Notes under the pieces: model-generated
What the model saw: only the letters and a program-made list of their open reading frames with translations
Told to the model about the DNA's origin: nothing
Databases searched by the model: none
Made by a program: the position numbers and the translations under genes
Source: a virus
Virus record (IMG/VR): IMGVR_UViG_3300021560_000014
Span: 32,001-96,000 of that record
DNA length: 64,000 nt
Direction: 5' to 3' (one strand)
Part shown: positions 1 to 64,000 of the stretch, in pieces
Position numbering within the stretch: position 1 is the stretch's first letter
Layout: every line of letters starts with the position of its first letter

Positions 1-28
1 TGCGGCGCTCTCGACGTGGCTGAGTTCG

Positions 29-349
29 GTGGTGCTGTGGGCGCTGATTGGCGCGCGTTACAACCTTAATCAGCTGGGCTTCGTCAAGCAGCGGCTCTCG
101 CTGCGCGACCTTTCGCCCGAGTCGCGGTACACCCCGGACTTCGTCTTCCGGCGTGACGTGGCAGTCTCAGGGACGGTTCCGGCCACGGCTGAGGACTTCA
201 CCGAGTACGCCATCCTTAATGAGATCATCGTCGTTCCGACGATTGAGGTCCCAGTGCTGGGGACGGTGAACGAGGCACCGCAGCTGACTCGCGTCGGACC
301 CTACTACGTGCGACCGCCGTCACATTACAGCGGAATTGGAGACGGTTAG
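29..349 (+). CDS. Probable 3' part of a tail-completion/neck protein (likely truncated by the window edge)
   Basis: Stop codon abuts the sheath start; position in the tail operon; no recognisable motif. Confidence 0.4.
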   Translation: MVLWALIGARYNLNQLGFVKQRLSLRDLSPESRYTPDFVFRRDVAVSGTVPATAEDFTEYAILNEIIVVPTIEVPVLGTVNEAPQLTRVGPYYVRPPSHYSGIGDG

Positions 350-2161
350 ATGGCTGACGGAAATACTTTCAACGGCTCCTTCACGCTGAACCCCTCAGTC
401 CGAGTGGCGGTCCAGGCGGCGGGCCTGGGCACCTTCGGTGATGCGCCGCGTATCGTGGCGCTCGTCGGACAGTCCACCAATGGCCAGCCCGGCACGGTGC
501 TGAAGTTCTCCGCGCCGAGTCAGGCGGTTCCGGTGCTGGGCAGTGGTGAGCTGTTACAGGCGATCTTCCGGGCCTTCAATCCGGGCAAGACTGGCAACGG
601 CCCCTCGACCATCTACGCCATCCGCTGCAATCCGGCCTCGCAGGCCAAGCTGACTATAAACGACGCTGCCTCACCGACGCCGCAGCCGTCCATCGACTTG
701 ACCTCGGCTGACTGGGGGTCGAATCAGAACCTGATCAACGTCACGGTGCTGCCGGGTACGGTCAGTGGCACCAAGGTGATCGTCGCCAATCCCACCTCGT
801 CCTTCACGCTCGACAACATCGCGCGCAATGCCTTCTCCATTCAGTACAAGGGGGCGGGCACCACCTGCACGATGACGATCACCGGCACTCAGCTGACGAC
901 TACCTGCGCCGGGGCGACAGCGGACAACCTGAGCCTGCCGTTTGCCAGCTATACGACCATCGCCCAGCTGGTGAGCTTCATCAACAACACCGGGAAATAT
1001 ACCGTCACGGTGTTGTCGCCCAATCCAAATGACGCGACCGCCAACAATCTCGACTTCGTGACCACGCAGGACATCAAGACCGCCGTGTACACGGCCTCCA
1101 TGAATCTGGCGGCGGTGGTCATGGCGCTCAATGCCAATGTGCAGCCGCTGGTAACTGCCGTGCGGCACAGTGGCGCGGGCCAGCCGCCCAGCACGAACGG
1201 CTCTATTACCCAGCTGTTCCTGACAGGCGGCTCGGACAATGGCGCGACGAACCATCTTGACGGCACGACCAACAGCACCCAGACGCTCACCACGGCGGAC
1301 TGGACCTTCTGCATCGGCCTGCTCGACACCCAGGACGTGCGCTATGTCGTCCCGCTGAGCAGTGATCCGGGCGTGCAGTCAATTGCGCTCAGCCATGCGG
1401 TGACAACTTCGTCCTCGGGCTATCTGCCGCGACGCTGCATCTTTGGCGCGGCCCTTGGCCTCTTCACTGCCTCGCTCGGCAATTATCTGCCGTTGGCAGC
1501 TGCCTTCAATTCCAACCGCGCGGTCTTTGTGCCCCAAGGGATACAGGATTACGACGATCAGAGCGGCGCGCTGACCATGTATCCGCCCTATATCTATGCG
1601 GCTCAGATCGCGGGCCTGATCTCAGGGCAGAACGTGGGCAACGCGGTCACCCAGGAGTTCGTCCGGGGCGTAGCGCTCGAATGGAATCCCAATGGGGCGC
1701 AAATCAATACCGCCATCGCGGGCGGCCTGCTGATCTCGTACTACAATGTGCGGGCGCTGGCGGCGCAGATTTCCCGAGGCGTGACCACGTGGCTGATCGA
1801 TAACAGCTTCAATAACGTGGAAATCTCGGTGGCCGACGAGATCGACCACATTGTCCTGACGGTGCTGACCTATCTGCAGCCCTTCCTCGGCAAGAAAGCC
1901 TCGCAGGTGCTGCTGGTCTCGCTGGCATCACAGACGCAGTCGGCGCTTCAGGCCGAGTTCGTCGCGGGCATCCTGGTCGGAGACGCCGCGCCCGAGGCCA
2001 ACGGCACCTTCAATCCGCCCTACGCCAACATCACGGTCACCATCAACGGCGACGTGGCCACGGTCACCTTCGTCTGTCAGCCGGGCATCCCGCTGAACTT
2101 CATCAACGTAACTATGACCCTGAACGTGTTCTCCGGCACCGTTCAGGTCGCGACAACTTAG
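350..2161 (+). CDS. Contractile tail sheath protein
   Basis: 603 aa; N-terminal ALVGQSTNGQPG/GSGELLQA, LTGGSD motif, C-terminal PLNFINVT; precedes a tube-sized gene. Confidence 0.9.
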   Translation: MADGNTFNGSFTLNPSVRVAVQAAGLGTFGDAPRIVALVGQSTNGQPGTVLKFSAPSQAVPVLGSGELLQAIFRAFNPGKTGNGPSTIYAIRCNPASQAKLTINDAASPTPQPSIDLTSADWGSNQNLINVTVLPGTVSGTKVIVANPTSSFTLDNIARNAFSIQYKGAGTTCTMTITGTQLTTTCAGATADNLSLPFASYTTIAQLVSFINNTGKYTVTVLSPNPNDATANNLDFVTTQDIKTAVYTASMNLAAVVMALNANVQPLVTAVRHSGAGQPPSTNGSITQLFLTGGSDNGATNHLDGTTNSTQTLTTADWTFCIGLLDTQDVRYVVPLSSDPGVQSIALSHAVTTSSSGYLPRRCIFGAALGLFTASLGNYLPLAAAFNSNRAVFVPQGIQDYDDQSGALTMYPPYIYAAQIAGLISGQNVGNAVTQEFVRGVALEWNPNGAQINTAIAGGLLISYYNVRALAAQISRGVTTWLIDNSFNNVEISVADEIDHIVLTVLTYLQPFLGKKASQVLLVSLASQTQSALQAEFVAGILVGDAAPEANGTFNPPYANITVTINGDVATVTFVCQPGIPLNFINVTMTLNVFSGTVQVATT

Positions 2162-2185
2162 CATACAAAAGTAGCAGGTTGATAT

Positions 2186-2650
2186 ATGAGGAAACGACCC
2201 AAGATGGCGGCCTCAGAAATTCTCGAAAAGCTGGAAGCCAACACCATCAAGCTGCGTAACGGCTGCTGGGTGTGGCAGGGGGCCAAGCACAGTAACGACA
2301 AGTGGCCCTATGGCTTGATCAATATAAAAGTTGAGGAAGGTTGGCGCACGGTACGTGTACACGTCGAGTCCTTCAAGATTTTCAAAGGACCAATTCCACC
2401 TGGAAAGTTCGTCTGTCACTCCTGTGATAACCCTCCTTGTTGGAATCCTGATCACCTATTCGCTGGTACACAGCAACAGAATCTGGATGACGCCGCTCGG
2501 AAAGGTAGGATGCTTTCGGGACTGGCTCGGTCAGCTGTTCAGCCTTGCGGTGATGATCACTGGGTCCGTAGGAATCCTGAACTCTTCAGGAGTCAACGGC
2601 CTCGGGGCGAAAACCACTGGACTCATAGGAGGCAGCAGGCTGCCTGCTGA
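2186..2650 (+). CDS. HNH homing endonuclease (HNH_3-like)
   Basis: GCWVWQG...YGLI...VH...GPIP...[16 protein letters not shown]...TQQQN signature; lower GC than neighbours. Confidence 0.9.
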
Positions 2651-2658
2651 TTAAACGC

Positions 2659-3108
2659 ATGGCGAAATTTGTGGTGACCGGGAATGAATGCACCATCGTC
2701 ATCAATAACGTCAAGGTCCCCCTGATGCAGACGCTCAGGGCGACCGACGACTATGGCCATGAGCCCGCCAGCGGCATCGGCGACATTCATGTCACTGAAT
2801 ACACCCCGACCCTGGCCCGGCATTCGATTGCCATCAGCCGTTTCGTGATGACGCTCGATCAGGCGATCAACGCCGGAATCATCCTGGCCAATGGCGACGA
2901 CGCCATGCGTAACCTCGAATTCGACATCGAAGTCATGAGCAAGGACGGCTCGACTTTGATGAAGAAATACTTGCGCTGCAAGAACAACAGTTCGGACATC
3001 TCGGTCACCGCCCATCGGGTGCTGGTGAGCGACGCCAATTTTGTCGGCATCGACACGACTGCTCTGAAGTCCGCGCCTGGACAGGGTCCAGCGGCGATTA
3101 ACTACTGA
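2659..3108 (+). CDS. Tail tube protein
   Basis: 149 aa, beta-rich, downstream of the sheath; YGHEPASGIGDIHVTEYTP motif. Confidence 0.75.
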   Translation: MAKFVVTGNECTIVINNVKVPLMQTLRATDDYGHEPASGIGDIHVTEYTPTLARHSIAISRFVMTLDQAINAGIILANGDDAMRNLEFDIEVMSKDGSTLMKKYLRCKNNSSDISVTAHRVLVSDANFVGIDTTALKSAPGQGPAAINY

Positions 3109-3362
3109 TGGGCAGCTGTGACGAGTTGGTCGAGAAGCTCGCCCTCCAGCGTTACTTCGGCGAGCTGAAGATCAGTTTCCGCGACGGCAAGATCGTCATG
3201 GTCGAACTGCACGAGACGCACAAGACACTCCAAGGTGCTTTGGAGGCGAGGAGCCAAGATGCCCACACCTCAAACGGAACTCCCCTCGAACCGTTATTTC
3301 ACCAAAACGGTCACGGTCCCCAAGCGGGACCCCGATACCCAAACAGAGATCAAAGGCCCTGA
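3108..3362 (+). CDS. Small hypothetical protein (FGELKISFRDGKIV, DUF2292-like)
   Basis: Coupled to the tube stop (TGATG); 3' half overlaps the next gene. Confidence 0.4.
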   Translation: MGSCDELVEKLALQRYFGELKISFRDGKIVMVELHETHKTLQGALEARSQDAHTSNGTPLEPLFHQNGHGPQAGPRYPNRDQRP

Positions 3363-3696
3363 CGGCGAGACCCTGGTCGATCACACGCTCGGCAATTTCA
3401 CCTTCAAGCGCCCGAGCGTGCTCGACCTCCGGGACATCGGCCTCCGTCGGGCGCAGGCTATAGCAGGTACGCCGGGGCTCGACGTGCAGACCCAGGTGCT
3501 GGTCGAGGTCTGCGCTGTGCTGCCCTATCAGGTTCATGCTGCTCCACCCGGCTGGGACTGGGAGGAGCAGTTCGAGCCCTGGGATCTGGTGGCCATCTAT
3601 CAGGCATACACGGAAGGCGTTCAGGAATACGGCAAGCCCAAGCCCAACGGTGTGGACCGGGACCCTCACTGGGAAAAGAGCCCGGCGACGGGCTAG
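3259..3696 (+). CDS. Tail assembly chaperone
   Basis: Between tube and tape measure; GAGGAG RBS before ATG 3259; GGGAAAAG near its 3' end. Confidence 0.7.
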   Translation: MPTPQTELPSNRYFTKTVTVPKRDPDTQTEIKGPDGETLVDHTLGNFTFKRPSVLDLRDIGLRRAQAIAGTPGLDVQTQVLVEVCAVLPYQVHAAPPGWDWEEQFEPWDLVAIYQAYTEGVQEYGKPKPNGVDRDPHWEKSPATG

Positions 3697-4046
3697 AGGT
3701 CTTCCGCGAGGAAGCGTGGGCAACGCTCTTCGGCATTGATTTCTGGTTCCGGCGACAGTATCACCTCGCGCCGACCGACCCGCGCTACCTGAACGCCACC
3801 CACGGCGAGATGCTCGCCGAGTTTTTCCGGTATGAGCTGCTGGAGAAGTATCAGGAAGCGAAGAAGGAGGGGCGCGAGGTCAATACCCTGGCCGACCTGA
3901 TGGTATCGGAGGACTTCGACAAGCAGTTGGCTGAACTTGACAAGCGGCTGGCAGCTGAGGCGGCCAGGAAAACGCCCAGCATCGGCGATGATTTCGGGGA
4001 CATACTGATCGACGTAAAGGCACCACCGTTAAATGGCAAACGCTAG
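3671..4046 (+). CDS. Second tail assembly chaperone segment, probably reached by -1 frameshift
   Basis: The -1 frame is open from the GGGAAAAG site through FWFRRQYHLAPTDPRYL into ORF 3810-4046. Confidence 0.6.
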
Positions 4047-6660
4047 ACAGATCGTAATCCCGCTGGTCACGACGGGTAGCACGCAGCAGATCAGGCAATG
4101 GGTCAAGGCGCTGGAGGACCTGCGCCGATCTGCCGAGGCGGCCACGAGATCGCTCAGCCGGGTCAGACCTCCTGGTGGCGGCGGAGGTGGTGGCGGTGGC
4201 GGCGGTGGTGGGGGCCGTGGCGGTCACCGGAACATCGTCAGCACTATTGTCGGCTCGGTTCTCGGCGAGGAAATCGGCGGGCTCGCTGGTGGTTTAGCGG
4301 GCGGCGTCCTGGGCCACATGGGCCTGGGAGGAGGGCTGCTCGCCGGGACTGCCATTGGCCTCGGCAAGGCGGTCGTTGACTTTGCCCAGAAGGCCATGGC
4401 CATGGCCCTCCCGCAGCAGCTGGCAATGGGCGACATCGCCATGCGCCTGGGCAACCTGAACCAGCTGCAAGGCGTCGCCTATGGGGCGACGGCGCGGCGC
4501 TTCGGCTATACCCCCATGGAAGCCACCCAGATGATGGGGGCTTATGGGGCGGTTGCAGGCCGCCGAGGCATGGGCCGCAACTTTGCGGGCTTCGATGAGG
4601 CGATGGCCAATGCCCGGCTGTTCGGCTTCCAGCCGGAGCAGGGAGGGCAGCTCTTTGGCCGCGCCGCCCGCGAGGTGGGCGGCAGCAGGCAGGAGCAACA
4701 GCAGTTCGCCGAGCTGCTCGCTGGAGCCATCGCCAAGGGCCGCATGCAGGGCATGGAGGGCGAGGCCCTCCAGGGGATTCTCACTGCCACGCAGCAGACC
4801 AGCGCGCGGCTCGGCCAGACTCAGGCCCAGGCGATGGGTACAGCTGGCAGGCTCGCCTTCCTGATGGGTGGCCTCAACGCCACCGGGATTCCCTCGTTGC
4901 AGGGTGCCGGAGCCACGCAGCTACTCCAGAATATGTCGGACATCGCGGGGGCCGGGCAGCCGTTCCAGCTGCCACCGCAGTTCGCTGCGGCGCTGTATCA
5001 GAGGTCGATGCTGCAGGCGGTGGCTGCGGGAAAGATGACCCTCCCGCAGGGTCAGGAAGCCATGCAGACCCGTGATTGGAACGATGACAGATGGATTCAG
5101 ATCGCTGTAGGGGCTGTAAAAGGGGCTTTGGCGCTGCCGACCCCGATGCTCCAGCGGGCGGCCCTGGTCACTATGGGACTCGCCCCAAATCAGGAGGAGG
5201 CCAAGAAGGTCATCTCGACGTTCGAGGCATCCACTGACAAGCAGCGCGAACAGATGTTCAGGGACAGAGCCGCGAAGGAGAAGGCCGCGCGGGACGCGGC
5301 TGACGCGGATAACGAGAAGCTGAGAACGATCAGGGCCAACTTCATTACGGCTATCAGTGACATCGGGACGGCACTGAACAACCTGCTCGCGCCGCTGGAA
5401 AAGTTCGGGGCCGAGCTGTTGAGCGCGGGCGGGCCGGGCAGCAAGAGCAAGAACGCGGGCGAAGTGCTGGGCCAGGCTGCTGAGGCACTGCTGGCAGGCG
5501 CTTGGGCGATGACCAAAGCCGCCGCCATGTGGATTCTCGGCGGTGGTGCGAAGCATTGGCTCGGGCGTGAGACCGAAGGCTTCATCGAGGGCTTCCTGGA
5601 GAAGCTCATGCCCAAGAAGGACGCCGAGAAGCTCGCCACCCTTGCCACCTCGGATTTCGCCAAAGCGGTGAAAGCCTTCGAGCTGCTGTTCACGCCCGCA
5701 AATGCAGCAGCCCCAGGTCCAGGGCTGTCACCTCCGCCTCCGGGAGGAGTCCTGTACACGCCGGGGACACCGCGCCCACTGCCGCCAGCTCCTACAGCTA
5801 CCTCGACGCCAGCAGGAGGCGGGGGCGTGGGAGCAGGAGGCCCTCCATCAACGCTGGGGCCAACGACAATCAGGTCAGGAGGCCCTCCATCAACGCTGGG
5901 GCCAACGACAATCAGGTCAGGAGATGGTGGAACCGCGCCCGACGACATTGATCCTTTCTCGCGCTGGGAGGGGCTGCGTTACACCCCGTACCTAGATCGG
6001 TCTGGCAAGGCCATGGACATCGGCTTCGGCCACACGATGACCCCTGAGGAGAAGAAGCTCTATGCCAAGGGTGCCTCCTACGAAACGATAATGTGGTGGC
6101 GCAAAAAGGACCAGCAAAAGGCGCGGGAAGAGGCGATCCGGCGCGTCGGGCGGCCCGCCTGGGACAAGCTGACGGTCGCGGAGCAGCTGGCCTTGACGGA
6201 TTACGTTTACCAGGGAGGTCATCTTACCGGCAAACTTGGCGGCGCGATAACAGCTGCCATCAAGGCGGGGGACATGGCGAAGGCCGGGGAGGGGATGGCT
6301 CACTTCAACGACACCTGGTCGAAGGTGAATCCCCAGATCCTTTCGCGGCGGTCGGGCCAGGGAGCCGAGTTCATGCTTCAGGCGTTCATCGACTCCCGGC
6401 GCGGTGCGGACGTAGCGCCGGGGTTCCGGGACAGGTCAGTAGAGCGGCAGACTAACCTCGCGGCTGCAATCCAGCACGAGCTGCAGTCAATGCCAGGGAG
6501 TCAGGTCGAGGGCTTCTCCGTAGGAGCAGCTGGCCCTACAGGGCGTGATATTAATGTGACCTTCAGGCAGAAGGGCGGCAAGGAGATCATGATACCGCTG
6601 TCAGCTGATGAGGAGGCCACCTTCCACTGGGGCACGGGACACCGGTTGGGGGCGCATTGA
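4033..6660 (+). CDS. Tape measure protein with C-terminal phage-lysozyme-like domain
   Basis: 875 aa, Ala/Gly/Gln-rich helical; WEGLRYTPYLDRSGKAMDIGFGH resembles the GH24 catalytic region. Confidence 0.85.
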   Translation: MANARQIVIPLVTTGSTQQIRQWVKALEDLRRSAEAATRSLSRVRPPGGGGGGGGGGGGGGRGGHRNIVSTIVGSVLGEEIGGLAGGLAGGVLGHMGLGGGLLAGTAIGLGKAVVDFAQKAMAMALPQQLAMGDIAMRLGNLNQLQGVAYGATARRFGYTPMEATQMMGAYGAVAGRRGMGRNFAGFDEAMANARLFGFQPEQGGQLFGRAAREVGGSRQEQQQFAELLAGAIAKGRMQGMEGEALQGILTATQQTSARLGQTQAQAMGTAGRLAFLMGGLNATGIPSLQGAGATQLLQNMSDIAGAGQPFQLPPQFAAALYQRSMLQAVAAGKMTLPQGQEAMQTRDWNDDRWIQIAVGAVKGALALPTPMLQRAALVTMGLAPNQEEAKKVISTFEASTDKQREQMFRDRAAKEKAARDAADADNEKLRTIRANFITAISDIGTALNNLLAPLEKFGAELLSAGGPGSKSKNAGEVLGQAAEALLAGAWAMTKAAAMWILGGGAKHWLGRETEGFIEGFLEKLMPKKDAEKLATLATSDFAKAVKAFELLFTPANAAAPGPGLSPPPPGGVLYTPGTPRPLPPAPTATSTPAGGGGVGAGGPPSTLGPTTIRSGGPPSTLGPTTIRSGDGGTAPDDIDPFSRWEGLRYTPYLDRSGKAMDIGFGHTMTPEEKKLYAKGASYETIMWWRKKDQQKAREEAIRRVGRPAWDKLTVAEQLALTDYVYQGGHLTGKLGGAITAAIKAGDMAKAGEGMAHFNDTWSKVNPQILSRRSGQGAEFMLQAFIDSRRGADVAPGFRDRSVERQTNLAAAIQHELQSMPGSQVEGFSVGAAGPTGRDINVTFRQKGGKEIMIPLSADEEATFHWGTGHRLGAH
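5834..5923 (+). repeat. Perfect 42-bp in-frame tandem duplication (GGPPSTLGPTTIRS x2)
   Basis: caggaggccctccatcaacgctggggccaacgacaatcaggt repeated twice. Confidence 0.95.
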
Positions 6661-8261
6661 TGGCGGTCTCTGTACTTCTGCGCAAGCCCAGGGTCGATGT
6701 GACCATCATCCAGCACGTGCGGCTGACCAATAACCCCGTGAGTTCTCCGATCTCCTCGGCTGTCCTCGCGCCCGCCATTATCAGCGTGACCACGAACCGG
6801 CAGATGGGTGATGCTGGGGGCTTCCAGATTGTGCTCAACCTCTCTCCGCCGCCGACCGGCTACCTTACACCCAACGGCGATAAGGCCCGCACCTGGAAGG
6901 ACGTGCTGCTGCCGATGGACGCGGTGCAGATCGTGGCCGAGGTCGATACTCCTAATGGCTTAGTGGGCGAGGTCATCATGCGGGGTTTCATCGACTACGT
7001 CGGCATGATGGCCAATTACAGTGGAGGCGGCCCCCAGCGGACCATCATCATCGCGGGCAGGGACTATCACAGAATCCTGCTGTCCCAGGTCTATTTCGCC
7101 TCAGGCGGACAACCCAATGGGATGGCGATTATGGACCGCTGGGACAAGGACTTCCTCCAGCTCCAGGCCCAGTTCGACAAAATTAATACCGAGCGCGGCC
7201 AGGGGGATGTGCAGGACAGGGACGGCATCACTGCCAAGAAGGTGATGACGATCCTTTACGACTTCTACGCGGCAATCTTCGATGAGCTGCCAAATTACTT
7301 CATCAATACCGACACTGATGGCTTCAACGTGGAGACCCCCAATCTCTACCTCGCCGCCATCGACGGCGACCCGCGCGATTCGGACCTCGAAACCTTCGAC
7401 CCGGCTATCAATCTGACAAACTCGGAGCCGTTCATCGGGCTTAAAGACATCTTCGAGGCGTATGGCCATGCGCCCTGGCGCGAGATGTTCTTCGACGACT
7501 ACATCGAGGGCGGCGACATCAACAGCTACTTCATCTGGCGTCCGACGCCGTGGCTCAATATAGACGGCGGCATTATCCAGTTCGACAGCGTGGACTCGCT
7601 GACCGGGCTGAAGACCTACAATGGCGGGCAAGCCTGGAGGATCACATCTGACCAGCTGATCGAGATGAGCGTCGGGGTTGATGATTCTCAGGTCATCAAC
7701 TTCATCGCCACCTATCCGGGCATCTTCACGAACCTCACCGATGCGGCCAAGGTCTTCGGACACCCGCTGGAGTCGCTGGCCTTCGGCGACAACACCAATC
7801 CGGCTGTGCGAGGGCTCAAGAACGCCTTCGAGACCAGCAGTTACAAGCTGTACACATGGAAGCCCTATGATTTCAGGACCGCGTACTTCGATCTGAACGG
7901 CGGCAATGATAACACCAAGCAGCCCGACGCGGTGAAGAAGATCGGGCTCAAGACGCAGGTGTGGAACCAGCGGCTGGTCGATGCCCTCGGCCATCAGGAG
8001 ATGCTGGACAGCGGCAGCTGCGTGATCCGGGGCAACCCGCTGATCCACATGGGACATTATGTCGGCATTCAGGAGCCCGGCACGCCGTGGCCCAGCGGGG
8101 TTCCGCTCTTCGTGCTCTACTACGTCGCGGGGGTCCAGCACGCCTTCAACTATCCCAGGGAAATATCCGGCTCCCAGGGCTCGTACACCACAACTCTCAG
8201 TCTGACACGCGGGCGCAGCCGTCTGCTGACCCGCATGCCGATAACTCTTACAGGACCATGA
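6657..8261 (+). CDS. Baseplate hub protein (gp27/gpD-like)
   Basis: After the TMP; IMRGFIDYV...IIIAGRDY and C-terminal IRGNP..HMG...YYVAGVQHAF...YTTTLSLTRG pattern. Confidence 0.75.
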   Translation: MMAVSVLLRKPRVDVTIIQHVRLTNNPVSSPISSAVLAPAIISVTTNRQMGDAGGFQIVLNLSPPPTGYLTPNGDKARTWKDVLLPMDAVQIVAEVDTPNGLVGEVIMRGFIDYVGMMANYSGGGPQRTIIIAGRDYHRILLSQVYFASGGQPNGMAIMDRWDKDFLQLQAQFDKINTERGQGDVQDRDGITAKKVMTILYDFYAAIFDELPNYFINTDTDGFNVETPNLYLAAIDGDPRDSDLETFDPAINLTNSEPFIGLKDIFEAYGHAPWREMFFDDYIEGGDINSYFIWRPTPWLNIDGGIIQFDSVDSLTGLKTYNGGQAWRITSDQLIEMSVGVDDSQVINFIATYPGIFTNLTDAAKVFGHPLESLAFGDNTNPAVRGLKNAFETSSYKLYTWKPYDFRTAYFDLNGGNDNTKQPDAVKKIGLKTQVWNQRLVDALGHQEMLDSGSCVIRGNPLIHMGHYVGIQEPGTPWPSGVPLFVLYYVAGVQHAFNYPREISGSQGSYTTTLSLTRGRSRLLTRMPITLTGP

Positions 8262-9733
8262 ACCCACTATCGACGCGACAGATCGGCTACAAGCATAAGT
8301 ACCACCTGAGGACGGGCGGGACGATCAGGGTCGGCAAAGTAGTCGGCATGACGCCAGCTGCCCGGCTGATCGACGTGATCTTCCTTGAAGGCGGCCAGAT
8401 TCAGAACGTGGTGGTGCTGGGCCACTACCTCACGACCGATGCGGGCCTCACGATGATGCCGCCAGCTGCTTCGGTTGATAAAAAAGCACTGCCGCGCAAG
8501 ACCTTCGGGTCCCCGTGGGACAGCTCCCAGAACCCTGACGACCAGCAGAACGTCTATGACCCGCCCGTACTGGCGCAGGCCCGCGCGGATGCCCTCGCCA
8601 ACGGCACGGACATACCGCCGCACCGCGATGTCTACGCCGTCTGCGCGCCAATCGAAGGCGGCCAGAACCTCAGTGCGGGCTGGGTCTGCCTGGGCTTCAT
8701 CCATCCCAACTCCGAGGTCAACTTCGATGTAGGCAAGCCGCTGGCGAGCACATCACCTGGCGGTGGCGGCAGCGGCGGTCCACTCTCTCAGTTCGAGTTG
8801 GACATAACTGGGCGTGGAACTATGACACCGATCCAGTTTCAGACCCCCCAGGGGACTCTTCCAACGGCTGCTGCCACAGCAGCCCCGGCTGGGGCCACGC
8901 CCACTACTACTGGTGGGGCGGGTGAGGGAGGGTTCATCCTCTCGTTCGAGCAATGGGTGAAGGCGAATTCCATACTCTGGGCCTTGACTAATGGACTGCC
9001 AGCTTCCGATTGGCCGGAATTTACGTACCTTTTCCCTCGCAGTGACTTCGACAAGGCTTTTCCTGCTCAGCCAACAGGCGCTGGAGGGGGTGGCACCCCG
9101 GCCTTCAGCGGCTTCATCATCCTGCGCACGACCGGCGACGTGCAGTCCACCATCGACTACCTCGGCACGACCTCGATCCAGCACCCCAGTGGGGCGCGTA
9201 TCACCATGGGGGAGAACTATGCCACGCCCGGCTCCGGCCAGGACAGCGATGTCCGCCCAGTCGGTAATAGCCTGGACCTGACTGGCCAGGACCGCAATGG
9301 CAATTACAAACTCCGTTATAATACACAGCAGAAGCCGTCGATAGTGATCGAGGATTGCAACGGCAACCAGGTGCTGCTCGACGGGCCGAAGAACCAGATC
9401 GTCATCTCAACCGTGGCCGGAGCGACCATCACGCTCAACGGCGGCGGCACCATCGACATGACATCAGCTGGCGGCGCAGAGGTGCTCCTCAATGGCGGCG
9501 GCACGGTTGACGCGACCTCGGACGGCGGCGCGGAAATGCTCCTTGACGATAGCGCAACCCTGAGCGCAGGGAATTCAGACGGCTCGTCAATCGAGGTGAC
9601 CTCGGATGACATCCTCTTTAACACGCCGCAGTTCTCGACTTCGCTGAACCAGATCATCTCGATCTTTAACACGCATCAACACCCCGATCCGCAGGGAGGC
9701 GTAACCGGGCCGCCGACTACGCCGATCCCCTGA
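8258..9733 (+). CDS. Baseplate central spike (gpV/gp45-like)
   Basis: OB-fold-like N-terminus (IRVGKVV...IDVIF), beta-helix repeats, C-terminal HQH metal-binding tip; ATG 8258 overlaps the hub stop. Confidence 0.8.
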   Translation: MNPLSTRQIGYKHKYHLRTGGTIRVGKVVGMTPAARLIDVIFLEGGQIQNVVVLGHYLTTDAGLTMMPPAASVDKKALPRKTFGSPWDSSQNPDDQQNVYDPPVLAQARADALANGTDIPPHRDVYAVCAPIEGGQNLSAGWVCLGFIHPNSEVNFDVGKPLASTSPGGGGSGGPLSQFELDITGRGTMTPIQFQTPQGTLPTAAATAAPAGATPTTTGGAGEGGFILSFEQWVKANSILWALTNGLPASDWPEFTYLFPRSDFDKAFPAQPTGAGGGGTPAFSGFIILRTTGDVQSTIDYLGTTSIQHPSGARITMGENYATPGSGQDSDVRPVGNSLDLTGQDRNGNYKLRYNTQQKPSIVIEDCNGNQVLLDGPKNQIVISTVAGATITLNGGGTIDMTSAGGAEVLLNGGGTVDATSDGGAEMLLDDSATLSAGNSDGSSIEVTSDDILFNTPQFSTSLNQIISIFNTHQHPDPQGGVTGPPTTPIP

Positions 9734-9757
9734 GGGTGGGCAGGAAACGGCACCGCA
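9734..9757 (+). repeat. Dispersed motif GKGTGGGCAGGAAACGGSRCCGCA copy 1
   Basis: Directly after the spike stop. Confidence 0.95.
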
Positions 9758-9780
9758 ACGAAGGTGTGAGGAGGAGGTAG

Positions 9781-10476
9781 GTGGGAGCCTTAGCAACAAC
9801 GCTGGCCGGGATAGTACCGGACACCACGGCTGAGCAGCGGCCCATTATCTTTCTGCTGTTCAGCACTGCTTTGCCTGACTTTACCTTGCAGGGCGTGCTG
9901 GGCGCGCTCGCTACCTTTGCGCCCATGCTGGTGGTGTTCGAGTCGCAGGGCCGAGGCGTCATCCGGCCTCAGGAAATTTCATTCACCCGGCCTGCCAAGG
10001 GCACCGTCATCAACACCGCTGAGGGGGCTTTCCTCGACGACTTCGGCGAGGGCGTGGCCACGATTACGATGTCCGGGCACACCGGCTATGGCCAGGGCGG
10101 CGGCCTCCCGGCGCTCAAGCTCATCGAGCTGCTGATTATCGAGTATCACTCCCGCCGTCAGACGCTGCGCAACAGTGGAGCCGACCCCAATGCGATCCGG
10201 CTTTGGTTCCTGGACGCGCTCAACTATGAGGCGTTCAGCGTCTACCCCATGTCATTCACGGTCCAGCGCAGCAAGGAGCATCCGCTGTGGGTCTACTACC
10301 AACTGCAAATGGTTGGCCTGGACGACCTGTTGTCCGAGCTTGAGGGCTGGCTCGCCACCAAGATTGACGCGGGCCTTGGCGGTCTAATCGGTGGGGGAAA
10401 CAAGCTGCTGCCCGCTCTGGGCGGATTGGCCAAGACGCTGGGCTCGCTGGAGGTCTCCTTCGGCAACCTGCTTTGA
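9781..10476 (+). CDS. Baseplate/tail tube initiator-like protein
   Basis: IRPQEISFTRP...DDFGEG..TITMSGHTG...FTVQRSKEHPL..YYQLQM; strong RBS. Confidence 0.6.
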   Translation: MGALATTLAGIVPDTTAEQRPIIFLLFSTALPDFTLQGVLGALATFAPMLVVFESQGRGVIRPQEISFTRPAKGTVINTAEGAFLDDFGEGVATITMSGHTGYGQGGGLPALKLIELLIIEYHSRRQTLRNSGADPNAIRLWFLDALNYEAFSVYPMSFTVQRSKEHPLWVYYQLQMVGLDDLLSELEGWLATKIDAGLGGLIGGGNKLLPALGGLAKTLGSLEVSFGNLL

Positions 10477-10486
10477 GGAACAAGAG

Positions 10487-11164
10487 ATGAAACACTTTGC
10501 CTGCGGTGCCGTTTCCTGCCCACCCAGATGTTCAGTGAGCGCGGTGATTGTGCGCGCTAATGGCTACCGGGAGGACCTGGGCGAGATCGCCTTTTGGGAC
10601 CCCAGCCTGCTGAAGCGGCTGCAATGGCGCTGGCGTAAAGCCCGCTCGGGCGCGTTCTTCCTGGCGGCTGACCCGGTCGGCGGCCTCATTACCACGCTGG
10701 GTCCGCTCTTCCTGGCCGCGTTTCAGGTTACTGGGGGCCGCGCGGTCGTCACGGGCCGTCTGCTCGGCACGACGCAGCCGTCACCACAGTACATGAGCTG
10801 GGGGACTGGGCCAGGTACAACCGGGCAGGGTGATACCACGCTCTTTGCCGAGACCTACTCGACCTTCAACAACGGCACCGGCAACCAGCGCATCATTGGG
10901 GTCATGACGCAGCAGAACATCTCCACGCCCAATGACACTGAGCAGGTGGTGGCGACGATTGCAGCGGCACAGGCGCAAAACGGCGTGGCCGGGCAGCTCA
11001 ATGGCGCGATTGCCGAGGTCGGCCTGTTCGACAACATCGGCACCTCGACCGCGCTCAGCGCCGCGCCCTCGGGCGGCAATATGTACTTCAAGGCTGACTT
11101 CGCGGCGGAGGTCCTGGCGCTTAACGATTCGATCACCTTCACCTGCCAGGTGCAGTACACCTGA
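10487..11164 (+). CDS. Virion structural protein
   Basis: WGTG....DTTL..E / IAEVGLFD...SGGNM...DSITFT motif of tail/baseplate proteins. Confidence 0.6.
   Translation: MKHFACGAVSCPPRCSVSAVIVRANGYREDLGEIAFWDPSLLKRLQWRWRKARSGAFFLAADPVGGLITTLGPLFLAAFQVTGGRAVVTGRLLGTTQPSPQYMSWGTGPGTTGQGDTTLFAETYSTFNNGTGNQRIIGVMTQQNISTPNDTEQVVATIAAAQAQNGVAGQLNGAIAEVGLFDNIGTSTALSAAPSGGNMYFKADFAAEVLALNDSITFTCQVQYT
10502..10525 (-). repeat. Dispersed motif copy 2
   Basis: In the 5' end of ORF 10487. Confidence 0.95.
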
Positions 11165-13014
11165 TGGCCAACTTCAACGTAACCGTTACCGCGCAAAGCG
11201 GGTCCAGCGCCAGTGTCAGCACCCAGGTGCAGCAGGTGCTTGGGCTTGTCGTCCAGGCCACGTCCGGCTCGCTGGCTGCGCTGCAAATGTACGTCACGCG
11301 CGCCCCGGCGTACAAAATCACGCCGCCGCTGGTCGAAGCCTATCTGCGCGGCTCGAAGGTGCGAGGGCCGCAAATTGTCGCCCAGCTGCAAGCCATCCTC
11401 CAGCTGGTGGCCTCCTCGCCGGTCAATCTCGCGCCGGTCGTGGGGCCGGTCGTGCTGCTTGAGCAGGCGGTCTGCAAGGTCATGAAGACCGTGGCGGCCT
11501 ACATGATGAACGACCCCAATTATCCGCACCTGCCGCTCGCCATGCAGGACTCGATTGCGCAGGCGGCGGTCTCCTGGGCCGAGCTGTACGCGGTGACCGG
11601 CAATGTGGCCTTCTACGACAAGTTCCCCAACGTCAGCTCGCTGCTCACTACCTCGCCCTCGGCCCAGCTCTTCAGCGCCCAGGCGCGGGCCGTGGCCACG
11701 GCGGTCGATGTCAGGCTGGAGAGTTTCCTCAATGTCCCCATCCTGGCCGGGCTCACGGTGCAGACCTTCTGGTCAACCACGCAGGAGGCGGTGGAATCGC
11801 TCAGCCGCCTGCTGGTGATCGACTATGTCATCGGCAGTGACCCGACCATCTATTACGGTCCCAACGCCACGGTGCAGAACATCGTCGAGGACGCGCGGCG
11901 GGTGTTCCTGGGCATCGGGCCGCTGGTGCCGGACGTGCAGGCGGTGCTGACCCAGATCAGAGCGGCGGTGGCCTCTGGCTACGTCGATACTTCGGCCCTG
12001 ACCATCACCTCGCTGCGGATGCCGTCCAATGCCAGTCTGCAACAGCTGGCCGCGCAAATCTACGGCAACCCCGATCTCTTCAAGCAGCTGGCGGATTTCA
12101 ACGGGCTGGTCTATCCCTACGTCTCCGACGACCCGATTGCCAAGCTCGGGCCGCCCAAGCAGCTTGGCGTGCGGCTGGCGGCTGACGTGGTGCAGGGCAG
12201 CAGCAGGTTCGCCATCACCAACGTCTCCAACTTCGCCCAGGACGACCGCCTGCTGTTTCAGTACGATGGCCACATACAGGTGGTCACCATCACGGGCATA
12301 TGGGCGGTCGCGAGCCTGCCCTCGTGGGACGCCATCGGCGGCATCGACGAGCTGCCCGACATCGACACCGGGGCCGGGATTATCAACATCGGCAGCTTCG
12401 ACTGGAACACGGTGCCGCCGCAATACTACGACCGCGAGGCGCTGAACTTCACCATCCAGGTCTCGCCGCCGACCGACATCGCCTACGCTGCGGCTAACAC
12501 CGTGGTCACGCTCTATCCGTCCACTTATGACGGCGGCGTGGTGCTCGGGACCGGTGACACGCTGCTGGTGCCCAATGTGCTCGGGCAATCGACCGCGCTC
12601 ATCATCGACAACAATTACACCGATGCCCAGCGGCTGGGGACCGACGCGGCGACCGATCAGGACGGCAATCTGAACATCGCCAACGGCGACCTCGCCACCG
12701 TGACCGGCGTGCCGAACCTCAAGCAGGCGCTCATCAACCGCTTCAAGGTCGAGCGCGGCATGCTCATCCATCACCCGACCTATGGCACCGGCCTCAGGGG
12801 CTACCTCGGCAGGGTGATCGGGCCGGGGTCGGCCTTCCTGGTCACGGTCGATGCCACCCAGACTGCGCTGGCGGACCCGCGCGTTACCGGGCTCGCCCAA
12901 ATTCAATCGCTGCTGATCGCCGATGCGGTCAACATTGAATTCAACGTCGCCTTGGCCAATGGAGTGCTGGCCTTTCCGACCAACCTGGAGCTGACCGTGC
13001 CGACGGGCGGGTGA
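11164..13014 (+). CDS. Baseplate wedge protein (LysM/tail-X-like region plus C-terminal gp25-like domain)
   Basis: SLQQLAAQIYGNPDLFKQLADFNGL and GDLATVTGVPNLKQALINRF...HPTYGTGL...DPRV. Confidence 0.7.
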   Translation: MANFNVTVTAQSGSSASVSTQVQQVLGLVVQATSGSLAALQMYVTRAPAYKITPPLVEAYLRGSKVRGPQIVAQLQAILQLVASSPVNLAPVVGPVVLLEQAVCKVMKTVAAYMMNDPNYPHLPLAMQDSIAQAAVSWAELYAVTGNVAFYDKFPNVSSLLTTSPSAQLFSAQARAVATAVDVRLESFLNVPILAGLTVQTFWSTTQEAVESLSRLLVIDYVIGSDPTIYYGPNATVQNIVEDARRVFLGIGPLVPDVQAVLTQIRAAVASGYVDTSALTITSLRMPSNASLQQLAAQIYGNPDLFKQLADFNGLVYPYVSDDPIAKLGPPKQLGVRLAADVVQGSSRFAITNVSNFAQDDRLLFQYDGHIQVVTITGIWAVASLPSWDAIGGIDELPDIDTGAGIINIGSFDWNTVPPQYYDREALNFTIQVSPPTDIAYAAANTVVTLYPSTYDGGVVLGTGDTLLVPNVLGQSTALIIDNNYTDAQRLGTDAATDQDGNLNIANGDLATVTGVPNLKQALINRFKVERGMLIHHPTYGTGLRGYLGRVIGPGSAFLVTVDATQTALADPRVTGLAQIQSLLIADAVNIEFNVALANGVLAFPTNLELTVPTGG

Positions 13015-13024
13015 TCACCTTCGT

Positions 13025-13048
13025 TGCGGCCCCGTTTCCTGCCCACAC
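13025..13048 (-). repeat. Dispersed motif copy 3
   Basis: Intergenic, before baseplate J. Confidence 0.95.
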
Positions 13049-13059
13049 CAGAGAGGAAG

Positions 13060-14214
13060 ATGGCTTTTCAATTCAGGAGTTCGGCGACGATTACGGCGGA
13101 GATGATCGCGCGCATCACGGCGATGGCCCCGCAGATTACGGACTATACCGAGGGTGGTATTGTCCGCTCGCTGGCCGAGACCGTGGCCGATGAGTTGCAA
13201 CAGCTCGACGAGGCGGTTTATGCGGGCCTGCGCGAGGCGATCAACACGGCGGTCTACAAAGCCTTCAGCTTCAATCGCAAGCCTGCCTCCTATGCACTGG
13301 GGATCGAGCGCTTCGTGGCTATACCTGGCATCATCGTCCCGGTCACCATCCCGGTCGGTACTCCGGTGATGGTGCCTGGTTCGGCGATTCAGTACACGGT
13401 GACGCAGCAGGGCGTGATCAATCCCGCTCCGGCCCCGAATTTCATCGACCTGCCGATTATGGCCTCGGTGCCAGGGTCGATAGGCAACACTCCGGCCAAC
13501 ACCATCACGCTCCAGGGTGGAGTTTTCAATATCCAGCTGGTCAGCAATCTTCAACCAGTCGTCAGTGGCCAGGATCAGGAGTCCGATCAGCAGCGCTTCA
13601 ACCGTTTTCAGAATTATATTGCAGGATTGACTCAAGCCACGCTGCCCGCGATCCGGGCGCTGGCGCTGTCCACCTCACTGACTGACGCCAACGGCAACAT
13701 CTACGAGGGGGTGCAGAATGCGCTGGTGGAAGAGCCCTTCCTGGAGGGGCAAGCCTTCCTCGGCCATGTCCTGGTCTACATAGATAATGGGACTGGGAGT
13801 GCTTCACCGGCCCTGGTGGCGGCGGTGACTAACAACCTGGCGGGTTATACTGACTCGCAGGGCGTTGAACACCTGGGGTCGATTGGCGCGGGGGTTGATT
13901 TTCAGGTGCTGCCGGTGACGCCGATGCTGCTGTCCCTCACGGTCGGCATTATCCTGCTGCCTGGAGCCGACCCGGTCGGCACTCCGCAGCTGGTGCAGAC
14001 TGCGGTCATCAACTACCTCATGAGCCTGCGGGTGAACGACGAGGCTGTGCTGAACCAGATCGACGCGGTGGTGATCGGTGTCGGCGGGATTCTCGATGAT
14101 CAGCTGGCAACTCCGGATGGCATCGTGATGACCACGAACGTGATTCCGCCCAACGGTTACCGGATCACGCCGGGAGTCATCACTGTGGTCGTGGTGGGGA
14201 GCTTCGGGTCCTGA
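13060..14214 (+). CDS. Baseplate J-like protein
   Basis: ITDYTEGGIVRSL, GSIGNTPANTI, GQDQESD...RF, AT..AI motifs. Confidence 0.9.
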   Translation: MAFQFRSSATITAEMIARITAMAPQITDYTEGGIVRSLAETVADELQQLDEAVYAGLREAINTAVYKAFSFNRKPASYALGIERFVAIPGIIVPVTIPVGTPVMVPGSAIQYTVTQQGVINPAPAPNFIDLPIMASVPGSIGNTPANTITLQGGVFNIQLVSNLQPVVSGQDQESDQQRFNRFQNYIAGLTQATLPAIRALALSTSLTDANGNIYEGVQNALVEEPFLEGQAFLGHVLVYIDNGTGSASPALVAAVTNNLAGYTDSQGVEHLGSIGAGVDFQVLPVTPMLLSLTVGIILLPGADPVGTPQLVQTAVINYLMSLRVNDEAVLNQIDAVVIGVGGILDDQLATPDGIVMTTNVIPPNGYRITPGVITVVVVGSFGS

Positions 14215-16178
14215 TGGCTTCGACACTGATCGGTAACCAGCGCATGGTTGATGCCCTGATGGCAGCCAGGGTCAGGCCGGTCTCTGCCGCTCCGATGCTG
14301 GCCGCTCCGGTGGCAGCTGGCGGTTATGTGCCTCCTGCGGTGCTGCTGCGGCTGCTCGACCCGCGCCACCTGACTGACGCGCTCAACAAGGAGCCCTCCG
14401 GCGACGGCATGATGCTGCCGGTCAACGCCCTGCTCTCGATGCAGGGCTATGATCCGCTCACCAACATCGCAGCGGGGATTCAGCTCGTGTACACGGGCGA
14501 CACTCTGGCAACAGTGACCGTGCGGCACTATCACCTCATTACCTCAACGGCGGCGGGATTCAACCTCTCACTCGACCTCTCGGTCATCCCTACCCTCTCA
14601 GCCCTGGTGGCGCAGATAAATGCCACCACTGGCTATTCAGCTCAACTGGATGCCGGGGCCGACCCCAATGCCTCGCCGCTGCGCCTGATCGAGATGGACC
14701 GGCAGAACATCGGGACGCAGGCGCTCAGGATGTTCGTCTCGACCTCGGTGCTGTGGTCGATTATGAAGGCCGTCGCCTGGGCGATTGAGGATTCCTACGT
14801 CAACCTGGTCAACGGCCTGCTCGAACTCGAACCGGCCACGGCGGATGGCCGCTGGGTCGATGTCTGGGGCAGCACCTACGGCAACGTCATCAGGAACGCG
14901 GGCGAGTCCGACAATGTCTATTCGACCCGCATCATCAAGGAGGTCGTGCGCCAGCGGCTGACGGTCGCCGCGCTGGAGCTAATCCTGCCGCAGGACCTCG
15001 GCTTCCCTGCCGGGTCCGTGACCGTCTCCGGCAATCTTTACCCGCTAGTCTTCGTCGTTGGCCAGACCAAGGTCGGCAGCAAGATCCTGTGCGACCGGAT
15101 TCACTGCCGGACGGTGTTCTTCGTCAATATCGACCAGGCAGTCACTGAGGCCATGACGCCTGCGCAGTGTCAGGCGTTCCCTGCGATACTCAATCGCAAC
15201 CGCATGGCGGGCACACTGCCGGTCACTCCCTGGCTGCCATATGTGGTGTGGCCAGCGGGCTCCTATGTGGTCTATGGGGGTTACATTTTCCATGCCGCAG
15301 CTGATGCGCCAGCTGGCTTGAGTCCGATCTTCGACTCGGTCGGCGAGGCCAATAAGTGGGGCGTCTCCATCAACTTTGGCGATCTGACCAATATCGCGCC
15401 GCTGGTGCCTTATCCATGGTTCATCCTGACCCCGCTGCCAGTCGGGCCGATTACACCTCCGGGGCCTCCGGGGTTGCAGTTCACCGCCCCGGTAATCAGT
15501 ACGGCCAGCGTGAGCATGACCGTCACGACGGCCCCGATACCTTACAACACAGTCGTGCTCAATGACGGTCCTGCCGCCTTCTGGCCTTTGGATGATGGAG
15601 CTGGTTCGAGTTCGACGCGGGAACTCGTCGGCAATGTAACCGGGACACCGACCAACATCACCTTCGGCGCAGCTGGCGCGACCAGCGACGGCGCTACAGC
15701 TGCATCATTCGATGGGGCGACGAGTCAGATCACGATCCCCAACCTGTGGGGAGGCAATCAATTTCCTCTGCTGCCGATCACTGTCGAGTTCTTCGTCAAA
15801 GGCTCGACGACGAGTCCAATCGGCATTTTTGACACCTTCCCCTCTAGCGCTGGTATGCGCAACTACCCGGCAGGTCAGTACGGCTATGTCAGCTATGCCA
15901 CCTATAACCTCGGCCTGCCGGACACCAACTGGCATCACGTCGCTTTCGTCATGTACTACACGACGCAGCGGATGCTTGATTATTACCTCGACGGTGTGCT
16001 CGTCCGCTCGACTTCCGACACTTCAGGCAACAACTACACGGGCTTCGGCACGCCGGGCATGCTCGGCAACATCAACACTGGCGGCGCGGGCTGGTTTGCG
16101 GGCTCGCTGGCAAAGGTGGCGATTTACAACAAGCAGCTGACTGCGACGCAGATCGCGAATCACTACGCGCGCAGATGA
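14214..16178 (+). CDS. Baseplate wedge (gpI-like) fused to a C-terminal LamG/concanavalin-like domain
   Basis: TADGRWVDVWG...RNAGESD..Y..RI; C-terminal PAAFWPLDD...TNWHHVA...YLDG...VAIYNKQLTATQIANHY. Confidence 0.8.
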   Translation: MASTLIGNQRMVDALMAARVRPVSAAPMLAAPVAAGGYVPPAVLLRLLDPRHLTDALNKEPSGDGMMLPVNALLSMQGYDPLTNIAAGIQLVYTGDTLATVTVRHYHLITSTAAGFNLSLDLSVIPTLSALVAQINATTGYSAQLDAGADPNASPLRLIEMDRQNIGTQALRMFVSTSVLWSIMKAVAWAIEDSYVNLVNGLLELEPATADGRWVDVWGSTYGNVIRNAGESDNVYSTRIIKEVVRQRLTVAALELILPQDLGFPAGSVTVSGNLYPLVFVVGQTKVGSKILCDRIHCRTVFFVNIDQAVTEAMTPAQCQAFPAILNRNRMAGTLPVTPWLPYVVWPAGSYVVYGGYIFHAAADAPAGLSPIFDSVGEANKWGVSINFGDLTNIAPLVPYPWFILTPLPVGPITPPGPPGLQFTAPVISTASVSMTVTTAPIPYNTVVLNDGPAAFWPLDDGAGSSSTRELVGNVTGTPTNITFGAAGATSDGATAASFDGATSQITIPNLWGGNQFPLLPITVEFFVKGSTTSPIGIFDTFPSSAGMRNYPAGQYGYVSYATYNLGLPDTNWHHVAFVMYYTTQRMLDYYLDGVLVRSTSDTSGNNYTGFGTPGMLGNINTGGAGWFAGSLAKVAIYNKQLTATQIANHYARR

Positions 16179-16203
16179 GATTGGGTTGGGTTGAGGGTCC
16201 TCT

Positions 16204-19200
16204 ATGAAGAAACTAATCGCGCTCCTTTTCATGCTCGTGGCCACGCTCGCGTGGGCGCAGACTGAGACTCCTCAGCCGTACAAACCCATCCCGAATTACA
16301 CCGGAGTGGGGGCCGGGCAGAAGCTGCTCGATGATATAAACGGCAAGCTCGCAGGCCCGGATGTCGTCCAGCCCGCGCTGGTCAAGCTCTATTTCGCCCA
16401 TCTGCCAGCTGAGAAAAACGGCCAGATGTACTATGTGATCGACGGCATGCCGGGCAGCAGCCCGTGCACTGGGGGAGGGGGTGGTGCAATCGCGACTGGC
16501 ATAAGTGGCCAGTGGTCCTGCAGTGGGGGAGGGGGAGGTGGTGGTGCGATGCCGGTCCCCTGCATTGGGAACATCCCGCTCGTCAGTGGGGTCGGGGCTT
16601 ATACTGCCAGCTGTGTGGGCACTGCCAGCTATTGCTCTTGCCGCGATACGACCAATCCCGCATTCACCTGCTATACTGGCAACCCTGTCACGGGCAGCGT
16701 CGCGGTCACTGGCAACGGCAATGACAACGCCCAGGTCATGTGTTCGACCACCTCGCCGACGTACCCGAGCGTCACCAACTACGTCGGCCCGGTGAACATA
16801 GCTGGCAACTCGGCCAATGGTACGGATGTTATCTCGGGCGTCAACGGCGTCTTACCCAACGCGCTGAACATGCAGGCGTTTGGCTATAAGACCGATGCGC
16901 GCAGTGACATTACGTGTGCTATCAATAACCTCGGCGGCAGTCCGGGGACCGTTACTGGCTGCACCGTGCTGGCCCTTACCTCCGCTGACGTTGGCCATCC
17001 GTTTCGGGCAGTCTGGCCAGGCTCGCCTTATGGCGCGAACGTCTCTGGTAGCGGTACTGGTAACCTCACGCCGTGTATTGCCTCAGTCACCGACGTGGCA
17101 AGTTTTGTCTATGGTGTGATCACTCACTGGACGCCTTCCTCCGTGATCGCGACTGGCAAGACCATCGAGGACTCCAATGGGAACACTGAGACAGCCACTA
17201 CAGGAGGCACTACGGGAACCTCCAAGTGGGGACCAACCTGGCCTGTCACGCAGGGGACGACTACCACTGACGGGTCAGTGTTGTGGACGTTGACCTCCCT
17301 GGGCTCGACTGGGGCTTGTCAGCAGGCGCCCTACCCCGGTACGTCGCAGACTGGCGTTTACGTGCAGACTGGCACTGACGACTTGTGGCCCATAATGCGC
17401 GCCGTGTTGTCGGTCGGGCCTGTGGGCAGTAACGCAGTCTATCCCATAAAGCTCTTTTTCAGCAGTGGTGTAGGCATGATAACTGACACCATTGAGCTGC
17501 GAGGGCGCAGTGGCGAGATCGGTGGCATCGGGTCGTTCCAGAGTTCGGCGCTGGCGACGCTGGTGTGGGATGGCCCGCGTGGGCATCCGGCCATGCGGGT
17601 GCATGGTGATACTGGGCTGTGGGTCCATGACTTTTACTTCATTCCCAACAGCAGCTCCAACAACCGATGGTCAGCCTGCGTTGACACGTTGCAGGACACA
17701 CAGCTGAACGCGTTCGACCGAATCGAGCGCATCAACTGCAATCCCGACTATGGCCCTCAGCCGGACTGGGGGTATGTCAACAACCTGCCGACACTCAAGT
17801 ATGGCACCTATGGCCTGGAGTTCGACCCTGACAGTACAGGGCAGAACGACCGCCTGCAGATCAACCAGCTGAGCACTGGGCGCGATGAGACCTGCTTCTT
17901 CGTTGGACAGCAGCAGATCGATACCGACGTAATCATGGATAGCACCTGCACGGCGGGGAGCAATACCTGCTTCGTGGACGATGCCGGAGGCCAAATCACC
18001 TTCCGCGATAATTCCTGTCTAGGCAATGGGTTGAGCTACTCCTTCGGTGGCGGTGTCAGGGTGTTCATTGACATGCCGACTTATCAGGCCGGTCCCGCGT
18101 GGCAAGGCGAGCAGATACCGTTCAGCCTGCAGCTGCTCCGTTTTGACAGTGGAGCTACGGTCGGTATGAATGGTCAGGCACCCGTGTCCGGCTCGCACAC
18201 GCCGGATAATGGCGTCACAATCGACACCGCAGGCAGAGGCATTCTCCCGGTTTATCCTGGCAACAGCGCTACGGTGGTGGCCAATCAGGTTGTTCAGCTG
18301 GCACCTAACTGGCCTGACTGGGAGCCTTCCCTGGGCGCTGCCCTGCCGAGCTTCGAGGCGTGGTGGCCGTCGAGTCCGTTCGGCAGCCGGACCATCATCC
18401 TGCCAGTGAACAATAACCCCAACTTGGATTACTTCATCGTCAATCCGATCCCTTCCTCCGCCAGCCCCATCGGCATCACCGGCCTGACTGAGCCGAATTG
18501 GAACAGCATCTGTCCGACCATCGGCATGAATTGTACTGACTCACAGACTGGCCATGCGGGTATCACATGGACCAACTACGGGCCGATTCCACCGCAGTAC
18601 GTTGTAGTCCCCAGCGTCGGCAACCCTGGACGCTTCGCCTTTCTGCTTACTGGCAGTGGGACGACTGGAACTGCTCCGCCCATATGGCCGCAGGCGGTGG
18701 GGTCACCAATCGTCGATGGGACAGCCAATTGGCTCAACATCGGCGTGCTGCCGACCAATCCCGGCCTGTTCGCCTTCCGTGCCTCGGCGGCCTGTACTAC
18801 TGGCTCGACTCCGCCCACAGCGTTCTCTCAGGCGCTCAATGGCACTACGTCTGATGGCGGCTGCTCTTGGGTCACTACTTACGGCGGAGTGTTTACCAAT
18901 GGTATCTGGCAAGGCACGAACGCCACGACCACGAACGTGCTGGATATGGCAAATGCCGGTATCGCTCAGGGTAGTGGAGGGACTGGCGACGCGGCCTCGG
19001 TGGCCGAGACCTATATCGACATGACACCGATCAACGGCAACTCCAGCCTGCCTCACACTGCCCTTTATGCTGGGTCGCAGTACGGCTTTGGCAAGCCCGG
19101 CGTCCTGCGCATCCGTACTGGTCTGGACAACAGCGGCACGAGCAACCGGCAGAACCAGATCATCTACCGGCGCGGCACTTATGGCGCATCGGCGGCAGGA

Positions 19201-20280
19201 GAGGTCACGGAGGAGACGATACCAGGGAATAGTCAGGTCTTTCAGACTTACCGCAGAGACTTGAATGGTAAGGTCAACGTAAACGGCGGCCCGCTCGCGC
19301 TCAATCAGTTGCCTGCTCCTACTACTCCGGCATCGGGCACCTGCATGGTCCCGGCCTGGGTTGCCAGCACTCCAGTCTTCAACCGCTGGGTGATAAAGCC
19401 GACAGCTGGCAACGCTGGTGCCTACTTCTTTCAGAACCAGACCGGGGCGACGTTCACTACTGGCACGACTCAACCGGCCACCTGGAATCAGACCGTTGGC
19501 GGCACGACATCGGACAATGGCAATCTCTGGACGAACGTGGGCAGCGGTGCGTCTGGAAGTCCCGGCGTTGGGGCTGCGGGGCTATATCGTGTCAAGACTA
19601 CCTGGCGCGCTGGGACTGGCGCGCTGCCGGGGGAGACGACTGCGAGCCCTGAGGCGACTGTCGCCTGTGGCCCGACTGACTCCCAGGTTCCGTCTGCCAC
19701 GACTGGTGTCCCGACCACCTATGGGGTCGCGATCACCTTCACCAATTATGTCGTGCAGGGGCCTGACTCAATTGGAGTCTACGCCACCACTGGTGCCGCG
19801 AACGCGGAAGCACTCAGCGTGATCACGCCGCTCGATACCTTCGGGGGCAATGGCAATACCGGGGGCTCGTTCAACCTGCCGGTCGCCCGTATAGTGCCGC
19901 CGCCGTGGGTGGTCAGTACGGTCCATGCAATCAACGATGTCATGAAGCCTGTAAACAACAATGCGGGCGGTTTCACTTATGTAGAGGTCAATCCGTACTG
20001 CCGTTCGAGCACCACCACGGAGCCGACCTGGTCGCAGGTTATTGCCGCTGCCACTACAGATGGCGAATGCTCGTGGGTCAATATCGGGCTGGGTACGCCG
20101 CCGACAGTCAACTCGACTACACCGCTGCAATGGGGCATCCCGGACGTTGCGCTCGGGGGCGGCGCGGCTCCGACGTTGGGCACGATTGGCGGCAGCGGCC
20201 CGGCTACGGCTGCACAGAATTCATGGCTTCAGCTGAAGGACTCAACTGGCGCGAACGTCTGGGTACCGATCTGGAAGTGA
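16204..20280 (+). CDS. Large Cys/Thr/Gly-rich tail-spike/adhesin-like protein with N-terminal signal peptide
   Basis: MKKLIALLFMLVATLAWA|Q; beta-helix-like region; repeated W.....G.T....P.W...G..T.DG...W.N.G modules. Confidence 0.6.
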   Translation: MKKLIALLFMLVATLAWAQTETPQPYKPIPNYTGVGAGQKLLDDINGKLAGPDVVQPALVKLYFAHLPAEKNGQMYYVIDGMPGSSPCTGGGGGAIATGISGQWSCSGGGGGGGAMPVPCIGNIPLVSGVGAYTASCVGTASYCSCRDTTNPAFTCYTGNPVTGSVAVTGNGNDNAQVMCSTTSPTYPSVTNYVGPVNIAGNSANGTDVISGVNGVLPNALNMQAFGYKTDARSDITCAINNLGGSPGTVTGCTVLALTSADVGHPFRAVWPGSPYGANVSGSGTGNLTPCIASVTDVASFVYGVITHWTPSSVIATGKTIEDSNGNTETATTGGTTGTSKWGPTWPVTQGTTTTDGSVLWTLTSLGSTGACQQAPYPGTSQTGVYVQTGTDDLWPIMRAVLSVGPVGSNAVYPIKLFFSSGVGMITDTIELRGRSGEIGGIGSFQSSALATLVWDGPRGHPAMRVHGDTGLWVHDFYFIPNSSSNNRWSACVDTLQDTQLNAFDRIERINCNPDYGPQPDWGYVNNLPTLKYGTYGLEFDPDSTGQNDRLQINQLSTGRDETCFFVGQQQIDTDVIMDSTCTAGSNTCFVDDAGGQITFRDNSCLGNGLSYSFGGGVRVFIDMPTYQAGPAWQGEQIPFSLQLLRFDSGATVGMNGQAPVSGSHTPDNGVTIDTAGRGILPVYPGNSATVVANQVVQLAPNWPDWEPSLGAALPSFEAWWPSSPFGSRTIILPVNNNPNLDYFIVNPIPSSASPIGITGLTEPNWNSICPTIGMNCTDSQTGHAGITWTNYGPIPPQYVVVPSVGNPGRFAFLLTGSGTTGTAPPIWPQAVGSPIVDGTANWLNIGVLPTNPGLFAFRASAACTTGSTPPTAFSQALNGTTSDGGCSWVTTYGGVFTNGIWQGTNATTTNVLDMANAGIAQGSGGTGDAASVAETYIDMTPINGNSSLPHTALYAGSQYGFGKPGVLRIRTGLDNSGTSNRQNQIIYRRGTYGASAAGEVTEETIPGNSQVFQTYRRDLNGKVNVNGGPLALNQLPAPTTPASGTCMVPAWVASTPVFNRWVIKPTAGNAGAYFFQNQTGATFTTGTTQPATWNQTVGGTTSDNGNLWTNVGSGASGSPGVGAAGLYRVKTTWRAGTGALPGETTASPEATVACGPTDSQVPSATTGVPTTYGVAITFTNYVVQGPDSIGVYATTGAANAEALSVITPLDTFGGNGNTGGSFNLPVARIVPPPWVVSTVHAINDVMKPVNNNAGGFTYVEVNPYCRSSTTTEPTWSQVIAAATTDGECSWVNIGLGTPPTVNSTTPLQWGIPDVALGGGAAPTLGTIGGSGPATAAQNSWLQLKDSTGANVWVPIWK

Positions 20281-20296
20281 GCGGGAGGGGAAGGTC

Positions 20297-22117
20297 ATGA
20301 GATACCTTGCGGCGATACTAGTCACGATCTGCGTTCTGCTAAACCCTCACCCAGTCAGGGCTGAGATCGGCGGTGGTGCGGGCATCGGCAATTTCACCGG
20401 AGCGGTCGGAGTCACTGGCAACTCGGGCAATGGCAGCGATCACATCAACAAGGTCTGCCGCGATGGCGTTTGTCCGGTGACCGCGTTTGGGGCAGTCGGC
20501 AATGGCACTGCGGATGACACCGCAGCGGTGCAGGCAACCTACAATGCGTGCGCCTCGGGCCAGCGGGTCTACTTCCCGCGTGGGAATTACAAGATCACTT
20601 CCCAGGTGACGATCCCAACTGCTGCGGGCACTGGCGTCTGTCCGACGGTCGGCGATGACTGGACCGGCCTGGTGACTGGCTATGGCCAGACCCCCAATGT
20701 GCAAGGCTCGGTGATCAACTGTGCCATGACCTCGGGGACCTGCCTCGATTATGAGCCCCCTGGCGGCTACGGAGCGCCGCTGGTCTTTCGCGGCATCGTG
20801 TTCACGGGGCCTGGTACTGGCACGGCGACCTGCTTCCAGGACGGTAACTCCACTGGCGCGGCGTCGGATAATTTCGGGAAGAAGGAACACGTCGGCTTCG
20901 TCAACTGCGCGGTCGGCTACGCCTTCAATGGCGAGGACAACGAGCTTGACCATCTGGTGTTCTGGGGCAACAACGTCGGCATGCTGTGGGCGCAGACCAC
21001 CGCGAATGAGAATACGCTGCCCGCGCTGGAGCTGAACGGCAATAACACCGGGATGTCAGTCACCGCGACCAACTACGGCAACCGGATTTTAGGCGGCCTG
21101 ATACAGTCCAATGGCACTGGCATCTCCATGACCATGGCCTCCTTCGCGGTGTCGTGGGACATCCGCATCAATGACATGGAGTCCAATACCAACCACGGGA
21201 TGCAGCTGAAGCTGAAGGACAGCATCGTCAACGTGGTCCATGGAGGCGTATCGAACTGCAGCACGAACCCCTGCACTGGGGACACGGTCGAGTTCACGGG
21301 GACCTTCTCCACGGTGCTGGAGGAGTCGCTGCTGTCTCAGGGTGCGCTGCAATGCACCGGCTCCCAGCTCCTGATGATCGCGAACTACACCCAGGGGATA
21401 GTCAACTCCGGCTGTAACCTCCAGAACTGGGGTGACTTTGGCATTCCGGGGCTGAACTTCAGGAACGGTACCGGGAACGTGGTCCCGCCCTGGTACGCGA
21501 GCGGCCTCGAACTCTCAAACCTGAGTGCTTCAGCTACCAATGCGGTTCGGGCGTTTGGCTCCACTACCGTCTCCGGCGAGTTGGACACGGTGAACGCAGG
21601 CGGCGGTCCTGTCGGGGTCTCATACAACGGCAGCTGTGGCCACGTAGTGATTCAACCGGGCACCTTTACCGCGACCTTTACCGTCCCCACCCCTCAGGCG
21701 GCCTGCAATAACACGACCAGCTGTACCCTCAAGGACGACGGCGCTACCAACCTGGTGAACACTGGTGCTGGTCAGTCCTGGCTCTCCACTGGCTATGTCG
21801 CTTATGGCCAAATCTCGGGGGCCTGTTCCTGGTACGTGGCGACTGGGCTGCCGATCAATACTGGGTCGAACGCCGCAACCATTGGTTACAGCTGGGGCTC
21901 AGCCGGGAACATCATTGGGCAGAGTGGATCGAATGTGCAGCTGGGCAATTCGACCACCTTCCTCCAGCCGATGAATCCGCTGACCGCCCTGGGCGGCGGC
22001 GCTGCGCCGACCCTCGGCACAATCGGTGGCACTGGTCCGGCGACCGCCGCGCAGAATACGTGGCTGAAGATGACGGATTCCACTGGGGCGAGCTTCTTTC
22101 TGCCCGCGTGGAAGTGA
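20297..22117 (+). CDS. Pectate-lyase-like beta-helix (tail-spike-like) protein with signal peptide
   Basis: MRYLAAILVTICVLLNPHPVRA|E; VTAFGAVGNGTADDTAAVQA...VYFPRGNYKIT. Confidence 0.7.
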   Translation: MRYLAAILVTICVLLNPHPVRAEIGGGAGIGNFTGAVGVTGNSGNGSDHINKVCRDGVCPVTAFGAVGNGTADDTAAVQATYNACASGQRVYFPRGNYKITSQVTIPTAAGTGVCPTVGDDWTGLVTGYGQTPNVQGSVINCAMTSGTCLDYEPPGGYGAPLVFRGIVFTGPGTGTATCFQDGNSTGAASDNFGKKEHVGFVNCAVGYAFNGEDNELDHLVFWGNNVGMLWAQTTANENTLPALELNGNNTGMSVTATNYGNRILGGLIQSNGTGISMTMASFAVSWDIRINDMESNTNHGMQLKLKDSIVNVVHGGVSNCSTNPCTGDTVEFTGTFSTVLEESLLSQGALQCTGSQLLMIANYTQGIVNSGCNLQNWGDFGIPGLNFRNGTGNVVPPWYASGLELSNLSASATNAVRAFGSTTVSGELDTVNAGGGPVGVSYNGSCGHVVIQPGTFTATFTVPTPQAACNNTTSCTLKDDGATNLVNTGAGQSWLSTGYVAYGQISGACSWYVATGLPINTGSNAATIGYSWGSAGNIIGQSGSNVQLGNSTTFLQPMNPLTALGGGAAPTLGTIGGTGPATAAQNTWLKMTDSTGASFFLPAWK

Positions 22118-22128
22118 GGAGGGGTCTA

Positions 22129-25100
22129 ATGATTAAGCGGCTGATAATCGCGGCGGTGCTCCTGCTGTCATTCCATGTGCCAGCTCATGCGCAGTACCAG
22201 AACATCCCGAATTACGGCAACAACTGCACCATCCTGCCCGACCAGCCGGGCAATGCAGGCTATTGTTTTCGCTCCGACGTGAACGGCAACGGCTCGGGCG
22301 CGCGGGCGACCTCGCCGCAGCTGGTGCATCTGTATGCCAATCAGCTGCCAGCGACGGTGGTCAACGGCCAGATGTACTACATCAATGACGGCACGGTCGG
22401 CTCGCCCTGCACAGGTGGCGGCACTGGTGCAATCGCGCAGGGCATCAATGGCGTATGGGTCTGCACCGGATCTGCAGCACCTCCTGTACCGCCGAGCCTG
22501 GTCTCGACCACGGTCTGGAATCCCTGGCAAACCTCGAAGGCGGAGCGGATCGGGACGGGCACCGGCTCGGCTGGACCGTACAACCTTACGCTCGCGCATA
22601 CTGCGGTGATTGGGGGCCTGGGGGCCGCACAGCCTGTCACCTTGTATGTCAACGGCGTGGCGCAGGGCACGGACTATTGGGGAGCTGGCCAGATCACGGG
22701 CTCGGGCATCTCCGGTACCTCCTGTGGCATTGACTACGAGCTGGGGACGCTGAACAACTGCACGTTCACAGCCGTAGTCGGCTCCGGCGTGGCCATAACC
22801 ATAAGCTATACCTACGCGATGCCGCCCTCGACGCAGATCGCCGGGTATGTCGGACAGATGCAGGGCCTTTCCAACGTCACCGCGTGGGGTGCAGTGGGTA
22901 GCGGCAACGGCATCGGATGCACCGCGACAGCTGGCAGCGCGGTGCTGCCGTGTAGCGGAGCGATACCCGCCAACCTCGTGACCAACCGCTACGTCGAGGT
23001 CGTCGGGGGCGGCTCGAATGCCGCCTGGAACCCCTGGGGCACTTACACACCGCCTGCGCCGAACACGGCGGCAATCGTTGCGGGTAGCCAGACCATCACG
23101 CTGACAACGTCGGAAGTCGTGCCGAAGGGCGAGCCCATCACGATTGCTGGCAATGGCATTGTGGGCGGACCTCTTACCACCTTCACTACAGGCAACTGCA
23201 ACCCCTGTACTTCGCTCACGATTAACGCACCGCCGCAGGGCGCGAATGGCACCTATGCCGTGACCTTTGGCCCGACTGTCTCGCCCAAGACGTGGACACG
23301 CGTCCCCATTACCTTCCCGCAGTTCTTTGCCCCGATCAACACTGCCCAGGGCGCGGGCAACGACTACGGCTCCTATGAGGGATGCACTATCGACGCGGCG
23401 GCGAGTCTGCCTGCATTTCAGAATAATCATGCCTATGCCGCTGGTGATGTGGTCGGCGCGGCGATCTCGATCACTGACCGTGCAGGACAAAGCAACCCAG
23501 CAACGGGTATTTATTATGTGCCAGCCAATGGAGCTGGTACCTCGGCGACGAGCGGCGCACCGACCTGGCCCACCGTATGGGGCAACGCTGTCCTGACTGG
23601 TACAGCGCACCTTTCCCTGGTGGGCCTGGCCGCACCTTCAACCAATAACACGGCGAACACCGGCTGTGCTCAGGTCTACGGCTATCGCTTCTACCCGGTC
23701 GATCATCTCGGGCGTATCGGCACGCCGAGCCCGATCTACTACACCACCCATCAGCCGGTCATGAATTCGGACGGGCCAGCGGTATTCGGCACTGACAACC
23801 GTATCCTCCTCCAGTGGACCGACCCGCCTGACCCCATGCTCTACGCCAACATCATCACGCGCTGCAAAGGCTCCGGCTGTACGCCGACGACGACCATCCA
23901 CGCAATTGTGCCCACGCGCTTCGATAACCTGACCAACTGGCTGTGGGACATGACCAACTACGACACGGGCACGAGGGTCGATCCATCGGGGACGCGTCAG
24001 ATAACCGTCCCGGCGACGCTGCCATCGCCGCAAAACGTCAATGGCGTCTATATCGTCACGCAGTCGGGCACCTCGCTGACGCTCTCCGCGCCAATGACGA
24101 CCTCCGGCCCGGTCTATGTCATGTCGGATGACTGGCCCGCCGCGCAGGCAGCAGTCCGTTATGGCTGCGCGGTCGAGCGGATCAAGAGCGCGGGCAATCC
24201 CTCGGTTTACTTTCCGGCCAGTGCTGGCTGGCTCCTGGGGCAGCCGCTGCAAATGATTGGCTGCAATGGCCCCCACGTCTATGGCGCGGGCGGCGCGATG
24301 GGGACCGGCTCGGGCGCGACGACCATCAACTATATCGGGCCTCCGGGTGGCGTGGCACTGGATGTCGATATGGCGCGCGACGGTGAATATGACCACATGA
24401 ACCTGTCGAACAACAGCGGCAACAATGCTGATGTGTCGCTGCCCGGTTTCTGGATCGATGACGACCGCTATGGCTATTCGGGTGTCACGAACACCGCCAA
24501 CAATTATCACGACATGAGCTTTGGCGCGGCAGGCGATCACGTCATCGACATTTCGCGGGCCAACCCTACGGGTAACGTCGAGAACCACCTGTTCACCAAC
24601 CTGGAGATGCACTGCCGCTTCGGCCTGACCACCCAGGGCATGGGCTGGAGCGAGAGCGCCATCAGCATCAACAGCTACCTCTCAGCAGCTGGACAGACCA
24701 ATCTGGAGAAATTCAAGAATGTGTTCCCGACCTGCTCCTCAATTGGCTGGGCGTCGTACTTTTCCGGTGAAATCGAAATCGACAACCTGAACGGCTGGGG
24801 GAACTCATCGAGCCTCACTCCGCCCAATGGCGTCCCGTTCATCTTCCTGCTCGGCTCGGCCAAGCAGTTCCTGATAAAGGGCGCATATGACGAGAATGGC
24901 GGCAAGCTCGCGGAGATCTACGGGGTCGTGAACATGCTGTTCCGTATTCAGGACTCCGACTGGATCGGCAACGCGGTGACGCAGCCTGACAGCTCCTTTC
25001 CCATCATGATTACCGGCACTGGTAGGGGAGATGGCGGCTTCCTCGACCTTGACCACATTGAACTGAACCACACACTGGGCACGCCGATTTATCCGAATTT

Positions 25101-25614
25101 CGTCTGGGCGAATCTGGTAGGCAGCGCCACCCTCGGCCAGCCAGTCGGTGCCAGCTACCACAGCTTTTACGCCAACTCGGACCCGTTCGCCTCAGCCCTC
25201 ATGCCCGCCGTTGGGCAAAACACGGTGCAGGAGCTGGCCGATGTCGGCAACCTGAGCGTCGCCAATGGCGGCTGGGCATTCGTCTTCGCCAACGCGATGG
25301 CAGGCCATTACAACTGCATCGGGCTCGGGCCTCCGGCGCTTTCAACCGGGGCGCTCAGCATCACGCCGACCTCGACCGACGCCTGCGGCAAGTTCACCGT
25401 GGTGAGCACCAATCCGACCACCTCGGCGACCATCACGTTTGCCCTACCCTACGGCACGCAGCCGCATTGTTCCTGTTCGGAGGACATCGGCGACGCGACC
25501 CAGCAGTTCATCGCCTGCGGCGGGAATGCCGCTGGCACCCAGCTGATCGCCAAGGTGCCGACCGACTTCCACAGCGCCAACATCCACTATAGCTGCCAGA
25601 GCAATGGCAACTGA
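22129..25614 (+). CDS. Large beta-helix tail-spike/adhesin-like protein with signal peptide
   Basis: GAGGAGG RBS then MIKRLIIAAVLLLSFHVPAHA|Q; NVTAWGAVGSG and DDWPAAQAA...VYFPA motifs. Confidence 0.6.
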   Translation: MIKRLIIAAVLLLSFHVPAHAQYQNIPNYGNNCTILPDQPGNAGYCFRSDVNGNGSGARATSPQLVHLYANQLPATVVNGQMYYINDGTVGSPCTGGGTGAIAQGINGVWVCTGSAAPPVPPSLVSTTVWNPWQTSKAERIGTGTGSAGPYNLTLAHTAVIGGLGAAQPVTLYVNGVAQGTDYWGAGQITGSGISGTSCGIDYELGTLNNCTFTAVVGSGVAITISYTYAMPPSTQIAGYVGQMQGLSNVTAWGAVGSGNGIGCTATAGSAVLPCSGAIPANLVTNRYVEVVGGGSNAAWNPWGTYTPPAPNTAAIVAGSQTITLTTSEVVPKGEPITIAGNGIVGGPLTTFTTGNCNPCTSLTINAPPQGANGTYAVTFGPTVSPKTWTRVPITFPQFFAPINTAQGAGNDYGSYEGCTIDAAASLPAFQNNHAYAAGDVVGAAISITDRAGQSNPATGIYYVPANGAGTSATSGAPTWPTVWGNAVLTGTAHLSLVGLAAPSTNNTANTGCAQVYGYRFYPVDHLGRIGTPSPIYYTTHQPVMNSDGPAVFGTDNRILLQWTDPPDPMLYANIITRCKGSGCTPTTTIHAIVPTRFDNLTNWLWDMTNYDTGTRVDPSGTRQITVPATLPSPQNVNGVYIVTQSGTSLTLSAPMTTSGPVYVMSDDWPAAQAAVRYGCAVERIKSAGNPSVYFPASAGWLLGQPLQMIGCNGPHVYGAGGAMGTGSGATTINYIGPPGGVALDVDMARDGEYDHMNLSNNSGNNADVSLPGFWIDDDRYGYSGVTNTANNYHDMSFGAAGDHVIDISRANPTGNVENHLFTNLEMHCRFGLTTQGMGWSESAISINSYLSAAGQTNLEKFKNVFPTCSSIGWASYFSGEIEIDNLNGWGNSSSLTPPNGVPFIFLLGSAKQFLIKGAYDENGGKLAEIYGVVNMLFRIQDSDWIGNAVTQPDSSFPIMITGTGRGDGGFLDLDHIELNHTLGTPIYPNFVWANLVGSATLGQPVGASYHSFYANSDPFASALMPAVGQNTVQELADVGNLSVANGGWAFVFANAMAGHYNCIGLGPPALSTGALSITPTSTDACGKFTVVSTNPTTSATITFALPYGTQPHCSCSEDIGDATQQFIACGGNAAGTQLIAKVPTDFHSANIHYSCQSNGN

Positions 25615-25626
25615 GGAGGAGAGCCC

Positions 25627-25836
25627 ATGATTGCCTGCCTTATCTCGATCCTGATCGTCCTGCTGTTCCTGCTGGTCTTCGAGCAGATCGTCGAGTGGGG
25701 CCTGGTCTGGGTCGGCCTTGCCACGCAGCCGCCGATAATCAACATCCTGCGGCTGATATTCGTGCTCGTCTTCCTGCTCTACGCTTTCTCCTGCCTGCTG
25801 GGCTGGGGAGGATGGACGCCCATTAGACTAAGATAA
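25627..25836 (+). CDS. Small two-TM membrane protein (possible holin)
   Basis: 69 aa, two hydrophobic segments, basic C-terminus, GAGGAG RBS. Confidence 0.55.
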   Translation: MIACLISILIVLLFLLVFEQIVEWGLVWVGLATQPPIINILRLIFVLVFLLYAFSCLLGWGGWTPIRLR

Positions 25837-25915
25837 GGGTGGGCAGGAAACGGCACCGCAACCAAGATGTGTACACGGCCTTACCTTTTGGGCGGACCCC
25901 CGTTTCCTGCCCACC
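25837..25915. repeat. Dispersed motif copies 4 (+, 25837-25860) and 5 (-, about 25891-25915) forming an inverted pair
   Basis: GGTGGGCAGGAAACGG ... CCGTTTCCTGCCCACC. Confidence 0.9.
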
Positions 25916-25931
25916 ACGTAGAGGTTAATCA

Positions 25932-27950
25932 ATGCTGACTCCGCAACGTGGCAGTTATTACAATCGTAAATATGGCAGGGTGGTCTGGGCGGCGGGCTAC
26001 ACTGACATGGACTACGCGCGCAACCAGGAGCAGGCGCTCCTCGCGCTCGAAGGCCAGAATCTGGGCTCGTCGATCTGGAACAACGGCGTGGTCGGCGGCG
26101 GGTTGCAGCGGACCATCTCCGGCAACACCGTCACCTTCACCGATGGCACGATTGTCACCGGGGGCAGGGTATATCAGGTCGGTGGCCAGTCGGTGACATT
26201 CAGTCCGCTGGACGATCAGTGCGTCGTCATCGCCCGGATCACGGTCTCGCAGATTGACAGTACGCTCGACCCGACGCTGGTGGACCCCAATACCGGCGAC
26301 CCGGTACAGGACCGGCTGGAGGCTGACGTGCAGCTGATCGGTGCCAGGCTCGTTGCTGGCAACTGGCCGGGCATCATCGGCGGCGATGTCATCAACGAGG
26401 GCTGGGGCGCGTGGCTGGATGCCCGCGACATGCACACCACCTGCGGAGTCAATCTGCCCGGTCGCCCGATGGTGCCGGTCAGCTCCTCCGGATTCGGCCC
26501 CTACACGATAGTAAGCGGCGACCCGCTGGCGTTCCGCATGGCTGAGGAGGCGACGCGGGACACCTACGGCATGGGCCGGGGCAACGGAATGCAGCTGCTT
26601 CATACCCATGGGGTCGAGACCGCGCTCAGCGTCACCCCCTCGCTGCAACCCAACACGCTTTATTATGTCTATCTCGACCTGCGTACCAAGTACGGCCAAC
26701 CCGACCTGACTCCCGACGCCAACGGGTTCTTCGTCTCGATCAACCGCGCGGCGACCGGTGGGCCGGTGTCAGGAGGGATGACGAATTACTGCGGGACGCT
26801 CGGCGGCGATACCCTGCTGGGCGGCTTTAACCGCACCACGTTCACCTTCACTTCGGACGGCTCCGCCAGTCCGGTCACGATTACCCTGGGCATTCCAGCC
26901 AATGCCCCGACCACGCAGATTTACGTCTCCTATTTCCTTGTCACCGCCCTGCCGCTGGCCCCCAATGCGCAGACCCGCCGTGATCTCTTCATGTTCGGCA
27001 CTTCCCAGATGACGCTCTGGCAGCAGCCGCGCACCACCCTGCCGGAGATGACGGTTGACACCATCTACACGCAGAAGCGCTACCTGATAGGCGACAAGTT
27101 CGGGATCACCTACCCCTACTATTACTGGTATCAGATCACCTCCACCCTGGTGATCACCGGCAATCCGATTGACGACTCGGTCATGCGGATTCCGGCCTAC
27201 ACCGGGCAGGGACCGCAGACCTGGCTGCTCGACATTTCAAAGGCAGGGCCGGTGATCAATGGCCGCGACCAGGCGCTGCCGTTTACGCCCTGGGACGGCC
27301 ACGGCAACGGGCTGATCGATGTCTTCATGGTGTCGGCCTCCAACCAGATAGGCTATCCCGCTGCGCCGGGCCTGATGGCGTCCACTAGAGGCAAGATCAA
27401 AGGGCCGATCATGCCCTTCCCGTACAATCACTATGCCTATCTATGCACGCTGATCGTCGATCAGAACGGCCACCTGTATCAGACCACAGTCAGAAACAAT
27501 CATGCCTGGCTGCAGGGACCGGACAATCCCTACCGCATCCTGCTGGCCAGCTCGTACTCGAATACCCCGGCCCCAGTGGTCGGCGGCGTCTATGTGCTGC
27601 CGCAGCAGTGCATGGAGTTCACCGCCCAGGGTGAGATCAACATCAATAACGATACCGGGGCGGTGCAGTCGGGCTTCATCGACATCATGACGAGTCCCTA
27701 TGCCACACCCAACGGTGAGTTCGGCTACGTCAAGAGCTTCGCCTTCTGGGTGCCCAGCACCGCGACCACGGCCAATGGCGGCTTCATGGTGCTGTTCGAC
27801 GCGCGCATCCCGAACGTGCCGACACCAGCTGCGGCGTACAATTCATTCTATTATCAGTTCAGGTGGAACGGGGCGGGAATAACAGCCCCCGGAGCGGCAA
27901 CCATCAGATTCCGGCTGCTCGACTTCACCATGGACAACGGCGCAATCTAG
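25932..27950 (+). CDS. Baseplate/tail fibre-associated protein (DUF4815-like N-terminus)
   Basis: Last gene of the structural operon; YGRVVW..G...NQEQ and DPTLVDPNTG motifs. Confidence 0.5.
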   Translation: MLTPQRGSYYNRKYGRVVWAAGYTDMDYARNQEQALLALEGQNLGSSIWNNGVVGGGLQRTISGNTVTFTDGTIVTGGRVYQVGGQSVTFSPLDDQCVVIARITVSQIDSTLDPTLVDPNTGDPVQDRLEADVQLIGARLVAGNWPGIIGGDVINEGWGAWLDARDMHTTCGVNLPGRPMVPVSSSGFGPYTIVSGDPLAFRMAEEATRDTYGMGRGNGMQLLHTHGVETALSVTPSLQPNTLYYVYLDLRTKYGQPDLTPDANGFFVSINRAATGGPVSGGMTNYCGTLGGDTLLGGFNRTTFTFTSDGSASPVTITLGIPANAPTTQIYVSYFLVTALPLAPNAQTRRDLFMFGTSQMTLWQQPRTTLPEMTVDTIYTQKRYLIGDKFGITYPYYYWYQITSTLVITGNPIDDSVMRIPAYTGQGPQTWLLDISKAGPVINGRDQALPFTPWDGHGNGLIDVFMVSASNQIGYPAAPGLMASTRGKIKGPIMPFPYNHYAYLCTLIVDQNGHLYQTTVRNNHAWLQGPDNPYRILLASSYSNTPAPVVGGVYVLPQQCMEFTAQGEININNDTGAVQSGFIDIMTSPYATPNGEFGYVKSFAFWVPSTATTANGGFMVLFDARIPNVPTPAAAYNSFYYQFRWNGAGITAPGAATIRFRLLDFTMDNGAI

Positions 27951-28135
27951 CTCTGTGGTGGGCAGGAAACGGCACCATAGTAACGGGTGCGCTGCTTTGC
28001 TGCCAGCTCTTTCCGGTGGGCGCTGCGGTACTTGGCTTTTTGCAAGCGCAGGCACGTGCGGCACTGGTGGCTGCCGTTGGGGTTGACGTAGACATTGTCC
28101 GCCGTCAACGGGTGCTTGCGCTTGCAGACTGCCAT
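27947..28135 (-). CDS. Small Cys/His zinc-binding phage protein
   Basis: CKRKHPLTADNVYVNPNGSHQCRTC; start coupled to the upstream stop. Confidence 0.6.
   Translation of the reverse strand: MAVCKRKHPLTADNVYVNPNGSHQCRTCLRLQKAKYRSAHRKELAAKQRTRYYGAVSCPPQS
27957..27977 (+). repeat. Dispersed motif copy 6
   Basis: At the convergence of the structural and replication operons. Confidence 0.9.
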
Positions 28136-28407
28136 CAGCGGTACGCCTTGACCTTGTCGAGCACGGCCCTGGGCAGGTCCTTCTCGGGGAAGAACCGCGC
28201 CCGCTTTATGCCGTCCACCCAGTCCACCGACTCGTTGCACTCGAACTCGGGCCGCACCCGGATGGTCGTGATGGGCAGCCCGTCGTTGTGCATTGGGTAG
28301 TATAGTGCCATAGGCAGGCCGTTGAACTCGCCATTGCCGGTGAAGGTGGCCTGCCCGATGAATAGATATCTATTGAGTTTGTAGTGGATATATACTCCAG
28401 GTTGCAT
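28135..28407 (-). CDS. DUF1653-like protein
   Basis: PGVYIHYK..RY...ALYY...VRP..F pattern. Confidence 0.65.
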   Translation of the reverse strand: MQPGVYIHYKLNRYLFIGQATFTGNGEFNGLPMALYYPMHNDGLPITTIRVRPEFECNESVDWVDGIKRARFFPEKDLPRAVLDKVKAYR

Positions 28408-28559
28408 TATTCGACTCTTCCTTTGGTATTTAGTCCGTTCTTCTTGGCCAGCTCGATGAAGTCGCGAAGGATCTGATAAGCCTGTTTGCTGCTTGGCACA
28501 TCAGCCGCGACGTATTCGTCGGTCGGGTCCTCGGCAGGATAAAGAATTACTTTGGGCAT
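28407..28559 (-). CDS. Small hypothetical protein
   Basis: Stop/start coupling on both sides. Confidence 0.45.
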   Translation of the reverse strand: MPKVILYPAEDPTDEYVAADVPSSKQAYQILRDFIELAKKNGLNTKGRVE

Positions 28560-29077
28560 CACTCTTTCACCTGTCCCAATTTCCCCAGCTGCTGCTTCCA
28601 GGCGTTGCGGCCCGCCCACTTATGCACGACGCACAGCATGGAAGGGAAGCCCGGCGACCGCTGGCTCCGCTCGGGGTCAGGGTGGACGTACCTGATGCGC
28701 TTGTCGAAGAACAGCACCATGCGCGAGTGTGCCAGGATGAACTGCCCCCAATTCGTCTCCGTCCTGACCGGCAGCAGCACCGTGACCACGGGCCGCGACT
28801 CGTGCTGGGCCTCGATCACCACCTTGATCATCCAGTCATAGAGGCCATCGCCGAACGGCGGGTTGAGCCAGATTGCGCGGGCGGGCTGCCAGGGCACCAT
28901 TAGCGCATTGGTTTCCTCGTCGATATAGCGCTCGCAGAGGGCGTCCTCGCTGTCGGCGGCGGCGTCGAGGTCATAATGGAAGATGCCGTCGAGCCGGATG
29001 AACAGCTCACGCGGCGTCCGCCACTTGCCGTCGCCGGTCGAAAACAGCCCCTTCAGTTCAGCCTTCGACAAGCTCAT
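28559..29077 (-). CDS. Phage DNA N6-adenine methyltransferase (Dam-like)
   Basis: WRTPRELF, LDAAA, WLNPPF catalytic motif, LLPVRTET.W. Confidence 0.9.
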   Translation of the reverse strand: MSLSKAELKGLFSTGDGKWRTPRELFIRLDGIFHYDLDAAADSEDALCERYIDEETNALMVPWQPARAIWLNPPFGDGLYDWMIKVVIEAQHESRPVVTVLLPVRTETNWGQFILAHSRMVLFFDKRIRYVHPDPERSQRSPGFPSMLCVVHKWAGRNAWKQQLGKLGQVKE

Positions 29078-29256
29078 GCCACCACCTCGTGAAGCTGCCA
29101 TCGAGCGTGTAATCCACGATCAGTTTCATGCCGCCCAGGGGCGTGGCCTTGACGATGTGGTGCAGGCAGAGGTCCTGCTCGCGGTCGTCGGGATAGCAGA
29201 AGCAGCCCTTGTCCAGCGCAAAGCGGGCGACCGCCTCGCCATCCGTAAACCTGCAT

Positions 29257-29280
29257 TGCGGCCCCGTTTCCTGCCCACCA
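29257..29280 (-). repeat. Dispersed motif copy 7
   Basis: Directly after the DUF3987 stop. Confidence 0.95.
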
Positions 29281-30573
29281 TTACTTTTTGTGCCATCCAT
29301 AGGGGTCTTCCTCATCGACTTCGGGCGACTCGATTGACAGCTCATCCTTGCTCAGCGTGATCGCGCGGGCGTCTTCCTTCCAGATGAAGACCGGGTTGAT
29401 CACGGTGCCGCCGTCGCTGCCGACACGGACTTCGACCTGTCCGGCCTTCTCCAGGGTGGCGCGGACTTCGTCCATGCGCTCGGCGGTGATGTCGAGGTGC
29501 TTGATCAGGTGGTCCGTCCGCATCTTCTTCACCCGTCGCAGGATGGCCCGCGCCCGGTGAACGGCCTCGGTCTCAGGCGTCGCTCCGGCGAATACTACCA
29601 GCTCGGACAGCCGGTTCATCAGGCCCCGGCTGAGCCGGGCGGCATGCGCGAAGTCGTCGCTGGTGATGACCTTGCGCTGGTCGGCCAGCGCCAAGTCAGT
29701 GCCCAGCTTCAGGATGAAGTCGTGTTCACGCTTCCAGCTGGGCGTTAGCGGGTCGTCGGGGTCCGGCGCTTCACGGCTGTAATACCAGTGTTCCATTGCA
29801 TCCCGCGCCTGATTGGAGAGCTTCATCTCCACGTCGCGGAGCTGGGTCAGTTCGAGCAGCCGCTGGCGTAGATGATTCAGCACCTCGTCATGGTCGGGCG
29901 GCCTGGTCGGCTCGAAGTTGCGCTTGTTGAGGTTGTAGTCGCCCATCACGCAAACGCACCTTGCCAGGAAGCCGCCGTACAGGCTGGCCCTCGATATGGA
30001 GTCGAGCATCCACTCCTTGGTGCTGCCGCAGAGCCAGTTGACGCAGGGCATCGGCATCGAATGCTCGCCGCTCATGCGGGTGCCCTCGTCGATGATCTCC
30101 TCGGGACTACCGGAGTAGAGCCCGGTCATCAGCTTGACGAAGTCGTCGGCCCTTGGCCCGGTGCCTATCGCCATGCTTAGTTCGGGCATGATGACGAACA
30201 GCTTCGACCAGCTGTAGGTCTTCGGCGCATCCCGGCTGGTGCTCTTGTCGGGCCGGGTCATCAGGTCGAGCAGCGACTTCGAGGATCGCATGGTGTGAAT
30301 CCAGTGCAGCGGCTTCACCCGTCGGCCAATCTTGCCGACCGAGTTGATGGCCTCGCCCTTGCCCAGGCCCGAGGGTCCGATCAGGAAGACATACAGGTTC
30401 GGGAACAGCTGGTTGCCCATCTTCCTGACCCATACGTTGTTCTGCACGCTCGCGGAAATCAGCGAGATGCAGCTCCAGAACAGGAACTCCTCGGGCACCT
30501 CGATCTCGCCGGACATGCTGATGTGCCGGTACAGCTCGATGAAGTTACGTGTGGAATCCAGTTTGCTGCTCAT
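29281..30573 (-). CDS. DUF3987/YfjI-like P-loop protein (primase-associated helicase-like)
   Basis: PNLYVFLIGPSGLGKGEAI Walker A, GGFLAR motif; next to PolA. Confidence 0.75.
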   Translation of the reverse strand: MSSKLDSTRNFIELYRHISMSGEIEVPEEFLFWSCISLISASVQNNVWVRKMGNQLFPNLYVFLIGPSGLGKGEAINSVGKIGRRVKPLHWIHTMRSSKSLLDLMTRPDKSTSRDAPKTYSWSKLFVIMPELSMAIGTGPRADDFVKLMTGLYSGSPEEIIDEGTRMSGEHSMPMPCVNWLCGSTKEWMLDSISRASLYGGFLARCVCVMGDYNLNKRNFEPTRPPDHDEVLNHLRQRLLELTQLRDVEMKLSNQARDAMEHWYYSREAPDPDDPLTPSWKREHDFILKLGTDLALADQRKVITSDDFAHAARLSRGLMNRLSELVVFAGATPETEAVHRARAILRRVKKMRTDHLIKHLDITAERMDEVRATLEKAGQVEVRVGSDGGTVINPVFIWKEDARAITLSKDELSIESPEVDEEDPYGWHKK

Positions 30574-30778
30574 CGTACTGCCTCTTGATGAAGATCCTGA
30601 GTGCCCGTTCCCGCAAGTGCATATTCTTGGGCAGGCCCATCTGCCACAGCTTGCGTAGCGCGTGGCGTTCGAGCTGATCGACTCCCTGCCTGCTGATTCC
30701 CCATTGGTCGGCGGCCTCCCTCATTGTGACGTTGTGGCGTTGATAGTTGCGTAGCTTGGAACCCCCTTCCCTCTTCAT
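30545..30778 (-). CDS. Sigma-70 region-4-like HTH protein
   Basis: TMREAADQWGISRQGVDQLERHALRKL. Confidence 0.7.
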   Translation of the reverse strand: MKREGGSKLRNYQRHNVTMREAADQWGISRQGVDQLERHALRKLWQMGLPKNMHLRERALRIFIKRQYDEQQTGFHT

Positions 30779-33297
30779 GCTGCCTCCTTATACAGCTTCC
30801 CATGAAGTCCATAGGCGACTTCTTCGTACTCGCGCTTAGTCGGGAACTTCTTGAACTCGACATCTCCGGCCCAGCTGATGCCGAGTTTGGGTGTGGCTGG
30901 CACACTCAGTGGCTCGCCCTCGTACTCCCGCACCCTTTCCAGCGACTCGCAGATGAATTTGCACAGCTCATAGCTGTCCGGCCTGACGCTGAGCAGCAGG
31001 CTGTCGTGGACCTGGGCGTTCAGGTGGGCGTCCACCCGGTTGCGTTTGATGTAGTGATAGGCCGGGATGAGCCCGTACTGATTGAGCAGCCCGGCGTTCT
31101 CGCTCTGCGGGCCAAATGCGTACGCACGCCGGTAGAGGTCGTCGCCCAGCTTGTCCCACTTGAAATTGATGGTGCGCCCCCAGGAGTTGGTTAGGGTGCG
31201 AGTCTCGCGGACCTTGGCCGCCACCCGATCCTGCCAGGTGCGGATGGCCGGGAAGCGGCCCACGTAGGTGTCGAGCATGGCCTGACATTCGACCGGGTCG
31301 CGGATGATGCCGTCGAGCAGCAGCAGCTCGGACAGCTTGATGCCGGTCATCCCATAGGACGTACCGTGAACCGTGCGCTTGGCCAGATAGCGCTGGCTCT
31401 TGCTGACCTTGTCGTCATCGACACTGAAGATGATACCGCCGTTGTAGTTGTGGATGTCGAACTCCCACGGCTTGGAGCGGCCCAGCTCCATCAACCCCTC
31501 GTCGTGGGTGAACATGGTCATGATGCGCCATTCCACCTGGGAGAGGTCGATCTCCAGGAAAATGTAGCCGGGGTCGGGCATGAAGATGTGGCGAATCTCA
31601 CGGTCCTGGTTCTGCAGATTACCGCCCGTCCGCATCGGGCTCTTGGAGCTGGTCAGCCGTCCGGTCTCAGTCGAGTAGCCAAACTGCGTACGCATTTTGG
31701 AATCGTCGTCGAGCCGGGTCTCGGGCAGGAATAAGGAGAGCTGGTAGGTGCGGCGGTGGTCAAGAATTAGATTTAATGCCTTGACCCCCTGCTGGCCCTT
31801 GGCGATGTCCTCTATCGTGCGCAGCCGGGTGCTCTCGCGCATCAGCGGGCGGTCGAGCCCGTCGGAGTGCAGCTGGAATTGCTGCTGCTTGATGCGGTTG
31901 GTCAGCCGGATCAGCAGCCTGCGCAACGCGACCTCCTTGGTCGTGGGCTCGCCGGTCGCCCGGTTGATCATCTTGGGCAGGCCCAGGGTGGTATATAAGT
32001 ATTTCTTAATCTTGGCCGTGCTGAGCGTCTTCTTGGCGTGCAGCGCGAAGCCCGCCATCTCTTGCAGCTCTTCCTGGATGTCGAGGTAATGGATCATCAG
32101 GTCGGCTAATTTGCGGCGGCGCTTCTTGTCGTCCATCATCACGCCGTTGAGCATCATGTCGAGCAGCGGCTGAAAGGTGGCTGTGTAGTGGTCGAAGTAG
32201 AACTGCTCCTGGCCACGCTCGCGGACGCGCGCACGGTAGAGCTTCAGCAGATCCTGGGTGACTGCCGCGTCAGTGGCGTTGTACTGCCAGAATGTGTCCC
32301 AGTTGCGGATGACGCCCTTGCCCTTCAGCTCGGCGTGAACGTCGTCCTTATGGTACTGATGCCTCAAATCAATCGACGCCATGTAGCCGAGGCTGTGCTC
32401 ATCGGTCGAGTCCAGGCAGTGATGCAGGCAGAGGGTGTCCCAGACCCAGCGCTGCGTGTTCACGCCGTACATGCGCAGCCAGAAATTGTCGAACAGGCCG
32501 TTCTGAAAACCTTTCGCGCCGGGCAGCTCCTCCAGCAGGTACTTGACGATCCCGAGCGCCCATTGCCGGTCGTGCGAGTTCGGCCAATACTCCTTGTCGT
32601 CCACCGGGATGCTGATGGCTTCATCCTCGCGCCAGCTGAAGCCAACGCAGACCATCTTGTCCTTGGGCGTCTCGATGTCGCAGACCAGGGTGAAGTCCTC
32701 ATCCATGGAGTGATCGAGGCATTCCCGGACCCAGTCCTTGATGACGGCCTTGCTCGGATGGATGATGTAGCGGCGCTCGGGAATGTTGAGGTCATGAAAC
32801 TTGCTATCGCTGGCGATGCGTTGCCAGTCGATTCTTATCCGCCGTTCAATCGACGGCTGGCGGAAGACCGCTGCCGGATGAATGGTCGGGATGACTTTCA
32901 GCTGGCGGTTCTTGCGGTCGATGTACTTGTAAATGCTTCCCCGGCGCTTGGTAATGCGGTCGAGCCCGAGTAAGGCATTGAGTGCCCAGTTGCCCTGAGG
33001 CACGACGACTACGGGGTTTCTCAGGTCCGCGATCCGCTGATGTAGATCCTCGGTCCAGTACGCGATCTCATCCTTGGGGATGCGTTTTAAATTATTGTCA
33101 GGTGGCCGGTAAGGCCGGAGGTTGTCGATTCTTATCTGTGGACGCAGTAGTCCAGCGCCGCGTAGGAAGCTGTCGAGCAGCTCACCAGCTGGCCCGACGA
33201 AGGGCTGCTTCAGCTCATCTTCCCTGCTGCCTGGGGCCTCGCCCAAAGCCACAATGCTGGCGTCGAGCGGCCCTACTCCCGGAACGTAGTTTGACAT
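30775..33297 (-). CDS. polA: Family A DNA polymerase with N-terminal uracil-DNA-glycosylase-like domain
   Basis: GEAPG..E...PFVGPAG and TIHPA (UDG family 4-like); CDIET 3'-5' exonuclease; TGRLTSS, DLSQVE, AKRTVHGTSYG, QVHDS polymerase motifs. Confidence 0.95.
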   Translation of the reverse strand: MSNYVPGVGPLDASIVALGEAPGSREDELKQPFVGPAGELLDSFLRGAGLLRPQIRIDNLRPYRPPDNNLKRIPKDEIAYWTEDLHQRIADLRNPVVVVPQGNWALNALLGLDRITKRRGSIYKYIDRKNRQLKVIPTIHPAAVFRQPSIERRIRIDWQRIASDSKFHDLNIPERRYIIHPSKAVIKDWVRECLDHSMDEDFTLVCDIETPKDKMVCVGFSWREDEAISIPVDDKEYWPNSHDRQWALGIVKYLLEELPGAKGFQNGLFDNFWLRMYGVNTQRWVWDTLCLHHCLDSTDEHSLGYMASIDLRHQYHKDDVHAELKGKGVIRNWDTFWQYNATDAAVTQDLLKLYRARVRERGQEQFYFDHYTATFQPLLDMMLNGVMMDDKKRRRKLADLMIHYLDIQEELQEMAGFALHAKKTLSTAKIKKYLYTTLGLPKMINRATGEPTTKEVALRRLLIRLTNRIKQQQFQLHSDGLDRPLMRESTRLRTIEDIAKGQQGVKALNLILDHRRTYQLSLFLPETRLDDDSKMRTQFGYSTETGRLTSSKSPMRTGGNLQNQDREIRHIFMPDPGYIFLEIDLSQVEWRIMTMFTHDEGLMELGRSKPWEFDIHNYNGGIIFSVDDDKVSKSQRYLAKRTVHGTSYGMTGIKLSELLLLDGIIRDPVECQAMLDTYVGRFPAIRTWQDRVAAKVRETRTLTNSWGRTINFKWDKLGDDLYRRAYAFGPQSENAGLLNQYGLIPAYHYIKRNRVDAHLNAQVHDSLLLSVRPDSYELCKFICESLERVREYEGEPLSVPATPKLGISWAGDVEFKKFPTKREYEEVAYGLHGKLYKEAA

Positions 33298-33315
33298 CGG
33301 CCAACCCCCTGCCCT

Positions 33316-33339
33316 TGCGGCCCCGTTTCCTGCCCACCA
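33316..33339 (-). repeat. Dispersed motif copy 8
   Basis: Intergenic, before polA. Confidence 0.95.
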
Positions 33340-33347
33340 CGAGAAGA

Positions 33348-33587
33348 TCAGTCCGGAATTTTTGTACGCTCGGGATTTTCGCCTTGCCAGGCAAGGAACT
33401 TTTCAAGCGCGCTACACGCTCCGGTAATCTTGGCCTGGTTCACTTGCAATCGGGTGGCCTCCGCGATCCAGGCCGACAGTGCCTTGACCGCGATCAGGTC
33501 GGCGGCCTTCAGCACGAAGATTGGCATGTCGTCAGTGGCTTTGTTCAGGCAGCTGTTCGGATCGGACACTTCATCTTTCTTGAGCAT
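33348..33587 (-). CDS. Hypothetical phage protein
   Basis: SCLNKA.DD.PIFVL.A.D motif; RBS supplied by the dispersed motif. Confidence 0.6.
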   Translation of the reverse strand: MLKKDEVSDPNSCLNKATDDMPIFVLKAADLIAVKALSAWIAEATRLQVNQAKITGACSALEKFLAWQGENPERTKIPD

Positions 33588-33600
33588 GACCCACCTTTGT

Positions 33601-33624
33601 TGCGGTGCCGTTTCCTGCCCACAC
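33601..33624 (-). repeat. Dispersed motif copy 9
   Basis: Before the ATG at 33587. Confidence 0.95.
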
Positions 33625-33771
33625 CGGGCATGTCCGCGCGAGGAGAGCAGCTTCCGCTGCCCGCCAGCAGCACTTCACCGCTCCACTCTCCTCGCGCACC
33701 CCACAACCCCTCACCTTCGTCAGCCTCCACTACCCCCACACCTCTTCAACCCCACCACCCCCACACGTTTG

Positions 33772-34629
33772 TCAGGCAGCGCCGCCATCGCCGACGGAGT
33801 CGCCGCCCGCCGTCTCAATCCCGCACACGTTCATGTGCGCGCGAAGATCATTGGGTCCACTGATCGGGAAGTCCTTCTGGCAGAGGGGGCACTTCTTCAC
33901 CTCGACCTTGAGGGCCGCCTTCGGTTTGGTCTCAGCTGGCACGTCGCCCTCATCGACCTGTGCTGCGGCCTGCCGGGGCCGCTGGGCGGTGCTGGTCTTG
34001 GGAGCCGTCTGAGCGGGCTGGGCCTGCCGTGCTGCGTTTGCTGGCGGCCTTGCACTTGCAGCTGGTGCGGCTCCGTTGGACGTGGCCACGTCGTCGCCGC
34101 TGTCATGGAAGGCCAGACCAGGGCTGCTCTTGAGCTGGGTAATGCGCCCGCCCTTGTCGCTGTCGTCGAGCCCCGGCTCGCGTTCGCCGAGGGGCATGTA
34201 GCGCGACACCTGATTGCGGTCGTTGCCGGTCTCACGGTCCTTGCCGAGCGTCATCTTGAGCATGACCTGCTGGCCCTCGGCGGTCCTGCACATGGTGTCG
34301 AGCTTCTCGTCCAGCGGGATGTCGAGCGCCTTGAACAGCCCCTTCAGCTTCTGAAAGCCAAACGACCGCCGCCGCAGCTCCTGGTCCTGGGCGTTGGGAT
34401 CTTCCTCGCTGCCCAGGGAAAAGTAATCGAAGATGTAAAAATTGACGTACTCCTGGGGCTCCTGCACGATGAACGTGCCCTTGTACATGAGCGTGTGTTT
34501 TTGCTTCGAGTAACTCGCTTCGAGCGCGTCAATGGCCACCTGATAGTAACCGCTGGGAACTATTCCGCTATCCGGGATGTCATCCCAGTTCACCAGTAAC
34601 CCTGACTGTGCTCTTTGTTGTTCTGGCAT
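33772..34629 (-). CDS. DUF669-like single-stranded DNA-binding protein
   Basis: VPSGYYQVAI...SK...M, RNQV..Y, long disordered tail; follows the AAA_24 gene. Confidence 0.7.
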   Translation of the reverse strand: MPEQQRAQSGLLVNWDDIPDSGIVPSGYYQVAIDALEASYSKQKHTLMYKGTFIVQEPQEYVNFYIFDYFSLGSEEDPNAQDQELRRRSFGFQKLKGLFKALDIPLDEKLDTMCRTAEGQQVMLKMTLGKDRETGNDRNQVSRYMPLGEREPGLDDSDKGGRITQLKSSPGLAFHDSGDDVATSNGAAPAASARPPANAARQAQPAQTAPKTSTAQRPRQAAAQVDEGDVPAETKPKAALKVEVKKCPLCQKDFPISGPNDLRAHMNVCGIETAGGDSVGDGGAA

Positions 34630-34642
34630 ACCTCACCTCTTC

Positions 34643-35446
34643 TCATTTTCCATTGCCGTTTTTGCTCCAAAGTGCCTGATAGTACGCGGGGCAGGGGTCG
34701 GGCGGGATCGGACGCAGACGGCTGGCAGCCATCCACATGGCGTCACCCTGCGTCTGAAGCCAATACTCCCGGTTGCCGTGGCTATCCCGCGAAACGTAGC
34801 CGTGGTAAATCTCCGAGTATGCGTCCGCCAGTCCCTTGCGCATGCGGCCCGGCGCTTTGATGGTCCGCACCATGCTGCCGCTGAACTCGTCCTTCTGCTC
34901 GTCGATATGCGCCAGCACCACCACGTTGTGGCTGCGCAGGTTGGCCATGCGCGTGGCGATGTAGCGCTCGATCATCGAGGTGGTCTCACCAATCCACTGC
35001 CGGGGGTCCTTAGCGCCAGGATTGCGTAGGAACTGCTCGTAGTAGGTGAACGTCCGGGTCAACCCGGAGATGTGGTCGATCACGAACGTCCGCCACTGGT
35101 TGTAATGGTGATGCAGCCCAGCCAGCCGTGTCTTGAAGCGTGCGGAGCCGATGGGCCGCTCGGGGTCCTCGTCCAGGTAGTGCTCGATCTGAATGATCAG
35201 CTGGCCCTGCTTGTTGAATACCTGCTGGCCAGTGAGGCCCTTGATGCCGGTCACTTCGCTGAGGTCGAGAATCTCACTGACATCGCCGCCATAGTCGAGG
35301 CCCCGGTCGAAATAGGGCTGCTCCTTGCCAGCCGTGTCCAGGAACATCACGCACATGGGCTTGGGGAAGGTCGCGGCGAAGGTGCTCTTCCCGGCCCCTG
35401 GGTCGGCGTAATCGAGCAGACGGATGGTGGGATGTTCTTCTGCCAT
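34643..35446 (-). CDS. AAA_24 (Sak4-like) ATPase/recombinase
   Basis: YADPGAGKSTFAATFPKP, FVIDHIS, NVVVLAH. Confidence 0.85.
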   Translation of the reverse strand: MAEEHPTIRLLDYADPGAGKSTFAATFPKPMCVMFLDTAGKEQPYFDRGLDYGGDVSEILDLSEVTGIKGLTGQQVFNKQGQLIIQIEHYLDEDPERPIGSARFKTRLAGLHHHYNQWRTFVIDHISGLTRTFTYYEQFLRNPGAKDPRQWIGETTSMIERYIATRMANLRSHNVVVLAHIDEQKDEFSGSMVRTIKAPGRMRKGLADAYSEIYHGYVSRDSHGNREYWLQTQGDAMWMAASRLRPIPPDPCPAYYQALWSKNGNGK

Positions 35447-35451
35447 GATGA

Positions 35452-35709
35452 TTAACGAGCCCGGTAAAGCCGGGAAGGTTGTTCGAGCGGGTGAAGGTCC
35501 GGCTCTTTCCTGCGGGTCGGCCTGATGAGCGCGCTCATGCCGAGCAGCAGCGCGAAGACGAGCCACGCGTCGAGCGCACATACGGTGGCATGGATGACTG
35601 CCTGCAACGGGACCGCTGCCAGCTGAAAGCTGTAGCAGGTAAGCAGGGCGGCGGTGGCCAGGGTCAGGCCGAACGCGATACAGCCGGTGGCGAAAGTTAT
35701 GATGGTCAT
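35452..35709 (-). CDS. Small membrane protein
   Basis: Two hydrophobic segments; start overlaps the nuclease stop. Confidence 0.45.
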   Translation of the reverse strand: MTIITFATGCIAFGLTLATAALLTCYSFQLAAVPLQAVIHATVCALDAWLVFALLLGMSALIRPTRRKEPDLHPLEQPSRLYRAR

Positions 35710-36701
35710 GCAGCGGCCTCTATCATTTCCAGCTGGTCGGGCTGCCACTCGCTCTGGTCGATCAGGTAGTTCTCCAGCGCCTCGGTAGGACGGCCTTTGA
35801 CACAGAAGTCCTCGAATGGGCAGAACTGGCAGTGCCCGGTAAAGATGCCCTCCTGAGGCAGGGCGTGAATATGCTCGGGGTCCTTGACGAATTGCAGAAT
35901 CTGCCCGAACTTGCGCGCGTGGTTGATGGCCGTCCGCCGCCACGAATTTAACTGGTATTGCGAGCGGTCCAGCTCAATCATGCGGAAGCCCGCATGCAGC
36001 GGATAGCACTCATCCTTGTTTCGATATTCCTTGTGCTCCCGGCAGCGGGCCTCGGGCTCCCGGCTGGGCTCGGGAAATTCAATCGCATTGATGATGACGG
36101 TCGCAACGGTCTTGTCCAGCTGTGTGGCAGCTGCATAGTAGTAGCCCGACATCTGGCTATTGCTTCTGAACTTCCTCTGCCACCAGTAAGTAATCGAGCG
36201 CGTGAACTTGTGATCGACCACGTGCCATGCGCCGACCTTGGTGTCCTCCGGCACGAGGTCCATGCGGCCAATCAGAACGATGTCGCCGTCAGGCGTGAGC
36301 GGTACGGAGAAGGGGACTTCGACGAAGTCCTCGCTGATCACGTCGAACGGAATGGCCTCGAACGGATGCTCATCGTACCATCGGCTCAGCACCCGGCTGG
36401 TGTTGTGATAGCTCAGCCGCTCTTCGCCGATGTTGATGTTGTCGTCGGCCCAGTCCTTGTAGTTCTCGCGGAAGGCGTGCATGGCCATCGCCTTGCTGCG
36501 GGTGCGGAAGTACGCTTCGAGCGAAGCGTGGCCACCGACTCCGGCCATTGCAGGCGCGGCCTCGCGCTGAATTCCCAGTTTGAGGGCGTAGCGCAGTCCT
36601 ACCAGGGTCGAGCATTGCGCAGCGTGCAGCGCACCATCGGAGACGAGCAAAACCCCATCGTCCCGGAATCCAGATCGCTCTGGACCAGTTCTATAAAACA
36701 C
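35706..36701 (-). CDS. PD-(D/E)XK exonuclease (Cas4/RecB-like)
   Basis: VEVPF...GRMDLV...VVDHKF...QMSGY, C-terminal HCQFCPFEDFC. Confidence 0.85.
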   Translation of the reverse strand: MFYRTGPERSGFRDDGVLLVSDGALHAAQCSTLVGLRYALKLGIQREAAPAMAGVGGHASLEAYFRTRSKAMAMHAFRENYKDWADDNINIGEERLSYHNTSRVLSRWYDEHPFEAIPFDVISEDFVEVPFSVPLTPDGDIVLIGRMDLVPEDTKVGAWHVVDHKFTRSITYWWQRKFRSNSQMSGYYYAAATQLDKTVATVIINAIEFPEPSREPEARCREHKEYRNKDECYPLHAGFRMIELDRSQYQLNSWRRTAINHARKFGQILQFVKDPEHIHALPQEGIFTGHCQFCPFEDFCVKGRPTEALENYLIDQSEWQPDQLEMIEAAA

Positions 36702-36864
36702 ACCGATACCTCGACCGCGCGGGCGGTCAATTAACGGTCGCTATGTTTTAGAAGGGTACAAACAGGCATTCAGGCATTACTCCCCTTCCACTTCCACCAC
36801 ACGAGCACCGGAAACCGCAACTCTTGTCCCCGAGACGCTGCTCCCGAATTCCGGCGCAAGGGGG

Positions 36865-36894
36865 ATTATTGTTCCCCAAGATACCGAATGTCAA
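36865..36894 (-). promoter_or_regulatory. Sigma70-like promoter TTGACA-N18-AATAAT
   Basis: Upstream of the nuclease/replication operon. Confidence 0.5.
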
Positions 36895-36935
36895 GTAAAT
36901 CGACGCGTGCGATTGAACGCCGCGAATCCCCTGGA

Positions 36936-37169
36936 TCATTTGCTTGTGGATAACCCGGCGTTGCTCTGAGCGAACATCCAGGCGTCGATTGACTTCTTGT
37001 CAGATCGCCAGTCAGCGCCAATTTTCCACGCTGGCAGAGCGCGTTTCTTGATCAGGCGATAGACTGTGCTGCGATGGATGCGCAGGTAGTAGGCGATATC
37101 CTCCACCGTGAGGATTTGCGGAAGGCTCTGGAACCCGGTTTTTTCAGCCGCCATTTTTCCCTCCCACAT
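36936..37169 (-). CDS. Excisionase-like HTH_17 protein
   Basis: ILTVEDIAYYLRIHRSTVYRLIKKRALPAWKIGADWR. Confidence 0.9.
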   Translation of the reverse strand: MWEGKMAAEKTGFQSLPQILTVEDIAYYLRIHRSTVYRLIKKRALPAWKIGADWRSDKKSIDAWMFAQSNAGLSTSK

Positions 37170-37186
37170 TGAGCAAAGGAAAACGC

Positions 37187-37543
37187 TCAGGTTGACAAAC
37201 TGTTTAGCTCCTTCACGAGCGTGGCCACGCGCGGGTCAGTTGCAATCAGCTGGCAAATCCGCTTGTAGCTGTACTCGGCCATGTCGGTGCTGCGGCGCAT
37301 CGCGCCGCCGATGGCACGGAAGGTGTGGCCCTCCAGGCGGAGCAGGTATGCTGCGATCTGGCGGGCGAACGCCTGCCGTGGGTGGTAGCGGCACTGGATA
37401 CGTGAGCGGAAGGCGATGGGGTCGAAATCAAAGCGGCGGGCGACGGCCCGCAGGATGGGGTGGTTGCGGAGATACTGACGGCAGTGGGAGCAGCGGACAG
37501 GTTTGCGGCCAGCACCCCGGCGAGGGCGGCCAACATCGACCAT
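37187..37543 (-). CDS. DnaA C-terminal-like HTH protein
   Basis: ARQIAAYLLR...TFRAIGGAMRRS....YSYKRI. Confidence 0.7.
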   Translation of the reverse strand: MVDVGRPRRGAGRKPVRCSHCRQYLRNHPILRAVARRFDFDPIAFRSRIQCRYHPRQAFARQIAAYLLRLEGHTFRAIGGAMRRSTDMAEYSYKRICQLIATDPRVATLVKELNSLST

Positions 37544-37891
37544 CTAACCGGGATTCTTCAGAATTTCGTCGATGTCGAGCGCCTCGCCTGGAGGGGCGAC
37601 TGGGCCGAGGGCAGCCTTCTTTTCAAAGGTCACGGCTGCGGCGCTGCCTACGATTGCGGGGGCCGTGGCCGAACGCTCCTCGAAGATTTTAAGGATTTCG
37701 GGCGTTGGTTCCTTAATATCGTAAAGCGTGGACACACCGTCCACATTGAGCTTCAGCGCAGTGGCACCGCTATGGACTGGCACGGCTGAGACCAGCTCAG
37801 TGCCCTGGCGTTTCACCAGGATCGGGCTGCCAGTATGCCAATCGGTGAACTGAAGAACCTTTTCGTTCATCTTAGTGCTCCCGTTCGTCAT
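37544..37891 (-). CDS. Hypothetical protein
   Basis: Co-directional ORF abutting the next gene. Confidence 0.5.
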   Translation of the reverse strand: MTNGSTKMNEKVLQFTDWHTGSPILVKRQGTELVSAVPVHSGATALKLNVDGVSTLYDIKEPTPEILKIFEERSATAPAIVGSAAAVTFEKKAALGPVAPPGEALDIDEILKNPG

Positions 37892-37904
37892 TATGGCCTA
37901 TTAG

Positions 37905-37928
37905 GTGTGGGCAGGAAACGGGGCCGCA
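37905..37928 (+). repeat. Dispersed motif copy 10
   Basis: Intergenic. Confidence 0.95.
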
Positions 37929-38258
37929 AGTAAGGGGGTGCTACCTTGCCTTGCCGATGTTGACCCAGAGCGCGCCGCCGTCGCGGATCATGTCGCCGAC
38001 GTGACAGCCGTCCGCATTGGGGTGCTTCCCACAGTCAGGAAAGGGGTTGATCGAGCCGGTCTGGGCTGAAGGGTCAGGGTGTGGAGTCGAAGGGGGCTGC
38101 TGGGGGCAGCTGGTCAGGGACAGCGCGATGGCCGTGCTGATGAGAATTATCCCTGACCCCGGCCACGGTTTCAACACCAAAGTGAAATTTTCCCCCAGGC
38201 TAGCCGCCGTTTTATAGATTCGTATTCCATAAGTTCTCGTAGGAAAGCGAAAATGAGG

Positions 38259-38378
38259 TCGGGAGGGAGTGATTTGAACACTCGCGGCGGGAGCTGGCGA
38301 GGACGCGCGCATCCTCCAGGGGCTCCCGCCGACCGGAGTTCGGGTCCGGCGCATTCATCCAGGCTCTGCCACCTCCCG
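38259..38378 (-). tRNA. Atypical class II tRNA-like gene, anticodon CGA (Ser), 49-nt variable arm
   Basis: Minus strand: acceptor CGGGAGG/CCTCCCG, TG, D arm GCAG-AGCCTGGATGA-ATGC, anticodon arm CCGGA-CCCGAAC-TCCGG, T arm GAGTG-TTCAAAT-CACTC; C33, A73, no encoded CCA. Confidence 0.75.
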
Positions 38379-38774
38379 AGTGATTACGGCTCCGGAATAC
38401 TGGCAGCCAGGATCGCTGCTACGATCATGATGGCGTTGTGCTTCCCCTCGGTAATGTCGTCGCCAATGTATCCTTCTGCTACTAGGGCCTCCATGACGGC
38501 ATCGAACCTCTCAACCTTCGCTTTGGCTTGGCTTTTGAGCACTATGGTGTCATGATCCATGGTGATTACTTTCTTCCGCATTCGAGGGCCAATTTCGCGA
38601 CCAGCTTCCCCATCCAGCGCGGCTGATTTTCCTCGATCCACACCTCGGCGGCCTTGCGGTCGTCAAACCTATGCTGGCTCGAAACAGAGAACCAGACCGG
38701 GCCGTCCTTGATAGCGGCGCACCAGGGCGAGGCGGTGGCGCGCACGGTGGCGTCAATCGGGTTGGGCTGCTTTT

Positions 38775-39584
38775 TCATGCCTCGGCCTCCTCGGCGGTCT
38801 CATAGCTGTCCACCGGGTATTCGATCACATCAATGCCCTCGCCGAGCAGCAGCTTGATTTCCTCGCGGCGGGCCGGGTCGGCTTTTCCGAACGTGCGGAC
38901 CAGGGCGGTAATCTCGCCGTCCTTGGTGGTCAGGTAGTCCGGGTTGACCTTGCTGATGTCGCGCAACTCCCACTTCCAGCGGATCTGCTGAATCCGGCCA
39001 TTGAGCTGAATCGGCTGGGCCTTGATTTCCTGCACGTCCGACGGAGCGGCCAGCAGCCGGGCGGCCTCGGCCTCTTTGCCCTGAATGATCAGATCCGCTG
39101 CCGCCTTGCGCCGCTCGCGCTCCTCTGCAATGCGGGCGGCCTTGGTGGCATTGACGGCGGCCTTGCGCGCGATTTCCTTGAGCTTGTCCTCGCACTGCTC
39201 GTTTTTGTCCCGCAGCATGGCGATGGCGTCGGCCAGCGGGCCGGTTTTGTCATCCCTGGCCTTCCGGATCTTGGCCAGGGTGTCGCGGGCCGATTTCAGC
39301 TGGGGCTCATAGTCCTCTTCAATCTTGCCGACCAGCGCCTTCAACACGCCGATGAGGTCGGTGGCCTGCTGCATGGTGGCGCGGTCAACCACCTCCAGGT
39401 CATATGCCTGCCTAACTGGCGTGCGGGCTTCCTTGGGGACCAGCGCGAGCGGCAGCTGGTTGTCCAGCACCTTCTTCTCGCTGGCGCTCAAGGGTTTGGC
39501 TTTGGCAGGGGAAGGGCGAACAGTTGCGCCTTTGCCTGTGCCAACTCCTTTTTTGGTTTGTTCTACCCTTCCCTGCTTTTTCAT
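38775..39584 (-). CDS. Coiled-coil phage protein
   Basis: Long helical region then WKWELRDISKVNPDYL...GEGIDV. Confidence 0.6.
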   Translation of the reverse strand: MKKQGRVEQTKKGVGTGKGATVRPSPAKAKPLSASEKKVLDNQLPLALVPKEARTPVRQAYDLEVVDRATMQQATDLIGVLKALVGKIEEDYEPQLKSARDTLAKIRKARDDKTGPLADAIAMLRDKNEQCEDKLKEIARKAAVNATKAARIAEERERRKAAADLIIQGKEAEAARLLAAPSDVQEIKAQPIQLNGRIQQIRWKWELRDISKVNPDYLTTKDGEITALVRTFGKADPARREEIKLLLGEGIDVIEYPVDSYETAEEAEA

Positions 39585-39622
39585 CTTCCTATCCTTTTGA
39601 GAGTTATGCTGCATTTTTAACG

Positions 39623-40801
39623 TCATGCTATGGCTGTCTGATCCGTTCCCCATGCTGTACGTTTCCACCACTCCAGCACCCTTGTGATCCACTGGGCCAC
39701 CCTCCAGCCCTGGGGCTGGGGTTCAGGCTCTGGTGGGGGCGCGTGGTTGGCGACGGCGTTGGCGATGTGTCTGTCGGAAACGTAGGCGCATTGCAGCCGG
39801 ACCTGGATGCCAGCTCCTCGAAAGAGCCCGTCGCCGCTGCCCAGCAGGTTCTCAGCACCACCCTCGTTAATCACAGTACGGCTGTCGAAGATGCTGGGCA
39901 ACCGGAAAGTCAGTCTAGCTGGCAAATTTGCCTTGACCACACCGGTCACGACGTTGACCGAGGGCCGCTGCGTGGCCACGATCAGGTAGACGCCAGCCGC
40001 GCGGGCCTTGCCGGTCAACTTGCGCAGCACCCGCTCGAACGCCTTGCGGTCAGCGCTGCTCGTGGTCAGGTCGGCCAGCTCATCGATCACCACCACGATA
40101 TTAGACAGCCCGAGCGCGCTTGCCTTGCGGACCCCGGCTTCGGCCATCTCCTCATAGCGCTCCTCGACTTCGAGCGCGAGGTCTTCCAGGGTCTCCAGGG
40201 CCTCGGCGGAGTCAGTGACGAAGTCGCGCAAGTAGTTGTGCAGCTTGCGGTAGGGGGTCAGCTCAACCATCTTGGGGTCGATCAGGACCAGCTCCAGTTG
40301 TCCAGGCTCGTTGCGCGCCAGCAGCGACAGAATGATCGAGTGCAGCAGCATCGACTTGCCACTGCCGGTGGTCCCGGCGACCAGCAGGTTCGGCAGCTGC
40401 GTAAGGTCCACGAGCACTGGCTTGCCGTGGGTATCAACCCCGAGAGGCACCGTCAGCCGCTGACTGCGTGGAATCGCCTGGACCTCGCGGCAGCTTGCCA
40501 GCCCTGCATAGTTGACGATCTGACGGTTGCTATTGGGGTACTCGATGCCGATGGCCCCCTCGTCAGTCGCTGGGAAGATTCGCACCTGCCCACGGGCCGC
40601 AATCGACAGGTCCTGGGTCACGTGCTGAAGCTCACCGATGCAGGTCCTGCCCTCGGGCGTGAAGAGTGCAGTCGATACCGTCGGGCCAGTGTGAACCGTG
40701 GTCACGCTGCCCTTGATGCCCAGGGTCTTCAGCTTGCAGATGATCGCCTGGAGGGCCGGGTCCTGGACCAGAAGGATTGGGCTTTGGAGTAGTTGTGCCA
40801 T
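39623..40801 (-). CDS. FtsK/SpoIIIE-family ATPase (no gamma domain evident)
   Basis: LPNLLVAGTTGSGKS, LIDPKMVEL, VVIDELADL, KARAAGVYLIVATQRPSV. Confidence 0.95.
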   Translation of the reverse strand: MAQLLQSPILLVQDPALQAIICKLKTLGIKGSVTTVHTGPTVSTALFTPEGRTCIGELQHVTQDLSIAARGQVRIFPATDEGAIGIEYPNSNRQIVNYAGLASCREVQAIPRSQRLTVPLGVDTHGKPVLVDLTQLPNLLVAGTTGSGKSMLLHSIILSLLARNEPGQLELVLIDPKMVELTPYRKLHNYLRDFVTDSAEALETLEDLALEVEERYEEMAEAGVRKASALGLSNIVVVIDELADLTTSSADRKAFERVLRKLTGKARAAGVYLIVATQRPSVNVVTGVVKANLPARLTFRLPSIFDSRTVINEGGAENLLGSGDGLFRGAGIQVRLQCAYVSDRHIANAVANHAPPPEPEPQPQGWRVAQWITRVLEWWKRTAWGTDQTAIA

Positions 40802-40804
40802 ATT

Positions 40805-40880
40805 AGTTCACGCTCGTATAGTGGGTTTCGGGTAAGGTTTGGCTCGCGCACATAGAATGGGTTTCGCTGGCCCAATGGCT
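40805..40880 (-). ncRNA. TIGR-type dual-repeat array A (2 units)
   Basis: + strand: agttcacgc-N9-gggtttcgg-N9-ggctcgcgc-N9-gggtttcgc-N9-ggct; 36-nt period. Confidence 0.8.
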
Positions 40881-41157
40881 ACTTGCTGGCCTTCTTCGCG
40901 GCCTTCCCGCCGATCTGCCGAAAGCTGTAGCCGGGCTTAATGATCAGGTTGAGGAACTGGCCCAGGCTGCTGGCGGCCTCGAATTCCCGATAAACCTTGG
41001 CGGGTACGCCGTCATAGGCGTAGAGCCGCCCGCCGTGGAATTCGACAAAAAGCGTCTCACTCGCCGGGTTGTAACCGACCCGGTTGATGTTGGAGCTGGT
41101 GACTGCCTTGAGGTGCCTCTCGGCGATCTCGTTTTCGTTGGCGACTGGCTTTTTCAT
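40879..41157 (-). CDS. KTSC domain protein
   Basis: VTSSNINRVGYNPASETLFVEFHGGRLYAYDGVP...ASSLGQFLN..IK. Confidence 0.9.
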   Translation of the reverse strand: MKKPVANENEIAERHLKAVTSSNINRVGYNPASETLFVEFHGGRLYAYDGVPAKVYREFEAASSLGQFLNLIIKPGYSFRQIGGKAAKKASK

Positions 41158-41164
41158 ATGACCT

Positions 41165-41193
41165 ATTTTGCCAGCTGTTGGCAAAATTGTCAA
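41165..41193 (-). promoter_or_regulatory. Sigma70-like promoter TTGACA-N17-CAAAAT containing near-palindrome TTTTGCCAGCTGTTGGCAAAA
   Basis: The -10 lies 7 nt from the KTSC ATG (leaderless geometry). Confidence 0.7.
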
Positions 41194-41217
41194 GCAGCTA
41201 ATTCAGCTGGTGGAAAA

Positions 41218-41440
41218 TAATCGCGCTCTCCAGATGGGTTTCGCCCCCACAATGGCTCGCGCGCCACGGATGGGTCTCGCTTTACTGTTGGCTCGCGCTC
41301 GGGCATTGGGTCTCGTGCTGAGAGTGGCTCGCGCATCAAGCATGGGCTCCGCTTGTAAGCTGGCTCGCGCTAACTCCTCGGGCTTCGTGCGTATTATGGC
41401 TCGCGCACTTCATACGGGCTTCGCGACGAAAATGGCTCAC
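41218..41440 (-). ncRNA. TIGR-type dual-repeat array B (6 units)
   Basis: Six exact 36-nt units ggctcgcgc-N9-gggYYYcgY-N9 (first edge degenerate) with unique spacers. Confidence 0.92.
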
Positions 41441-41446
41441 CTTCAC

Positions 41447-41470
41447 TGCGGCCCCGTTTCCTGCCCACAC
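41447..41470 (-). repeat. Dispersed motif copy 11
   Basis: After a stop codon, directly 5' of array B. Confidence 0.95.
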
Positions 41471-41689
41471 CTAAGGGTGAGTGACGCAGGGGTTGTGGTA
41501 CGCCGGGTGGTGGAACTGGGGCGACTCGAATGACCAGTCCCCGCACAGAAAGCAGACCCATACCGGGAAATCCCGGCGCAGGATCAGATGGCGGCCTGGC
41601 AGGTGGACCTCGGCCTGCTCCAGCCGCCACCAGTGGGGATCGGGCGGTGGCTTCTTCGTTCGATCACTGAAATTAACTTCGCTCGCCAT
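41471..41689 (-). CDS. Hypothetical protein
   Basis: Coupled ORF; its stop abuts a dispersed motif copy. Confidence 0.45.
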   Translation of the reverse strand: MASEVNFSDRTKKPPPDPHWWRLEQAEVHLPGRHLILRRDFPVWVCFLCGDWSFESPQFHHPAYHNPCVTHP

Positions 41690-41916
41690 TACAGAATCTC
41701 GTAGCGTCCAGGGCTGACCCGGCGAAAGCGCGGCTGCCGCCCCTGGCGCACGGAGTCGCCGGTCTCCTCCGCGAAGCTCGACAGGACCGTGCTCAGGTAG
41801 TTGGGCGAGTAGTCATCCCCGTAGATCTCGCGCAGCTGGCGGAAGCTGACGACCTGTCCCTGGCCAAGGCCGTTGATCAGCCGGTCGAACAGCGACTTGT
41901 CATACTTTACAGCCAT
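41689..41916 (-). CDS. Small winged-helix-like hypothetical protein
   Basis: AAGGAAGGT RBS from the motif then MAVKYDK; FRRVSPGRYEI C-terminus. Confidence 0.55.
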   Translation of the reverse strand: MAVKYDKSLFDRLINGLGQGQVVSFRQLREIYGDDYSPNYLSTVLSSFAEETGDSVRQGRQPRFRRVSPGRYEIL

Positions 41917-41926
41917 ACACCTTCCT

Positions 41927-41950
41927 TGCGGCCCCGTTTCCTGCCCACAC
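41927..41950 (-). repeat. Dispersed motif copy 12
   Basis: Directly after a stop codon. Confidence 0.95.
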
Positions 41951-42250
41951 CTAGAGCCGGTGGCCGTTGGTGATGTGGACACAGCCTGAAGTCTCCCTGG
42001 GCGGCCCCTCGCACTGAATGCAGTAGGGCAGCTGGAGGTGCAGCACCGCGCCAGAGCCCGCGCAGACCTGGGCGACCACGCTGTGGATGCTGATGGCCCC
42101 GTCGGTGTGCATGATCTGGGTGTGGCAGGCGTTGCAGTTGTAGACGGGGCCGTCCTCATCGAAGCCGTGGCTATGACAGCGCTGGCGGTAGTAATTCACA
42201 ATCATCTCGATCAGCTGGTCGGCGTTGACCATCCGGGGTGCGTCCATCAT
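41951..42250 (-). CDS. Cys-rich (zinc-binding) hypothetical protein
   Basis: CNAC...CIQC. Confidence 0.5.
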   Translation of the reverse strand: MMDAPRMVNADQLIEMIVNYYRQRCHSHGFDEDGPVYNCNACHTQIMHTDGAISIHSVVAQVCAGSGAVLHLQLPYCIQCEGPPRETSGCVHITNGHRL

Positions 42251-42495
42251 ACCCTCCTGGGGTGCTGGCCACCCTTTCTGCCAATGGCGGCCATGTGCTC
42301 GGGGCCGTTATTGGTGACATTGGCCTTGCCCCCTCGACGGCCCAATTCCTTCATATAGCGGCTGCCCATCTTCTCGGCGGTCCTCGGTTTCGGGGTGGGC
42401 AGGAAACGGGGCGTCGCGGGTGGTGTGTCCACGGGCTCGATCAGGCTGGCAAACATCTTGGGCCGGTCCTTCAGGCTTCGGCGGTGAACTTTCAT
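42247..42495 (-). CDS. KGG-motif (stress-induced-like) small protein
   Basis: ELGRRGGKA...MAAIGRKGGQ. Confidence 0.6.
   Translation of the reverse strand: MKVHRRSLKDRPKMFASLIEPVDTPPATPRFLPTPKPRTAEKMGSRYMKELGRRGGKANVTNNGPEHMAAIGRKGGQHPRRV
42393..42412 (+). repeat. Dispersed motif copy 13 (truncated)
   Basis: Inside the KGG gene. Confidence 0.85.
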
Positions 42496-42498
42496 GCT

Positions 42499-44652
42499 CT
42501 ATCCTTTCAATAGTTGTTGCAGCCGGGTGAACCGGGTTGTATTTCCCTTGCGCCTGATCATCTCGATGATTTCCTGGCGCTGCCCGACCAGCACGCAGAG
42601 TTTTCTGGCCCTGCTGATCGCGGTGTAAATCCAGGGCCGCTGGCAGACTCTGGGACCGCCCGAGACATGCACCGGCACGATCACGACTGGGGCCTCACTC
42701 CCCTGAAACTTGTGACAAGTGATGGCATAGGCCAGCTCCAGGTCATTGCCGTGAAGCGGCAGCTCGACCTCCCGGATGGGAGTCTCGAACCGCACATAAA
42801 TCGACTTGCCGACGATGTCGAGTACCCGCCCGATGTCGCCGTTCATGACCCCGTGCTCGTAGTCGTTCCAGCACTGGATGACCTTGTCGCCCTGCTGGAA
42901 GACGCCCTGCTCGGGCTTGCCGATCAACGCCTCCTGCAATATCGGATTGAGTTTCTCGCAGCTGAGCGCGACCGACACCCGGCGCGGTACGATGATTTGA
43001 ATGTCGTTGATCGGGTCCAGCGGCTTCAGCCGGTCGTACTCCGGGATGCGCTTGAGCAGGGTGACGACGGCGGAGGCGATGCTCTCCTCGTTGCTGCGCG
43101 GGATGAACATGAAATCCAGCTCGGGGTCCGGGTGGGGGATTTCAATCGGCTGGCCGTTCTTGATGCGGTGGCAATTGGTGATAATCAGTCCGGCGTCCTG
43201 GCGCTTGATTGAGTCTAACTCAGTTGTCGGCACGCCCGCTGAAATGAGGTCCTTCAGGATGTTGCCCGGCCCGACACTGGGTAGCTGGTGAACGTCGCCA
43301 ATGAGTATCAACATCGTGCTGGGAGCGATAGCCTGGAGCATCCGGGCGAATAGCCAGTTGTCCAGCATTGAGGCTTCGTCGCAGATTATTACATCGGTAA
43401 TAATCGGATTGTCGGCGTTGCGCCGGAAGTCCCAGTGGCCCTTGCCGGTCAGGTTGGGCGGCAGCGGCTCCAGCGCGCGGTGAATGGTCGAAGCCTCAAC
43501 CCCGGTCTGCTCCTGCATGCGCTTGGCGGCCTTGCCGGTGGGCGCGACCAGCGTAATGTGCAGCCCCTGGGCGCGGTAGGACTGGATGATATGACTGGCC
43601 AGGAAGGTCTTCCCGGTCCCTGGCGGCCCAGTGATGACATAAATCCGGGTCTGGCCGCGCGCCATGCTCTCAAGCGCCCCGGCCTGGTCCTCCTTCAGCG
43701 AGCCATAGAAGGGCTGCACCTTGGTGAAGGGCCGCTCCAGCATCAAGCGCACGCGGTTAGCGATATAGTGCTCGTCGGCGAGGGTTTCCTTGTAGTAGAC
43801 ATGGCCCTCCTCTTCGACAATTGGCGAGCGTTCAAGCCCGCTGACGAGCCCGTCGAGGACCGGGATGAGCTTGGACTGCTCGACCTTCAGCGTGGTTGCG
43901 GCCATCGCTGTGACGTACAGCCGGGTGAAGCAGACGTGGCCTTCCTGCGCCGTGCTCTGCTGAATGGTGTAGATAATCCCGGCCTTGAGCCGGAAGGGGT
44001 CGTCCAGCTTGATGCCGAGCTTGCGCGCGACGCTGTCGGCCATCTGAAAGCCGACCCCCTTGAAGAATTCGATCAGCGCGTAGGGGTTCTCGCGGATGAG
44101 CTTGGGGGCGTCGTCGCCCCAGTCGGAGGCCACGTGGCTCAGGATGGGCCGCGTGATGAGCGTCCCGGCGAAGATCGATTCGAGTTCGACCAGCAGCCGC
44201 TCGGCCTTCTGCTTGGCCTTCATCTCGATGGAGATTTCCATCGCCTTCTCGACCGAGATGCCGGGAATTTCGGCGGCGACGTTGACCGGATAGTTGCGCA
44301 GCATCTCAAGCGTGCGCTCGCCGAATTTGATCATCAGCATGTTCGAGCGCACGGGACCCAGCCAGCGAATGTTGTTGCGCAGATAGCGGCTGATGCCGTC
44401 GAGGTCGGTGGGATGAATCATCGCGAAGCTGGTGACGGCGAACTGAAGGCCGTAGCGCGGATGCTCCTCCCAGCCGCCGCGCAACTCATAGGGCGTGTCC
44501 AGTGAGATGGTCCCGATGGTGCCCTTGACCGCGAAGCTGGTGTTGTCGTCCGTGTCCACGAGCCGCGCAATACCAATGGCGAACCCGTCGGGAGACCTGT
44601 ACTTGATGCGCTCGATCACCGCCTTGATGGTTTCGGCCTTGCTCTCTTCCAC
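42499..44652 (-). CDS. recD2: RecD2-like SF1B helicase
   Basis: HPRYGLQF, ENPYAL..GVGF..AD, ITGPPGTGKT, APTGKAAKR, DEASM, GDVHQLPSVGPG, LAYAITCHKFQGSE, YTAISRA. Confidence 0.95.
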   Translation of the reverse strand: MEESKAETIKAVIERIKYRSPDGFAIGIARLVDTDDNTSFAVKGTIGTISLDTPYELRGGWEEHPRYGLQFAVTSFAMIHPTDLDGISRYLRNNIRWLGPVRSNMLMIKFGERTLEMLRNYPVNVAAEIPGISVEKAMEISIEMKAKQKAERLLVELESIFAGTLITRPILSHVASDWGDDAPKLIRENPYALIEFFKGVGFQMADSVARKLGIKLDDPFRLKAGIIYTIQQSTAQEGHVCFTRLYVTAMAATTLKVEQSKLIPVLDGLVSGLERSPIVEEEGHVYYKETLADEHYIANRVRLMLERPFTKVQPFYGSLKEDQAGALESMARGQTRIYVITGPPGTGKTFLASHIIQSYRAQGLHITLVAPTGKAAKRMQEQTGVEASTIHRALEPLPPNLTGKGHWDFRRNADNPIITDVIICDEASMLDNWLFARMLQAIAPSTMLILIGDVHQLPSVGPGNILKDLISAGVPTTELDSIKRQDAGLIITNCHRIKNGQPIEIPHPDPELDFMFIPRSNEESIASAVVTLLKRIPEYDRLKPLDPINDIQIIVPRRVSVALSCEKLNPILQEALIGKPEQGVFQQGDKVIQCWNDYEHGVMNGDIGRVLDIVGKSIYVRFETPIREVELPLHGNDLELAYAITCHKFQGSEAPVVIVPVHVSGGPRVCQRPWIYTAISRARKLCVLVGQRQEIIEMIRRKGNTTRFTRLQQLLKG

Positions 44653-44755
44653 TTCCCTCTCCTTCAGCTGGCTTCGATGATACAGCTAGCAATCCTCACA
44701 GCCAATATGCAAATAATAGCTGGATGCGGGCCGAGAGGCAGGTAAACCGCTCCCG

Positions 44756-44779
44756 GTGTGGGCAGGAAACGGGGCCGTA
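44756..44779 (+). repeat. Dispersed motif copy 14
   Basis: 5' of array C. Confidence 0.95.
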
Positions 44780-44792
44780 AGTCACATTAACG

Positions 44793-45427
44793 GCGTAGCC
44801 CATTGGTTGAGCGCGAGCCAGATCGTAAGCGGAGCCCAGACGAAGCGCGTGTTCATGGGGTGGGCAGGAAACGGGGCCGCAACCGTGGTATCTGCGTAGC
44901 CCATTGGTTGAGCGTGAGCCGAAAAACAAGCTGGACCCCAAGAGCGGGCGCGAGCCGGAGGACAAACCGAGGCCCGTTTGGTGCGCGTGAGCCGTCATGT
45001 TGGCGAGACCCGTACATGAGGCGCGAGCCATATAAGAGGCGAAGCCCAAAAGACGATGCGTGAGCCGTGAAAAGTGCGGGACCCTAAACTGAAGCGTGAG
45101 CCGTGGGATGGCCGAGGCCCATTGTAGAAGCGCGAGCCAACGGAGACGCGGAACCCGTCCGTAGCGCGCGAGCCATTCGTTAAGCGAAGCCCATTCATTA
45201 CGCGCGAGCCGTGGAAGGTGCGGAGCCCAGCGTACTTGCGCGAGCCGTGGAAGGAGCGAGGCCCAACAGCAACAGCGCGAGCCAGCTACGTCGCGAAGCC
45301 CACAAGCTAAGCGCGAGCCGATAATCCTGCGAGCCCCGATGAAGGCGCGTGAGCCAGTAGCGTGGCGAAGCCCAAGCAAGACGCGTGAGCCGACCAATCA
45401 GCGAAAACCATTGCAGAGGCGCGGCTT
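44793..45427 (+). ncRNA. TIGR-type dual-repeat array C (about 15 full units plus 2 half units, interrupted by a motif copy)
   Basis: gcgYgagcc-N9-gcgRRRccc-N9 repeated 14 times from 44912, plus a short block at 44793-44853; opposite orientation to the other arrays. Confidence 0.93.
44858..44881 (+). repeat. Dispersed motif copy 15
   Basis: Within array C, 5' of the main block. Confidence 0.95.
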
Positions 45428-45457
45428 TTTGGCACAGCTCTTGCTCCTATTCTTTAG

Positions 45458-45477
45458 AATGCCCTCCGGGGCATTTT
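45458..45477 (+). terminator. Probable intrinsic terminator after array C
   Basis: AATGCCC-TCCG-GGGCATT-TT. Confidence 0.5.
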
Positions 45478-45710
45478 ACCCTTGCACGCAAGGTCCCTCA
45501 CCATCTCGCGAAATATATAGGGGCCTCCTCCTCTTGGCGGAATTCCTCAACAACCACGGGGAAGCAGGGGTGTCAGCGCTACTCGACGTGCAGGGGGCTG
45601 TGAATTTTCCTGTTGATTTACCTGCCTTTCCCTCTCTGTTGTTGTAGGCTCCCACTATTCTCATACAGATAGAGGTGCCCCTGTGTGGGCATAGATAAGA
45701 TGGGAGGTCG

Positions 45711-46412
45711 TTGAGGATGACTATCGTGGAGCAGCAGCTATGGCTCAAAGCCCGCAACATTATTACCCAGGCCCAGCGGCGGAGGGGCCACAACGTCAGC
45801 ACTACTGTGCATCTGCTGGGATGCAGCCGGTCCACTCTCCAGAAGTGGCTGGAGGATTCCTGCAATCCGTTCGCCCCGAAGGGCAGCCGCCGTTATTGCA
45901 GGGCCATTGCTGATTATTGCGGCCTGACTCAGGAGCAGGCTCGCGCTGCATGGGAAGGCTGGCGGCAAGAGCGGGTAGCCATGAGGGCTGATCTGGACGA
46001 GCGCGTGATGAGTCACTACCCGGAGGCCGAGGAGCGGATCTCATTTGGCATCGACGCTATAAGCCTGGAGCGGACGAGGAAGTACAAGCCCGACCCTGAG
46101 AAGAACTTCGTGTACCGGCTGCTCGTCCTGAAGGACGGCCTCAGCCCTCGTGGAATTGCTGACGAGCTGAATGGCATTGGCAGCCGGAACCCGGTCACGC
46201 CGAGTCAGGCATCCTATGTGACGCAGGGAATGGTGAGCAGCTGGTTTGCAGGCCGGAGCCTTCCCTGGCACCACGCTGGTGGGGCGGCCTTCAAAAGACT
46301 GGCTAAGTGGACAGGTCTTGAGGAGACGATGCTAAAGCAACACTGGGCGGATTGGCTCGACAGCCGGTTTGGGGGCTCCAATGAAGGGAAAGCTAAGGGC
46401 GCTCTCGCCTGA
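45711..46412 (+). CDS. HTH-type regulator with two repeated modules
   Basis: LLGCSRSTLQKW and QGMVSSWFAGRSLPW modules. Confidence 0.6.
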   Translation: MRMTIVEQQLWLKARNIITQAQRRRGHNVSTTVHLLGCSRSTLQKWLEDSCNPFAPKGSRRYCRAIADYCGLTQEQARAAWEGWRQERVAMRADLDERVMSHYPEAEERISFGIDAISLERTRKYKPDPEKNFVYRLLVLKDGLSPRGIADELNGIGSRNPVTPSQASYVTQGMVSSWFAGRSLPWHHAGGAAFKRLAKWTGLEETMLKQHWADWLDSRFGGSNEGKAKGALA

Positions 46413-46737
46413 ACAGGAAACGTGGCTGCTGAACAACCCGTTGTGGAAGTGGCGGCGGCTTCGAGGGATCAGCCGGAACTCTCTGATCGAACTCCTTAAA
46501 GAGGACGCGACGAGACAGGGCAAGACCAGCCTGCGTCACCCGTACACTGCCGAGCTGATTAGGAGGTGGGAGCGCGGCTGGGACCGCCCCTGGCTCCACA
46601 TCAGCGGCTGGAGTTTCGTCTTCCTTTGCCAGCGCATCGGCGTCGAGGAGGATGACTGGGTCGCGGTCTGGAATCTGTGGTATGCAGCAGTACCGGAAGA
46701 AATAAAACCCCGGCTCTGGTGGAAGCCGTTTGATTGA
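46369..46737 (+). CDS. XRE-like HTH protein, paralog of the upstream module
   Basis: NPLWKWRRLRGISR...LIRRWERGWDRPW. Confidence 0.6.
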   Translation: MGAPMKGKLRALSPEQETWLLNNPLWKWRRLRGISRNSLIELLKEDATRQGKTSLRHPYTAELIRRWERGWDRPWLHISGWSFVFLCQRIGVEEDDWVAVWNLWYAAVPEEIKPRLWWKPFD

Positions 46738-47095
46738 CATTCACTCCGTGGCCACATAATCTCTAAGCTGTTTCACCCGGCCAGGGTTTGCCAGAGACGA
46801 TGTGGCATGTGATGCCGGTGGTGGCCCGAAGCTACCCCCTTCCCTCCACCGGCCTCCAACCTCCCCAGTTGTAAAGCCCTCCTCCCCATGATAAGCACTT
46901 CGTAGGTGCTGATTGATGCGAAACAAAAGCAGCAAATCTATCGCCTGTCGCTCTTAGGGCTCCCCCTTCACATAACTTCTCAGCGCGCGGGCGTTAGCTT
47001 GCCGCTGTTCCTCGGCCTCTACCGCTCGGGCATCTTCCATGCACGGCTTAAAGCCCTCCGCATGCAAGCTGCACGTGCAGAGGAGGCTAGGGCAC

Positions 47096-48409
47096 ATGCC
47101 TAGAACCTCAGCCCGTGTGAAGGACCTCCCGCCAGGGGTCCATCCGTTTCCCCCACAGGCCGCCCTGGTCCGACCGGGGCGGCGTCCCAAGCCTGCGGCC
47201 CCGTTTCCTGCCCACACCGATGAGCCCCGGCTCGAAATTGTTGAGTGGCCGGTGGCGGACATCGTGGTTTATGATCGAAACCCCAGGATTAACGACGATG
47301 TGGTCGGGCAAATGGCCGACGCCATCCGACGGTATGGCTTCACGGTGCCGATGGTGGTGCAGGAACTGGGCAATGGCAAAGCGCAGATCGTTGATGGGCA
47401 TCTCAGATTTAAGGCAGCCTGCCTCCTGAAGCGCCGCACAGTTCCGGTGGTGATAATCCCGCCGACGGCGACCGAGAAATATGTGCGTGGCCTGCGCATC
47501 TCGATCAACCGCATGGCCGAGGCCGCCGACTGGGATGAAGCCCTGCTCGCCGAGGAACTGAAGCAGCTGGAGGCCGATGGCGCAGACGACCTCGCTGCTG
47601 CCAGCGGTTTCGACACCCGCGAGATTAACGCCCTGCTGGAGCTGGCAGATGATACGACAACGGACGACGATGCCCTGGACCGGAGGAAGGGCGAATACCC
47701 GGTCCCCGATCCCGACCAGGACTGGGAGGGTGTGGGCCAGTACGACCTCCCCGCGCTACGGGTTGACCGTCTGCTGGATTGCCCAGCCCCTAGCACTTGG
47801 GCTGGCACAGGAATCACAAACGGCCCCCCGCCGTATGCCTATAACTTCGATGCGGACAGCTCGGATGGGCTCGATTGGAAGCAGGCCATTCTCTGTTTCC
47901 ATTCCGCCGATCACAAGATCGACTGTTGGTGGGCGCAGCCCGACACGTATGTTGGGCGGTTCCTGGAACGTGGCACCACTCGCGCTGTAACTCCGAATTT
48001 CTCGGTCTTCGCCTTCTGGCCCTTTGCCCGGCGTCTGTTCAACACCTTCCGCTCGCGCTGGGTGGGCCGCTATATGCAGGAAGCCGGGATGATGGTCGTC
48101 CCCGATATCTGCGTCGCGCTGCAGGACCTCGACTGGGCGTTCGACGGTATTCCGGGCCGGTCACCCCTCAGCATCAATTTGTGCGGCAAGTACGGCAAAT
48201 TCACCAAGAAGGAAATCCGCGACGAGACCCGCGTGATCGAGGCCATTCTCGACTTCCACCCGGCCCGGCTGTGGGTCTACGCCGACAAGAAGAAGCTCCA
48301 GACCTTTCCAGTGCTCCGTAAAAAGCAGGCTTTTCCGGTTGAATTCATCGAGCCCCGGCTGGTAGTACGGAAGCAGCAACTGGAGGGGTTCCAGAATGGC
48401 AGAGGATGA
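47096..48409 (+). CDS. ParB-like N-terminal domain fused to a DUF4417-like domain
   Basis: RNPRIND...IRRYGFTVP...IVDGHLRFKAA...NR.AE.ADWD; C-terminal FHSADHKI, TPNFS.F, N.FRSRW.GRY.QE.G..V.P. Confidence 0.8.
   Translation: MPRTSARVKDLPPGVHPFPPQAALVRPGRRPKPAAPFPAHTDEPRLEIVEWPVADIVVYDRNPRINDDVVGQMADAIRRYGFTVPMVVQELGNGKAQIVDGHLRFKAACLLKRRTVPVVIIPPTATEKYVRGLRISINRMAEAADWDEALLAEELKQLEADGADDLAAASGFDTREINALLELADDTTTDDDALDRRKGEYPVPDPDQDWEGVGQYDLPALRVDRLLDCPAPSTWAGTGITNGPPPYAYNFDADSSDGLDWKQAILCFHSADHKIDCWWAQPDTYVGRFLERGTTRAVTPNFSVFAFWPFARRLFNTFRSRWVGRYMQEAGMMVVPDICVALQDLDWAFDGIPGRSPLSINLCGKYGKFTKKEIRDETRVIEAILDFHPARLWVYADKKKLQTFPVLRKKQAFPVEFIEPRLVVRKQQLEGFQNGRG
47194..47217 (-). repeat. Dispersed motif copy 16
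   Basis: In the 5' part of the ParB-like gene. Confidence 0.95.
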
Positions 48410-48474
48410 GGTTGAGGTGAGGAAGCCAGAGCCCGTGTACACGCGCAAGGAGCGGGTGATCGAGATACCTTCGT

Positions 48475-48498
48475 TGAGGTCCCGTTTCCTGCCCACAC
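48475..48498 (-). repeat. Dispersed motif copy 17
   Basis: Before the basic-protein ATG; flanks shared with copy 3. Confidence 0.9.
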
Positions 48499-48507
48499 CA
48501 GAGCGAT

Positions 48508-64000: not shown

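Follow-up and report, generated by a model that had tools for sequence, protein, structure and literature searches.

A phage tRNA-Ser(CGA)-type gene with an oversized variable region of 49 nt

The phage contig studied here comes from IMG/VR (105,936 bp, about 61% G+C, estimated to be about 76% complete), and the window, i.e., the whole stretch of DNA that was analysed, comprises 64,000 nucleotides corresponding to bases 32001-96000 of that contig; all coordinates below are those of the window. The minus strand at 38259-38378 carries a tRNA-like element with a complete cloverleaf, the anticodon CGA and a variable region of 49 nt. This tRNA-Ser(CGA)-type gene measures 120 nt from C1 to the discriminator A73, and it is recognized in the MFE cloverleaf, by a covariance model of tRNA-Ser genes (R1) and by ARAGORN once the arm is trimmed. 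All of its parts lie on the minus strand. The 5′ strand of the acceptor stem, CGGGAGG (38372-38378), pairs with 38260-38266 in seven of seven pairs with probabilities of 0.96-1.0, and the 3′ strand CCTCCCG together with A73 (at 38259) occupies 38259-38266. The D arm (38351-38369) is of the class II, serine type, with a 3-bp stem, G13/A22, A14, G15, G18G19, and G20b. In the anticodon arm (38333-38349), the stem CCGGA/TCCGG forms five of five pairs and the loop CCCGAAC holds the anticodon CGA (38340-38342) along with C33, A37, and C38. The variable region (38284-38332) consists of U44, a 10-bp outer stem, a 5/4 internal loop, a 7-bp inner stem, a CGCG loop, and C48, while the T arm (38267-38283) is built of the stem GAGTG/CACTC, with five of five pairs, and the loop TTCAAAT, and includes G53-C61, T54, T55, C56, and A58. 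C1 is preceded by U-1, and A73 is followed by CC and then T (38256-38258), which gives the 3′ end ACCT and leaves CCA incompletely encoded.

The element occupies a true intergenic gap amid genes of the same strand, a placement typical of phage tRNAs. Upstream of it lies a small ORF of at most 85 aa (38384-38641, minus strand), which matched no Pfam or PHROG family and whose stop codon stands 5 nt before the tRNA. Downstream, an AT-rich spacer of about 75 nt separates the tRNA from another small ORF (37941-38183, minus strand), which carries a lipoprotein-like signal ending in LTSC and matched no family. A 137-aa form of this downstream ORF, which overlaps the tRNA and has a low-complexity Arg/Pro/Ser N-terminus, is probably spurious. 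No promoter- or terminator-like site of the tRNA's own was found, and since no promoter-like site follows the upstream ORF, the ORF and the tRNA are probably co-transcribed. The other same-strand neighbours include FtsK-like, PD-(D/E)XK nuclease, and excisionase-like genes. The FtsK-like ATPase is 44% identical to those of Mycobacterium cluster J phages, and none of the relatives found for it exceeds 50% identity. For the neighbouring 305-aa protein a single homologue was recovered, on a contig of 1 kb, and no close relative of the phage was present in the collections searched. Neither integrase, resolvase, CCA enzyme, class II synthetase core nor RtcB was detected in the 106 kb of the 76% complete contig. 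The excisionase-like gene, which encodes an HTH protein, is situated 1.1 kb from the tRNA, and phages often integrate into tRNA genes, which could point to an attachment site copying a host tRNA gene. However, attachment sites hold just the 3′ part of a tRNA, whereas both halves are present and paired here, no tyrosine or serine recombinase was found in the 76% complete contig, and no cellular tRNA with such an arm was found among 185,579 species genomes. A host genome carrying the identical 3′ half at a prophage junction, which would favour this origin, was likewise not found. An attachment-site origin of the element is scarcely credible.

The unconstrained MFE fold of the whole element is the cloverleaf (-63.3 kcal/mol, z = -3.3 against shuffles), in which the pairs of the acceptor, anticodon, variable, and T stems have probabilities of 0.84-1.0. 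In silico, the D stem of 3 bp is weak (pair probability 0.15), and the cloverleaf that includes it lies 2.5 kcal/mol above the MFE. Folded alone, the variable arm reaches -32.5 kcal/mol (z = -4.25). There is no mismatch in the 20 bp of the core stems or in the 17 bp of the arm, and the bases engaged in tertiary contacts (U8, A14, G15/C48, G18G19, G20b, G53-C61, and T54/A58) are all intact. The general features of a tRNA are found in the element, namely a 7-bp acceptor stem, a D arm, a 5-bp anticodon stem with a 7-nt loop, a 5-bp T stem, and a TTCRANY loop; the exception is U33, which is replaced by C33. The first-pass annotation had described a minus-strand cloverleaf with a CGA anticodon and a 49-nt variable region, as well as C33, C1-G72, A73, and the 3′ end ACCT, and both the MFE fold and the R1 match agree with the former, while the latter are all present in the sequence. 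Its account of the arm was right in part. Pairing of the acceptor, anticodon, variable, and T stems is as described, but a TGG/CCA helix alongside a full GAGGAT/GTCCTC helix is impossible, as the two compete for one G, and the form of the arm with TGG/CCA is 2 kcal/mol worse than the favoured form with the 10-bp stem, internal loop, and 7-bp stem. A reading of the variable arm as a second (pseudo-)anticodon arm was rejected, as its tip closes loops of 4, 6, or 8 nt and never forms a 5-bp stem with a 7-nt loop.

The full gene escapes the standard finders. ARAGORN at default settings reported zero tRNAs in the whole 106 kb, although it called tRNA-Ser(cga) in all seven constructs in which the arm had been trimmed to 3 to 9 bp of the outer stem, closed by four native bases. 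The miss by ARAGORN is therefore attributable mainly to the length of the arm. The Rfam tRNA model (RF00005) gave no match at the gathering score, nor at E up to 10 on 166 nt; the Rfam matches on the arm hairpin were miRNA-like only and were set aside as chance. The R1 covariance model was built on the standard cloverleaf from 18 tRNA-Ser genes of ordinary length, of which 17 were cellular (16 CGA and one GGA) and one was a phage tRNA-Ser(UGA). It matched the phage tRNA with 79.6 bits (E 3.7e-16) over model positions 1-89 of 89, with zero non-standard pairs and with a 36-nt insertion placed in the variable loop, and the phage tRNA was its sole match in the 64-kb window. The checks by ARAGORN and covariance models that had been proposed earlier thus gave divided answers: the full gene was missed by ARAGORN and by the Rfam model, while the trimmed gene was called by the former and the full gene scored well with the custom tRNA-Ser model. 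In an alignment of 26 serine-type tRNAs including the phage element, 99.5% of cells pair, which indicates that the element fits the family and nothing further, the alignment being fitted to the model.

The inner arm might be removed after transcription, either excised at its bulges in the manner of an intron or cut by an enzyme of the RNase III type, which would yield a tRNA with a normal arm or a split tRNA whose parts stay joined through the stems. An alternative fold of the arm, in which a 3-nt bulge, a 3-bp helix, and an opposite 2-nt bulge follow each other, loosely recalls the archaeal bulge-helix-bulge, and the stacked helices total about 17-19 bp, which is near the size of an RNase III substrate. 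However, a true 3-4-3 bulge-helix-bulge, with two 3-nt bulges 4 bp apart, is not formed, and the alternative fold is 2 kcal/mol worse. The solution returned by ARAGORN in intron mode, a tRNA-Arg(CCT) with a 41-nt intron, was rejected because the fit is forced and leaves the anticodon stem mismatched. Moreover, among known phages the closest relatives by protein are those of bacteria (Mycobacterium phages), bacteria are not known to have the splicing endonuclease, and no RtcB ligase gene is present in the 106 kb. Excision of the arm is thus considered very improbable.

Both the structure and the descent of the phage element are those of a tRNA-Ser. Outside the variable stem, 73 positions were compared, and over these its identity to bacterial tRNA-Ser(CGA) is 77-81%, against 52-74% for the other phage or long-armed serine-type tRNAs compared. 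The D-arm pattern taken from the phage tRNA matched 33 stretches among the 185,579 species genomes, and the genes extracted from them were tRNA-Ser(CGA), except for two contig-end fragments and one GGA gene; the tRNA-Ser(CGA) genes originated from Marinimicrobia, Myxococcota, Burkholderiales, Armatimonadota, and others. The extracted cellular tRNA-Ser genes all have the acceptor GGAGAGG/CCTCTCC and G73, and the D arm of these tRNA-Ser(CGA) is the same as that of the phage tRNA, bar two D-loop bases. Relative to bacterial tRNA-Ser(CGA), three pairs are fully changed in the phage tRNA (1:72 from G-C to C-G, 3:70 from A-U to G-C, and 52:62 from G-C to U-A), the pair 50:64 is changed from G-U to A-U, and 29:41 is likewise fully changed, from U-A to G-C, relative to tRNA-Ser(CGA) of the Myxococcota type. 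Two T-stem positions differ, with pairing kept at both. The differences are thus non-random, and no substitution in the acceptor, anticodon, or T stem goes uncompensated, in line with the intact pairing noted at first reading. The unpaired differences fall at positions 33, 38, and 73 and in the D loop. The architecture is intact and is that of a tRNA-derived gene in which pairing has been preserved.

The serine type is evident also in the body of the molecule. The foot of the arm is unchanged, the stem beginning right after position 44 and stopping one base before the T stem, and G15/C48, C11-G24, G2-C71, and G20b are kept. The body of a class II tRNA-Ser is found in full (3-bp D stem, G20b, flanked long variable stem, and G15/C48). 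At the acceptor end, the G2-C71 pair of bacterial tRNA-Ser is present, but G1-C72 is replaced by C1-G72 and the discriminator G73 by A73. The phage tRNA therefore shares with bacterial and phage class II tRNA-Ser(CGA) the 7/5 acceptor/T layout, the CGA anticodon with A37, and the placement of the variable stem, and differs from them in its 49-nt arm, C33, C38, C1-G72, and A73.

To place these departures in context, the element was compared with 75 distinct phage tRNAs of normal length that carry the same D-arm pattern (class II). The variable region measures 13-22 nt in these 75 tRNAs and 17-20 nt in the 18 reference genes, so the 49 nt observed here are more than twice the length in any normal tRNA sampled and have no precedent among the 75; the claim that the arm is far beyond the normal length is hence well founded. 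In searches of the literature, no natural variable arm of comparable size came up, which, given incomplete coverage, is weak evidence of absence. The odd bases are less exceptional. U33, which is almost universal in tRNAs, is present in 73 of the 75 phage tRNAs and C33 in two, both tRNA-Ser(GCU). At the discriminator position, 61 have G, seven A, and seven U, and the carriers of A73 include tRNA-Ser(UGA) genes with an encoded CCA. The 1:72 pair is G-C in 71 tRNAs and C-G in one. C33, A73, and C1-G72 are thus each found singly in otherwise normal serine-type phage tRNAs, most of which encode CCA.

No sequence relative of the gene was recovered from the collections searched. A blastn search against 50,697 phage genomes returned no match, and the D-arm pattern found one ordinary phage tRNA-Ser(UGA) in viral contigs. 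The element's own D arm followed by a long gap occurred 0 times in viral contigs and 0 times among the 185,579 species genomes, and in metagenomes it occurred in six stretches, none of them related; these scans used exact patterns, which diverged relatives could escape. The arm-tip motif had 0 occurrences in viral contigs, and the arm sequence was neither repeated elsewhere in the phage nor matched in its TIGR arrays. No serine-type tRNA was present at 80 FtsK-anchored phage loci (946 kb), and no such tRNA in the five nearest helicase-bearing phage records. Covarying homologues had been named beforehand as the test on which a functional reading might fail, and no homologues at all were found in the collections searched, an outcome that falls short of a refutation.

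A looser D-arm pattern with a long gap gave 54 viral stretches, and parsing of these left two tRNAs with oversized arms and a canonical anticodon arm, both on phage contigs: L087, with the anticodon GCU and a 34-nt variable region, and L071, with GAA and 48 nt. The metagenome scan added L007, on a short contig, with UAU and 36 nt, and L006, with UGC and 54 nt, which lies in an integrase-bearing genomic island beside tRNA-Cys and tRNA-Gly genes. R1 matched these four end to end with 61-80 bits. They share with the phage tRNA the 7/5 cloverleaf, the serine-type D arm, and the canonical anticodon arm, but all have U33 and G1-C72, and three have G73, with U73 in L006. Outside the arm they are 63-74% identical to the phage tRNA, and their arms have no likeness in sequence. 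Because the arms share no sequence, the four are read as independent expansions and not as a family. Unlike the phage element, all four are scored by the Rfam tRNA model. ARAGORN missed the phage gene and three other long-armed tRNAs checked, and the Rfam model missed the phage gene, so that the inventories of phage tRNAs are incomplete. The pattern scan also showed many phage tRNA-framed RNAs with non-standard middles.

The absence of conserved relatives bears on the question of whether the gene is alive. A captured tRNA-Ser(CGA) may have been inactivated recently, through insertion into the arm or expansion of its hairpin and through the changes at 33, 38, and 73. In favour of such a pseudo-tRNA, the gene is a single copy without conserved relatives, is non-standard at three hallmark positions, and is rejected by standard finders. 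However, the core stems and the arm are free of mismatches, the bases of the tertiary contacts are all retained, and the changes at 1:72, 3:70, 29:41, and 52:62 are all compensated, a pattern that neutral decay would not yield. Moreover, there are intact phage tRNAs with C33, with A73, or with C1-G72 as a single departure. That the gene died recently is, accordingly, rather improbable; if the gene were dead, it would be a mere curiosity.

The meaning of the UCG codon in the phage was assessed from its own proteins. In a crude gene set, UCG accounts for 507 of 2084 serine codons (24%), which makes it the second most used of them, with a frequency of some 16 per 1000 codons. In the FtsK-like protein, compared with eight homologues, six of six UCG codons align with Ser or Thr and none with Leu, and four of them encode invariant serines, including the Walker A serine. 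At the nine UCG codons of the RecD-like helicase, Ser, Thr, Ala, or Gly fill 51% of the aligned cells and Leu 1%, and these columns resemble those of other serine codons, unlike those of leucine codons. All 15 UCG codons checked in the two conserved proteins thus stand at Ser/Thr/small-residue columns. Judging by these columns, UCG means serine in the phage, and the serine anticodon of the tRNA accords with that use. A missense tRNA, one of the roles suggested in the first-pass annotation, would be charged by LeuRS or another synthetase by virtue of A73, and UCG would partly be read as leucine or another residue. In E. coli, leucine identity indeed depends above all on A73, and neither the anticodon nor the arm is read by LeuRS (PMC9976931). 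However, the Levitt pair of the phage tRNA is G15/C48 and not the A15/U48 required for leucylation (PMC9976931), and its D loop, which is of the tRNA-Ser(CGA) type and not of the leucine type, and the geometry of its arm are those of a serine tRNA. As UCG stands for serine, a leucine-inserting tRNA would harm the phage's own proteins. The missense reading is therefore exceedingly improbable and does not withstand these comparisons.

Another possibility is that the element is a tRNA-shaped RNA which is processed but does not take part in translation, acting as a decoy or sponge for a defence protein that cleaves or binds tRNAs, or as a frame displaying a protein-bound hairpin. C33, C1-G72, and A73 would all weaken standard tRNA-Ser function (PMC9976931), and the arm ends in a hairpin of high stability that contains an internal loop, an element of the kind bound by proteins. 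Engineered tRNAs with an aptamer at the tip of the arm can be sequestered by the cognate protein (PMC7590224), and the many tRNA-framed RNAs of phages mentioned above would suit a scaffold role. On the other hand, the element retains an anticodon stem-loop of canonical size, a sense anticodon for a heavily used codon, and A37, and a decoy need not keep all of these. The hairpin motif is absent from viral contigs and from the rest of the phage, and no recognizable RNA-binding protein adjoins the tRNA. A role as decoy or scaffold is less likely than a working tRNA but a fair second among the explanations, and recent gene death comes after it; loss of the arm tip by excision, missense decoding, and descent from an attachment site are all improbable.

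The simplest reading, omitted from the first-pass annotation, is that the phage encodes an ordinary tRNA which inserts serine and has an oversized arm. On balance, we regard it as probable that the gene encodes a working tRNA-Ser charged by the host, with an over-long arm that has perhaps been shaped by host defences directed at tRNAs. The tRNA would be transcribed with the leftward early/replication operon, which comprises the FtsK-like ATPase, the 305-aa protein, and the two small ORFs. Host RNase P would cut the 5′ end, at which U-1 is present, host processing would trim the 3′ end, and the host CCA enzyme would complete it. SerRS of the host would then charge the tRNA with serine by reading the base and the direction of the long variable arm, and not the anticodon, and the charged tRNA would read the abundant UCG codons of the phage. 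The 49-nt arm would be tolerated, as it is predicted to point away from the faces of the tRNA that contact the ribosome. The arm, together with C33, C38, C1-G72, and A73, most likely makes the tRNA a poor substrate for a defence or toxin of the host that targets tRNAs, and escape from such a defence would let UCG decoding continue during infection.

SerRS relies chiefly on the variable arm and not on the anticodon. G73 has been described as an identity element, and G1-C72 as absolutely conserved in most bacterial tRNA-Ser (PMC9976931). Since G1-C72 and G73 are both changed in the phage tRNA, its charging by SerRS may be poor. A bulge in the variable-arm stem blocked the charging of engineered allo-tRNAs by SerRS (PMC7590224); the internal loop of the phage arm sits beyond a clean 10-bp stem. 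Engineered tRNAs in which the tip of the variable arm had been swapped for a hairpin aptamer were active in E. coli (PMC7590224). The clustering of the changes at the acceptor end, in the anticodon loop, and in the arm suggests pressure from a protein that recognizes tRNA-Ser, a candidate being a host tRNA-targeting nuclease; because no homologue was found, we infer selection on the phage tRNA from one sequence. Van den Berg et al. (2023; PMC10264068) proposed that phage tRNAs with a changed anticodon loop escape anticodon nucleases, and the element resembles such tRNAs in being phage-borne and in having altered bases that flank the anticodon (C33 and C38). According to the same work, mycobacteriophages tend to avoid NGA serine tRNAs, as the cut falls within the anticodon (PMC10264068). 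The present phage differs in having an NGA serine tRNA, and the expansion of the arm lies outside that model. Should protection against tRNA-cutting defences come from the arm or from the changed acceptor end, the contest between phage and host over tRNAs would include a structural strategy that goes beyond point changes in the anticodon loop.

A further idea is that the oversized arm serves as a natural protein-binding handle on a working tRNA-Ser, by which the phage could shield its own UCG reader, sequester it, or charge it privately. The tRNA would then be a member of an undescribed and rare class, namely serine-type tRNAs with variable regions of 34-54 nt, some with non-serine anticodons (GAA, UGC, UAU), in phage contigs and a genomic island. 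This proposal is quite doubtful. The aptamer-tagged tRNAs (Mukai, 2020; PMC7590224) and the V-Spinach tRNAs are similar in that a hairpin module stands atop the variable-arm stem of a serine-type tRNA; these are man-made, with 9/3 allo-tRNA frames and known aptamers, whereas the phage tRNA is natural and has a 7/5 layout. Both textbook numbering and the usual gene finders presume that variable arms end near two dozen bases. A tRNA that is natural and intact with an arm of 49 nt would indicate that the translation machinery tolerates far larger appendages than has been assumed, and such a tRNA offers a natural frame for tRNA design. A long variable arm and recognition by SerRS, the latter predicted for the phage tRNA, are shared also with allo-tRNAs and tRNA-Sec (Mukai et al., 2017; PMC5389517; PMC7609411). 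These have 8/4, 9/3, 8/5, or 9/4 layouts and a long D stem, whereas the phage tRNA has a 7/5 layout, a 3-bp D stem, and a serine anticodon, and hence lacks the 13-bp (8/5, 9/4) or 12-bp (8/4, 9/3) form of the acceptor-T domain by which tRNA-Sec and allo-tRNAs are defined. An eighth pair, between U-1 and A73, is possible in the phage tRNA and would remove the discriminator.

The rare features of the tRNA-Ser(CGA)-type gene of the window were also found, each on its own, in phage serine tRNAs of normal variable-region length that are otherwise regular. C33 is present in L178 and L205, A73 together with an encoded CCA in L181, L224 and L238, and C1-G72 in L228. Each of these six tRNAs carries one rare feature, and the window's gene combines them.

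Oversized variable regions were observed in further serine-type tRNAs from the pattern scans. The tRNA of L071, a 52-kb IMG/VR phage contig (961-1078, minus strand), has a variable region of 48 nt and the phenylalanine anticodon GAA, along with a 7/5 acceptor/T stem layout, G73 and a canonical anticodon arm. It scores 74.8 bits by R1, the covariance model made from ordinary tRNA-Ser genes, and 56.6 bits by the Rfam tRNA model; ARAGORN did not call it. If SerRS charges this tRNA, serine would be inserted at UUC/UUU codons. The variable region reaches 54 nt in L006 (3949-4073, plus strand; anticodon UGC, U73), 36 nt in L007 (104-210, minus strand; anticodon UAU) and 34 nt in L087 (2874-2978, minus strand; anticodon GCU). 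The L006 tRNA adjoins tRNA-Cys and tRNA-Gly, in an island that also encodes an integrase and a YhcG-type nuclease and includes a DUF4145 gene. Whereas these other long-armed tRNAs scored 47-57 bits by the Rfam general tRNA model, this model gave zero matches for the window's element (searched as 38235-38400) at E values up to 10; filtering or sequence composition is a possible cause.

Many IMG/VR contigs (L043, L045, L050, L052-L054, L062, L068, L075, L080-L082, L088, L092-L094 and L096) encode RNAs with a tRNA frame. Their acceptor pairs perfectly over 7 bp, in many cases as GGAAGGN/NCCTTCC with A73, and they have a T arm as well as a D arm of the serine type. In place of a standard anticodon arm, the middle contains large inserts or tetraloop-capped hairpins, after which comes a short ACATC-like variable loop. 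The two checked with the Rfam tRNA model, L043 and L045, scored 44-52 bits, and ARAGORN called none of the three checked (L043, L045 and L054). Two metagenomic tRNA-Ser-like genes, L003:46-139 (plus strand) and L004:1150-1242 (minus strand), have a normal variable arm and insertions of ~26-35 nt within the anticodon-loop region that look intron-like.

A short distance downstream of the window's tRNA gene lies a small ORF (window 37941-38183, minus strand), for which the family search returned no match. Its predicted product has a hydrophobic N-terminus with the end LTSC, which is a lipoprotein-type signal.
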